Shown here piece after piece: positions 1-64,000 of a DNA stretch of 64,000 nucleotides. The position numbers and the translations under genes are program-made. Positions within the stretch are counted from its first letter, which is position 1; every line of letters starts with the position of its first letter. The notes beneath the pieces are model-generated. The model made no database searches. It worked only from the letters and a program-made list of their open reading frames with translations, and had not been told where the DNA came from. The DNA is from Kudoa neothunni (lineage: Eukaryota; Animalia; Cnidaria): assembly GCA_964304625.1 (NCBI GenBank), contig OZ199838.1, positions 7,086,035 through 7,150,034 of the forward strand, given 5' to 3'.

Positions 1-316
1 CAATGGGGAAAATTGGACAATCTAAAGGCAAAAATCTGCGCGGTATTTCAATGAAGAGAAACAAATAAACTTCTTTTAAAATATCTCAAACAATAATAAT
101 TAATCGATGTAATGGTGAGTGAACCAAATGATGATATCGCAAAGGTTGAATGGGAAGAAGTATTCTGAGGGAATGGAGAAAGATAATTTAATATGTACAT
201 TTTGGTATCACTAAAAATGTGAAATAATAAACTTTAATTAAAATGATGTAAACAATAACCATTCTTACTCGTAATAATTCAAATGTAACTAAGGGAAAAC
301 CTTTTTTTTGGGTTCA

Positions 317-1524
317 TCAAGGTTTTCGACCGAGTTTGCGGTCACTTAACGGAATATTTCCGCTATCATCTGGTATAATTTTACTTTCGCCTATCTTCAG
401 AATATTTGATATGAACTCCGTAACTTCAAAGTCTCCATTAAGGAAAACCCTCATGTTTGTTGTAAGTTTAGGGGTTTTCACTTTTGGCCATATTTCAGAT
501 TTCTTCAAGCAAAACCTAATCTGATCTCCTTGGGTACCCTTTGGGATTACAGGCAGCGTTTGTCGGAAGTCACCAGATAACAGCCGAGTAATTTATCAAA
601 AGTTCAGCTGAACCACTTCCGTGCTTATTCGACAGGTCAGTGTGCCATCGTCAAGTAGCTTCAAAGGAATCTTGAAAACACTATGGGCAGTTCGGCCTCC
701 AGGAAGTGATGTTTCTGTGATAACTGAAGAAGCAACAGCCAGCACAATTTTTGACTGGCTTCGGAGCTCGGCAAAAAGTAAATTGATAACTAATGTTTTT
801 CCGGTACCACCAGGAGCATCCAAGAAAAATATATTTTCAGCGGTACTGCGATTCAGTACTTTTTCCAAAGTCGAAATGCAAATGCGAAGTTGATCATCTA
901 ATAACTTTGGTTTGTTTATCGGCACATATTCAGCCATTTCGCCAACGTTATATCCAAGTTTACGCTGAATTACTGTGGGCGGCTGATTACCAATGATTCT
1001 ATCTACTGGAGGAAATCCACAATTACCAAGTTATGGTCCGCTCATTTCAATTAACGTATTTTCTGTATCCGTTAAAACCATATTGTAGATGGTTGTATTA
1101 AATTCGATGCAGACGTCAGGATTTTGCTGTTGATGTGATATCGGTAATCCTCCAACATGTCGTTTCGGAACATTATCCACACTTCTTAGAATGGTCGATT
1201 AAAGTTGACATTCCTAATAAACAAAGCAAAGAGCCTTCGCAGTGTTGTTTGCTCCTCCAATTTTCGAGATCTCAGGATTTGTTTCCGTGCCATATTTTAT
1301 TGTCTTCTTGTTGACGTCTATTAAAATTTCTAATTCTATTCAAACGTCTCCTCTCTTCTCTCTTCTCTACCTAATCTCGTTCTGGTTCTATATGTATTCA
1401 AATGATCATGTGTCCTATCATTTCTGTCATTATTATCAAACTTATTATTATTGATCGAATTATCTGATGTGTTTGTTGAGTCACTACGAGTCATTTTCAA
1501 AAAAGCGGGTTTTGTCACATTCAC
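317..1524 (-). pseudogene. Helitron RepHel remnant (PIF1-like helicase part, Rep domain missing)
   Basis: Walker A FFLDAPGGTGKT and LPGGRTAHSVFKIP (596-937), GDFRQTLPVIPKGT (~535-580) and LTTNMRV (317-508). LRRLFALF..FRNDMLEDY (~1140-1245) is joined directly to a low-complexity N-terminal region. Frameshifts and stops are present. Confidence 0.85.
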
Positions 1525-1777
1525 AGATTAATAACTTTAATAAAGATTTTGTAAATATTAGTGAAAGGATAACGGATAATTCATTTAAAATGCAGCTTAT
1601 ATTATATTACTTATTTTAATAAAATTTTCAAATGTTTACATAGGTATGAGTATTTTCGTAGCTATGAAGAATTTGTTGTCAACTTTGCGGGGTTCACAAT
1701 AAAGCCTATTATGCGGCCAATTTAAGTACAATACTTCAAGATCTAAATGTAATATTTTTTTAAGTTAGATATTTAAA

Positions 1778-2412
1778 CTAATTATCGATAATTTCCATGT
1801 TTATACACTTTGAGAAATATGATTCAGCATGATTTGAATAATTATTCAAATGATTAACAGAAACTTCCGCGGGGCTCTCCGTAATAGTGGTAATCAATTG
1901 TTCGTTAATTTGAGGATATCTATTTCTCACAATGGTTTTCACTTGGTGAAAAAACCACTCAATAAGGTTGAAGAAGGGGGGATACGGCGGCAAAAACAAG
2001 AGTTTGTGATTGCTTGATTCTACAAGGTTAGTTATTGTATTTTCTTTATGGAACCGAACATTATCCATTATGAGGGGAGCATGTTCTACCCCTTCGTTAG
2101 TCAGGTCATGAAATAACTTGCTGATGAAGTTATAAAATATAATATTTTGGTTAACGGACCAACTTTCCAAATGGAAAGTCCAAACCGTTTCTGCACTTAT
2201 GGCAGCTATTAAGGTTATAAGTTTTGAGTGTACGCTCTTTACTTTGAGGTTCGCTCTTGTTCCAGAGAGTGATCGCCACATGGACAATGAAAACCCCGCT
2301 TCATCAATAAAAATCACTGGCGAATACATGGGCTTATTTTGTAGATACTCAAGCACATAATTATTTGATGTAAATGAACATCAGAACAATAATAATAACT
2401 TTTTTCTCTTTA
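1778..2412 (-). mobile_element. Tc1/IS630-like DD34E transposase remnant (element A), interrupted at TA 2411-2412 by element B
   Basis: Motifs FIDEAGF, MDNVRFH and LPPYPPFFNLIE, with 34 aa between the second D and the E. The N-terminus is absent at the insertion point. Confidence 0.85.
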
Positions 2413-2560
2413 CAGGGTATTTCATAATAAATCGGACACGTGACGCAAACAGAAGGCTTTGTTTTTAATCAGGCTAAAGTAATTTGTTTTTTATTTTTTT
2501 TGTGATTAATTAGTTTTATGAAATTATGGTATGGTTTTGTTAATATATTATTAAGGCATA

Positions 2561-3556
2561 ATGGACGAAAGAAAAAAATATAAAGCGATCGACCAAACAT
2601 TATATGACCAAATTGAAAGACTTCTAAAACATGAGTCCGTAAAAAAATATCTGAAATTACTGATTTGGGAAGGTCCCAAATATATAAAATCAAAGCTTTT
2701 ATTGAGACCAACCCAGAAGCCTACAGCTACGACGCATTTGCACAAAAAGGGGCGTCATCTGAAAAATACGATTCTCGAAAACAAAGTGAGAGAAATTGTT
2801 GGCCGAAATAACAGCCTAACACAAGTCGGCATAAAAAGACTACTCGCGAGAGAGGATGTAAACCTGTCGAATAATACTGTATGCCGACTGATAAAATCCG
2901 CTGGACTAACGAGAAAACGGCGTAAACTAAAGGTCTCCGTTATTTTGACGGATTCTCACAAAAGAACGGTAGCAGAATATGCTTTCAAGATTATAGGTCT
3001 GAGGAGAAAGAACATTGTTTTTTTGGACGAATACGGATTCAACACCCATGTATCGAATAATTGTGGTTACTTGGAACCCAATAAAGATGCAATCGCCATG
3101 GTGCGCCCTTCTAGGAGACGAAATATATCGTTATGCGCTATTTTTTCCATTCAAGGAATAATTGGCCATAAAATTCTGGATGGTGGATGTGATAGGACCT
3201 AATTTCTTGAATTTCTCGAACAAATGATTTTAGAACGAAAAATCTCTTCCGAAGTTGTTCTTGTCATGGATAACGTTAGGTTTCATCACGTACAAGAGGT
3301 AAAAAGTCTGATGAGTACCAACTCAATTGAATGCCTATATTTGCCGTCGTATTCTCCCCAGCTAAATCCTATTGAGAACGTGTTTTCTGTTTTAAAGGCA
3401 AAAGTCTCAAGTTACCGCCCAAGAGCCCAAAGTAGAGATGTTTTGGTTGATTACATCTTAAAATCCATGGACGAATTTAACCAAAACGACTTTCAATTTT
3501 TTTGGAACTTTTTCAGAAAAATGTGGGACAATGTATATGGAGGGTTAAACAATTAA
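2561..3556 (+). pseudogene. DD34E transposase of element B, one in-frame stop (TAA 3200-3202)
   Basis: ORFs 2561-3202 and 3224-3556 are in the same frame. Motifs FLDEYG, MDNVRFH and YSPQLNPIEN. Confidence 0.9.
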
Positions 3557-3582
3557 ACAGAACAATCCTTTATATATATAAA

Positions 3583-6500
3583 GGAAGTGGCTATTCTTAC
3601 GACAACGAATATCTTTTTTCTTACTAAAGAAATTTTAAATCTGAATTTAAAAACATGTTATTACATTTTTTTCCTACAAAAATTCAAGTTTTTATAAATT
3701 ATTATTGCAATAAAACTAATACATATATTTTGGCCTTATTTCGCCGTTACAAGTACTGAAAATGATTAAAACCAGATATTCATTAACATTTACGACATTT
3801 TAAAGCATTTCTGAATCGAAAAAAAATGAAAATTGTGCTAATGTAACTTCATTTGCAATGGAGACCATTAGCCCACGTGTCAATGTTACGGTCTGGTACG
3901 GACTAATTGTTTGAAATGGTATCATTTTATAAGATATTTACAGAAAAATACAACTAATATTAATCAATTTCAGAAATTTGTTTAAGCCGAATAAACCGAA
4001 CTCAAAAAATCATATGTCATCACTTCATAATTCAAGTTATTTAACATCAAAATATAAATCGAAATACATAATTAGCAACCAATATTTGGGAAATATCATA
4101 ATTAATTAACTTTTATTATCAATTATCTATTGAAATTTTATTTTTGTTTTTTCTTCGGAAGTCCAATAGTAGTTAATCTGCTACCCCTGGGCCTTCCGAC
4201 AGACTTGACTTTGGATGGAATGGGTATATCTAAAAATTTTTTATAATTAATAAAAAATTAGTTACTTTTATATGTATCCTTAGTTTTTTCCTGATTCATA
4301 CTTTTACTAGCAAAGCTTTCAGCTAAATACATTACCATCAGTTAGTATTATAGTTAGTTTACCGTATTTTTCTTCAGTATATTCATCATCTTAGTTTAAA
4401 TTATATAAATAAAATATTTTCATTCACGAAATACCTGTGTAAGACAATTCACTCTCAGGATTGGAGGATAAGATTTCAATGAAAGCGTTATCTTCTCTCA
4501 AATTTATTTTCACTAATATACTTTACACATTTGCAACAAATAGTAAATAACTTAGTTCATTTATAGTAGACATCATTTTCGTATCATGATTTTTAATCAC
4601 ACATTCAAGTCTTCTGAAAACTTCAATGGAAGTTTGAAAGTAATCTCCGCAAAACTCTGCAGATGTAGCCGCCAACTTTTTTGTAAGCATTGAAGACAGT
4701 TTTAATCTTTGAGAAAAGGTTTGGATAGTGTCTTTAGGTTTGATTTTTACAACTCCCTCATCATGAAAATCTTTAAAATTGTTAACATTTAGAATATTTA
4801 AGAAATTATTCGCATGCTCCCTAGTCCAACGAGAATGGCACAATGATTCATCAAACAAGTTGATTAAGTTGAGTGCACGTTTTTGTAGAATATGACGACA
4901 AGGAAGCTTGAATGCTTTATGCATTGAACAATTACAGGAGTAATAACTGGAATTTTCTTCTAAAGTGACTTCTTTTATTTTTGATAATTCTTCCTGGATT
5001 ATACTTGAAGAATAGGCCGTGAGATAATTATGATATTTTATGAAAGTCTCATTATCGTTGGAAGAATCGTATGGTTTTATTAGTTCCATAGCAATGGTGC
5101 TTTGCCGCTCAATCCTTTGTGATTTCAAAAATCGTAAGAAATTGTCGAAAAAATCACTCAAAGTTGAAAACTTTTTCACTACAGTTTTTAGTTTTGCATT
5201 AATGGATTCAATTCTGTTATTCGTTGTATTATTATAGTAATGCTCAGCCATACTTAATCCAATTATCCATTCCTGGTAAATGGGTAGCCAATTCTTTTTG
5301 AAATAATCATTAAGTTCCTCAACTCCGAGGTCAAAAAGTTCACAACATAGGCGGTCAAAATTGTCCATGTTCTAGACATAAGTCATTTTTTCTAATATTT
5401 GAAGAATAAGTGTTTTTGTTTCTGTTGTTATACCATACTTTCCGACTTTTATTTCCCGCTGGAACGCTTGTAATACATGGAATTTACATAGTATCAACTT
5501 TGTGGAAGGAAATACGAAACTTAAACATTTTCGTAACAAATGGTCTTCGTCAGTTATTATTGACATCGTTTTGGATTGTAACCACGGTGCAGCATCTAAC
5601 AATTCGTTCAGAAACCATGTTATGGCTTCTGCTGTCTCCTCATATAAAATACAGGCACTAGTGATATGGGTTAAACCAAAAGAGTCTTGAGATGCAGTTA
5701 AATAAAGAGGAGCTCTACAAATGCAATCGTCATTTGTTATAAAATAGGGTTTCGTACCTTGAATCCAACAGCTTTAAGTGGCATCTATGAATAATAGCTC
5801 AGGAAAACATTCAAGAACATGGAGCATTTCGTTATCCACGAAGAAAATTCCATTGACAGAATTTTCACTAGCAAGAATTTTAACTCTGCAATTATAATCA
5901 TTTTTCAATATTGTAATAACGGAGTCAATATTTTTCGGTTCGACGGTAGAAACAGTCTTTACATTATGGATAGATTTTAATGTAATTTTCTCTCCGGTTT
6001 CTTCGCTTAACTTACGTTGAATTAACCTTCTATTTGCTCTTAATGATATTAACTCCGATATTATTGGATCATCAAGGTTAATTTTTCTTTGTGGAGGAAG
6101 GTTTTCGAACATTCTTTGATCGCAGGAATGGTTATGGATTAAATTTAGCGATTTCACCTCCAAAAAGTTACCGTCCACAGTGCTCCGGAGCGAGATACTA
6201 AATGGGAATTCCTTCTAAAATGATAATTTGTTTCTATCTCCACTGCTTTTGCGTTTGTAAGGAACACCAAGAAACACACGTAATTAATGTCATAATAAAC
6301 CAACTGAGAATTTATGGATCTGTTTACTCTTCGTTGTGCATTTGAAATTTTTCTCGAATGTCTAATTTTTAAATTGCAAAAATGTTTTTCTTCGTATTCT
6401 TTCACTTTAATTTGTAACTTTTCATATGAATCAAGTTTCATTCCAATAAAGAAGTCAGCAGACTGTTCACAATCCATGATTTCCATAATACTGCGCAACA

Positions 6501-7263
6501 TAACGTTTTTACTTTAACATGTCTGGGGATATTAACAGACTCGTAAACAAATTGTTAATATGTGTAATGAATTACTAGTAAATATTATATTTTTTAAGAT
6601 AATTAATATTAGCAGGTTTTATCTTTTTGTTAAAATTATGCCGTATAATTATGTGGTGTAGGAAATAATCATTCTATCTAATTTTTAAGACAAAAATATT
6701 AATAAAATTGATTTAATGTAATTATTATGAAATACAATTAACCTCAATATCTTTCCAGATACTTAACCTGAAAAATATATATCATTTTGATCGAAATAAT
6801 AGGCAGTTATTATGTCGCTATACTCACCAAAATACATGAAGTATGTTTTGAACAAATTAGATTATTAATTTTAAACATAAGCTTTTAAAATTGCATTTTG
6901 GATCTAAATGTAATTAAAATGTGATGTAGTTCATTACGCAATAATCGAATGAGGTCTTAACATTGACACGTGGGCTAATGGTCTCCATTGCAAATGAAGT
7001 TATATTAGCACAATTTTCATTATTTTTCGATTCAGAAATGCTTTAAAATGTCGTAAATATTAATGAATATCTGGTTTTAATCATTTTCAGTACTTGTAAT
7101 GGCGAAATAAGGCCAAAATATATGTATTAGTTTTATTGCAATAATAATTTATAAAAACTTGAATTTTTGTAGGAAAAAAATGTAATAAAATGTTTTTAAA
7201 TTCAGATTTAAAATGTCTTTAGTAAGAAAAAAGATATTCGTTGTCGTAAGAATAGCCAGTGCC
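3583..7263 (-). mobile_element. Mutator (MULE) transposon with ~305-bp TIRs and 9-bp TSD
   Basis: 3583-~3888 is nearly identical to the reverse complement of ~6958-7263. TSD ATATATAAA at 3574-3582 and 7264-7272. Confidence 0.93.
4139..6501 (-). pseudogene. Intron-containing MULE transposase (ZSWIM1/3-like, SWIM finger), disrupted
   Basis: Motifs LFIDAT, IITDED, LCKFHVLQ, TTNNRIES and SWIM CNCSMHKAFKLPCRH. Terminal exon IPIPSKVKSVGRPRGSRLTTIGLPKKKQK* at ~4139-4230. 43-nt GT-AG intron at 5715-5757. Frameshifts and stops are present. Confidence 0.85.
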
Positions 7264-8592
7264 ATATATAAAAGAGGACTGTCGGTATGTTTGTTTGTGT
7301 ATGTGTCAGTGTGTGTATGTCCCTAAGTACGCATGTGCGGATAATTTTTTCCTTATAGAGAGCCATATATAAAATTTTTATAAATTTTCGATATTTAAAA
7401 AAATCGTTTAATTGTTTTCGGACTACGAAAGTTTCCAAAAAGTATTTATGAAATAGTGATTTTGTCGATTTAAAGTTTGTTTTTCGGATTAAATGAGTTC
7501 AACTATAGGATTAGCACTTGGTTATTTCATGGTTATGGTCGGTTGAAGTTAACTATCTCCTTTATATGCTCCATCATATGTTCATTAGCTGCTTCTATCT
7601 ATCTATCTATCTTTATATATAAGGTTGGCGTTTCTATTTGGGTGTCTGTTTAAACACACTCCTTATTTGCGGAGTTTTAACGTATATGACTTGGTAAGTA
7701 TATTTTATAAGTTCTATTAATGGCTTTCAATGTGATAAAAAATCTATATATGTTTCATAAATAACGAATTCGTGGAGAACGTTAAAGTTACGTTGATTGA
7801 AGCGTTATGATGGAAATACTGCGTTCATAGGTTTCATTAAATTGTCCGCTAAGTTTTACTTTATGTGATTAAATCCAATGCGGATGGTTGTACTTTTGTT
7901 TCACCAAATTACTTAAATTGTTTATGTTGAAATCGACGCAATTTGTAGTTGTTTACGATAAAAGCGCATGTATGTTTATGCCGAGCTAAGCGATGCTAAT
8001 TTTAGCAATATCGATTAATTTTCATAATTTTTAAATTTTTTTATCTCTTAAAAAGTTAGTGGTGCATCCAGTTACCGAGCCACGAAATTTTTAAATGGAC
8101 GCCGGGATTGATACTTTCCTTCACAGAAATTATAATAATTTAAATTACATAACCCAAATCGTTATGGTAAGTTGCTTAAAAATTTTTAGTTATTTTGTTT
8201 TTATGGGTTAATTCGAGATTTCAATATATTTTTTGAATGCTATTAAAAAAAGCCTCTAGGCGAAATCTTCCCCAAGCAACGCTGGGCAGTTCCAGCTAGT
8301 ATTAGCTATGCTCCCTAATTTCGAGCTTATAAATATAACCAGTATTTTTTATTGATTTCAGATTTTGTCTAACGCGCTTTTTATTAATTTTGAAATGTGT
8401 CCGATTTATTATGAAATACCCTGTGAACCGTTTTTGTAATAAAATAAAATATAAGAAGAATAGTTAGCTGATTAATATTTAGTTATTTGCCTTAAACATA
8501 CAAAACTAATTAAAACAAAATTAATCTTATAACCTGTCACACATGCATCATTATTATGGAATGAGACACAATCTTTAAGATGAGTTTTTTCC

Positions 8593-8626
8593 CAATCTCG
8601 CCCCAGGAAATCCTGGGGCGAGATTG
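8593..8626. repeat. Perfect 16-bp GC-rich inverted repeat with 2-nt loop
   Basis: CAATCTCGCCCCAGGA-AA-TCCTGGGGCGAGATTG. Confidence 0.9.
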
Positions 8627-9282
8627 TGGTTGGGCATTTCATGCACTAAGGTTTATTCAAATTTATATTGCTTGTATGCAATAAATTAATTTTAAGTTTT
8701 ATCTAAATATTCATTATCCGAAAAAAATTCTAATAAATCATGAATAAATTTATAAATTTCATATAATTGTGTAACAATCTTACCTTAAGAGAAACTATAC
8801 GATACATTCTCTGTTATTTTCGTTAGGCTCACATTTCACAAAAACATTTACTAATGTTAAAGTTTTTGTAGATAGATGAATTAATACAATTAATTAGTGA
8901 TTTTCTATTCATACCATGATTATTTATGACAACCTGACTGATTTGTGATTTCTTCCAGGCGGAGATCCCATAAGTTGCTGCTATGCTCCACTGAAAATAA
9001 CGCTAATATTCAAAACATGCAAACAGCTTTTTTAGTATCCTATTAAAATATCAAGATATATCCCCCTTTTAATTTCACCATTTCGTTACCAGTTCTATGG
9101 ATTAATTATCAATCTAGATAGTTTTTTTCTATTTATAAATTAATCTGGTTAGTTAATGCAGAACACACCTTTTCGAATGCTATTTCAACAAAAGCTTGGT
9201 CTAAGCAATAATATTATTTTAAAATTCTAAGCATCGAATTTAAAGAAAAAATACTTGCAATACATGTAGATCAAGACTATTT

Positions 9283-11249
9283 TCAGTGAGAACACTGTTC
9301 ATTCATTGAAGCAATTAGTTTGTCTATTCTTGGGCTTGTTGATGACAATGTTACTCTCATATCATCAATAGTGCTCAAGCGATTCCTGGCCTTTGTTTTC
9401 ATTGTTACCAATGTTGAAAATCCTGATTCACAAAGGTAAGTAGACACGAAAGTAACGAGCACTTGGAAGGCACGTTGGGTGAGAAGAGGAAATGAATCTG
9501 AAAGGTTCAACCAAAAATTGACACCGACCTGACCTCCTCAAATCCATTTTTGAGGATAGACGAAGATTGAAGATCAATAAGTTCGTCTTTTGCAGGATCA
9601 TTATCATCTATTTCTGATAATGAAGTAGAAAAGGGTCTTAAAATCCATTTATCGGTCGGAATCATATCTTTGGAAAAGTGGCCATTAAATTGATTCCTCG
9701 AAATTTCCAAATGCTCGGCGATTTCTTCATTAAATAGAGTAATTGAAACAGATCTGTTATTTTTGAATTCATCTAAGCTTGGGAAATTTTCAAAATTATT
9801 TTGTAGAACCTACGTGCCCATAAATCTAGTTTTGTTTGTAAAGCCGTCATAATCTCGCATGCTTCCACAATAGTTACTAATTTTCCTTGAAGTTGTTTAT
9901 TAATTTGATTGAGATGATTAAATATATCTGAAATGTAAGCTAAGCGGGCGATGAATTCAGGATCAGCGAAGTCCTCACAAATGTCTGAATCGCGCACGCG
10001 AAGAAAAGTTTCTAATTCAGTACGAAGCTCAAAAACGCGATTAATAACCATTCCCCTCCAGAGCCATCTTACTTCAATATGGAGTAAAAGAACGGTATGT
10101 TCAGAGCCCATCTCCTCACAAAAAGCTTTAAACGGGCGGTGATTCGATGCTCTGGCTCGAGTGAAGTTCATAGTCTCGACAATTTTGTCCATAACAATTT
10201 TTAGGAAGAGTCCTTGAAGCCAAAGCATATCTACGAAGAACACAATATATTGTTATCACATTTGGTGCTTGTTGTTTAACAAGCGCGGTGAAACCTGATC
10301 TTACTCCCATCGTAGCTGGAGCTCCGGCAGCACAGATTGATTCAACCATTTCCCAGGTAAGACCGTGTCTTTCAAAAAAATCTTGTAATTTTTTCATTAC
10401 ATCAGCAGCTTTAGTGGTCTTTTCCTAGTTAACGCGGAATAAAGATTCATTTTTTAGAATATTTCCACTTATGTATCTAACACAAATAATAAGTTGTGGA
10501 AAATTGGAAACATCACAAGATTCATCCAGTTACAATCAAATTTTCGCTGTGCTAGATTTAATTTCTCCAACAATTTGGTCATTTCACAAATTCGTCGTTG
10601 AATTGTGAATTATTGAGAGTTGAGTGGCTTGAATTTTCATCCATGCTACTTTATCGCATATCAGCTTCACCATATCTAGGACACAAGGTTTAATAAGATT
10701 CTCACCCATGTCGTGAGGCTTCTTTTCTTTCGCTATATGTTGTGCTACGTAATAGGATATTGCAATCAGTGTTTTTTTCTTTGGAATGGAACCAAATTTT
10801 GGCAATGTCCCTGCGGTTCTAAATCTATTCCTCCTTACCTCAAATTTGGCTGGATCATCAGACACATGAGTAGGATGTACGGATTCTAGGTGCTGCTTTA
10901 GAATCGAAGGTTTCATAGGACCGTTTCCAAGGATCTTTGAGCACAAATCACATTGAGGTTTCTCGACCCCATCAACAACAATTAGATTAAACTCACACTG
11001 TATATACGAACCCAGATATGTACGTTTTTCGACATGACAAAATTTAAACAGATTTGAGTTGGTAATGATCATGTGACTAAAATTCTGTTTATTGTGAATG
11101 TGCAAAAATACATTATCCGTTGCCTATTGAATAAGAATAAATTTTGTAAAACTCGTTTAATTGTCGTAAGGAATTAGTTTTAATATACAAGAAATTTTTA
11201 TATTCAACTATGACGTTCAACAATTTACCCCAAGTTGGGAACCTCTAAG
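9283..11249 (-). mobile_element. Degenerate hAT (Buster/ZBED5-ZBED8-like) transposon
   Basis: BED finger KPQCDLCSKILGNGPMKPSILKQHLESVH, EVRWL and the C-terminal STYLCESGFSTL dimerisation motif. TIR-like TAGAGGTTCCCAACTTGGGG starts at ~11249 on the minus strand. Confidence 0.88.
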
Positions 11250-11560
11250 TTAGATCGTAATCGGTTGAAAATAGCAACAACATCTCCCGACGGTGGGTCC
11301 ATTCTGAACGTTAATTGAATACCACGTATTGCAATTTTGAACTTTAGGAATTTTAATTGTCAAGTTTGACGTTATCATATTTTAACTAAACAAAAATTCA
11401 GGCCTTTTGAATTATAAACTTATGGCAAAAGCGGGAAAACAACAAACGCACATATTGGCGGGAAACACTCAAAAGAACTACCACTGAAGCAAGCGACGTC
11501 GATTACAGCTTGCACAGGTTCATAATAAGAAAGTGCCGTGGCCGAATCAAAAGGCCTTGA

Positions 11561-11633
11561 AGGCGTCGACGGGATTCGAACCCGCGATCTTGTATTTACG
11601 AGACACACGCCTTAACCACTTGGCCACGACGCC
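11561..11633 (-). tRNA. tRNA-Thr (CGT)
   Basis: 73-nt cloverleaf: GGCGTCG/CGACGCC acceptor stem, TGTGT-CTCGTAA-ATACA anticodon arm, GGTTCGAATC T-loop, discriminator T. Confidence 0.93.
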
Positions 11634-12442
11634 ACGAACAACGTCGACAGTACCTTATGTAATTGAATTTATATCATCAGTTACTAATTTAATAAGTTGC
11701 TCCAAATTTTGAATAAATTTACATTAAGTTATAAATCCCCATAAATAATAAAATGGAGGTCTTCAACTAAGCAGAAAAGACAAATATTTTGGTGTATTCA
11801 TAGTAAGAATAGGTCTAAATACTTGTTGGGGCTAAATATTCTCAAAACGAATAATGAAATTACGGACGACAGAATCCTCATTTAGAGATTAGTTACTTGT
11901 TGTTCATTGACTTTACCATATTTTTGATCTAAATCACACTATTAATTCATGTTTTTAACATCTGTTCAAGCATAAATGTAAAATATATTTTGAAAATCTC
12001 AGTGGAAAATATTTGCACGAAGGTTCGAATGTTGCTTAGTTTAAGGTATATGATCTGTACAACATTGATTCAACATTTTGGCAGAGTCCATTGGCCCGTA
12101 CAAATTCGGTTTATCGTTGTCGACGGAAGCTGTTATGAATTATGAATCCTTTAAAAATTGTTTTAATAAATTATATATAAGGATTACATAAAAAATTAAG
12201 GATGTTGGTTTGTAGGAGCCTGTGTTAAATCGTGTTACTTAGGAGGGCATGGCGAAAACTCGCCGGTGAAGAGCGCGTGCATATACACAAAACGCGTTGA
12301 AGTTTTAACATGTTAGTACAGGGCTGCCAGGGCTTGGGTTTTTATTGAAAGCCTGCAAACATTAAAGAATAACATTTTTTTATGTGCGGCCTTAATATTT
12401 ATATTTTTAATGACATGTCCTATTCAGATTATATTCTGCAGC

Positions 12443-12620
12443 AGCGCTTCCTAACTACAATTGGACTCGCACCCCCATTTGATGACAAAACGAAATTCGT
12501 ACACCCTAGAATAAGATAAGGTGTAACCGACTCAAAATTTTTAAACATTATTTCCTATTGTGAACGAGTCTTGCATCTCCAAGTCCGTAGTTCGCACCCT
12601 TAGGGATGCGGAAACCACTG
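12443..12620. mobile_element. hAT-type MITE
   Basis: CAGCGCTTCC ... GGAAACCACTG termini. A related inverted copy lies at ~21954-22100 in an MCM4 intron. Confidence 0.55.
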
Positions 12621-13559
12621 CCATACAAGGTTTGAACATTTGCGATATTGAACGACAACACATCAGGTTAGTGGTTTTCAACCTTTTTGGAACCGCGGAA
12701 TCCAAAATTGATTAAAAATTTTTCGCGGATCCCCACATATAAAATTAAACCCAAATGAAGAAAGTACAAGTTTTAAAATTTGGACGCGCTCTCACCAAAA
12801 AAATAACAGAAATATTTTCAAAGTTTATTTTCTATTCAAAATAAATAAAAACTGATATGATATTTGTGGTTGTTGACTCTGTATTACAGCTAGAATATTT
12901 GGATATTTTTTGTCTCCATGTTAAAACGTTGAATCAAAAGCGATAACTTTTTGGATATTGTTTACAAATGAAATCAAGCATGGGTTATTCATCTCATGTT
13001 GTTTCAATTGCGGCAGAACAACACGATTCCTGATATCGCAAAATGCTTACTATGCGGAAAATTTTTAAAGGGGAAAAACGAAACGATAGCAAAATTTGGT
13101 GAAGTGGGGAGCTCTTGCCTTTGAAAACGGACTCAGATTCTTGGAGCACCGCCACCAGCATTCAGTGGGATTTTAACAAATTAATAGGTTTTAAATCTTT
13201 ATTATTAAAATTATTCTAAATTTAGGTACTTGTTATGTGAATAATAATTAATTAAAATGGACAAAATTGTTCATATTCGACATCGCTAAAAATATCGGCA
13301 ACATTTATTTAAATTTAGATGTCAATACAAAATCTTCGTATGTATTCCTGCCAAAACATCGCAATCACATGACGATAAACTTAAATTTAATGTTTGAAGA
13401 CATCATTATTTAATCGGCAGAAGTTTAAAAATTTTCATAGATACGATTACAGTTTTTGTTTTACTTTAAAGTAGTGTTTTCCTCGACCTTGGGTTTTTTA
13501 AGCTCCGCTGGCAGCCGTGTTAATATGAGTCGGCGCACGCGCATTGACAAAAACTCGAC

Positions 13560-14948
13560 ATGTCCGGTGGATCTAATTCTAATAAACCCAATTATTCGCT
13601 ATTCAAAATCATAAGAAATGGGGTAATAATTATACCCAATAGATTTTGTTATATGAAGGATTGTTCTAACTGTAACAATCAATATTGGAGACGTGAATAC
13701 AGAACATGTAAAGGAAGACTGAGAACTTCACCATTGGATGATATCTTGCAGATTGAAGAAGAAGGAACCCATAATCATTCTCTATCGGACAATTAAATAA
13801 AAAAAACTCTTAATCAAAAAATCAAGGATTTGACTGAAAGTACCGAATATCCAACCAATAAAGTTTATTCTATGGCTACAAACTCCCCCAGTATTCATGA
13901 TCTCCTTATAGTTTTGAAAAATTCAATCTATAAAAATATTCAAAATTCCAGAAAAAGGAACTCCATTGATGTTAATTACTAGTCCAATTTATACGGCTAA
14001 AATATCAAATCATTAAGAAATGAAGATCTAGTCCTATACGATTCTGGTTCCAAGGATGTTGAGCGTGCCATCATTTTTATACTCCCCAAGACCTTGTGCG
14101 TTTGAATAATGCCGAAGTTTGGATATCGGATGGAACGTTCGAAGCGATGCCAATAGAGTTCTCATGATTATACATTATTCATGGGAAGATATTGGGGAAG
14201 GATTTTCCACTTATTTATGTATTAATGGCAAATGGAACAGAAGCCATGTATACCAAAGTTTTGTCTATTCTCAAGGATAATAAAGTGAAGTTCCCAAAAT
14301 TTTGATAATAGGCTTTGAGCTTCATGTATTCAATACTTTTAAAAAAGCATCAAAAGAAACATCCATAAAATTTCGCCTTTTCTGTTCTGAACAATGTAGT
14401 TGGAGACGAATACAACAAGAAGGATTTTCTAAAGTATATGAAAAAACGCTGATTCCAAAATGTAGATCAAATGTTTCTTGTCTCTAGTCTTTGCTCCAAT
14501 AGATTTCGGTCGCTATTAATCCACCAAATTGAAAAATAAAAGAAACAAGTTCGTTGATGTCAATTTAGCATCGTTTATAAACTATTTCGAAAAAAACTTA
14601 ATCAACTGTTCAAACTTCTCAATAGAAAATTGGAACGCTTTCGATCGTGTCATCGATGGAATAAACCTTACTTCAAATTCAGCGGAAGCATTCAACTGTC
14701 ATTTTCAAAATCGATTCGATCAGAGCCATGCCGATTTGCGTACATTTATTGAAATATTAAAGGAAACTCAGAGTAATACCGAACAATATATTCAATATCG
14801 AATGTGCAATCCAAATTCTATCTTATTCGAAAAACATCATGTTCTGATAATGAAAAAAATTAAAGACATATGTCTTAATTATGAGAAATATTACAAAACG
14901 TATTATTTAGAGACTATTTGCTTGATGTATAATTGGAAGCTACGCTAG
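13560..14948 (+). pseudogene. FLYWCH-type MULE transposase remnant
   Basis: YWRR...HNH finger, WISDGTFEAMP, LYIIHG, FPLIYVLM, degenerate DFE, WRRIQ and TSNSAEAFN. Several stops and frameshifts. Confidence 0.8.
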
Positions 14949-16752
14949 AATTATATTTTATTATTAAATTAACTTTTATCTACAAATATGCTTTTAGTTT
15001 TCTTGATATATTCGTGTATTTATAATTTAACGCCAATTTCGCTGTTCGGAATAATAGCGACTGTCTTCAAAATGCTCATACGAAGAAAAAAAATGAAAGT
15101 TGTTACTGATGGTAGATTTATCCCAAAGTTTCCACAATTACAATAAAAGATGGATAATATTACCAGTGTATTCCAAACCATCTAGTACAACAAAGCGACA
15201 TTTTTACATAGAATTAAAGATAAACACCTCAAATTGTTTCATTTACTTCATTTATTTTAAAATCGTAAACTTATTAAAAACCCTTAACTTTAACTTAGAC
15301 ATTTTTTAAAGTTTTTAATTATCAAATTTTTGTCTGTGTTATATTGAATTGTTAATATAATTTTTTTTGATTATTGTGGTTCGAAGAATCAAATATGTTC
15401 ACTAGGTATTAATGTCTACTAACTACGCAATATCCAGAGATGACTGTAAATGGAAAGTGTCCACCAAATAGACGGATGGTTAACGCTAACGTTTTCGAAT
15501 ATAATTTGATATTGAGATATAATCGCAGAGAATCTATTCAATCAAAATGATAAACAGTTGCCAATGCTCCAAAAGTATTTAAAATGTAGATTATTGAACT
15601 GGATAATATAAAAGATCATCTCTTGTTCCATTACAGATTCTGATATCGTTATTAATAAGGTCGAATTGCGATTGTTCAGAATTCAAATATTTCAGATATA
15701 TAATAAAATTTAATAAAATCATTTATTTAAAAAACATGATGAAATTTGAACACAAAATTACACAGAAAATTAAACTTTTAAAGCTAGAATGTATTTCCAT
15801 GGATATAATTCACATACAATTCCCTTGTTCTTAAATAAAGATGAAAATTATTTTACACTGTTTTAATAAACTTATCGCTGTGCTAATGATTTAGCACCCC
15901 AAACAAAAATATGGTTGAAGTCAGAACTCATTGTTTAATCCCCGCGTTGCAATCGTAGATTACATCACGTTAATACGCTCAAAAACAGCGGTTCTTAACA
16001 AGGGATCCGTAGACGAATCAAAACGGTTCCGTGAACGATCTCAATAAAATTTGAATCCAATTTTATCAACATACCTTAATTATAATTAATTATTTTTGGA
16101 CATTAATGTGATTATTATCAATATTAAATATGCCCTTGCGTTATTTTATCTTGTAAATATTTTATACTTATAAAATTTTCTCGCGTTATTATTTGTTTCG
16201 TAAAAAGACTTATAAAAACAAACTTTATTTAGTATGTTGATGGATAAAAACTAAAAATTTCCATAAAATATTCTGTAACGCTGCAAACTCTTCAATTTGA
16301 ATGATTATTCCTTTTACATCAGTCTATTTTAGCGAATTTAGATTTTCTACCCTAGTCACCATGAAAAAAGTCATGAAATCGCTTATATGCGCGTTGATCT
16401 TTCGTACATGTTGTCAAATTTCCATAAACTTTGTTTTGAAAAACAAGTGCAAACGTCTCGTTAAATATTCCTTTAATATTACTTATTATATATAAAAATA
16501 TGTTGTTTGCACGAAATGTGCGTTCTATTATGTAATAGTTCTTCCGTTATTTACTTTTTCATTATAATTAAAACAATAATTAACGAAAATAGTGATTTTA
16601 TATGACAAAAATATTTCGATTATTATAAGAGCATTTTTCACTTGGAAATTTTTGGAAGGATTTCACTTTTGAACGTTCAAACGTATACATATATATTAAT
16701 CCGACAAATTTCATTGTATTTTTTATTCCGAAATATTATGTGTCATCCTTTT

Positions 16753-17112
16753 CCTTTATATATATATAAAAGAGGACTGCCGGTATGTTTGTGTGTGTAT
16801 GCCCTAAGTACGCATGCGCGGGAATTTTTTCCTATAGAGAGTCATATATGAAATTTTTATAAATTTGTGATATTTAAAAAAGTCGTTCAATTGTTTTCGA
16901 ACGACTAAAGTTTCCAAAAAGTAATTATGAAATAGTGATTTTGTCGATTTAAAGTTTGTTTATTGGATTACATGAGTTCAATTATAGGATTAGCGATTGC
17001 TTATGTCATGGTGATGGTCGGTTGAAGTTAACTATCTCCCTTATACGTTCCATCATATGTTCATTAACTGCTTCTATCGATCTATCTATCTTTATGTATA
17101 AAGTTGGCGTTT
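16753..17112 (+). mobile_element. Helitron family 5' fragment
   Basis: High similarity to 7264-7630, with a TC(AT)n 5' terminus. Confidence 0.8.
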
Positions 17113-17405
17113 AATAGAGCATATAAGGGAGAATGTTAATTTCAACCGACCTTCACCATGATATAAGCCATGTTAATCCTATAATTGAACTCATGTAATC
17201 CAATAAACAAACGTTGAATCGACAAATTCATCATTTTCTAAACACCTTTAGGAACATTTTGTGGTGTGAAAACGATTACAAGATTGTTTAAACCATTATG
17301 ATCTTTACAAAATTTAATAAATATCTCACTATAAGGAAAAATTTTGACGCACATGCGTACTTGCTGACACACACACACGGACATCAACTTTGTATATATA
17401 GGAGA
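17110..17405 (-). mobile_element. Helitron family 5' fragment (subfamily of the 26819 copy), inverted
   Basis: The reverse complement matches 26819-27115. Confidence 0.8.
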
Positions 17406-17410
17406 TAGAA

Positions 17411-18451
17411 CAGGGATGGCCAGGCTTGCCCAGATCGGGAGCCAACTTTAAGGTTTCAAATATTTTCAAGAACCATGAGGCACTAAAATCATTCATGTAC
17501 CTCCTCCTTATTTAAAACTTACATTTTTGGTAAATATTAAGATAAGATGTTATAGAATTATAAATAAAGGTTTTTTAATTTCACATTATTCAGCTAATCG
17601 CTCGAAAACTTACATATAATTTTTAAAGGTATAATTTATGATGATTTTTCCAAATAAGTAAATTAATAGTGGATCATCCAAGAAACTTTTTCTCTATGAA
17701 AAAGGTCGCAAAAATAATAAAATATTTTTCATATTTAATCATGTATGATAGTCTGACAAAAAAATAAAATTAAAAATTCACGAATAAAATAATAACACAA
17801 GAATTTAATGCTTCCGGATTTTTTTAGGAATTTTTCCTATTGTTACAAGTTTTTTATGTTTCCATATTATCCGTGAGCTGGCGGTAATCTGGTTCGTGCG
17901 CTGTTAAAGCTGTACGAATTAGTTCCGCGAGGTGTTTGTTTGTGAGGAAGGGATCTGCGATACTTCGACTTTACAAATGTCATCGCTGAATAAATAAACT
18001 CACAAAAATAAGTTCTTCCAAAGATAGAAAGAAGTTTGAGGCGGATTTCTTTTAATTTTGAATATTTAGTTTCTATAACGCATTTCCACAATTCATTTGG
18101 TGAGTTGGAATTATGAACCATGTTTAAGGCTTTAATAAATGTTTTATTCTTTCGATATCTATCATTTTGATAATGGATAAACACTAGTTCTAAATGTATT
18201 TCCTAATGAACTTAGTAATAATTCTAATTTGCATCAAATATTAAAACTATATGATAGTTTGTAACTATGTTTTCTAATAAAAAATATTATCTAGTTTACG
18301 ATTTAAGATTTAATTTCTTCATTTGATTAGATAGTTTAAACTTTGTACTTTTGTGAATTAACGTGCTGGTTGAATTAAAAAAAATTCAACCAAAAAATTT
18401 GTTTCAAGAGCCACATCGTAACTTTCGAAGAGCCAGATGTGGCCATCTCTG
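17411..18451 (-). mobile_element. Internally deleted hAT (GTF2IRD2/SPIN-like) element
   Basis: TIRs CAGGGATGGCCA / TGGCCATCTCTG. Remnant ORF 17867-18184 contains LLSIFGRTYFCE..SAMTFVKSKYRRSL. Confidence 0.75.
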
Positions 18452-18982
18452 ATATAATAGATAGTAGATTCAATATATATAAAAAGTATTTGAACAGAAT
18501 TGGGGATATTAGGTAAACAACTTTAGTTAAAATATTTACGTATGTTTTGTTTATGCATTAAAACAAAATGGGGTCAGTGTTAAGTCCATCGAACACATTA
18601 GGGTTCCGCGAGCAAGAAAGTTTAAGAACCACTGCTCTGAAGTTTATTAAATCTTGACGTTTTATTTCATCCCAGTATAAAATATATTTCAGTTATTTTG
18701 AAATATGTATATGAAAATCTAAAACCGAAAAATAACAATGGATTCCAAGTCTGGATGCGTACGGCTAAAGAATGATGAAGAATTCCTCTTTTTTTCATAT
18801 TATGTTAAAAAGCTTTATCAATACTCAGAATCAATAAAAAACTAAGCTTAAGTCTCAAAAAAATGAAAAAACATAGCACTATGCAACAGATAATTGCGAA
18901 GAAAGAAATTGGGCTTTTAATTTGAAGATAAAACATTTAAAAACTAGACATTATCTATTGAAAGATGTTATATACAACTATT

Positions 18983-19506
18983 TTATTTAATATTTTTAGT
19001 TTTAAGCTTGGGGAAATTGAGACAAGGGGGTGCAGAGACTATATCTTTAAAGTGAACTGGTTTTACTAAACAAACAAACAAACTTAGCGTAATTATGGCT
19101 AATTATGATTACCGGCGAAAATATCAGATTCATCATTTTGATCTTTCTTTTGTCTAATCATTCGTTTTGATTTAATACGTTGAGTTTTTTTACCACAATT
19201 TTTCCTTTATAGTACAATTAGAAGGCCCATAAAAATCAGATACGGAAAATTATTAATTTCGTGTACGACTGCCTGCTTGAAAGCGTATTTTTTTCTTTCG
19301 TTTTTTGTAACATGGACATATCTAGATTGGGGCTCATGAATGGATTGTTCCTTTTCCTTGATTTCACTGGGGTCCAAATTATACAATCTTATAAATGCAT
19401 TGAACGTTATAAAAAAACAGAGATGATTTATAAACTTTTTCTTGTTTCTATTCTTTTTGTAATTGGGTTTCGGTTTACGCCTTCTGCCTGGGATCCGTTT
19501 TTTCAT
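18983..19506 (-). CDS. Small basic four-exon protein, CCDC137-like (tentative)
   Basis: Three short GT-AG introns splice in frame to MKKRIPGRRRKPKPNYKKNRNKKKLYNLDPSEIKEKEQSI...DIFAVKPVHFKDIVSAPPCLNFPKLKTKNIK*. The V.F.(D/E)V..PP.L motif resembles CCDC137. Confidence 0.65.
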
Positions 19507-19632
19507 GTTTGACGTTCGCGCACGCGCATTGGGTATAACCGATAAAATAAGACTCCTCATTTTATGGTTACAAACAAATAAAACTTCACTCGACGAAACC
19601 ACATAGAATAAATCTAATAATTAGGAGATCCC

Positions 19633-19663
<31 letters not shown>

Positions 19664-19746
19664 TAACAATATTGATACAGATTAAGTTATATAATCTGCG
19701 CGCTGTTGGAAAATTATCAAGCGCGAGCTCTTAACTAAGAAGTACA
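19507..19746. promoter_or_regulatory. Candidate bidirectional promoter containing (AT)14 and CGCG motifs
   Basis: 240 bp between divergent ATGs. (AT)14 at 19633-19660. TTCGCGCACGCGC, CTGCGCGCTG and AAGCGCGAG motifs. Confidence 0.55.
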
Positions 19747-22700
19747 ATGTCTTCGGAGAATTCTCAACCACCGACTTCTAGCCAGCAACCCGTAAAAAGG
19801 GCTGCTCCAGCATCCAGTGATCGAAGTAGGCGCAGCTTATGTGATTCCGCGTGATATTCTATTATTATAGCCCCTCGTCGTGGAAACACGTCGCTGAACA
19901 CCTCAGCTACAAGTTTATTACAGTCACCTAGGACTCCATTAGGCAATAGATTTCGATCCAATAACAACCCTCACCAAACACAAGATCGCTTAACTGATGA
20001 TGTGAATTTGTTGAGCAGTCCGATTCTGTTCTCACAAACTCCGATTTCTCGAACTGAACATCCCACACCCACTCGACACAGAAACGAAATTAGAAGCGAC
20101 TATCGTTTGAATAGACAAGTAAATTTTTTAATTTATTGTTTGAAGTTATTTTTTTCTTTTTTAAGTTAAATGTTGCGGGTTCGAACGGGTCCCATGATCT
20201 AAGTAACAGGGCTGGAGGTGCGGCATCGCAAGCTGCACTGCCTGCAGTGAACAAACTTGTTATCTGGGGTACAGATATCGTAATTGACGATTGTAAAGCA
20301 GACTTTTCCTACTTTATCAACAATTTCACTCCTTACATTTCACTTTCGGTCGAAGAGCAAGCTTCACTTCAAAATTATGATCTTGATAAGCCATTATACA
20401 TTCAGAAACTTGAACACATTCAAATCACCGAAAAGTCGTACATTGATATTGACGGAATGCATTTGAAAAAAATCAAGCCACAATTATATCATCAGCTGAT
20501 CATATATCCACAGGAAGTTATTCCTGCTTTAGATACAGTTATCAATGAATTGGTTGCCAACCTGTTTAATAATGGTAACACCAATACTACGACACCCCCT
20601 ATCCAAGTCAGAATCTTCAACATTGATAGAACACGCAATATGAGAGATCTTGATCCAGATGATATCGATAAAATAATATCTGTTAATGGTCTTGTTATTC
20701 GATCCAGCGGTATTATCCCTGAAATGTATGAGGCGTTTTTTGAGTGTTACAACTGTCGTGCCAAAACCACGGTGGAGATTGATTGCGGTAGGATTGTCGA
20801 ACCGGGTACTTGTTCTAATTGTAACACCGCTAAAAGTATGAGTATAATCCACAATCGATCTCGATTCTCTGATAAACAAGTTATCAAACTACAAGAAGCT
20901 CCAGAAGATATGCCTGCTGGGCAAACTCCCTACACTGTGTTGTTGTTTGCTCACAATGATCTCGTCAATCAAGTTCAGCCTGGTGATAGGATCACTGTCA
21001 CTGGTATCTACAGAGCAAGTCCTACCAGACTAAACCCGCGAATAAGAACGGTTAGGTCGGTCTACAGAACTTTTGTTGATGTGCTACACTTTGATAAAAT
21101 GTCCAAAAGTCGTCTTCGTGGTCCTTCATCGAATTCCGATAATTTAAATGAGTATTTCAATTTCATACGTGTAACCACTATCTAATTGGTGACAACTTTA
21201 GGGATTTGGTCACTTTTACAAGCGAAAAAATAGAGCAACTCAAAGAATTATCTCGTGACCCTAATATCTATTCAAAATTGGCTCGTTCCATCGGTAATCT
21301 TTTAGTTGGTGAATTCTTTCTTATTATTTAAGTTTCTGAACAAAAATACTTGTTGATTCCACTGTTAATCATTCATTTAGCTCCAAGTATTTTTGAAAAT
21401 GAAGACATTAAAAAAGGAATTCTTCTTCAGCTCTTTGGTGGAACCACAAAAGATTTCAGAAGTGTAGGCCGATCTCGATTTAGATCTGAAATTAACATCC
21501 TTTTGTGCGGTGACCCAGGAACCAGCAAATCACAATTGCTAAAAGTATATTCATTTTTTAAATATTAATTAAATTGTTAGATGATTTTGAACAATATTGG
21601 GCATACATTTGTGAATTTTTGACAAAACATGCATCCAAAATTATATTTAATACTTTAATTTAAAAAATTAATGGTCTAATTTTTTGATACTTATCGTTTA
21701 ACAACTTTAACGATTTGAATCTATATGAATCATGTCATTTTTTGGAAGTGATACAAATTAAATTATACGCTGCTATAAAAAATTGAAGAGGTGACTATGT
21801 GTTCCGTAATAAGGTTGCACATTAGCTGAGCATATTTCACAAAGAAAATTAATCACGTATTTTCTCATTAAAGAATTTTTTGTTTTAATTTAATTGATAA
21901 ATTTCTACAAACATTGATAAGCTTGTGCCAATAAACGGAAGCTCCGTTTAGACCAGTGGTTCCCGCACCCCTAGAGGGTGCAAACTATAGGCTTGGGGTG
22001 TGAGATTCGGCCACAGTAGAAAGTAATTTTAGAGAAATTTTGAGTCAGTTACAGCTTACCATATGAAAAGGGGTGCGAGTCCAATTTAAATTGGGAGTCT
22101 AATTTAGACCAGTGTATTCTCAGCGTGTGGTGCCGGAGAATTTTGGTGGATCGTAAGTAAAGGTTAGATGTGTGTTAGAATAGGATAAGTACAAATCATT
22201 ATCTCCTCCACTTTTCGTCGCTTTTATTTTTTTTCCGTTAATATTTAAAACAAATGATGGAAAAAGAAGCTCTAATATAAAATAACTAGCGCAAATCCTA
22301 GCTCACGCTCAGGGTCCTCGCCCAATATTTTTACGCAACCAATTTTTTTAATTTGTAACATTTTACTAAAATATAAAGGAAATAAAACATAGAGAGGAAA
22401 GGTTCCTTTTATTCAGGAAAGTGTCAAAACATAAATACGGTTCTACTTTAGTTAAGTCATTTTGATAGCGCACGGACCAGATTAATAAAAAATTAGATTA
22501 TCCGCGTGCAAATGCATAATGTTTTGTTCAGCTATGAACTCTGAAGCTGATGTCTCCACCAAATTCTTTTTACAATTTAAATATATTTATTCCTAACTAT
22601 GTTTGACACAAAAAGTAAAAGAATTTAATTTTTTTCTAAATAAATGGAAATTACACGTGAATCCGAATATGCTCGGCTTAGGATTTTAAAGTTATTTTTT

Positions 22701-25700
22701 GATCTGAATTTTGGTTATTTGATGTTATTTTTTAGGATAAAATGAAGTATGAAAAAATTTTGACAGAGAAATCAATTCGTAGGACAAATTGTAGGAAACG
22801 ACTTTGTTCCGATTATAGGTCGATGTCGCACTAAGCTCGTATGCAGTTACTGTAGTTTAGTCCTAGATTGTATTTTAATTAACTTACCTTAACTGACTGG
22901 ACGCATAACCCTATTTGATATTTTTAAAAATGAATAAACACTGCTGAGCGTTTAAAATTTCTTCTTTCGAACTCCTAAAATATCATTTTCCTCTTGTTGT
23001 TCACAGTAATCTCTAAATCACACCGTACGAAATGAGACTAATCTTGTAAACATCAACAAATGAATTTCATATTAATGTTTGGCCACATAATCTGATATTA
23101 CCTACCGTATTTGAACTAATTCAATTACTAGATTACTTTTCAATGAGTTTAAAGTAAATTAAACGAAATGGTACGTTTTAAATTGACTTTTTAAAACTTT
23201 AACGAAATGATCTTCTTTATGTTTGCCTAAATCCACAAATCATACGGGGGAAATTATTTTTAGTCATTTTGTAGGATACAAATCTTTTATAATTTTTTAC
23301 GTATTTTTGTGTGTTAAAATAAAATTTTCTCTCCATATGTGTGTTAAAATGAAGCGATATGGCTCTCTATAAAGAATGAAAAATGCGTACACACACGGAC
23401 ACTTCAGCTTTATATATGTAGCAGATTGTTAAAATTAAACGGAATTATTCATCCAATATGATATGAATAATTTTAGTTTTAATTTAGTTTAGTACTTATA
23501 TATCTCTCTACTGATTAATTTTCTAATTTCACAGTTTAGTTTCGGCAGTTTAAATAACGCATAATATTTTGTGAAATAACTAAACAAATTTTTCATGTTT
23601 TGATAGAATGATTTCGGTTGGTATTTGTTTTTTATATTACATTAAAAAATCGGAATAAGATATAAGGGAATATCAAATTGTTGAAAGTAATTAGAAAACA
23701 ATTATCACTTTAATTACTAAGTTATTTTGATGGATAACACGAACTTTTATTAAGTGATACGCATATTTTTGTCAAAATCATATGTCACATGAATTATTGT
23801 TCTATAATCTGGACAAATTTGATAAAAACTGACAGAAATTATGAATTTATATACGATGTAGAGGGTATATATCGTTTAATATTTGTCAAAAATTTATTTT
23901 TTGTGTTATATTTAAATTTTACATTATTTATCTTCAATAACCATAAAATACTTTATTATTCTAAAATTTTTAGATTTCTTAGACGTTAAAGGTAATAATA
24001 TCGCGAAATAATGTGTCAACTGCTGATTTAGATGGAAAAATTCATGACCTTAAAGTTATTATATTGAATGCGTGCACTTAAGTTTTTATGATATTGTTAA
24101 AATATTGGTGTAACTGATTAAAATTATAGAGCTTATCTGTTATGTTAAATCAAATTCAATATTTTGAGTTGTTTTTGTTAATTAAAGTATTTTTGAATAA
24201 TATGGGATCCAGGATTTTTTATTAAAGTAGAGAATTAATTAAAGTTTAGAAACCCTGATACATACACAATATTTACTTTATATAATCGTGAATTCACCAA
24301 TAACCTAATGTAACATGATTTTTATAAATATGCCTCCAAAAATTATATTAACTTGTCTACATCAATTAAGCTGTAATTCTATAAACACTTTGAGAATTTT
24401 ACTAATGTCTGTTTCTAAGTTATAAGGTGCAGAGATCTGATGTGTGCTTACTATCACGATTCTGCATTTTCGAATCATTTAACTTCTAAATCATTATTAC
24501 TCAAATCATGCTTTAATTGTAACTTTCTCATACATCGCTATAAAAATCTTTGATTGGTTGTCGGAATCTATTAATTTTAAGGTTTAATAAGTATTAAAAT
24601 TGAAAACTTATTAGCATGTGTGGAATTCTGCATTGATTTATGGGAATAATATATTTATCGTTAATTTTTATTTAATTGTTTATGTAATATCTTATCATTT
24701 AGTATGTTCATAATATTATGCCAAGGGGCCAATACACATCCGGTAAGGGTTCATCTGCGGTTGGTCTTACAGTATACGTTACGAAAGACCCTGACACAAA
24801 ACAAGTTGTTCTTCAGACGTAGGTTTTAATTTATTGTTGTTTCTGTTTTACTATTTTATACATTAGCGGTGCCCTTGTCATGAGTGACAATGGAATATGC
24901 TGTATCGATGAGTTTGATAAAATGAACGATAGCACTCGCAGTGTTCTTCATGAAGTTATGGAGCAGCAAACTCTTTCTATAGCGAAAGCTGGTATCATTT
25001 GTCAGCTGAACGCGAGAGCGTCGATCTTGGCTGCTGCAAACCCAGTCAAATCTCGCTGGGACATGAACCTTACCACAGTTGAAAATATAAAGCTTCCACA
25101 CACACTTCTTTCGAGATTTGACTTGATATTCTTAATGTTGGACACCCAAAGTGAAACATTTGACAAACAGTTGGCGTCCCATTTGGTTTCGTTGTATTCT
25201 GATGATAATACCGCTGTGTCTGGAACAGACTCAACTCAAGATGATTTGACCAATCTCAGTATTCTGAGAGATTATATAGCATACGCTAGAGCTTATATAC
25301 ATCCAAAATTGAGTGAAGAAGCCTCCCAACATTTGATTCAATCTTATTTAGGTTGTTAATCATTTTCTAATCGGTTGATTTAAATTGGTTATTGTTAGAA
25401 ATGAGACGCACTGGTAACATTAATGGATCTATAACGGCATATCCGCGTCAGCTTGAATCTCTCATAAGACTATCGGAAGCTCATGCAAAAATGAGGTTTT
25501 TTACCGCGTCCCCATCTTTAATAACAAATCTGTAATAGATTTTCCGAGATTGTTCAAGTTAAAGATGTAGAGGAGGCTAAGAGACTTCACAGAGAAGCCC
25601 TCAAACAATCATGTATCGATCCCAAGACCGGCATGATTGACGTTAATATTCTTACAACCGGAGTGACGTTAACCACCCAAAAACAACGAAGTGAACTCTC

Positions 25701-25938
25701 TCGTGTGATTCAACAATTTTTGGACTCAAAGTTGAAACAGTCTTCCGTTCGATCGTTTCTTATTCAAGAAGTATTTGATCAGATTCGCTCAAATTCAGAT
25801 AAAGTAAGTTTTACATTATCGCTCATATTTCATATATTGTAGGCATTCAATCGAAATGAATTTGATGGCGCGTTACAACTTCTGGTTGATGACCGCTATA
25901 TCACCGTCACTGCCCGACATCTTAAGATTGTTGAATGA
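19747..25938 (+). CDS. MCM4: DNA replication licensing factor MCM4, 10 exons
   Basis: Exons 19747-19825, 19871-20118, 20166-21151, 21202-21293, 21381-21544, 24703-24818, 24867-25351, 25399-25495, 25539-25803 and 25843-25938, all GT-AG. S/TP-rich N-terminus, VIWGT, C4 zinc finger, [34 protein letters not shown] and [12 protein letters not shown]. Confidence 0.97.
22286..23425 (-). mobile_element. Complete non-autonomous Helitron in MCM4 intron 5
   Basis: A|TCTGCTACATATATAAAGCTGAAGTG 5' end. Imperfect subterminal hairpin and CTAG|T 3' end. Confidence 0.8.
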
Positions 25939-26301
25939 CTCCACACTATAGATATTTATCATTTAATAATATTTGTTGAATTTCTTGACAATCTATTTAA
26001 AATGTGCTATTCTATAGTTTGTTTTTTGTTTAATCATGAAAATTCACGCGCTGAATAAAATTTGTTGTATCACCTTACTTGTTATTATAATTGAGACAAA
26101 TTTTACATAATTCCCATGGATTTATGGAAATTTCCTAAAAAATAATTCTTGTGGGTTTAATTCTTTTAATCCATACTTGGCTTGGTTCATAAAATAATTT
26201 TTTCATCAATTTTGCGTTATTGCGAACGTTAATAACACAATTTTGAAAAATGATATCTATGTAAATAATTTAAATCGGGGCTTTAAGTCAAAGTTGCCTC
26301 A

Positions 26302-26781
26302 TTTTTTTTTTGTTTACAAGGTAAAACCCCTGGCGCAACTTATTAGGTTGTGGAATTCTGGTTGGTCAGACCTCTTCCATTAACGTTTTAGGCACCGCAG
26401 GACGTAATACGAAAACCCCGCCCCTTATCTTTATGCGGTAGTGTGGGACTTTAACCCATTAAACATCCTCGTCTCGGGGCGACCACTACCCCAAACCCTA
26501 TCTCTTTAAGGACGTTGGCTCTGTGAGGGCTGCAAATTACTTGCCTTTCGATGGGTTCCTGAGATTCCAAATCTTATTCACGCTCATCCCATTTCACGCG
26601 AATTTGGCTGCCAGTGCACCCCATTCCACCGCGAGCGTACACTTTAACCACAGCTCCCAAATAGGGGACAGAAACCCACCTACACGGAAGCAGTAGTCTG
26701 ACCACCGGCAGATTCGAACCCATTACCTCACAGTTCTGAGAACGAATGTCATACCGATATGCTATCTGTCCTCGGCCACAG
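26302..26781 (-). mobile_element. tRNA-headed SINE with poly(A) tail and 10-bp TSD
   Basis: A-box-like TGGCCGAGG, B-box GGTTCGAATC (26711-26720) and A10 tail (26302-26311). TSD AGTTGCCTCA at 26292-26301 and 26782-26791. A homologous copy lies at ~39.8-40.2 kb. Confidence 0.88.
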
Positions 26782-26818
26782 AGTTGCCTCACTGCACCCC
26801 TGCTTCTACCACCTGTAA

Positions 26819-27982
26819 TCTACTGCATATATAAGCTGAAGTGTGTGTTGTGTGTCAGCAAGTACGCATGTGCCCCCAATTTTTTTCCTTATAGAGAGAG
26901 ACATTTATGAAATTTTGTAAAAATCATAATGGTTAAAAAAATCTTGAAATCGTTTTAACACTACCAAATGTTCCCAGAAGTGTTTATAAAATGATGAATT
27001 TGTCGATTCAAAGTTTGTTTATCGGATTACTTGAGTTCAACAATAGAATTAACATGGCTTATATCATGGTGAAGGTCGGTTGAAGTTAACATTCTCCCTT
27101 ATATGCTCTATTAAATGTAAATTTTGCGATTCCATCTATCTTTATGTATAAGGTTGGTGTTTCTATTTGTGTGTTTGTGAAAAAATAATCCTTATTTGTA
27201 GAGTTTAACGTATTTGACTTGATAAGTATATTTTAATAGTTCTATTCATTGTTTTAGATATGGACAAAAGTCTATATTTGCATCATTAATAGCGAATTGG
27301 TAGAGCATGCTATAATAGGATAGATTAGAGAATTATAATGCAAGCGCTGGGTCCATGGATTTCATTGAAATCGTCTGCTATGTTGAACTTTCAGTGATTA
27401 AATTCAATAAAGATGGTTGTACTCCTACTTCGTCTAATTATATAAATTATTTATGCTGATATTGAAGTGATTTTTAGCCGTTTGTTTGAGAAAAGTGCAT
27501 TAATGTTTATGCCGTATCCAAGCGACGCTAATTTTAGCAATATCAATTAATTCTCGTACGTTTTCTTCTATCTCTATTATTTTTTATATTTTTCTATCTC
27601 TTAAAAACTTGGCGGTGTACACAGTTTCCGAGCGGGGCCAGAATTCGACTTTTAAAAATCCGCTGGACAAAAAAATAACGTTTTAGATAACACTTTAACG
27701 GGATTTAAATAATTCGGGAATGGAAAAAATACGACACTGACCTTAAATTATTCAGCGTTGGTACCGAGCCACGAAATTTTTAAATGAACGCCGGGATTGG
27801 AACACTCTTTCGAAGAAATGATCATAATTTTAATTTCATAATCCAAATCGTTAAAGTATGTTGCTTATAATTTTTTTGTTATTTTGCGTCTATGGTTTAA
27901 TTTGAAATTTCAATATATTTTTGAATGCTATTAAAAAATGTCTCTAGGCGAAATCTTCCCCAAGCAATGCTGGGCAGTTCCC
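26819..27982 (+). mobile_element. Non-autonomous Helitron copy (terminal CTAG lost)
   Basis: A|TCTAC 5' end, collinear with 7264-8299. 3' hairpin CCCAAGCAATGCTGGG. Confidence 0.85.
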
Positions 27983-30590
27983 ATTAAGAAGTATATAAGA
28001 TTGCTTAATTTATATTTAATTTTGGTAGTCAACAAATGAAAATGATAGATGGATAAGGCTGAATATTTATAAAATATGATTTATTTTTATTAGAAGAATT
28101 TTTGAACAAATTATTTTTACATTTTTGATTATGCTATTTTATTTCTTTCCAATATTGTTTTGCATAATTATTTGATTTGAATTAAATATCAGTTTAAGTT
28201 ATTAAGAACAATTGTTTTGAATAACTTTTTATTCCTCAATTTGTTCTAATTTAAAAAAATTATTTGTTTATATTTTTGTTAATTAAAAAGGAATAAAAAT
28301 ATTTATGAAAATTGATCGTTATTAATTTAATTGATAATTATTTACCAAAGCACTTGGAGGAAAATTCGAAAAATAATTCAAAACTAATCGCGGTTGATAT
28401 CCATTAGAGAAAACTATTGACCAAAGAATGTGTCAATGTGCTGAAAACAAACTTTTAGGTTACGCTCATTCGCTGTATTGAAGTGTTTCTCATTCAATTC
28501 GAATTTTCCCTACTTTAAATTTAAGAATTTCTCCCTTGAATGTCTCTTAGTTTTTATCCAGTTTTTATTGCAAAATCAGCTATAAATATGAAAGAAATCA
28601 TTATGCAAATTGAAAATTACAAGCTGGGCATTACGTTACACTCCTTTGAAACTATGCGATGGACAAACAGGGTTTTACATGTGGTGTACGATAATTTCGT
28701 TGTTCTGCCTGTTTCTAAGACAAGAGACTCATTTTGATTCCGTTGGTACTATAACTTCGTCAATTAAGGTTTCATGTGTAATATTATACCGAGTACTTAA
28801 TTGCTTGTACTTATTCGTGTAGAATAAATTTTTGTCTAATATAGAATCCGAGAAAAATCTGGAATGAAGACAAAATTGATGTAAAATTTTCTAAATTCAC
28901 TATAGAGCCGAGCTTATTGTTAACATGATTCCGGCAACTTGTTCTCTTCTTGATTTTCGAACACATTCCTATTGGAAAACCGATTTAATCATTGATATCT
29001 CTTTTAATAATCCACCATCCTCAAATTTTGAACCATCGAAAATTTTAGGATATTTGACAAAGTCAAATGATAAAATGCATCCGACCATACACCCTCAGTT
29101 ATAGGTCATTGTCAGCATATTCTTCATTTACATTAAAATCCCCAATAAGTTAATCAGAATTATCTTTTCACATTATTTCCTTATGTAACAGTTTAAAAAA
29201 ATTAATATAAACTAATATTCATAAAAAGTATGTGTATCTGTAAAAACCAAGTAACAACTTCATCACTTGTGTGCATTTTAAATTAATCCCAAAATAATCC
29301 ACTGATCCATCTGACTCAGTCAATAAAATTTAAATATATAATATCTTAAGGTTATTAAACATTTTCTTTTAATTTAATTGATTATACTTTATGGGAAAAC
29401 TACTTTTTCATTCTGAAGTAATCACCACGTATCGATATTAACAGTTTTTAAAACTGAACATAATCTGTTTCATATTACAACTGTAATATTAGGTCAATTT
29501 ATTACAAAGTAATTTATTTAAATTTTTTAAAACAAATTAATTATGTTAAGGGGTTTTAAAAATAATAAGACAGATGTGTAAAATTTGAAAGGGAAAGTTT
29601 TTAGTAATACAAAAATTGATGTGTATATGCATCCCTTCGTCTTGGGAGGACTAAAAGTAAGTATACCAATTTCAAAAATCATCAGTAATCCTTTTTTCAA
29701 GTTAAATCATGAACCAGAATGATGCATGCGGAAGTAATTTTAATGTTATATGATACAATTCTCTTAATTTTTTATTTAAACCCATTTAAATGTATATTTT
29801 ATAATGAAGTGGAAAAAAATCTCATATATGAACATAATTTTTGTCAGTATGCAAATATTAAAAATATAATACAATAAAATGCTAAAGTTTTTAGTTTCAT
29901 TAATAAAAACGCCTTAACACGAAACTGTCAAATAAAATGATGATTTTATTATTCTGAATTAATATATTTTTATGAAATGGGAATAATCACTTTTCGTAAT
30001 ATCGAATGAAATTATATATTCAATTAACTAGAAATGATATAAAATCATTTAAAAAAATAATTGAACACTTGTTAATAATTATATGTTAACGTTAAAAATT
30101 AATTGATTACGCCGATGAAAAAATTAGCGTTTTGAAAAAATACGGAGTTACCATTAGGATTCATACTAAAAAAGAAATTCCTTTCGACTAATTTCTCTCT
30201 ATCGGTATTCAACATTGGAATAATACATTTTGACGTTAGAAATGTTTATGGGCACCTAATCAAGTAAAGATACCTTTTCTCACCTTATTATAAAAACATA
30301 CACTCAATAACGATTAAAATATTTGATTTAACAACTTTGATTGTTATTGAAAATAATAATTTTAAAGTTTGAAATTAATATTTTTTATAATTTTAATTAA
30401 AAATACGTTCAAGTTATTCACGGCGTATTAATGAATCGATGAATATGTAACTATCAATGAAGTATGATGTCGAAGTAGGAGATTCATAGAATAAGAGATC
30501 TTATATATTCAATATGAAACAATGAGCACTGAAATACAAAAGAAAACAAATAGTTTAATCTAAATAATTTTGGGTTGACAAAGTAAAAAA

Positions 30591-32504
30591 TTATCTTTTG
30601 CCGTTGTAAAACTTTTTAAGTCTTTCCTCCAGCATTTGAATATCATCATTTATTTCTAAAGTGGTAATTTTTAAAAATAAAAGTAACATATTTTTAAAGA
30701 TATTACGTTGTTTATCGTCACCAGAATGAGGTTGCAATGCAGGAGAACTATCTGGATCAAGACCAAGATCAATTAAATTTCCTTGGGTGACGGCGGTTAT
30801 CGAATGGCTAGATGGGGCTGGATCTTCATTAACAATATACTTCTAAACAAATCAAAAACTAATATTAGCATCTCCAACATAAATACTTCTGTGACATATT
30901 CATATTTTGGAGGTGCAGGCGTTTCAAAGGAAGTTCTTATGTTGTGAGGTTCAGATGTCTATACAAAATTAAACAAATTTAAAAAGAATTATTCACATAA
31001 GTGGGAGGTAGATAGTCATTATCATTCACAAATTTAAGAGGTTTCTTGATATATTCGTCGTCATCATCGTTCATACCTTCGTAAGGTTTTTTCTTAGTAT
31101 ACTCATCGTCATTGTCATTTATACACTCGTAAGGTTTTTTCTTAAAGAAACATTATTTTGTGAAAAATTTATCTCTACCTTTTGATAACTATCATCTGAA
31201 TGGTCACGGTAGTTTAATGCACTGTTGTCTAACACATTAGAACGACTGCTGTTAAATACTCCACCCGCATCAGTGGAGCTATTTAAAGAATCATCTATAA
31301 TGGGAGTGTCAACGTAACCGAAATTGCTATTCGCTGAGGTATTTAAACTTGTACCTTATATTTAACTATAATTAACTTTCAACGAATAAATAAAACTCAC
31401 TGAACGATTGATCAGATACACTTCCGAAATTTTGGTCAACTTGTTCGAATCCCTTTTTCCCTTTTTTTCCACAAATACGCTTTAATAAACTTTGATCCTT
31501 CCCGCGTACTGCATCTAGCTCTTCCACCCCATATATTGGCGTACCCATTGGTTGAGTGGTTGGAGCAACAGTAGAAACATGTTGGATGACAGCACCTTCT
31601 ACTTTCATAGAATTGATTTTAGATGCACTTTGAGAAAGCTGTTGGGAAAATTATCAATAATCTAAAAAAAAATTGTGGAAGATACTATTTGTAGTGTTAA
31701 TTCTTCAGGAGTTTCATAAGGTACTTTGAAAACCGAACTGATATTTTTGAGATAAAAATCTACAGTTTTAGCGGGTGGAATTATGGTGGTCAAGGATTTA
31801 TAAACCTATCAGTTAAATTAACAAATAATGATACATTCAATGATGATAATATAACAATAAAATCGAAAATTACTATCTTTGGAATCATATGAACTTGTGT
31901 TGTAGCCAAACTCATTATAAACGGTTTACCAAATTTATATTCAAATTGTTTTACAATCTACAATCGGCGTTATTGAATTAAAACCATTATAGGTAACTAT
32001 TCGTACATTTTCGATTTCGGGTATTTCATTCTTGATTCTTGGCTCGGCCCATATCAGTAACATTATAGGTTGTAAAATTGTTTGTTCGCAGGTCCTAAAT
32101 TGCATTAAAACACATTTTGGAAGTATGAAACTACGCGTTGGATTCAAGCAAAGCAATCCTACTAACAATAATATCCATATTATGACTAATCACGTCGTAG
32201 GCTTCATTTATCATATCATCTCGACAAATAGCTTCAACCTGTCCCAAAATTACAACTATTAATAAACATTAAAAAAGATCACTTTTAAAATAGCACTATC
32301 GATATTTTTTTCCGCGACCAATGCAGCAACACAAGCCATTTCTTTTTTATTTAATTCCTCTAACAATGTTATTAGCAATGATTAAATTTTGGCAGGGGTG
32401 GTATAAATGAATATTTTACTTTTTTTCTTTCTAACAACCTCAATCCTCGCAACTGCTAACTGAAGAAACTTCTTAAGGGTGTCCTTTTCAAACTTTTTCC
32501 CCAT
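30591..32504 (-). CDS. IST1: IST1 homolog (ESCRT-III-associated factor), multi-exon
   Basis: The spliced N-terminal domain MGKKFEKDTLKKFLQLAVARIEVVRKKK..SAILKVEAICRDD..LLIWAEPRIKNEIPEI..IPPAKTVDFYLKNISSVFKVPYE follows the IST1 pattern. C-terminal MIM1-like DIQMLEERLKKF precedes the stop. The central exons are less precisely mapped. Confidence 0.88.
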
Positions 32505-35500
32505 CTCCACTAAATTCTCGATCACAGCCGATATTTAGTATCGTATGGGAAAACATTCGATAAATTTTCTGTTAAGAAAACATATACTGCTATTCCCCCT
32601 TAAAATTCAGAAATCCAACAGACGTATTAATAGTAAAAACGAACAAACAAACTTTGTGACAAGGAGACACCAATTGTTTTTTGGGTTACGATAAACAAGA
32701 TAATTTTTAATCGTTTTTGTGGATGATTATCCTCACGAATACAAAATAGAAAACATCTACTTTCATATATCTATTTTCAAACTAAGATATTGCTTCTATA
32801 TTATATTCGCTCAAAAATGGAGAGAAAATATGATTATTTCGTTCGTAAATAGTGATTTTCGTCTAGCCAGTTAAAATATCGGTAAATCAGATTATAATCT
32901 CAAGTACTTAAATCACAAGGAAATATTTTTGATTCATCTATATCACATATCTAATCATTCAATCATCTCTAATGCTAATCCGGCTTTATTTTGTTCGCTT
33001 AACCTGGAGGTTCCCACCGGTGGGGCGAGGAAATTTTTGAACATTTAATGAACAGTCCCCGTAGGACACGGAATATCTTGAACATTGACATGGCATGAAT
33101 AGTGGTGAAATAATTGGGCAGTGGGTAATTGTGGAGTGTGTGGCTCACCCATTTTTAGCTTTTTTTACGACTTTTTTCGTCGGGGCGGTTCTGAAAAATC
33201 TTATATGCGTTTCTCATCTGGAGTACATCAAAATTGTTTCCAAAATTATAAAAATAAATTTTTCTTCTAATCACATATATGGTGGTGAAGTCAATAACGT
33301 AATCCTTATGTTAAACATTAGTTTCTATATTTCACTATGAAGGAATACTAATGTGAATACAAATCATGCATTGAATTATTTATTTTATTTTTACTTGATA
33401 TGATCTTTAAAAAAAATTAACAGTAAGTCATTATTAATGTCTGTTGTTCAGAAATATAGAATATTAAAAGTTTCTCCATATTTATAACACTTTCTAATTT
33501 ATATTTTTACTTAATTAAGGCAAAATAACTATTTTTAGTACTATAAATCATTTTATTGAAAACGCTCTATCGTTAAAGGCAATTACTGAGTATTATATGG
33601 TAAATTGTCTCCTAACCTTGATTTTAAGAAGTAATTTTTAACTGGACAATGTATACAAAACTGATTTAATGGTTCTTAAGAATGTTTAAAAATGAAAACA
33701 ATCTTCAGAAATGAATTTTCTTTGACAGATAATAATTCATGAAAGATAAATATAATTACACAATATAATTTCGTATAATTTTTTACTGGTTGATCAGTTG
33801 TTAACATCTAATTATTTTTCATTATCTAAATATAATATATTTCAATTTAGATTAATATTTTTTAAAATTAGATTTCATATTTTGACTATTAAAATATAAT
33901 AATTCAAGACAGGCTCTATTTCTTGATATTTATTATTCGGATAAAAACTCTTCAATCATTAAAGCTGAAAAATAATTTTGATAACTTCTAAAAGGTTTCC
34001 GATGAATGATCACAGGAACATAATATTCATCTTCTCTTAAGATTGTCATTTTCATTATTCCGATTGAGAATGCGAATGTACACGACACACTTATTAGATG
34101 ATGGTTTTTGTGTCAACTATAAAACAAGCAGTTGGTTTTCTTTTTGTAGGAAATGTGTTCATTGTCCCAATGGTTGAAAATCGCGGCGCACGGACGGATT
34201 TATACTCCAAGAATGATTATGAATAACTCCGCAATTATCCCTAGATCAATAAAAATCTAACACCGTATATCACTTATCATTTAAAAGTATTATTTTTTAA
34301 AGGATATCAACCTTAATATAGTTAATTGAAATTATCTAAAACAAATATTAAACAAAAAAAGGGTAAAATAAGTATTTGTGGTATTACCCAACTTTCAAAG
34401 GTCACTTGTTATACAAATCCCGATTCCTTGTTTTCTATCGTTTTCTCAATATACATTTTTGAATAAAAAAAAGTCGTTGCCATTGCGTCACCGCAAATAA
34501 AGAGGAGAGAAACCACCAATTTGCCTCGGGGGAAATTAATTATATTTTGTATTGAAATAGAAAATTTATTGATTTCTATTTTAAGATATGATTTTATAAA
34601 AAGATCTTCAAATAACAACAAATTAAGAGTATTTAGTTTGAGTTTTGTTCGTTACAAAAAGTATTAATATTCGACATCATTGGAATATAATAATTTAATT
34701 AATACTATATTTACCAAAATATTTGTTTTAAAACTTAAAAAAATTAAATATATATTTAATTTCGAAGTCGAATTTAAATTGGAGTCAAACGTTGGAATAT
34801 TATTTTAGCTTTCAGTTAATTTGATCAAACCCTTAACTCAACATATTATCATTCTTGGTTTCATTAAAAATCAAAAATATGAAGAAAGAAATTTAATAAA
34901 AAAAATTAAATTTATCTGAGAATAAAAAATTGATCAAACAAAAAAAATTAGTATAAACTTATGTATATAACATACTCAATTTTCCAATTAATAGTCACAC
35001 TTTAAGCACCGTTTAGGAGACAATTTATCAAATAATGCCAAATAATTGTCCCTAATAGTATAGCGTTTTGACAATAAAAATTCATAATACTAAAAATACT
35101 TATATAGCTTTAATTGGGATAAAATAAAAATGAAAAAATGCTATGAAGATGGAGAAAGTTTCGATATTCTACATGTTTGAGCAATAACCGTTTATAATGA
35201 CTTATTGTTAATTTATTTTCATTATAATGCCATGAAAAAATAAAATAAATATTTAAGTGCACGAATTGTAATCACGTTCATATTCCTTCATAATGAAATA
35301 TAGAAACCAATGTTTAATATGAGGATTATGTTGTTGACTTCACCATCGTATACGCGATTAGAAGAAAAAATTATTTTTATAATTTTGGAAATAAGTTTTA
35401 TACGCACCACAATAGCCGGGAAGTGTTCTAGTCAAATTGTATATTTTCGGTTTATAAACCACATATACACCAAAGTGTTGCATAATGCGGATTGAATTAC

Positions 35501-35859
35501 CATAATCTACATCGTTCATCGTTGTTGGCGAAATGAACAACTAAATGTGTTGATTATTAAGTTCCATTGGTAAATAAGATTAGAGTGGATTCAATACATT
35601 CTAATTTTAACGAGAAATGAAGTCTATATTAATCACTTACAATTTTTAATGTCAAATTTCGTCAATGGTACCGATTTTTGCATAAATCCGGACATTATTT
35701 TTTTGTTTTTGTTAATTCTAACGCATGATTAAGTATAAAAGGTTTGATGCTAATATCAATTAAAAAATGCTCATCGCCAAAAGTTAAAATGCAAAAATAG
35801 AAATAAAACAGTATTTCATTCGAACAATAAATAAATATATTGATTTAATCGCGTCCAAT

Positions 35860-36559
35860 ATCTTGATAAGTATGACATCTTCCTGGGAATATTTTGGCGT
35901 GTTGGAATTAATTTTTTAAATTTCGTTCCGTTACATTATTTTTGGAATTTTTCATCCTTTTCAGTAATTCGTTGGTCCCAGTTCTTCTCACCTTATTTTT
36001 TATTTGTGAGAATGCCTCCTCGCAGGAGTTTAAAAAGGGCGAATATCTTGGGAGATAATGAATTTCGTATTGAGATTTATCATAGAATTCGGCATTTGTG
36101 TGATGGAACCTAATGTTATCCATCACAATGATGAGTTCACCTGGCCCCTAAAATATTCTTGAGTTTACTCAAGAACTCTTGAAAAATTATGTGGTTGACA
36201 CCAACGAGTACAGCCTCAAAGCTTACCACGTTTATTGCGTTAACAGCGAGTATCATGATGACGTTTCTCCCCCTGCTATTTTGTACCACCGGATTAGGTG
36301 TTGTTCCAACACGCGAGCGTCCGTGAGAGCGTAATAAATGTAACGAGAACGGGCTCGCATACACAAAAACCAAATTTTTCTGGCACACGTCAAGAGGCAG
36401 GCTCGTATACCAATTGGCATAAATGTTGCATTCTGATTTAACCTCGGCGCTATTTCTGCTTCTAGGTATAGGACGCGTCATTTTATAAGATATTAGCGGG
36501 AACCGCCCAATGTTGCTTGGGGAAGATTTCGCATAGGTGCGTCTCTTAATAATATTCAA
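35860..36559 (-). pseudogene. Tc1/IS630-like transposase remnant
   Basis: Motifs RSHGRSRVG, RGRNV, MDNIRFHH and LPRYSPFLNSCEEAFS. Frameshifted. Confidence 0.82.
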
Positions 36560-36599
36560 AAAATATATTGAAGTTTAAAATTAACCCATAGATGCAAAA

Positions 36600-37615
36600 T
36601 AACTAAAGAATTTTAAGTGATATACTTTCAACGATTTGGATTAGCGAAATTTAAATTATGATTATTTCTGTGAAGGAAAATATCAATCCTGGCGTTCATT
36701 TAAAAATTTCGCAGTCCGGTACCAACGCTGAATAATTTATTGTCAAGGTCGTATTTTTTTCATCCCCGAATTATTTAAATCCCGTTAAAATGTTACCCTA
36801 TAAGTTCTTTTTGGCCAAGTTCAGAAAGTTTTTGCACCACTGTTTACGGGAGACAAATAAATAGAAAAAGATATAGAGTTTGAAGAAAATAGATGAACAT
36901 TAATTTTTACTTCTAAATAAATATCCTTTGGCTCGGCATAAACTTTAATGCGCTTTCCCCATAAACAGCCACAAATTGCGCCAACTTAACCATAAACAAT
37001 TAAAATTATTGGGTAAAATAAAAGAACAACTATCTGCATTGAATTTAATCATGAAAAGTTAAACTTTGCGGACGATTTCAATGAAATCTAAGGACGCAGT
37101 ATTTCCATTATAATATTCCAATCAATGCAATTTTAACGTTCTCCACCAATTTATTTTTCATGAAACATACATAGATTTTTTATCATACCTAAAACCATAA
37201 ATAGAACCTTCAAAATATGTTTATCAAGTCAAATACGTTAAAACTCCCGACAAAAGAAATGTATATGCGCAAACCCCCAATATACACGCCAACATTATAT
37301 CGTAAGTCGGATGATATCGCTTAATTTAAATTTGATAAAGCATATAAGGAGGAAAGTTAACTTCGACCGATCTCCACCAAAACATAGACAGGTGTTAATC
37401 CTATTGTTGTAATTGGGTAATTCGTTTAACAAACTTTGAATCGATAAAATCACCATTTTCTAAACACTTTTAGTAACATTTGGTGGTGTGAAAACGATTT
37501 AAATATTTTTAAAACATTGTGATTTTTATAAAATTTCATAAATATCTCTCTATGAGGAAAAAATTTCGACGAACACACACGGACACTTCAGCTTTATATA
37601 TATAGTAGAAGTAGA
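36600..37615 (-). mobile_element. Older, diverged copy of the non-autonomous Helitron family
   Basis: A|TCTAC..TATATATAAAGCTGAAGTG 5' end at 37615. Collinear with 26819-27900. Confidence 0.78.
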
Positions 37616-38064
37616 TTACTTGAGGTGTTAGGTTATTTATTCATATATCTATATATTAATTCATAGTGAGTAAATAATAATTTTATTGAGAAAACAATAG
37701 GAAATTTTTCATAGCGTTATTTGAAAAGTCGATATACTCTTCGAAAATGGAACAAAATCTCTCATCGCATAAATAATCTTCAAAATTTTTGAAACACCTC
37801 TTTATATTGGAAAGAATTTAGCTTTTATCCTCCCCTAGCTGTTTTCAATATTTCTTGTGTGGAAACCGTTATTTATGTATCCAATTGAATGTTTCACCTT
37901 GAAATGTCTATATCCAAATGAACTGAGATTGTTGATGGTCGCCATTCGTCACTACATATCCGAGCGCATTTCATAATTTCGTTTGATATGATGAATACCA
38001 GTGCTTCTTTCCCTGTTTTGTGCACGTAAAAATAGGGAATCTCCTTGAGGTGTAATTTTTTAAA

Positions 38065-39649
38065 GGCACTGGCTATTGACACGTAAGATTTTAATCCAAA
38101 TTGGCAACTACGATTGCGCAGTGCACATTCTTAATCCTGCCTACTCCTGTTTATAGTTAATTTATAAAGTTTATTTTTTAGAATCTGCTACGTTTAATTA
38201 TTTTTGGCTCATCGCTACCGCTCCTAGAGGTAAAAAAAGTAAATACAATGAAATAGGGTTCGTAGGTAACAGGTGTCGTACGTAATCGCCACTTTTTTTA
38301 CACTAAACTGAACTTGAATTCTCTAATTCTTACTTATAGTAAAGAAAATACTTTTAAATGTCAAATATATGAAAATTAAAAAATAAAACAAAAACATGGC
38401 TTGTACGTAATGTAGCGATTCTACGTAATGGAAATTGTACCTGAAAGTACACTTTGCGAGTTTCGTGCGTAATCGCGGAAATAATAAAATCTAACTAACC
38501 GCGAAATTACAAAAGCTTTTCTGAGTATTATAGAATAATTCAATATTATGATTAAGCACACGAACTAAGAAATTTAAAAAAATGACTACGGATAAACATG
38601 GCCTGAAAAAACGTCAACATTGAATGGGATTCTAATAAGAGACGTCATTTTAAAATCGGATGGTTTAGGACTTTTAAAGACTTCTTTAAAAACTTTAAAT
38701 AAGGCCTCAGTCATGATTTTGACAACAAAGTTTGCGCATGGTTATTTTAAACGGAAGTGGATGATGGTACTATTAACACTGATAATATCATTGCAATGGC
38801 GAGAAGATTTGCTCTAAAGGAAAGCAACAATAATAGCGATCGGTTTAACTGTAGAAAGTTTAAAGGATTTAAAGGCCAAGTTAAACTAAAATATGGTAAG
38901 TTTCATGTTGAGGCTAGAAGCGTTCCTGCTGAAACAATTCCCAAATGGAGTGAGAAACTTCCTAACGTTCTTGAAAACTGGTCATCTGATAATATTTTAA
39001 GCATATGTTTAAAAAATAATTAAATATGTAAAAAATAATGAGACCGATTATAAAAACCCATCTAATGAAGATTAATCGGAAATTATTAATCCATCCGTTT
39101 CATTTAATCAAGCCCGCGAATATTAAGGTCTATTCAAGTTATTAAAGCAAAGAAATCCGACCCGAGTTAAAGGCATTTCTGGCGTCGGAAAGAAGGTTCA
39201 CAGTATTTTAAACGATTCAAGGACGACAACAAAACTTTGATCTTTTAAAAGTATTTGTAAATTGGACAGCATGAATTCGTAGTGAGGTATTTAGAGTCCA
39301 ACAGGTGAGAAACAATATAAATACTTTTTATTGCATAAGAAAAGTGGTTGTTATTTTTTGTTGCAATTTCGTAATTGCTCCTTTGTTTATTTAATAATTC
39401 CTTTAGAAATATTTTAGATCAATATAAAAATACTCTCGATAATGTCAAAACTTATGTTAATTAATTTAAGTATACATATAGTAATGACTAACGTAGAGTA
39501 AAAATTTCCGAAAACCCTTTGCGCGTTTGCGCAAACAGGACTTTACGTAATGAGTTGGGGAATGGAGTCTCATTACGTGCGAGCCCTGTTGGACTGTAGT
39601 CAAAACTATACATACCTGGATATTATGATCCGTGTCAATAGCCACTTCC
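38065..39649. mobile_element. Non-autonomous MULE-type element with 19-bp TIRs
   Basis: GGCACTGGCTATTGACACG ... CGTGTCAATAGCCACTTCC. Flanks are TTTTTTAAA and TTTTTTTAAA (9-bp TSD with a one-T slip). Confidence 0.78.
38246..39596 (+). mobile_element. Decayed pogo/Tigger element
   Basis: KFHVEARSVPAETIPKWSEKLPNVLENWSSDNI (38757-39023). Right end GGACTG|TA, and a degenerate left TIR after TA. Confidence 0.6.
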
Positions 39650-39784
39650 TTTTTTTAAATTCACATCCAATTTACAGAGACAGTCCGAAAATCTAGGACC
39701 GTCAACTTGATTTCCATATCGTTCCATTCGTCTTCTAGTATTTCCTTCACTCATTTACCAAACGATACACAAAAATTAATGTAT

Positions 39785-40200
39785 TTTTACAAGACAAAAC
39801 CCGTTGCGAGACGTTTTAGGTGGTGGAGTTATGGCTGTTCAGACCATCCTCATTAACACCTTAGACATCGCAGAACGAGTAACATCTACCCTTTTATCCC
39901 TTATCTTCCTGCGGTAGTGTAGGAGTTTAACCCACCAAACATCCTATCCATAAAGACTTAGGCTCTGCAGAGATATCGAGTCTGTCAATGCATCCCCGAC
40001 GATTCAAACGTCTGTTTCAACCCCCTCTGCTAGATTGATCATTAACTGCAGGTAAAATTACACGTATTGTCAATCGCATTCCGATAACAGCTCCCATTAC
40101 GGGATAGAGACATATTCGTAAGGAAATAGTAGACTTATCAGCAGAGAATATTGAACGTAATACCTCTGGGTATTTAGTCCAATCCCCACATCACGGAACT
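39785..40200 (-). mobile_element. Degenerate second copy of the SINE
   Basis: Blocks such as CCCTTATCT..TGCGGTAGTGT.GGA.TTTAACCCA..AAACATCCT and ACAGCTCCCA are shared with 26315-26730. Confidence 0.72.
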
Positions 40201-42352
40201 ATATGACCTAGATTCAATTCACCACGGGAGAAAGATTGTTAGCGCTATCCTCTGTTTTGTTTCTTATATTTGAAACTGTGTCAGCGATTGCTTGATTTAA
40301 CCCATATAGACTCGGTATCCTTTTTCCTCGAGTTACAGAGCTATAATTTTACAAGTACTATCAAAATACATTTGTAAATTACATATTTAAAAAAAAATAT
40401 ATCTTTGTTTTAACATACTTTTTAACATGTTGCGTTAACGCAACATATAATCTACAGCGACCATAGGGATTAGCGGATTAAATATATTTATAATCGTATA
40501 CATATTTTTTTTTGAAAAAAACACGGATGAAAATAATAAAGTAATTGAGTATAAGGTATTAATTAATGAAGTTTGCTCAAACAAATAGGGCGACACGGCA
40601 AACAAACCCAGTATTGGACTTGCAAATTTTGCATCTTGCTCCTTTTTCATCCGTACGTCGCTCGATAGTTTTATCACTACAAAAATTGCGTGTAAATTGG
40701 AAAGATGCCGAGGACATGCGTTTTCTTGTTGTATCGAATTTGACAGTCAAAAGTTTTGGCACAAGCGTTCTTCGAAACATAAGGGAATCCCCAGTATCAG
40801 GATGGAGCAATTTAAATATTTTTTGTGAATTGGAAACGGCCATGTCGATATAATCGCAAAATTTATTCCAATACCACTTTTTCCAGCTATTGAAGTTCTG
40901 TAGGTGGCGATAGCTGAATCGAGGGAACCAACGCCACCCGTATAACGGTTATAGCTGGCAACAACGTTTGGCATTAGAACATATACATCTTTTTTATTAT
41001 CCTTAGAATACCTTCTGGCATTCTTTATTGGTTCATTTTAATCAAAACTTGTCCCAATTATAACTGGCCTGGTATCGTTCCATTTGACCAGAATCACTTG
41101 GTTGACAGTGTATGATTCGAATAAACCACGATTTTCTATTTTAAAAATGGTGTCACATGTGAACGGACATTTCATGGTTCTATTTTGTCGAACTGTTCCA
41201 GTGGCTTTTATGTTTAAAGAGGACAGATGGTTTGAAAATCCCACTGAGGCGAAGAAATTGTCGAAATAAAACTCGTGGAGTCTAAGATTTTCGACCAATT
41301 TCACAAAGTTTTTTACGACACTACCATACCATCTAGCCCCAACTTCTTATCTAAGTTTGTTTCTTTACCACAATAAATGTCTGTGGAGAAAACATAGCCA
41401 TCGTATGAACAAAGACACCAACACTCAAAACCAAATTTGACTGGTTTACCTTTTATATACATTTTTGCGGAATGATGTCCAAAATAAGGTATCATTTGTT
41501 CGTCGATGGTAAGACATCTCGAAAAGTAACCGAATCGTTGAAAGTTTTGGTCCAAGATGTTTACGTAATTTCTCACTTTAAACAAGCGATCATTTTTATA
41601 CGCATCATCAGAAAGTAAATTATTGTTGCATAAGTTAATATATTTTTTTAATTTTGTGAATCTTTTGTAATACATACATTTCTTTACTGCTTCAACACCG
41701 CAATCCACACCTTCCCAATATATTCGTTGTCTTGGAAGGCGGTTATAACCACTCGATATCAAAATTCCAATAAAATTCATGAATTCATTTTTTTCAATAT
41801 CAAAATCGTTAGTTTGACCGGCGTATGTGACACTTATTTGAATAATCAAATTTAAAACATTGGAGTCAAATAACAATTAAAAAATCTCGCGTTCATCCAT
41901 TGCAACAATCGTGGGTTCCAATTTATCCAAGTAAAAGTCACAACTGTAATGTTCTTCGCCACGCGTAAAGAAACACTTTTGACAATATGTAATCGTTAGG
42001 CGCCGTGCTCCAAATACACTGAATAATATTCAATGGTTTATTAATCTTTATATTGTGATCGCAATCTACAACAACTATCTAATAAAATAATTAAGATTAC
42101 GTATAAAACCCCTTTCGTTTATATCTTCCTGAGAAATATCTGGATCCCCATTGGATACAGATCTGTTTGAGTAATCATTTAGCTCACAACAGAATAATTC
42201 GTCTCCAATATCGTCAAAATCTTTATCAATTACTTCCACTTGACATGATATTCCTTTGTTGAGTTGAGTATCACTGAAAGTATTCGTATCTTCATCATTT
42301 GTACTTTCGTTATCAGTCACTACATCAACCCTGTCTGGAGGAATAATAACTA

Positions 42353-45300
42353 CAGTCGAGATTGGATATTGCGTGGGTTTTTGCTGACCCCAAAAACCCA
42401 CGCAATAAAAGAGATAGTGTCTCTTTCCACTACATCGGTGCATGCGCAGGGGATTATAGGATTATATTTATTTCGCTTTTTCTGTAGGTTACAGCGCTTT
42501 TACAAACAAAACAGCTCATAAAAATGATAAAATATATTTGTTTGTATTAAAATAACTAATCAGAACGTTATTTTGAAAATTTCAAATAATTTTGTAGGAC
42601 TCTAGGTCTACCTTTCGATATAACCTCTTTCATCTGGAACGTTATTATTTTATTTGGCGCATTTTTTCACTAATACTATGAGTGACAATTTTTTCAAAAT
42701 TTTGAAGTGAGTTGAATATCTCATTGTAAAAATTCCGATACTCCTCTCCACTCAATGAATTTAATGTGTTTAGCACTCTTTGAGTTAGCTCATTGTTTTG
42801 TCGAAACTTTAAATTCACATTATCATCCTTTGAAGGAGAATCCTCTAATAACATTTCATTATCAACAAATGAATTCGACAACGGTGAATTATCATCGCAA
42901 ATTTCAGGAAATATAGCGGGTGATTTTCCATTTAAAAGGTTATTATTGGTCCATCTTGTTGTAACAATTGATTCAATACTTATTATAGATAATTTCATTA
43001 GATTGATAAAATGATTGCAAGGTAGATTATGCTGTATGAAGAATGGACAGTCACAGACGAATGTTTCATTACTTTTAATAACCACGGCAGAGTTTGATTT
43101 TAGGTGAACAAAAAAATAAGTTTTTGATTCCCACATTGTAATATAATTATTGGAATTGAAATTTTATAAAATCTTTTCCCAACATTAAGGAGAAAAATGA
43201 ATGAGGAGTTGATTTAATTCAGCATCATTGGATATTCTATGTGTGTTCATAGATAATTGTTGTTCTTTGATAGTGAATTCGCTATCCAATATATTAACAT
43301 AACGAAGGATTTCATCTATCTGATTTGGTAATAGAGATTGCTTAGACAAAAAACTTTTGAGTTTTCCATGGGCTTGTTCAATTCTATTGTTAGTATTGGA
43401 TCCAAAAGTCATTATGTTTTTTCTCAGACATTGTACCCACATATCAGAAATACCTAACCAACATTTGGAAAGGTACAAAAAGTATGTGTTATTCGTTTGT
43501 TTTATTTCATCTAAAAAGAATAGATATTCATCGTATTGATTAGAAAGGTCTTACATTGAGAATGATTCTCGAGAATTCTTCTTTGTGCGATATTTCATGT
43601 TTCTAATTTTTTTTAAACTGAAAGGGATTTTCAAATCGGATTCAAGACTTTCTTTTATTCTTTTGTTATCTGCACCCCAATTAAAACACAATGACAAGGT
43701 TCGTTTCATCCCATCCGATACATTCTGATTATGCCGATAGAAGGATACGTCGTATTTTACATGATTGTGAGTTATATTGTAATTAAGCACATATAACGCT
43801 TCATTTTGAGTAGATATGGTAATAAATGCTGGACAACCTTTTGATAATGAGGACTGGGGTGCAGATGTACTTTTTTTGAATAGTTAACGTCGCCATGTGG
43901 GCAGATATATTTAATATATCTGTAAATCAATTCTTCTTTGTTATTATTAACATTATCCGACTGATTATCTTCATTTTTAAGTTTGATGCCCCTACCAGTT
44001 CTGTAGGAGAAACCAGATTCCTTTATTTTAATGCAAGAATATGATATTTTACAACAGTACTTTAATAAAATTATCGAGACATTGTTTCACTTCGGTATAC
44101 GAAGAAAATTGACTTTTGAATTATCGGTGTACACATTCCGCCATATTAATTTATTAAGACCGACTCACTAACACTACACGTGGGCCCGAAAATAATATAA
44201 ACATGTCGCCAAATTATATTGTTAAAATAAATTTCGCGATTTAAATTTTATATGTGGAACTTTATTTATAGAGTTTGCCTCACATTGTTGATTATAAGAG
44301 AAGACACTCGGTTGACTATTGTGAATTCTAACCTAAACTTTATTTTGATACAATATAAATTATCTTTTTGTATTCATGAAGAAAATAATTCTTTTTTTCT
44401 GATTAATATCGCATTCCTTTATCATAAACCTTGCAAATATATATCGATAATATGTTTCAAAAAATAACGGTTAAGTTTTTAATCTGTAATCATTTTTATG
44501 AGCTGTTTTGTTTGTAAAAGCGCTGTAACCTACAGAAAAAACGAAATAAATATAATCCTATAATCCCCTGCGCATGCACCGGTGTAGTGGAAAGAGACAC
44601 TATCCAATAAAAAGTTTTTACGCAATATCCAGTTTCATGCGTGTGCGTCACACTGTAAAATACGATTTTCTTGTGCTTACGTTTGATGATTATTCCTACA
44701 AAGAAACTTTATTAAAATAATGATAACATAGAGTTTAATTAAGGAGGAGTTATTAAATTTTGTCAAAAAATCTTGTGATTCTTGTATTTCGAAATCTTTC
44801 TATTGATATTTTTTAAATTCTGTCCGTTGTGGGATATTAATCAAACAATATTGATGGATCCTCTTGAATTAAAACTTCCATTAAAATGTAAACCAAATTT
44901 TTTATTTATTTTATTAAACTTTTGACTTCTTTAATAATTGGATCGATATCATCAGATTAACCATTGTGGGCAATAAATCCGCATGATTTTGATTCTCACA
45001 TGTTGCAGCATTATCATCGTCAAATATATTTTCGTAAACTTCAAATTCATTTAATATGATTAATTATATATACATAAAATATTTCTTCGTGAACTTTTTC
45101 TGGCTTGGGATATCTTTCTTAAATCCTCTTGTTTTATATACTGATTCAACTTTTTTATTAGAGTTTATATATTACTACCAAGCATTTTTGATTTTTAAAA
45201 CAATTAAATATAGTTTCTGGCGAAATACTCTCCCAGTGTTTAATTAATGGCGTGATTGAGTTTAGTAATGCTTATTTTTCGATGATAAAGCTTCACATAA

Positions 45301-46530
45301 AACCATATGCTTAGCCAGTGTATTCCTGCCTTATTTTTAATGCATTTTACGATGCTTAAATTAAGGTCTGTAGAATATTAGTTGTTTTTTTGGTAGGATA
45401 AAAATTTCAATACTTTATAAAAACCAATATTTTGGGGATCCAGAGGATATTGACCAACAAAATGAAAACTTTTCTATTTTCATTTGTCATTCTTTTGTTC
45501 AGCTTTCTAATTATGTTTATAAATCTATTACACATCATCCGTGTGTTTTCTGAATAATATTCACGCGATAGATGTTTAAATCAGTTAAAACACCCAGGAT
45601 TTTGAAATTTACCAATTAAAACAGAGGGGAGTTTACTCCTATTTAATAAAAGTGACAGTAAAACATCCATTCTTTTTTTGATATTTTGTCCCTTATATTC
45701 CGATTTCATCCTTTAAAACATAACTAACGTTTTGTAACTGCTCACAAAAGAACGGAAGTTTCATCAATGTTTATAACGTCTTTAGGACCATATGCCTTAA
45801 CCAAATCAATGCTTTCAATAATCCATGAGTCAATAGACGAAATATCTGTATTCGCAGCCTCACCATGAAACATTTTGAAAGCTATCCTATATTTTGATGT
45901 GGTATCTGAAAAACACCCTCAACTAGACTTTAAATTGGAAATTTCTTGTTTATTTGCAATATATAAAGCAATTTCGATAAAAACACATCTCAGCAGAACA
46001 TTATCATTCGACCATTGTTTAACCATCCAATCATACAGTTCACATCTGTATTTTTAATTTCCCCGAAAAATGTGCCTTCCTTTTAGTTTCAATATCCATA
46101 ATGTTGAATTTATCTTTGTGTGAACAAATTCTATCAATTTTTAAATGATCTTAAACGTGACAATGTATTAATATTCAAAATAGATTGCCACATTATTCAA
46201 CTCAAACTTAGAAATTGCCATTTTCTCCCAACTGTCAATATTTTTATCGAATTATAATAATCAATGACTTCTCTCTTCTCTTAATTATTACGGTTTTAAC
46301 GGGAAATAATGAAGAAAACACTTATATTTTTAAATAGATGGGTTACTAAAACCACGCAATAACGAGACTTTATATATAGATAATAAATTTTCTTATTTTT
46401 TAATGCTAACGTAGTTTACAAAATGATAAAATAATAACAATACAAAAAAATTAGTTTTCTCTCTAAAAAGAATAACTTCGAAATTTTGGAATTACGCAAT
46501 ATCCAGTCACGCAGTATCCAATCTCGACAG
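42353..46530 (-). mobile_element. pogo/Tigger element with TA TSD and decayed transposase at ~45000-46280
   Basis: TA|CAGTCGAGATTGGATATTGCGTG ... CACGCAGTATCCAATCTCGACAG|TA. CENP-B-like HTH region and FHGEAA...VINIDETS on the minus strand. Confidence 0.87.
42411..44605 (-). mobile_element. Internally deleted MULE (SWIM) with ~116-bp TIRs
   Basis: 42413-42528 is the inverse of 44489-44604. CAATAAAA occurs on both flanks. Motifs TNNRIEQ and SWIM CDCPFFIQHNLPCNH. The central catalytic region is absent between ORFs 43551-43790 and 43185-43478. Confidence 0.85.
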
Positions 46531-47787
46531 TATATCGATCAGATTTTCCTCCGCATTTTCCTCTAACTCATTTATTACGCCAAGGTATAGATTATACTGC
46601 TAGTTCTCCATTTTATGACAAAATTATCGCCGTAGATTATAGGTTGCGTTTGCGCAACAAAAATTGATCCTTATATTAAACTTTAAAGGAAACTTTTTAG
46701 ATCGTTTCTTTCAGTTTTAAGACAATTATCTTGTCATGATCTAATTATTTTTAAATTATTGGTATCATTGAGCTTAACGCTATACAATAAATGGAGGAAT
46801 ATGAAAATCCTTCAAAGATGACCTATTGCGCGTTTAATTATAGTCACTTTTTAAATTGCAGAAATTTTTTCATAAAAAAATAAAGATTTATGTATTTTTC
46901 TAAGTATTAAAACATTTTTGTACCATCGTACCCACAAACGTATGAGAAAAATAATAACAAAGTCTTTTTGCGTTAACTCACGTATAGTCTATAGTCTATA
47001 TGGGTTAAATCGACGGAATTGAGTGATGATTTCAAATTAGGCTCGAAATATGTTTTGTTTAATTTTGTAAGTAGATAAAGTTTCAAGATCATCATTAAAA
47101 TCAAAATGATAAGGAGAAACCAATGTTAGTAAAAATTCATCGCTATGAATGATAAAAGCGGGACAAAGACCCCTTTTGGGTTGCTCATAACGTGATCTTC
47201 TGAGCAAACAGCATTGGCAGAATTTGAATTTATTAGAATGTATTGTAAGAATTTATGATCTTGAGTTGATGTATAATCACTGAGTTTTGCTGATGTCGAA
47301 AATTCATCATCTTGAACTAACTGGACTGGATCGGAACAAATATATTATTGGTGTTTCAAATTATCCACTGAAACAACAGTTTGAGAGAATATTTGATTAT
47401 TCCGATTTGGAGAACAATAGACAGATATATAACTTGTCGATATAGGAGATGTATTGGCATCAGAAAGTGACGTGTTGTTGTTTTCAGCATTGTTACTTGC
47501 TCTTAGCTGATTCTTTATCAAATTATGACGTTGACTCTGGTTGAATAACACGCTAGAGTCAAGTTGTTTTGTATACACTTCTTAGCGTTATGTGACGATC
47601 CAATATTTGAACTGCTAACAAAAAACAAGATAACTGCTTCATTTTCCATCGCTTATATTCTTCATAGAGTTATTCAGGAGAGTGTAACACCTGTTCGCCA
47701 TCATAAATACGATCATTTAAATCAGCACAAAAAGTTACTTCAAAAAAAAGGTCTGTTGATAAGCTGATTAAGGGTGTACGCAAAACG

Positions 47788-47843
47788 CGAACGAGGTGAC
47801 ACTTGAACCCACAATCTTCTAATCTTCTGATACGAATACAGCG
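47788..47843 (-). pseudogene. Partial, decayed tRNA-Arg (anticodon arm to 3' end)
   Basis: ATCAGAAGATT[AGAAGATT]GTGGGTTCAAGTGTCACCTCGTTCG aligns to ATCAGGAGACTGTGGGTTCGAGTCCCACCTCGCTCG of the intact tRNA at 51038-51110. It is also followed by TTTT. Confidence 0.75.
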
Positions 47844-48500
47844 TATACATTCTACATAATTAGTCAACTAACTAATAATAAATAGAATTTCCAAAAATTC
47901 TTCAATTTTGAGCGCGATGAGGGCCACGATGGTTGATCCACATAGCATGAGATTGTTCGGGGAGTCGGCGAGAAATCAATTTTTGCAAAAGCTTCGGCGT
48001 TTTCCAAAAACGCCCAAATGCTAATACGCGATATTGTTCTTCTCATAGTTGGTCCCAAGGGAACCACATATCAGAGCAAAGGTCTTAACGTTGAAACCAG
48101 CAGCTTCGAGGAGTTCAACTTCACGGTCGTATTTCTAGACCTTCGAGTTGTACACTTCCTCCATTCTTACCGAATTATTTTCGTAGCAGATACCAACGTC
48201 CATAATTATGGCCTTTTTCGTGAGGTGATTACAGAGAAAAATATTCGGGCGTCGATCACCAGGGATAAAGGGGATGGTTCTGTCGATGGAAAATTGCCAA
48301 TTTCTCTTAACTTTGATTTCCTCCGCAAAACGAAAACTTAGCACCATTTAAGCATGCGCGGTAAGAGAAAAACAAGGCTATAATTAGGGCATGCAATTTT
48401 CGACGTTTATTTTTAGAACAATCGCCGTTTTTATGCATCATGCGGATTATACTTCGGTCTGCCCAAACACACCTATGACGCAAATGAAAACACAAATTAA
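47844..48500 (-). mobile_element. 3' end of an RLE-type (R2/R4/NeSL-like) non-LTR retrotransposon
   Basis: RRP(D>N)IFL...AIIMDVGI...SKV*KY...VVPLG restriction-like endonuclease pattern. Probable C-terminus SHAMWINHRGPHRAQN* (TGA 47902-47904). No RT domain is recognisable. Confidence 0.75.
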
Positions 48501-48669
48501 CATTAGGTAGAATCTAATGTAGTCATTTTTAATTTCTCCATTGTAATATAGTTGAAATATTATAGATGTTTTTTCATTCGAAAGCGATGTTCTCTCTTTT
48601 GAAAGAACATGTCTCATCTTAGAAAAACTTCAACCTACCGCAATTGAAGACAACGGGATGTTTAAAACA

Positions 48670-49697
48670 GGTAAAAATGCAGAATATAGCCCGCACGTGC
48701 GCAAATACTCCACGAGGATTAACGAAAACACCGCTAAAATGAAATTGTTACAAATTGTTGCTTATCTATCTAATTACAACAACGTATTAAGTTTTTGTTT
48801 CAATAATAAACTTATATCAATATCAAAAGTTTGTCCTCGTTGTGGAATGCAAATGAGATTAATCGATTTTAATAATATTGACAATCTAATTTGGAGATGC
48901 CGTTTAAATGGTTGTGACACAAAGCTTTCGATACGATCCAGTTCTTTTTTTAGCAATTCAAAGATGCCACTTTCAAAAATTATTCTTTTTATTAATTTGT
49001 GGGTGAATAACTACCCATCTAGAATAATAATTAATGATTTTGAGTATGCATCCCATACAGTAGTGGATTGGAATCGTTTTATAAGAAAACTATGTGTTGA
49101 AAATTATGATCGAAATCTCACCAATAAGATAGGAGGACGAAATAAAATTGTGGAGCTTGATGAAACTCTCATTATCCGCCGTAAATATAATCGCGGGAGA
49201 GTTATAAAAGAACAATGGCTCTTCGGAGGGATATGTCGCAAACAAGATGAAAACCAAAATTTTGAAGCTTTTATTGAGTTTGTTGACGACAGAACGGCAT
49301 CAACTCTTCTTGAAATTATTCAACGAAGAATTGAGCCAGGTACTACTATTATTACTGACGGATGGTGAGGTTACAACAATATTGGGCAGCTTGGGATGAA
49401 TCATTTTGTAATCATACATGACGAAAACTTTGTTGATCCGGAAAATCATGAGGTCCATACCCAAAACATTGAAAATCTTTGGCTACGTTTAAAAAGACTA
49501 CTACGAGCCAAAGGAACCCACAGAAGCCCCCATGACTGGGAATACATCGCCGAATTTTTGTTTAGAAAACAAAAAAACATTTATTTAGTGCGCTAATAAA
49601 TGAGATAACTTTAAACTATCACTTATAAATTATTATAATTTTCGTTAATCCTCGTGGATTATTTGCGCACGTGCGGGCCCTATTCTGCATTTTTACC
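48670..49697 (+). mobile_element. Merlin (IS1595-like) transposon, ~59-bp TIRs, near-intact transposase 48739-49596
   Basis: GGTAAAAATGCAGAATA... / ...TATTCTGCATTTTTACC. Motifs CPRC..WRC..C, VELDET, RRKYNRGR, WLFGG, ITDGW and HTQNIENLW. Single stop at 49366-49368. No TSD. Confidence 0.93.
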
Positions 49698-49770
49698 GGG
49701 CCATATCCTAAATTTTTTGTTGTACGGTACAGAGTTCATAAACAGAACTTGTCGAATAGTGAGTTTTTTC

Positions 49771-50677
49771 TGCCAAAATACGGCACAAGGACACTTATCG
49801 GACGTTGTCGTTGCGCATCGGAGATAAAATAAAACATGTAAAAGAACATTAATCTAGAGACTTCATAAATTGTTCTAATGAAAATTGATAAAACATTTTG
49901 TGGGAATATTTTTTAAAATGATAATTGGTCAAGTAAGAAGGCATCAATCCCGATTTTTTATTTGTGATGTATCTGAACTTGCGTTTGATTGCACCCCAAA
50001 TAGCCTCTATTAGGTTAGTATGCACACCTTCAGAAGTCTTAAACTCGATGCTATGATTTACTGAGTTGTGAACAACCTAGATGAGCTAAATTATGATAAG
50101 CTGGTCATTTGTCCGTCCACAGAGTTGAGCCCTAATACAATTTTGAAGTATCATATCTTCAAAAAGGGCTTGGATGCGTTCCTCAGTAAGGACTTGGAAA
50201 AAATTTCCAACAGGATCAATCCCTCCCACGGTGATATTTCCGCTTACAAATCTATGATTCGTCTATTTGTATAATTACATCGACCCCACCGATAGAAGGC
50301 CTGTGAATATTGAAATATTCTATATAAATTTCCCTTGTATAATTTTTCCAATCACATAGTTTCTCTTGACGAGATTTTAGTTCGTTTCCTAATTGAAACT
50401 TTACTGTTACATTGGCAACAACGAGATGTGTAGCCATCCGTTATGTTAAATTGTTTCAATGCCATCGCTGGGTGGCACTGATCAAAATCCTTCGTTTTAG
50501 GATGCAATCCAACATGTTGCACGAATAAAACAAAATTTATATTATCATTTTTAAAACCGAAAACATCCTCTAAAAGAAAACCGTAAGGAATTAAGGAAGA
50601 TAAACTTATGTTTCCGGCTGATTCGCGAACATCCACGACAACACCCGAAAAACGTGATTTGCACCGTACTTTAGCCC
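49771..50677 (-). mobile_element. Second, decayed Merlin element
   Basis: Motifs IGGVDVIIQIDES, KRKYHRGR and VNHSIEFKTSEGVHTNLIEAIWG. Degenerate TIRs GCCAAAATACGG.. / GCTAAAGTACGG.. Confidence 0.8.
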
Positions 50678-51037
50678 TTATCTACGTTACCTTCAGCTCT
50701 CAGACGATTCATCGAAAGGTTTAGACTTTGACGTGCAGAGAACAACGTGTCGGTGTTAAACTGCCTTGTTTATACAGTTAGGCGCTCCAGAGCGTCCCGA
50801 TATTTAGATAGAAGCAAAGAGCAACAAAAATGCTTCCATTTTTTCCGTTTGTATTCTTCATAGATTGCTTCCAGCGAGAGCAACAAATTACTTTGTTACA
50901 CGTGATCGCCATAAAAGTGCAAAATCAGTCTTCTTGGCATTGTATTAAGTTAAAAATAGCGTCGTTAGGATCCGCAATTGATATCAAGTCTAAAGAAAGC
51001 AAAACAAAAAGTTAAATCATTAATTAGGCTAAAAGTG

Positions 51038-51110
51038 CGAGCGAGGTGGGACTCGAACCCACAGTCTCCTGATTCGTAGTCAGACGCCTTAGCCATTGGG
51101 CCACACGCCC
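51038..51110 (-). tRNA. tRNA-Arg (ACG)
   Basis: 73-nt cloverleaf with TCTGA-CTACGAA-TCAGG anticodon arm and GTGGG-TTCGAGT-CCCAC T-arm. One T:T mismatch in the acceptor stem. TTTT lies 4 nt downstream. Confidence 0.9.
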
Positions 51111-53960
51111 CTTAGTAACGTTTTTGATGATTACTAAATTATATTAACTTTGAATGTTATAATTCATCGATGACATTATCCTTTAATATGTTCTTTAATT
51201 AAGATCATTTCGAGATATCACATTATAGGTATTTTTGGTTGATAATTCGCATTATTTTTTTTTGCTCTATTGAAGATTTAAATTTTATTTATCTTGCTTG
51301 ATGATACTCTAGCACTTCTATGTCATTTAATTTTAGACATCGAAATATATAAGCTTAATCAAATTCGGCGTTATTAAAAAATATTAGATGTATTTAATAG
51401 CTGGTGATTAATAAAAATCTAAGTTTAATGACAAATAAAAAATGATAGAACTCAAACATCACGGTACATGTTGAAGTGCCTTCATCCAAATTTTATATAA
51501 ACTTTAGTCCTTACTAAACTCTAAAAATCTTATTATATTTTATTCTCAGAGTTAAATTAAATAATTTATTGGTTTCTCAGAAATATGCATTGACAAGACA
51601 TTTTATAAAAACCAATATTCGCCTGGTTAAATCTTCGGCTGCACCGATATTTATTTTGTAGACAAAATGTGATCAAGATGCCAATTTTAATTTATTAGAA
51701 CCTTTACACAATAATTTTTAATATATTAGAAGACAAGCTGAAACAACCGCATGTTCACATTCGGGAAGCTCTTTTTATACAGCCGTTTTTTAAAGTTTTT
51801 TATTAATAGAATAATAGTTGAAAATTATATAATATTTTATTACAAAAGTTGCCTAGAACTGTGTGAAAACGAACGTGGCTAACTTCGAAGGTTTGGTTGC
51901 TCTTAATGGAATGAGAGTTGAAATTTTTAAGAATTACATATATTATTTAATTTCAATGTTTTTTGGTTCTTATTATATAGGTATAAACAAAATCAACTCT
52001 CTTTTTTTAATTTTAATGAATTTTAGAAGTTGAAGTCAAATGTAGACAACAAATTTTGAATTCGCTTGGAAATCGATTCCATCAAAGTGTTACAAACAAC
52101 ATTTAGTTTTAAATTTTTTAAAGTTGATTACGCAGATGAATTCCACGATTTTTAGATATAATACTTTACGTGAAAATTTCATGATGCGCATTTGAATCAA
52201 CTATCTTACAAGTAACTATGTTAATAGGTTATAACATGTTTGAATTAATTCCTCTTAAATAATCACTTATCTGACCTAAATGTTCCAAATATTAATTTTG
52301 ACATAAAGAATAACGAATAATATTAAAATTTGTATTCTTAAACCACACCGTAGCCTCAATAAAATAAGTCTTATTCAATCGTTTTCAAAATATAAGCATG
52401 TCTATTTTCGAATGATAAACAGTCAATTAAATTATGTTTATAAAATTATTGTCCATTTTTTAGTAAAAAATTTCATAAAAATAGCAAACATTGAGAAATA
52501 TTTATGAACCAAATTATATCATTTAACGTATTAAAACGTATTTTATTTTTTACACAAAATTTAAAAATTTTTTCGAACTCATAAACATAATATTTCTATC
52601 TAGAAATAAATAAAAATTTTTGAGGTATGGAACGTAAAAATTTGATTCACTCACTTTTAGCTATTACTTTTTTTTAAAGGTTATGACCACACATTAAAAT
52701 GAATACAAAAATTGCAAATATCACAAAGTATTGATCTTTTTATATGAAAATTTAGTTTTTTTATAAATCTGACGTCAAATAAAATTTCTAAGTGCCATTA
52801 AACTCAAGTTTTATTTATTTAAATTTATTTCTCTATATTAAAAAATCACAGCGATATCCAAATTTGTAAGTTGTCTATAATATGTATAATCATCACTTTT
52901 AATAGATACTTGAAAAATAATGTAAAAATTTAAAAGCGTTTCTAATCCGAATAGAAATTGGCAGTTATTTCATGAATTTTGTTAAGAATAACGCTAAAAT
53001 TTATTATTCTATTAACACTCGTACTGAGTCGACAATTTTCACCTTTAAATGAGTTTGGGGTCGTTTTTGACCCCAGGTAGAAATAGTAGTTTTACGAATA
53101 ATTACTCCACCAAAAACGACTAACATATTAAAATTTGTAAAACTTAATGATCTAATTATAATTTTAGATGCGATTTTCACAATACAGTAATGGATCGGCC
53201 GTACGTAGCATCGCTCGTACGTACGTTAGTTATTTCACATATTAAAGGTTCGCTCATATCTAATATGATTTCAAAAATTATACAATGTTAGAATTACATG
53301 CATTAAATAACTTATAGACATAGTTACTAAAGTAGGTTACTGATAGTACGCAATTTTTTTGTGGTTGATTTTAGGTTTTCAGACATTATACTATTAAAAA
53401 TGAGTAATAATTCTAAGTAAAAATACAGGACTGTCGAAGAAAAATATAATAAAATATTACTGCAGTCTCCCGTATAATGGTGTCAAGGTTGTTACAATCA
53501 AACATTTTAAGCTTTCCTCTATGTCTACATTAAATGGTAGCCTTAATATTAATTTTTCTAGTATTTATTATATTTGTTAAGTTAACCATATTGACAACGA
53601 TATAATCGACTCCGAAACTCAAACAATGGAAGCGCCTGACAACAGACCAGTCAGTTGTTAGAAAGCACTGGAATATGCAAAAGAATTGAAAATATTTTTC
53701 GAATATTACGAAAGGAAACAATCAATAAGTTTGGCTTCCTTAGACGAAGGCATTTATGATATTATTTCTAAGAGTTTAACTCGAAAAAGAATAACCTATT
53801 ATTTTTCATTTCAATAATATAATATAATGGAATAAATATAATTTCAATTTTCATTGTTCTTGTAATTAAATTTAACGATTTTCTGATTATAAGGTGTTCA
53901 AATATAATGTGAAATAAATGATCAAACGCACGCAATTCATTGCGTACTATCAGTCCCCAC

Positions 53961-56900
53961 CAGGGTTGCCAGAAGATTAACGAAAGAAGTACCAACAATT
54001 GATCTGCAAAAAAAAAGATTAAGGAGAAAAAACGTAGTTAGTTAAAATGTTTTTCAATCTATCTATAATGAAATTGTTCCATTACAGTTATCTTCATACA
54101 GGTTTGTCTCTATGAACGCTGTTACTAAATTTTTAGGCGGGTTCTATTTTGTACAATCTCTGTTATAAAATACACTTATCGAATAAATCAAGCTGGTTAA
54201 TGTTTCGGTCCACACTAATGATTTATTTTTCATTTTGATTATGTTCATTTGGGGAAATATTCTTTCGGCAAAAGCAGAAGAATGAGGTAATAAGAGCAAG
54301 CTCACCATTCGTTTTGAATTTAATGGATATTTAGGAACATCGCAAATTCTTTTTTCTGATACATCGTACCAAAATTTGTCGGAATCACTTATCGAAAAGA
54401 GGTTTGAGTCTTCGAGAGTTAATTATCTCCATTCAATATCCACATTGGTGTAGTCTTCACCCGATATAAGAATGGGGAATCTTACTGCAAGGCGTATGAT
54501 AAACTTGGGCTTACCTTCATTTACGTTACTTGGATCCATTGCCTCAAACAATTCAAATTCTTTAAATGAATTATTGTATAGAAAGCGATCAAATAGTTCA
54601 TTTGTTAAGGAACTATTGAAATTAAATGTATTTATTTTATTATGGATGAATTCATTGTATATATGCAAGTCACTTTGGATCTGCGACAAACACTATCTAA
54701 TGGAAGATAATTTGAAGGGTTATTAATATTCTAAATATCCATATTTTGAATGATTTCTCTTTTCATCAATAAGCTGAGAATGACTTTTGCTGTAACACTA
54801 ATTGAATTTTTTAGCTTATACATTCGAAAGGTTTCTGATCGGAATTCAAGATTGAGTTCGTTCATTACTGGGAGTATAAAGTTTAAGAATTCAAGATAAA
54901 TATGATTTATTTACTTTTCTGATTCAAAATCATTTTTTAATACTGCAGTAGCGAAAAACATTTTAAGTGCATTCCATTGATCGAGTATTCTAGCGACGAC
55001 TTGTTCGAGTGACAACCATCTTGTGCTACAGCTACAAGGGCGTAATATCTTTCTAGGACAAATATCCATTATCGTTTGAAATTCCCTGTATTCACTCAAA
55101 TGTTTTGAGATATTCGAAACGTATGTGTAAATACTTCTAGCCAAATCTTCCAACTTGTTTGGAAATTAATGATAAGCTTTAGAAGCACATAAATTTACTG
55201 AGTGACACACGCAACCTTGCACGTAAAGCGAAGGAATAATTTGTTTTAGTAAACTCTGTACACCATTTTCGTTACCCATCATAACATTTGCATTGTCACT
55301 AGCAAATCCAAGAAGATTGTGAATGAAGATATTATTAGTTTAACAAAAATTTATCAATGATTTAAAACTTCTTTTGCTAGTACAATTCGTTATCTCCAAC
55401 ATGACCAAATATTTGTCCATCGTGTTTTTAACATCGTCATCATAATATCGGGCTACTAAAACTAGTTGTTTAGTTGTGGATACATCTGTGGTTTCATCTA
55501 TTATTAATGAAAATTTGATTGTTTGTAATTTTAAAATTAAGTTTTTTAAGTAATATTTCCCAATAACACGACGAAAAACACATTTTCCTTTCGTTCCAGC
55601 ACATTTAACATCTTTGCAAATAGCAGAATCTTCACAAACATTGGCGACTAAACCGGGCAAATGATCCAAGATTGGCAACGGCGAATTGCGTTCCGGAACA
55701 AAGGCACATAATTTCAATTCTGCTTTAGCTATTTTTCGAGCATATTAAACAGGACTGTTTAATTTTATACAACTATCTATTTACATATTTGTGGATTGTC
55801 TCATATTTCTTAAATGCTTTTCGATTTGTAAAATATTCTCCGAAACTTCACATTTACACACTTTACAGAACACTTTCTCTTTGTTATTCTTGCTCATATC
55901 AATCCACTGGATGAATCTTCGCTCTTCCAACCATTCTGTTCTTACCTTGCGTTCACAACCTTTATATATTTTCTTTTTTGAAGTTTTACTTATACCGCTT
56001 TCTTAGTCGCTATCGTTTTGACTAAAGGCCATCAGGAATTACTAACCCCAAAAATATTACATTATGTATAACAATAAAAGTTACAGAAATTAATTCAACT
56101 CGTTTAATGCAAAAACTAAATAATAAATCATTAAGACGCGCGCTATTAAGAATGAATTTGTAGGTTAAAATAAGTGTTTGTGAATAAAATTTTATCCTTA
56201 TCGCATTTCGGACATTGTTTTCCTCCTCAGCTTCGTTTCCATATCATTTAAATATTTCCAGGTATCAATGATAGCTTTAATTTAAAACAATATAATTTAT
56301 TAACAATTCCCCTGGTTAGAAATGTATAAACTTTACATTTGAATGAATTTTTTTAGCGACAATTAAATTTGATAACTCTTTCGAGCCAGATTTTGTTTCG
56401 TTAAAACATACATTTTAAACTCTAAAGTATAAACTTGTAGGATGAAAAATTAACTTCGTGAAGTAAACGAGACAATTGACTGCGTATAAGGTTAAATATA
56501 CATTGGGATTACATGGAACTGATTTGACCATGAAATCAAAGAACGTTCCATTTAAAACAATAAATAGATAACATTCTCGTGGTCAGAAACTCTTTTAACA
56601 TATAAGTGAAGAAAAAAATAAGCTTAGGTTTATAGAATTTTGTTAAAGGATAATATGTTGAAATTTAATTGTTCGTTTTCTTTTCTTTATGAGATAAAAC
56701 ATTAAAGGGATAGATTTGATATTTAAAGTAACATCGAATTCAACACCACGACATATTTTGGATATCTCCGTATAATATTATATCTATACGCCGAAATAAT
56801 ACTAAATAAACGAAAAAAGTACAATTTTTAAATAAGCCGTTAATGCTACGTTACAATCATTACTAATACCTAACCGGAAACCGAATATCATCGACTGGAT

Positions 56901-56967
56901 TAAAAATCTTGACTTGACGGTGAAAAAGTACCACTTTGGTACGAACGTACCAATTCTGGCAACGTTG
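53961..56967 (-). mobile_element. Decayed hAT element (ZNF862-like transposase remnant ~54100-56000)
   Basis: TIRs CAGGGTTGCCAGAA / CAACGTTGCCAGAA. Motifs FSLIIDETTDVS, FASDNANVM, CVCHS, TRWLSL and LLPHSSAFAERIF. No TSD visible. Confidence 0.85.
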
Positions 56968-57013
56968 GTGGAAAGAGACACTATCGTAAAATTTTGAGTT
57001 TTTAGAGGGTTAA

Positions 57014-57583
57014 CCCTCTAAGGTATCAAAAAACGAATTACTTCCAAAGATTTGGGGGTGAAATTAATCTCGGATTTTAAATAAATTTAAACGAAAAATT
57101 ATAATAAATTTATTTCTAAACATTATATGATTTGAAACATTATATTCAGGGAAAAAGTGTCATTACTCACATTACGAATCCTTATAAAACCTTTACGGCT
57201 TAAGTCATAAGTCACCAATTCTTCAGTGACGCACTAAAGTAAAAAATGTAACTGCAATATATTTTATTTTAATTTCTAACTTAATTTATTTCTCTAACAT
57301 AATGAGTTAATATGGAATTCATTTCAAACAAAAAACATATTTTTTGGATGAATAATTAAGTAAAAATTATGCTGGGATGAATTACACCCCCAAAATCTTT
57401 GGAGGGTGTTTTTTAATTTTTAATGACTTCCTATATATTTTTAAAAACCAAACACTTACAAATTTTACTTCAAATAAATTTATAGGTATAGCGATAATTT
57501 CATGCGCATGAAAAACCATGAAAGGATATATGATAGGATTAAAACTTGTTTGGAGTGAATTAAACCCCAAAATCCATAGAGGG
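57014..57583. mobile_element. piggyBac-type MITE
   Basis: TTAA|CCCTCTAAGG ... CCATAGAGGG|TTAA. Confidence 0.7.
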
Positions 57584-58373
57584 TTAAAGGTGAATTTATG
57601 TTAACACTTGAATAGAAACGGAATGGGTTCAAATACAATAACAATACTTTAGAAGATGAAATGACATATATAGAGGTGAATTTAAAATGATAAATTTGAG
57701 TTTTTAATGCAGATCAATATAGCTTTTGAGAAGTGAACTTTTCTTTGGGGTAAATTTTTACTCCATACTCAGTATGAGTGTTAAATGGCACCTAAATATT
57801 AAGTTTTTTAAAAAATTAATGGGTCATAACCGACTTCAAAATATCATGCCGACGCGTATGCATGAAGCACACCGCACACGTCATCAAACTTGTTAGCTTT
57901 GAAGTACTTTCGTCGGCGAAAAATAAGCGTGTTTTACTACACATGTCTCCTTTCCTTTTAGTTATCATAATTTAAATAACCTGTTCAATATTACTAAAAA
58001 AATCATATCATATCATAAATTAAAAATAAAAATAGATTGAGTGGAATTCTTGCCTGAACTTATATCATTAATTGAATGAATTAGATCAGTTAAGAACAAA
58101 GGCTTTAATTGCAAATAATATGAATTTTTATCTCAATTTGTTTTGATGGGGTGTGTTTTCAAATTTTTGTTAAATAAAAATCAACCAAACTATATCAGAG
58201 AAACCAATGACGCCGTGACAGTAAAAAATCATTATTTTATGGTTACATATAAATATTAAAAATTTGTATAGAAAAAATTTAGTTTAATTAAATTGGATTA
58301 CTTGCGTGTGCATCGCGAGTGTTATTTATTGTAGTCGTTAAGGTTTGAGCTTATTATTGGTCAGATCAGGCCA

Positions 58374-58910
58374 ATGGGTAAAAACGAAAACGAAGATCCT
58401 GTTGATGTGAACCCACCAAATACTGAAAAACCCAGGCAATACTACGAAACTCTTGTTAACATGTTTGAACCAATGTGTCGTGACTTTTACGAGCAAATTG
58501 ATGTTTTACTGTAATTCAATCGCAGTGTAACTTTTATATATTTATTTCTTTCACAAGGAATTCACAAGAATCTCTTAATCATCAACTTAAGTCTGTTTCT
58601 GAAGGTAGTTACGAAATATAATAAGAATTTCGATACTTGAAATTATACAATAATGTTAGAGCTAAATGAACTTGACAATATCCATGGGCAACTTAGCCCG
58701 TTTGTAACGAACTTGAAGGTGCGCTTAGAGAAAGCAAACCACAACATAAACATCCAATTATCTGACCTTAATTCAATTAAAGTAAAACAGCTGCTACTGA
58801 ACTGTTGAATGTGACTAATCAAATAAATTTAGAGTGCAATAGCTCACCTCGAAGATAATGTATCAAAACTTTATATAAAGAAAAATATACAATTAAGCAA
58901 AGTGGAATAA
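58374..58910 (+). CDS. Snapin-like BLOC-1/BORC subunit, 127 aa, 4 exons
   Basis: Exons 58374-58510, 58558-58604, 58660-58781 and 58833-58910, all GT-AG and in frame. Coiled-coil LVNMFEPMCRDFYEQIDVLLNSQESLNHQLKSVSEELNEL matches the Snapin/Pallidin pattern. Confidence 0.75.
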
Positions 58911-59032
58911 TCAAAAACACAAGCTAATTAAACTTTAAAAAATCGTCAAACAAATGAAATATTATGGATTTATATAAATAAATGGTTCCAAAATCAAACA
59001 CACTTTATGATTAATTTCATTGTTCTATTTTT

Positions 59033-63615
<4,583 letters not shown>

Positions 63616-63839
63616 TGTTTAATATCGCGTCAACTGTTGGCAAGGTGTGAAGCTGAGCGCTTGGTTTGAGCCGAAAGCTAGTTTTAAGCGCACTGCGCAT
63701 TAAGAATTTAATCCGAAACTAATGAGCAATGAGCGTGGCGCTATGATATGCGCGCGCGATAAAAACGATATCATTGTAGATTGAATAATATTTTTGTGTG
63801 AGATAAGTGTAAACACACAATTTGATAATAATCAATTTT

Positions 63840-64000
63840 TCAACGTAAAGTAGTGGCCTCCTGGACAGGACTGCCATTATTGCTCAACTGTAGTAGGATT
63901 TCCAATGAATTTCCTTCGAAAAGATATTTTAAACGATCTCTGAATTTCACACTGTATTTCATATTGTGCATTTCAATAACTCTGGAAAGATCCACCTTGA
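63840..64000 (-). CDS. Possible terminal exon of an upstream gene running off the window
   Basis: Open frame KVDLSRVIEMHNMKYSVKFRDRLKYLFEGNSLEILLQLSNNGSPVQEATTLR* reaches the window edge. No family recognised. Confidence 0.35.
   Translation of the reverse strand, partial: KVDLSRVIEMHNMKYSVKFRDRLKYLFEGNSLEILLQLSNNGSPVQEATTLR

Follow-up and report, generated by a model that had tools for sequence, protein, structure and literature searches.

A probable two-deep stack of decayed RLE retrotransposons behind an intact tRNA-Arg gene of Kudoa neothunni

Introduction

How can a tRNA gene remain whole when retrotransposons appear to have inserted into it? The question is raised by a locus of Kudoa neothunni at which an intact tRNA-Arg gene is followed, on its own strand, by the remains of an RLE element and then by a second, partial tRNA-Arg. 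The locus lies in a window of 64,000 nucleotides (contig OZ199838.1, positions 7,086,035 to 7,150,034), which is the whole stretch of DNA analysed and the source of all coordinates given here. An original prediction held that the element inserts within tRNA-Arg and duplicates or carries the 3' half of the gene, regenerating a working tRNA that is again a target, in the manner of a prophage attP/tRNA arrangement. We examine this proposal from the anatomy of the locus, the related elements in the genome and the junctions that they form with tRNA genes.

Results

Anatomy of the tRNA-Arg(ACG) locus

The intact tRNA-Arg(ACG) gene occupies 51038..51110 on the minus strand (Rfam RF00005, 59 bits; ARAGORN gives 51037-51110), as do all features below unless stated otherwise. 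A DNA search of the organism's 40-Mb genome found this single copy and no second one. Its acceptor stem, when checked for pairing, contained a single U6.U67 mismatch and a single G.U pair. Behind the gene, 50973..51037 holds a tRNA trailer with a T-run and then the 5' UTR of an element that we call copy 1, assigned by reading of the sequence and by a family profile match. The remnant of a start-codon motif at 50960..50972 reads GATCCTAACGACG and has lost its ATG; in live copies this conserved motif is GATTCTAACGATG, and at other occupied loci it follows the tRNA by 48-92 nt. Segment X (50686..50959) follows as the decayed N-terminal coding region of copy 1, recognised by its alignment to a downstream segment X', its YEEYKR codons and its likeness to the N terminus of live copies, whose K/R-rich ...YR.L..L pattern it resembles.

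Two DNA transposon insertions separate segment X from the rest of copy 1. A second Merlin-like transposase remnant (49698..50680, boundaries approximate) is marked by ORFs with IQIDES and HTNLIEAIW motifs and gave no Pfam match at threshold; its HTNLIEAIW-bearing part spans ~49850-50640. The other insertion, a short transposon on the plus strand at 48670..49697, has 59-bp terminal inverted repeats (95%) at 48670-48728 and 49639-49697. Between them lie two collinear DDE_Tnp_IS1595 matches of 25.4 and 17.8 bits, weak scores that fall below the Pfam cut-off of 27. With a predicted DDE_Tnp_IS1595 transposase between terminal inverted repeats, this insertion is Merlin (IS1595-like).

The C-terminal ORF remnant of copy 1, comprising the pre-CCHC region and the RLE endonuclease, lies at 47902..48630 and was delimited by tblastn and translations. 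Three full-length relatives used as tblastn queries match 48344-47929 (E = 5e-20), with weak collinear matches reaching ~48626. The remnant carries frameshifts, two in-frame stops and a PD to PN change, and the RT domain is deleted, but the motifs RRPNI, MDVGICYE and K.*KY are still readable and the family's C-terminal SH.MW.NH frame closes at a TGA (47904-47902). The 3' UTR (47832..47901) terminates in CTGTATTCGT, the Arg version of the family 3'-terminal motif TTGTAT(T/A)ATTA. Next comes a decayed tRNA-Arg 3' part, positions 38-73, at 47788..47831, which contains an 8-nt internal duplication (AGAAGATT). When up to 3 mismatches are allowed, a 22-nt T-arm probe matches only 51042-51063 and 47792-47813, where none is expected by chance, and the decayed part is most likely the downstream copy of a duplicated target. 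The prediction had started it at 47843 behind a 58-nt tail; because the 12 bases preceding 47831 (CTGTATTCGT...) match the conserved 3' terminus of the family, the start is most likely 47831, tRNA position 38, and the tail is ~70 nt long.

Beyond this fragment, a second trailer and the 5' UTR of a copy 2 occupy 47711..47787, by eye resembling the 5' UTR of the Ser element, with the start motif GATTTAAATGATC at 47711-47723. Segment X', the decayed N-terminal coding region of copy 2, was assigned to 47490..47710 by alignment to X. When 50686-50885 and 47492-47689 are aligned locally, the score is 76 against 26.7 +/- 3.6 for shuffles (z = 13.6), in agreement with the proposed homology, and the YEEYKR codons, read directly, differ by three synonymous changes (tac/tat, aaa/aag, cgg/cga). 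X and X' have diverged by ~38%, and the tRNA fragment by ~19% from the intact gene. X' had been drawn down to 47100; it is real, but verified only to ~47490. Downstream of it nothing of copy 2 is recognisable, and tblastn with the relatives gave no RT or RLE match there. A third junction suspected near 47200 was rejected, the alignment score being not above chance. The predicted order of tRNA-Arg, X, Merlin insertions, RLE domain with stop, tail, tRNA 3' part and X' was otherwise recovered by ARAGORN, Rfam, the probe and tblastn. Judged from their sequence, both Arg copies are long dead.

Related elements in the genome

With the RLE piece as query, 31 genomic places were found; their open frames run to 1645-1901 aa, and their array spacings are 5.6-6 kb. 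Full-length copies encoding RT and RLE thus exist elsewhere, as anticipated. Three full-length relatives, each a single long ORF, match RVT_1 (E = 6e-34 to 6e-37), carry CCHC, RHN, RPD[IL], D.V.YE and K..KY motifs, and align to solved R2 proteins (9nl3, 9dou, 8gh6) over the RT and the C-terminal CCHC and RLE (E = 3e-77 to 1e-56). By these predicted domains, a non-LTR RT with a C-terminal CCHC/PD-(D/E)XK, the family is one of RLE-type (R2-group) non-LTR retrotransposons. The first 360 nt that follow each of 15 other occupied tRNA genes were made into a DNA profile. This profile matches the window at 50922-51012 in register (E = 1.2e-4), and elsewhere such 5' regions run directly into RT and RLE ORFs. 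The profile match identifies segment X as the 5' end of an element of the kind that left the RLE remnant, a link that the original prediction had offered with a caveat.

The N-terminal ~900 aa of the relatives' ORFs gave no Pfam match, no zinc-finger or Myb match and no C2H2 pattern. A quick tree that included R2-labelled sequences and YURECi, but no labelled NeSL, R5 or LIN sequences, places the family in its own clade apart from R2-labelled sequences. R2 proper was rejected: its RT and C-terminal CCHC and RLE align with catalytic motifs in place, but it targets 28S rDNA rather than tRNA genes, has another duplication length and falls in a separate clade, and the family's N-terminal region shows no zinc-finger or Myb match. 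Nor is the family placed in NeSL proper, given an N-terminal region with neither Pfam match nor C2H2 pattern. It does show site-specific insertion inside a small-RNA gene, a trait of the NeSL clade and R5-LIN, with junctions at tRNA positions 36-40. YURE, named in the prediction as the family targeting tRNA-Arg, was rejected as well, since YURECi (Q76IM9) aligns to 58% of the query at 31% identity and sits in another starred clade of the tree. YURE has a weak preference for a U2-derived satellite, and the published tRNA-Arg-specific RLE element is LIN15_SM (PMC4640811).

Occupied tRNA genes and their junctions

A same-strand tRNA lies 2.6-11 kb upstream in 12 of 14 RLE loci, against a chance expectation of ~0.005 per locus. 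Conversely, 16 of the 31 tRNA loci examined are occupied: the element 5' UTR motif and ORF start follow the tRNA at a distance of 48-92 nt. At least 17 tRNA species are colonised. tRNA genes in this genome are mostly single-copy, and each occupied locus holds its own element lineage. Full-length RT and RLE ORFs of 1640-1900 aa begin at this distance from intact tRNA genes and close with the conserved 3' motif joined to the 3' part of the same tRNA. In the Gln, Asn, Ser, Lys-UUU, Phe, Trp, Thr-UGU and Arg lineages, the element 3' end passes into the tRNA from positions 36-40 and then into a T-rich trailer. The motif TTGTAT(T/A)ATTA directly abuts the tRNA part across lineages whose tRNA parts are unrelated in sequence. 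The other occupied tRNAs all have fully paired acceptor stems (15/15, stem check). A contig of a related organism has the same layout, its elements being preceded by a whole tRNA and followed by a tRNA fragment. The junctions expected from the prediction, an intact 5' tRNA and a 3' fragment starting at a near-constant position, were found in at least 8 other lineages, and neither X behind tRNA-Arg lacking an RT/RLE ORF nor randomly flanked copies were seen.

The duplicated block measures at least ~50 bp at every junction, and its distal edge lies ~17 nt past the tRNA for Lys-UUU, ~20 for Asn, 58 for Gln and ~8 in the related organism. For Thr-UGU the edge lies ~270 nt past the tRNA, well inside the ORF. 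T-rich bipartite trailers also occur behind empty tRNA genes. Neither a polymorphism between filled and empty sites nor a first insertion into a previously unoccupied tRNA gene was seen. Three RNA runs contained no reads from Kudoa neothunni.

Head-to-tail arrays, which had been foreseen, exist and are made of divergent variants. In the Gln-UUG array, element H is 75% identical over 774 nt (score 565) to the Gln-CUG element and 68% (225) to its array-mate A; in the Lys-UUU array, type-2 elements align only to the element of the Lys-CUU locus (68% over 574 nt). Although of foreign lineage, both are flanked by the 3' half of the local tRNA, and the junction downstream of H is of the local Gln-UUG type. 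Across Gln array variants differing by 12-19% in protein, the tRNA part and the 58-nt trailer are identical. Deeper tRNA fragments in the Asn and Gln arrays are more decayed. The elements of foreign lineage have diverged by 25-32% from their closest kin and could be old residents adapted to the local tRNA; with single-copy tRNAs and one locus per lineage, locus and element are largely confounded.

Discussion

Origin of the duplicated tRNA half

We read the locus as two stacked fossil insertions of an RLE (R2-type) lineage specific for tRNA-Arg(ACG), which would have arisen through entry at the anticodon loop with a long target-site duplication, and put the probability of this reading at about 0.6. 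The element endonuclease would nick the tRNA gene at positions 36-40, which lie on the 3' side of its anticodon loop. The element RNA would be reverse-transcribed onto this nick, which would join the element 3' end to tRNA position 38. A second-strand break downstream of the tRNA 3' end and the first T-run terminator would then duplicate the tRNA 3' part with its terminator, a target-site duplication of at least ~50 bp. With the second break beyond the terminator, the element would be preceded by a complete, self-terminating tRNA and followed by an orphan 3' part. The rebuilt gene would be open to further insertion and, when hit again, would accumulate elements head to tail with the newest nearest the tRNA. 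At the Arg locus, copy 2 (X') would have arrived earlier and copy 1 afterwards; both would then have died, and copy 1 would have been shortened and invaded by Merlin transposons as the tRNA gene remained whole. The layout, family membership, junction positions, whole tRNAs and arrays are observed; the nick order, the origin of the upstream tRNA copy from the target and the order of arrival are what we infer. Against this reading count the inconsistent distal edge (8 to ~270 nt), which a fixed staggered cut does not predict, the U.U mismatch in the acceptor stem of tRNA-Arg(ACG) and the decay of the Arg copies, too advanced for them to reveal the mechanism themselves.

The same final structure would result if the element RNA began with the tRNA 3' part and trailer, and insertion at 37/38 swapped in this element-borne copy, leaving the original 3' part behind the element, as with a prophage attP. 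Several junctions speak for such a carried copy: in the related organism two junctions share the tRNA half, but the trailers diverge after ~8 nt along with the downstream element variant; the trailer T-run length in the Lys-UUU array tracks element type; the Gln-UUG and Gln-CUG trailers look homologous; and the identical Thr-UGU block extends into the ORF. Yet trailers of this type behind empty genes make trailer similarity weak evidence, and the Gln tRNA part and trailer stay identical among diverged variants. A switch of tRNA by a carried copy would also create a chimeric, mispaired, single-copy tRNA, at odds with the number of colonised species and the paired stems of all other occupied tRNAs. 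Foreign-lineage elements have the local tRNA half and not that of their nearest kin's locus, which favours a long target-site duplication as the probable source of the duplicated half; we regard a carried copy as rather unlikely. The alternatives offered by the original prediction, duplicating or carrying the 3' half, thus fare unequally, and its prophage analogy fits the outcome more than the mechanism.

Two further routes lead to a similar layout. The nick could fall in the trailer, behind a tRNA gene that is never cut, with the element's own 3' end bearing the tRNA 3' part and trailer to help priming; target-homologous 3' ends do aid priming in some site-specific non-LTR elements. This is improbable in view of the conserved 3' motif, which directly abuts unrelated tRNA parts, and of foreign-lineage element H with its local downstream junction; moreover, LIN15_SM 3' flanks follow three different tRNA-Arg targets (PMC4640811). 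A plain local duplication of the tRNA-Arg unit and its flank, with an unrelated RLE element inserted by chance, could also account for X and X' having diverged roughly twice as much as the tRNA fragment, as a tandem duplication would lead one to expect. It is close to refuted by the match of X to the family 5' profile, by the recurrence of this layout, with intact ORFs, behind more than 10 further tRNA genes and by the RLE tail ending exactly at tRNA position 38, like other lineages, and the synonymous YEEYKR differences hint at divergence under coding constraint.

A tentative idea, to which we assign a low probability, is that the tRNA gene may belong to the element life cycle. The element RNA, arising as a run-on of the tRNA unit or freed by tRNA 3' processing, would start target-like; the cDNA end would pair with the displaced target strand, and the endonuclease would resolve the branched intermediate where homology ends. 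This would explain why every duplicated block includes the tRNA 3' part and the terminator but ends at varying distances beyond them.

Comparison with known systems

LIN15_SM and LIN25_SM of the planarian R5/LIN lineage and NeSL-1_TV are tRNA-gene-specific RLE non-LTR elements (Kojima & Jurka 2015, PMC4640811). Compared by description, they share with the Kudoa family the RLE type, a single ORF and site-specific insertion inside tRNA genes in the orientation of the gene. LIN15_SM targets tRNA-Arg, and in the S6 figure this element occupies three tRNA-Arg isoacceptors and is followed in each by that target's own downstream DNA; its sole published 5' junction lies ~38 bp further downstream, a long target duplication as read by machine from a noisy figure (PMC4640811). 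The entry point of LIN15_SM is in the anticodon stem, near position 27, rather than at positions 36-40. In that one noisy example its 5' junction stops in the T arm, so that the upstream copy is left without the 3' strand of the acceptor stem and no complete gene is rebuilt, whereas here the duplication passes the tRNA end and terminator. LIN15_SM has multicopy targets; the Kudoa targets are for the most part single-copy, with elements at about half of the tRNA genes examined.

R9, which Gladyshev and Arkhipova are said to have described in bdelloid rotifers in 2009, is reportedly a 28S rDNA-specific RLE element with a 126-bp target duplication. As an RLE element in which widely spaced strand breaks give an unusually long target-site duplication, it would resemble the Kudoa family on the reading favoured here, but its target is multicopy rDNA rather than single-copy tRNA genes, and we know of no case in which its duplication rescues the function of a single-copy gene. 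Temperate phages and integrative elements likewise insert in tRNA genes with the same result, a whole gene on one side of the insertion and an orphaned 3' part on the other; they use a tyrosine or serine recombinase and an attP-carried tRNA 3' end, in contrast to RT and RLE, a favoured target duplication and a eukaryotic host here. Dictyostelium TRE5/TRE3 and DGLT-A and yeast Ty1/Ty3 integrate next to tRNA genes, which serve as safe havens in compact genomes; these APE-type or LTR elements reportedly insert at a distance from any tRNA gene via Pol III factors, and the tRNA sequence is neither cut nor copied (PMC5006619, PMC5911963). Dada DNA transposons show lineage-specific targeting of particular tRNA genes, several lineages around the anticodon loop (PMC8869645, PMC3706591). 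Unlike the Kudoa elements, they are DDE transposons that disrupt multicopy targets, and the gene is not restored.

Implications

On the Kudoa side, the entry point within the tRNA is constant across repeated retargeting, with at least 17 tRNA species each holding its own lineage. This provides a natural series for studies of RLE target change, relevant to R2-based gene-insertion tools. Site-specific retrotransposons are usually thought to survive by hitting multicopy targets, of which a broken copy costs little. That rule is bent here, in a compact genome where the targets are mostly single-copy, essential tRNA genes, and the element would be tolerated because its insertion leaves a whole gene behind. 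The family would be a eukaryotic, reverse-transcriptase-based counterpart of phage integration into tRNA genes. Its arrays record integration history, their junctions preserving how the second-strand step was completed; if the tRNA gene does belong to the element life cycle, they would offer a natural archive of how the second half of non-LTR integration proceeds, a stage that is as yet poorly understood. The Arg locus adds a time dimension, with a tRNA gene still whole long after its elements died and were overrun by other transposons.

Decayed elements at the tRNA-Arg(ACG) locus

The tRNA-Arg(ACG) locus is a dead, transposon-riddled instance of a family of RLE (R2-type) non-LTR retrotransposons. 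The intact tRNA gene (51038-51110, minus strand; ARAGORN, Rfam 59 bits) is followed on the same strand by a T-containing trailer, a 5' UTR and, by motif search, the degenerate start-codon motif of a first element copy, copy 1 (50960-50972). From this motif segment X, the 5' remnant of copy 1, can be read and aligned down to about 50686. Next lie two Merlin-type transposon remnants: an outer one (about 49698-50680) recognized by transposase motifs within ORFs, and an inner one (48670-49697) with 59-bp terminal inverted repeats and weak collinear DDE_Tnp_IS1595 matches. A broken C-terminal ORF piece containing the RLE domain (about 48630 to 47902; tblastn and motifs) ends in a TGA stop codon (47904-47902), in the frame bearing the family's C-terminal signature SH.MW.NH. 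Three full-length relatives match this piece by tblastn (E = 5e-20), and the endonuclease motifs RRPNI, MDVGICYE and K.*KY are still readable in it. After 47902 come a 3' tail and a decayed tRNA-Arg 3' part located with a T-arm probe, whose only matches at up to three mismatches are this fragment and the intact tRNA-Arg (chance expectation, none). Distal to the fragment, a second trailer, a second start motif (47711-47723) and segment X', the 5' remnant of copy 2, were read from the minus strand.

The alignment of X with X' spans about 200 nt and scores 76, against 26.7 +/- 3.6 for shuffles (z = 13.6), and their YEEYKR codons show three synonymous differences. The homology of the two segments and the layout of tRNA-Arg and RLE piece, both claimed in the original prediction, are thus borne out by the alignment, the synonymous sites, tblastn and the T-arm probe. 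The extent proposed for X' is borne out down to about 47490, short of the predicted end at 47100. A third junction or copy near 47200 was rejected, its alignment being no better than shuffles (z ~ -0.3), as was a start-motif match at 47090-47102, which is at chance level.

Divergence is about 19% between the intact 3' part and the orphan tRNA-Arg fragment, which also carries an 8-nt duplication, and about 38% between X and X'; both Arg copies are therefore old. Searching the genome with the RLE piece found no live copy of the Arg lineage, the best non-self match being 47% identical. The window's other tRNA gene, tRNA-Thr(CGU) (11561-11633, minus strand), is unoccupied, with neither start motif nor element ORF within 1.5 kb behind it.

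Full-length relatives in the genome

Full-length copies were sought with a 70-aa piece of the RLE domain, which matches 31 places in the 40-Mb, four-contig assembly, many of them in open frames of 1645-1901 aa, with arrays spaced 5.6-6 kb. Three full-length ORFs contain an RT domain (Pfam), align to solved R2 proteins over RT and CCHC + RLE with the catalytic motifs present, and are directly preceded by an intact tRNA gene (Gln-UUG, Asn-GUU and Ser-AGA, respectively). After each of the three stop codons there follow a tail of 60-200 nt, the same tRNA from just past the anticodon, a T-rich trailer and usually the next element. The 5' UTR of the Ser element matches X' by eye, and a DNA profile made from the 360 nt that directly follow 15 other occupied tRNA genes, that is, genes with an element of the family directly behind them, matches X at 50922-51012 in the correct register (E = 1.2e-4). 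This match and the elements found genome-wide show that X and the RLE piece belong to one element family, X being what is left of the 5' UTR and the N-terminal coding sequence, in agreement with the predicted association of the two.

Ahead of the RT domain, the ORFs carry an N-terminal region of about 900 aa (L021:3596-6600, L028:1880-4950 and L030:3409-6018) in which Pfam gave no match, a C2H2 pattern search found nothing and the best hit of an ESM Atlas feature search (0.81) was uninformative. Lineages differ most in this region (27-30% identity, against 46% for RT-RLE), and this divergence would fit a role in target choice. The start-codon motif GCTGAATCTAACGATG, 48-92 nt behind occupied tRNA genes (L033-L062), is conserved despite this low N-terminal identity; in the Ser and Val-AAC lineages it forms the 5' arm of a 12-15-nt hairpin. 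A search for an inverted repeat between trailer and 5' UTR as a general feature found none.

In the Asn element, some 40 consecutive A residues come just past the stop codon (L028:7216-7255), well upstream of its true 3' end. For the Gln element (L021:3300-9250), one Logan contig from DNA run X1 joins 5106 to 8895, skipping 3788 bases, which suggests that an internally deleted copy is present in the sequenced sample. The depth of this element in DNA contigs is about 6-fold over its flank. Three RNA runs labelled for the organism gave 0, 0 and 2 reads on an active Gln element, counts that are no measure of expression or of RNA ends.

Position of the junction

Across lineages the elements end in a conserved TTGTAT(T/A)ATTA-like motif (TTGTATTATTA), the Gln lineage ending differently, and the tRNA part begins at positions 36-40; A/T bases shared by both sides leave the exact point uncertain by 1-3 nt. 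None of the tRNA halves at 3' junctions was detected by Rfam, even at a permissive E-value; they were read by eye and by script in loci drawn from own-genome searches, which reach the far end in a minority of the arrays and leave out the tRNA at C1:3803354. An intact tRNA in front and a tRNA 3' part from a near-constant position behind are thus found across lineages, and the original prediction, in which the element inserts in tRNA-Arg, duplicates or carries its 3' half and rebuilds an intact gene, is essentially right.

The Arg junction itself reads ...CTGTATTCGT|ATCAGAAG, at position 37/38. The fragment had been predicted to start at 47843, a point within the anticodon stem that would resemble the LIN15_SM junction. 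We place its start most likely at 47831 (tRNA position 38), because the bases before it match the 3' terminus common to the whole family; a 6/10 tRNA match at the rejected start leaves some doubt.

Duplicated or carried tRNA half

The same final layout results from three models: the target site may be duplicated over a long stretch, or the element may carry the half at its 5' end or at its 3' end. With one gene per tRNA and one locus per lineage, a half that tracks the element can mostly not be told from one that tracks the locus. Two foreign-lineage cases are informative. Behind the L011 junction of the Gln-UUG array lies an element that resembles the one at the Gln-CUG locus (75% over 774 nt, score 565) more than its own array-mate (68%, score 225). 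For the "type 2" elements of the Lys-UUU array, the element of the Lys-CUU locus is the only one that aligns (68% over 574 nt). Both are flanked upstream by the local tRNA half, the Gln case downstream as well, which favours a duplicated half. A carried half should also create a mispaired chimeric tRNA at each change of target, yet at least 17 tRNA species have been colonized and the tRNAs are well paired. Acceptor stems are fully paired in all 15 other occupied tRNAs, and extra mismatches between 5' and 3' halves, which would point to a carried copy, were not seen beyond a single U.U in tRNA-Arg(ACG). The acceptor stem of this tRNA has a U6.U67 mismatch and a G2.U71 pair, the 30 other tRNAs checked being without mismatch; since the orphan fragment has the same base at this site, the mismatch predates the insertion of copy 1. 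Further, planarian LIN15_SM occurs in three tRNA-Arg isoacceptors, each with its own downstream sequence (PMC4640811). Our tests thus lean away from a carried half, and we put the probability that the tRNA 3' half is a target-derived duplication at roughly 60%.

The extent of the duplicated block is variable. In the Gln array the tRNA part and a 58-nt trailer are identical across variants 12-19% apart in protein, and similarity falls sharply beyond, a pattern that likewise favours a target-derived duplication. The far edge past the tRNA lies at about 17 nt in Lys-UUU, about 20 in Asn and 58 in Gln; in a related organism's contig it lies at about 8 nt, and trailers diverge together with the downstream variant. 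At Thr-UGU (L065/L066, G000:C1:15569445-15578423), the copies behind the intact tRNA and behind the orphan half, which has a 4-nt GTCT duplication, are 99% identical over about 310 nt, from the tRNA part through trailer and 5' UTR to some 170 nt into the ORF, and then about 60%. The varying edge argues against a simple staggered cut of fixed length and could stem from gene conversion among neighbouring copies or from homology between cDNA and target that directs the second-strand break.

In another public sample, a 5.9-kb contig (L063; ENA ERZ795007) carries a relative (66% protein identity) that is laid out alike: each element is linked to the next, of a different variant, by a tRNA-Gln 3' half that starts right past the anticodon.

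Arrays and occupancy of tRNA genes

Because the arrays contain diverged variants and foreign lineages, they are not simple tandem duplications, although some block duplication is likely (the order of Gln variants, with H the foreign-lineage element, is A A B A A C H D). The tRNA fragments are more decayed with distance from the intact gene, consistent with a rebuilt gene that is hit again and again, the newest copy adjoining the intact tRNA.

A same-strand tRNA lies 2.6-11 kb upstream in 12 of 14 RLE loci, where about 0.005 per locus is expected. An Rfam search of the genome scored at least 38 tRNA genes, nearly every anticodon being found once, and an own-genome search found no second tRNA-Arg(ACG); the tRNA gene set looks minimal. 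tRNA-Gly(GCC) has two copies about 10 kb apart with flanks identical over at least 260 nt. Of the 31 tRNA loci examined (30 fetched and that of the window), 16 are occupied, a start motif, an ORF or both lying 48-92 nt past the tRNA: Arg-ACG, Gln-UUG, Gln-CUG, Asn, Ser-AGA, Lys-UUU, Lys-CUU, Phe, Thr-UGU, Thr-AGU, Cys, Val-CAC, Val-AAC, Ile, Gly-UCC and Met. One further array is joined by halves of another tRNA.

Comparison with known elements

RLE elements specific for tRNA genes have been described: NeSL-1_TV (tRNA-Pro), LIN15_SM (tRNA-Arg) and LIN25_SM (tRNA-Glu) (PMC4640811). YURE, named in the original prediction as targeting tRNA-Arg, is credited with no more than a weak preference for a U2-derived satellite (PMC4640811), and YURECi groups elsewhere. 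A quick tree of the RT-RLE region, built with no labelled NeSL, LIN or R4 references, gives the family a well-supported clade of its own, apart from R2-labelled sequences and the YURECi/Phytophthora group. The N-terminal region of about 900 aa is far longer than that of R2. A distant relative, P0003 on a 426-kb contig, shows a tRNA at neither of its ends.

For LIN15_SM the joint is at about position 27 (S6 figure, machine-read; PMC4640811), and its sole 5' junction shown lies inside the T arm, a long duplication that does not restore the gene (machine-read figure; PMC4640811). In the present family, by contrast, the probable target duplication restores the tRNA gene. tRNA-specific RLE retrotransposons with long target duplications are known, and the novelty here lies in this restoration; full-text searches gave no description of a retrotransposon restoring its tRNA target or colonizing single-copy tRNA genes. 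The restored gene has probably allowed these elements to occupy about half of the examined, mostly single-copy tRNA genes.
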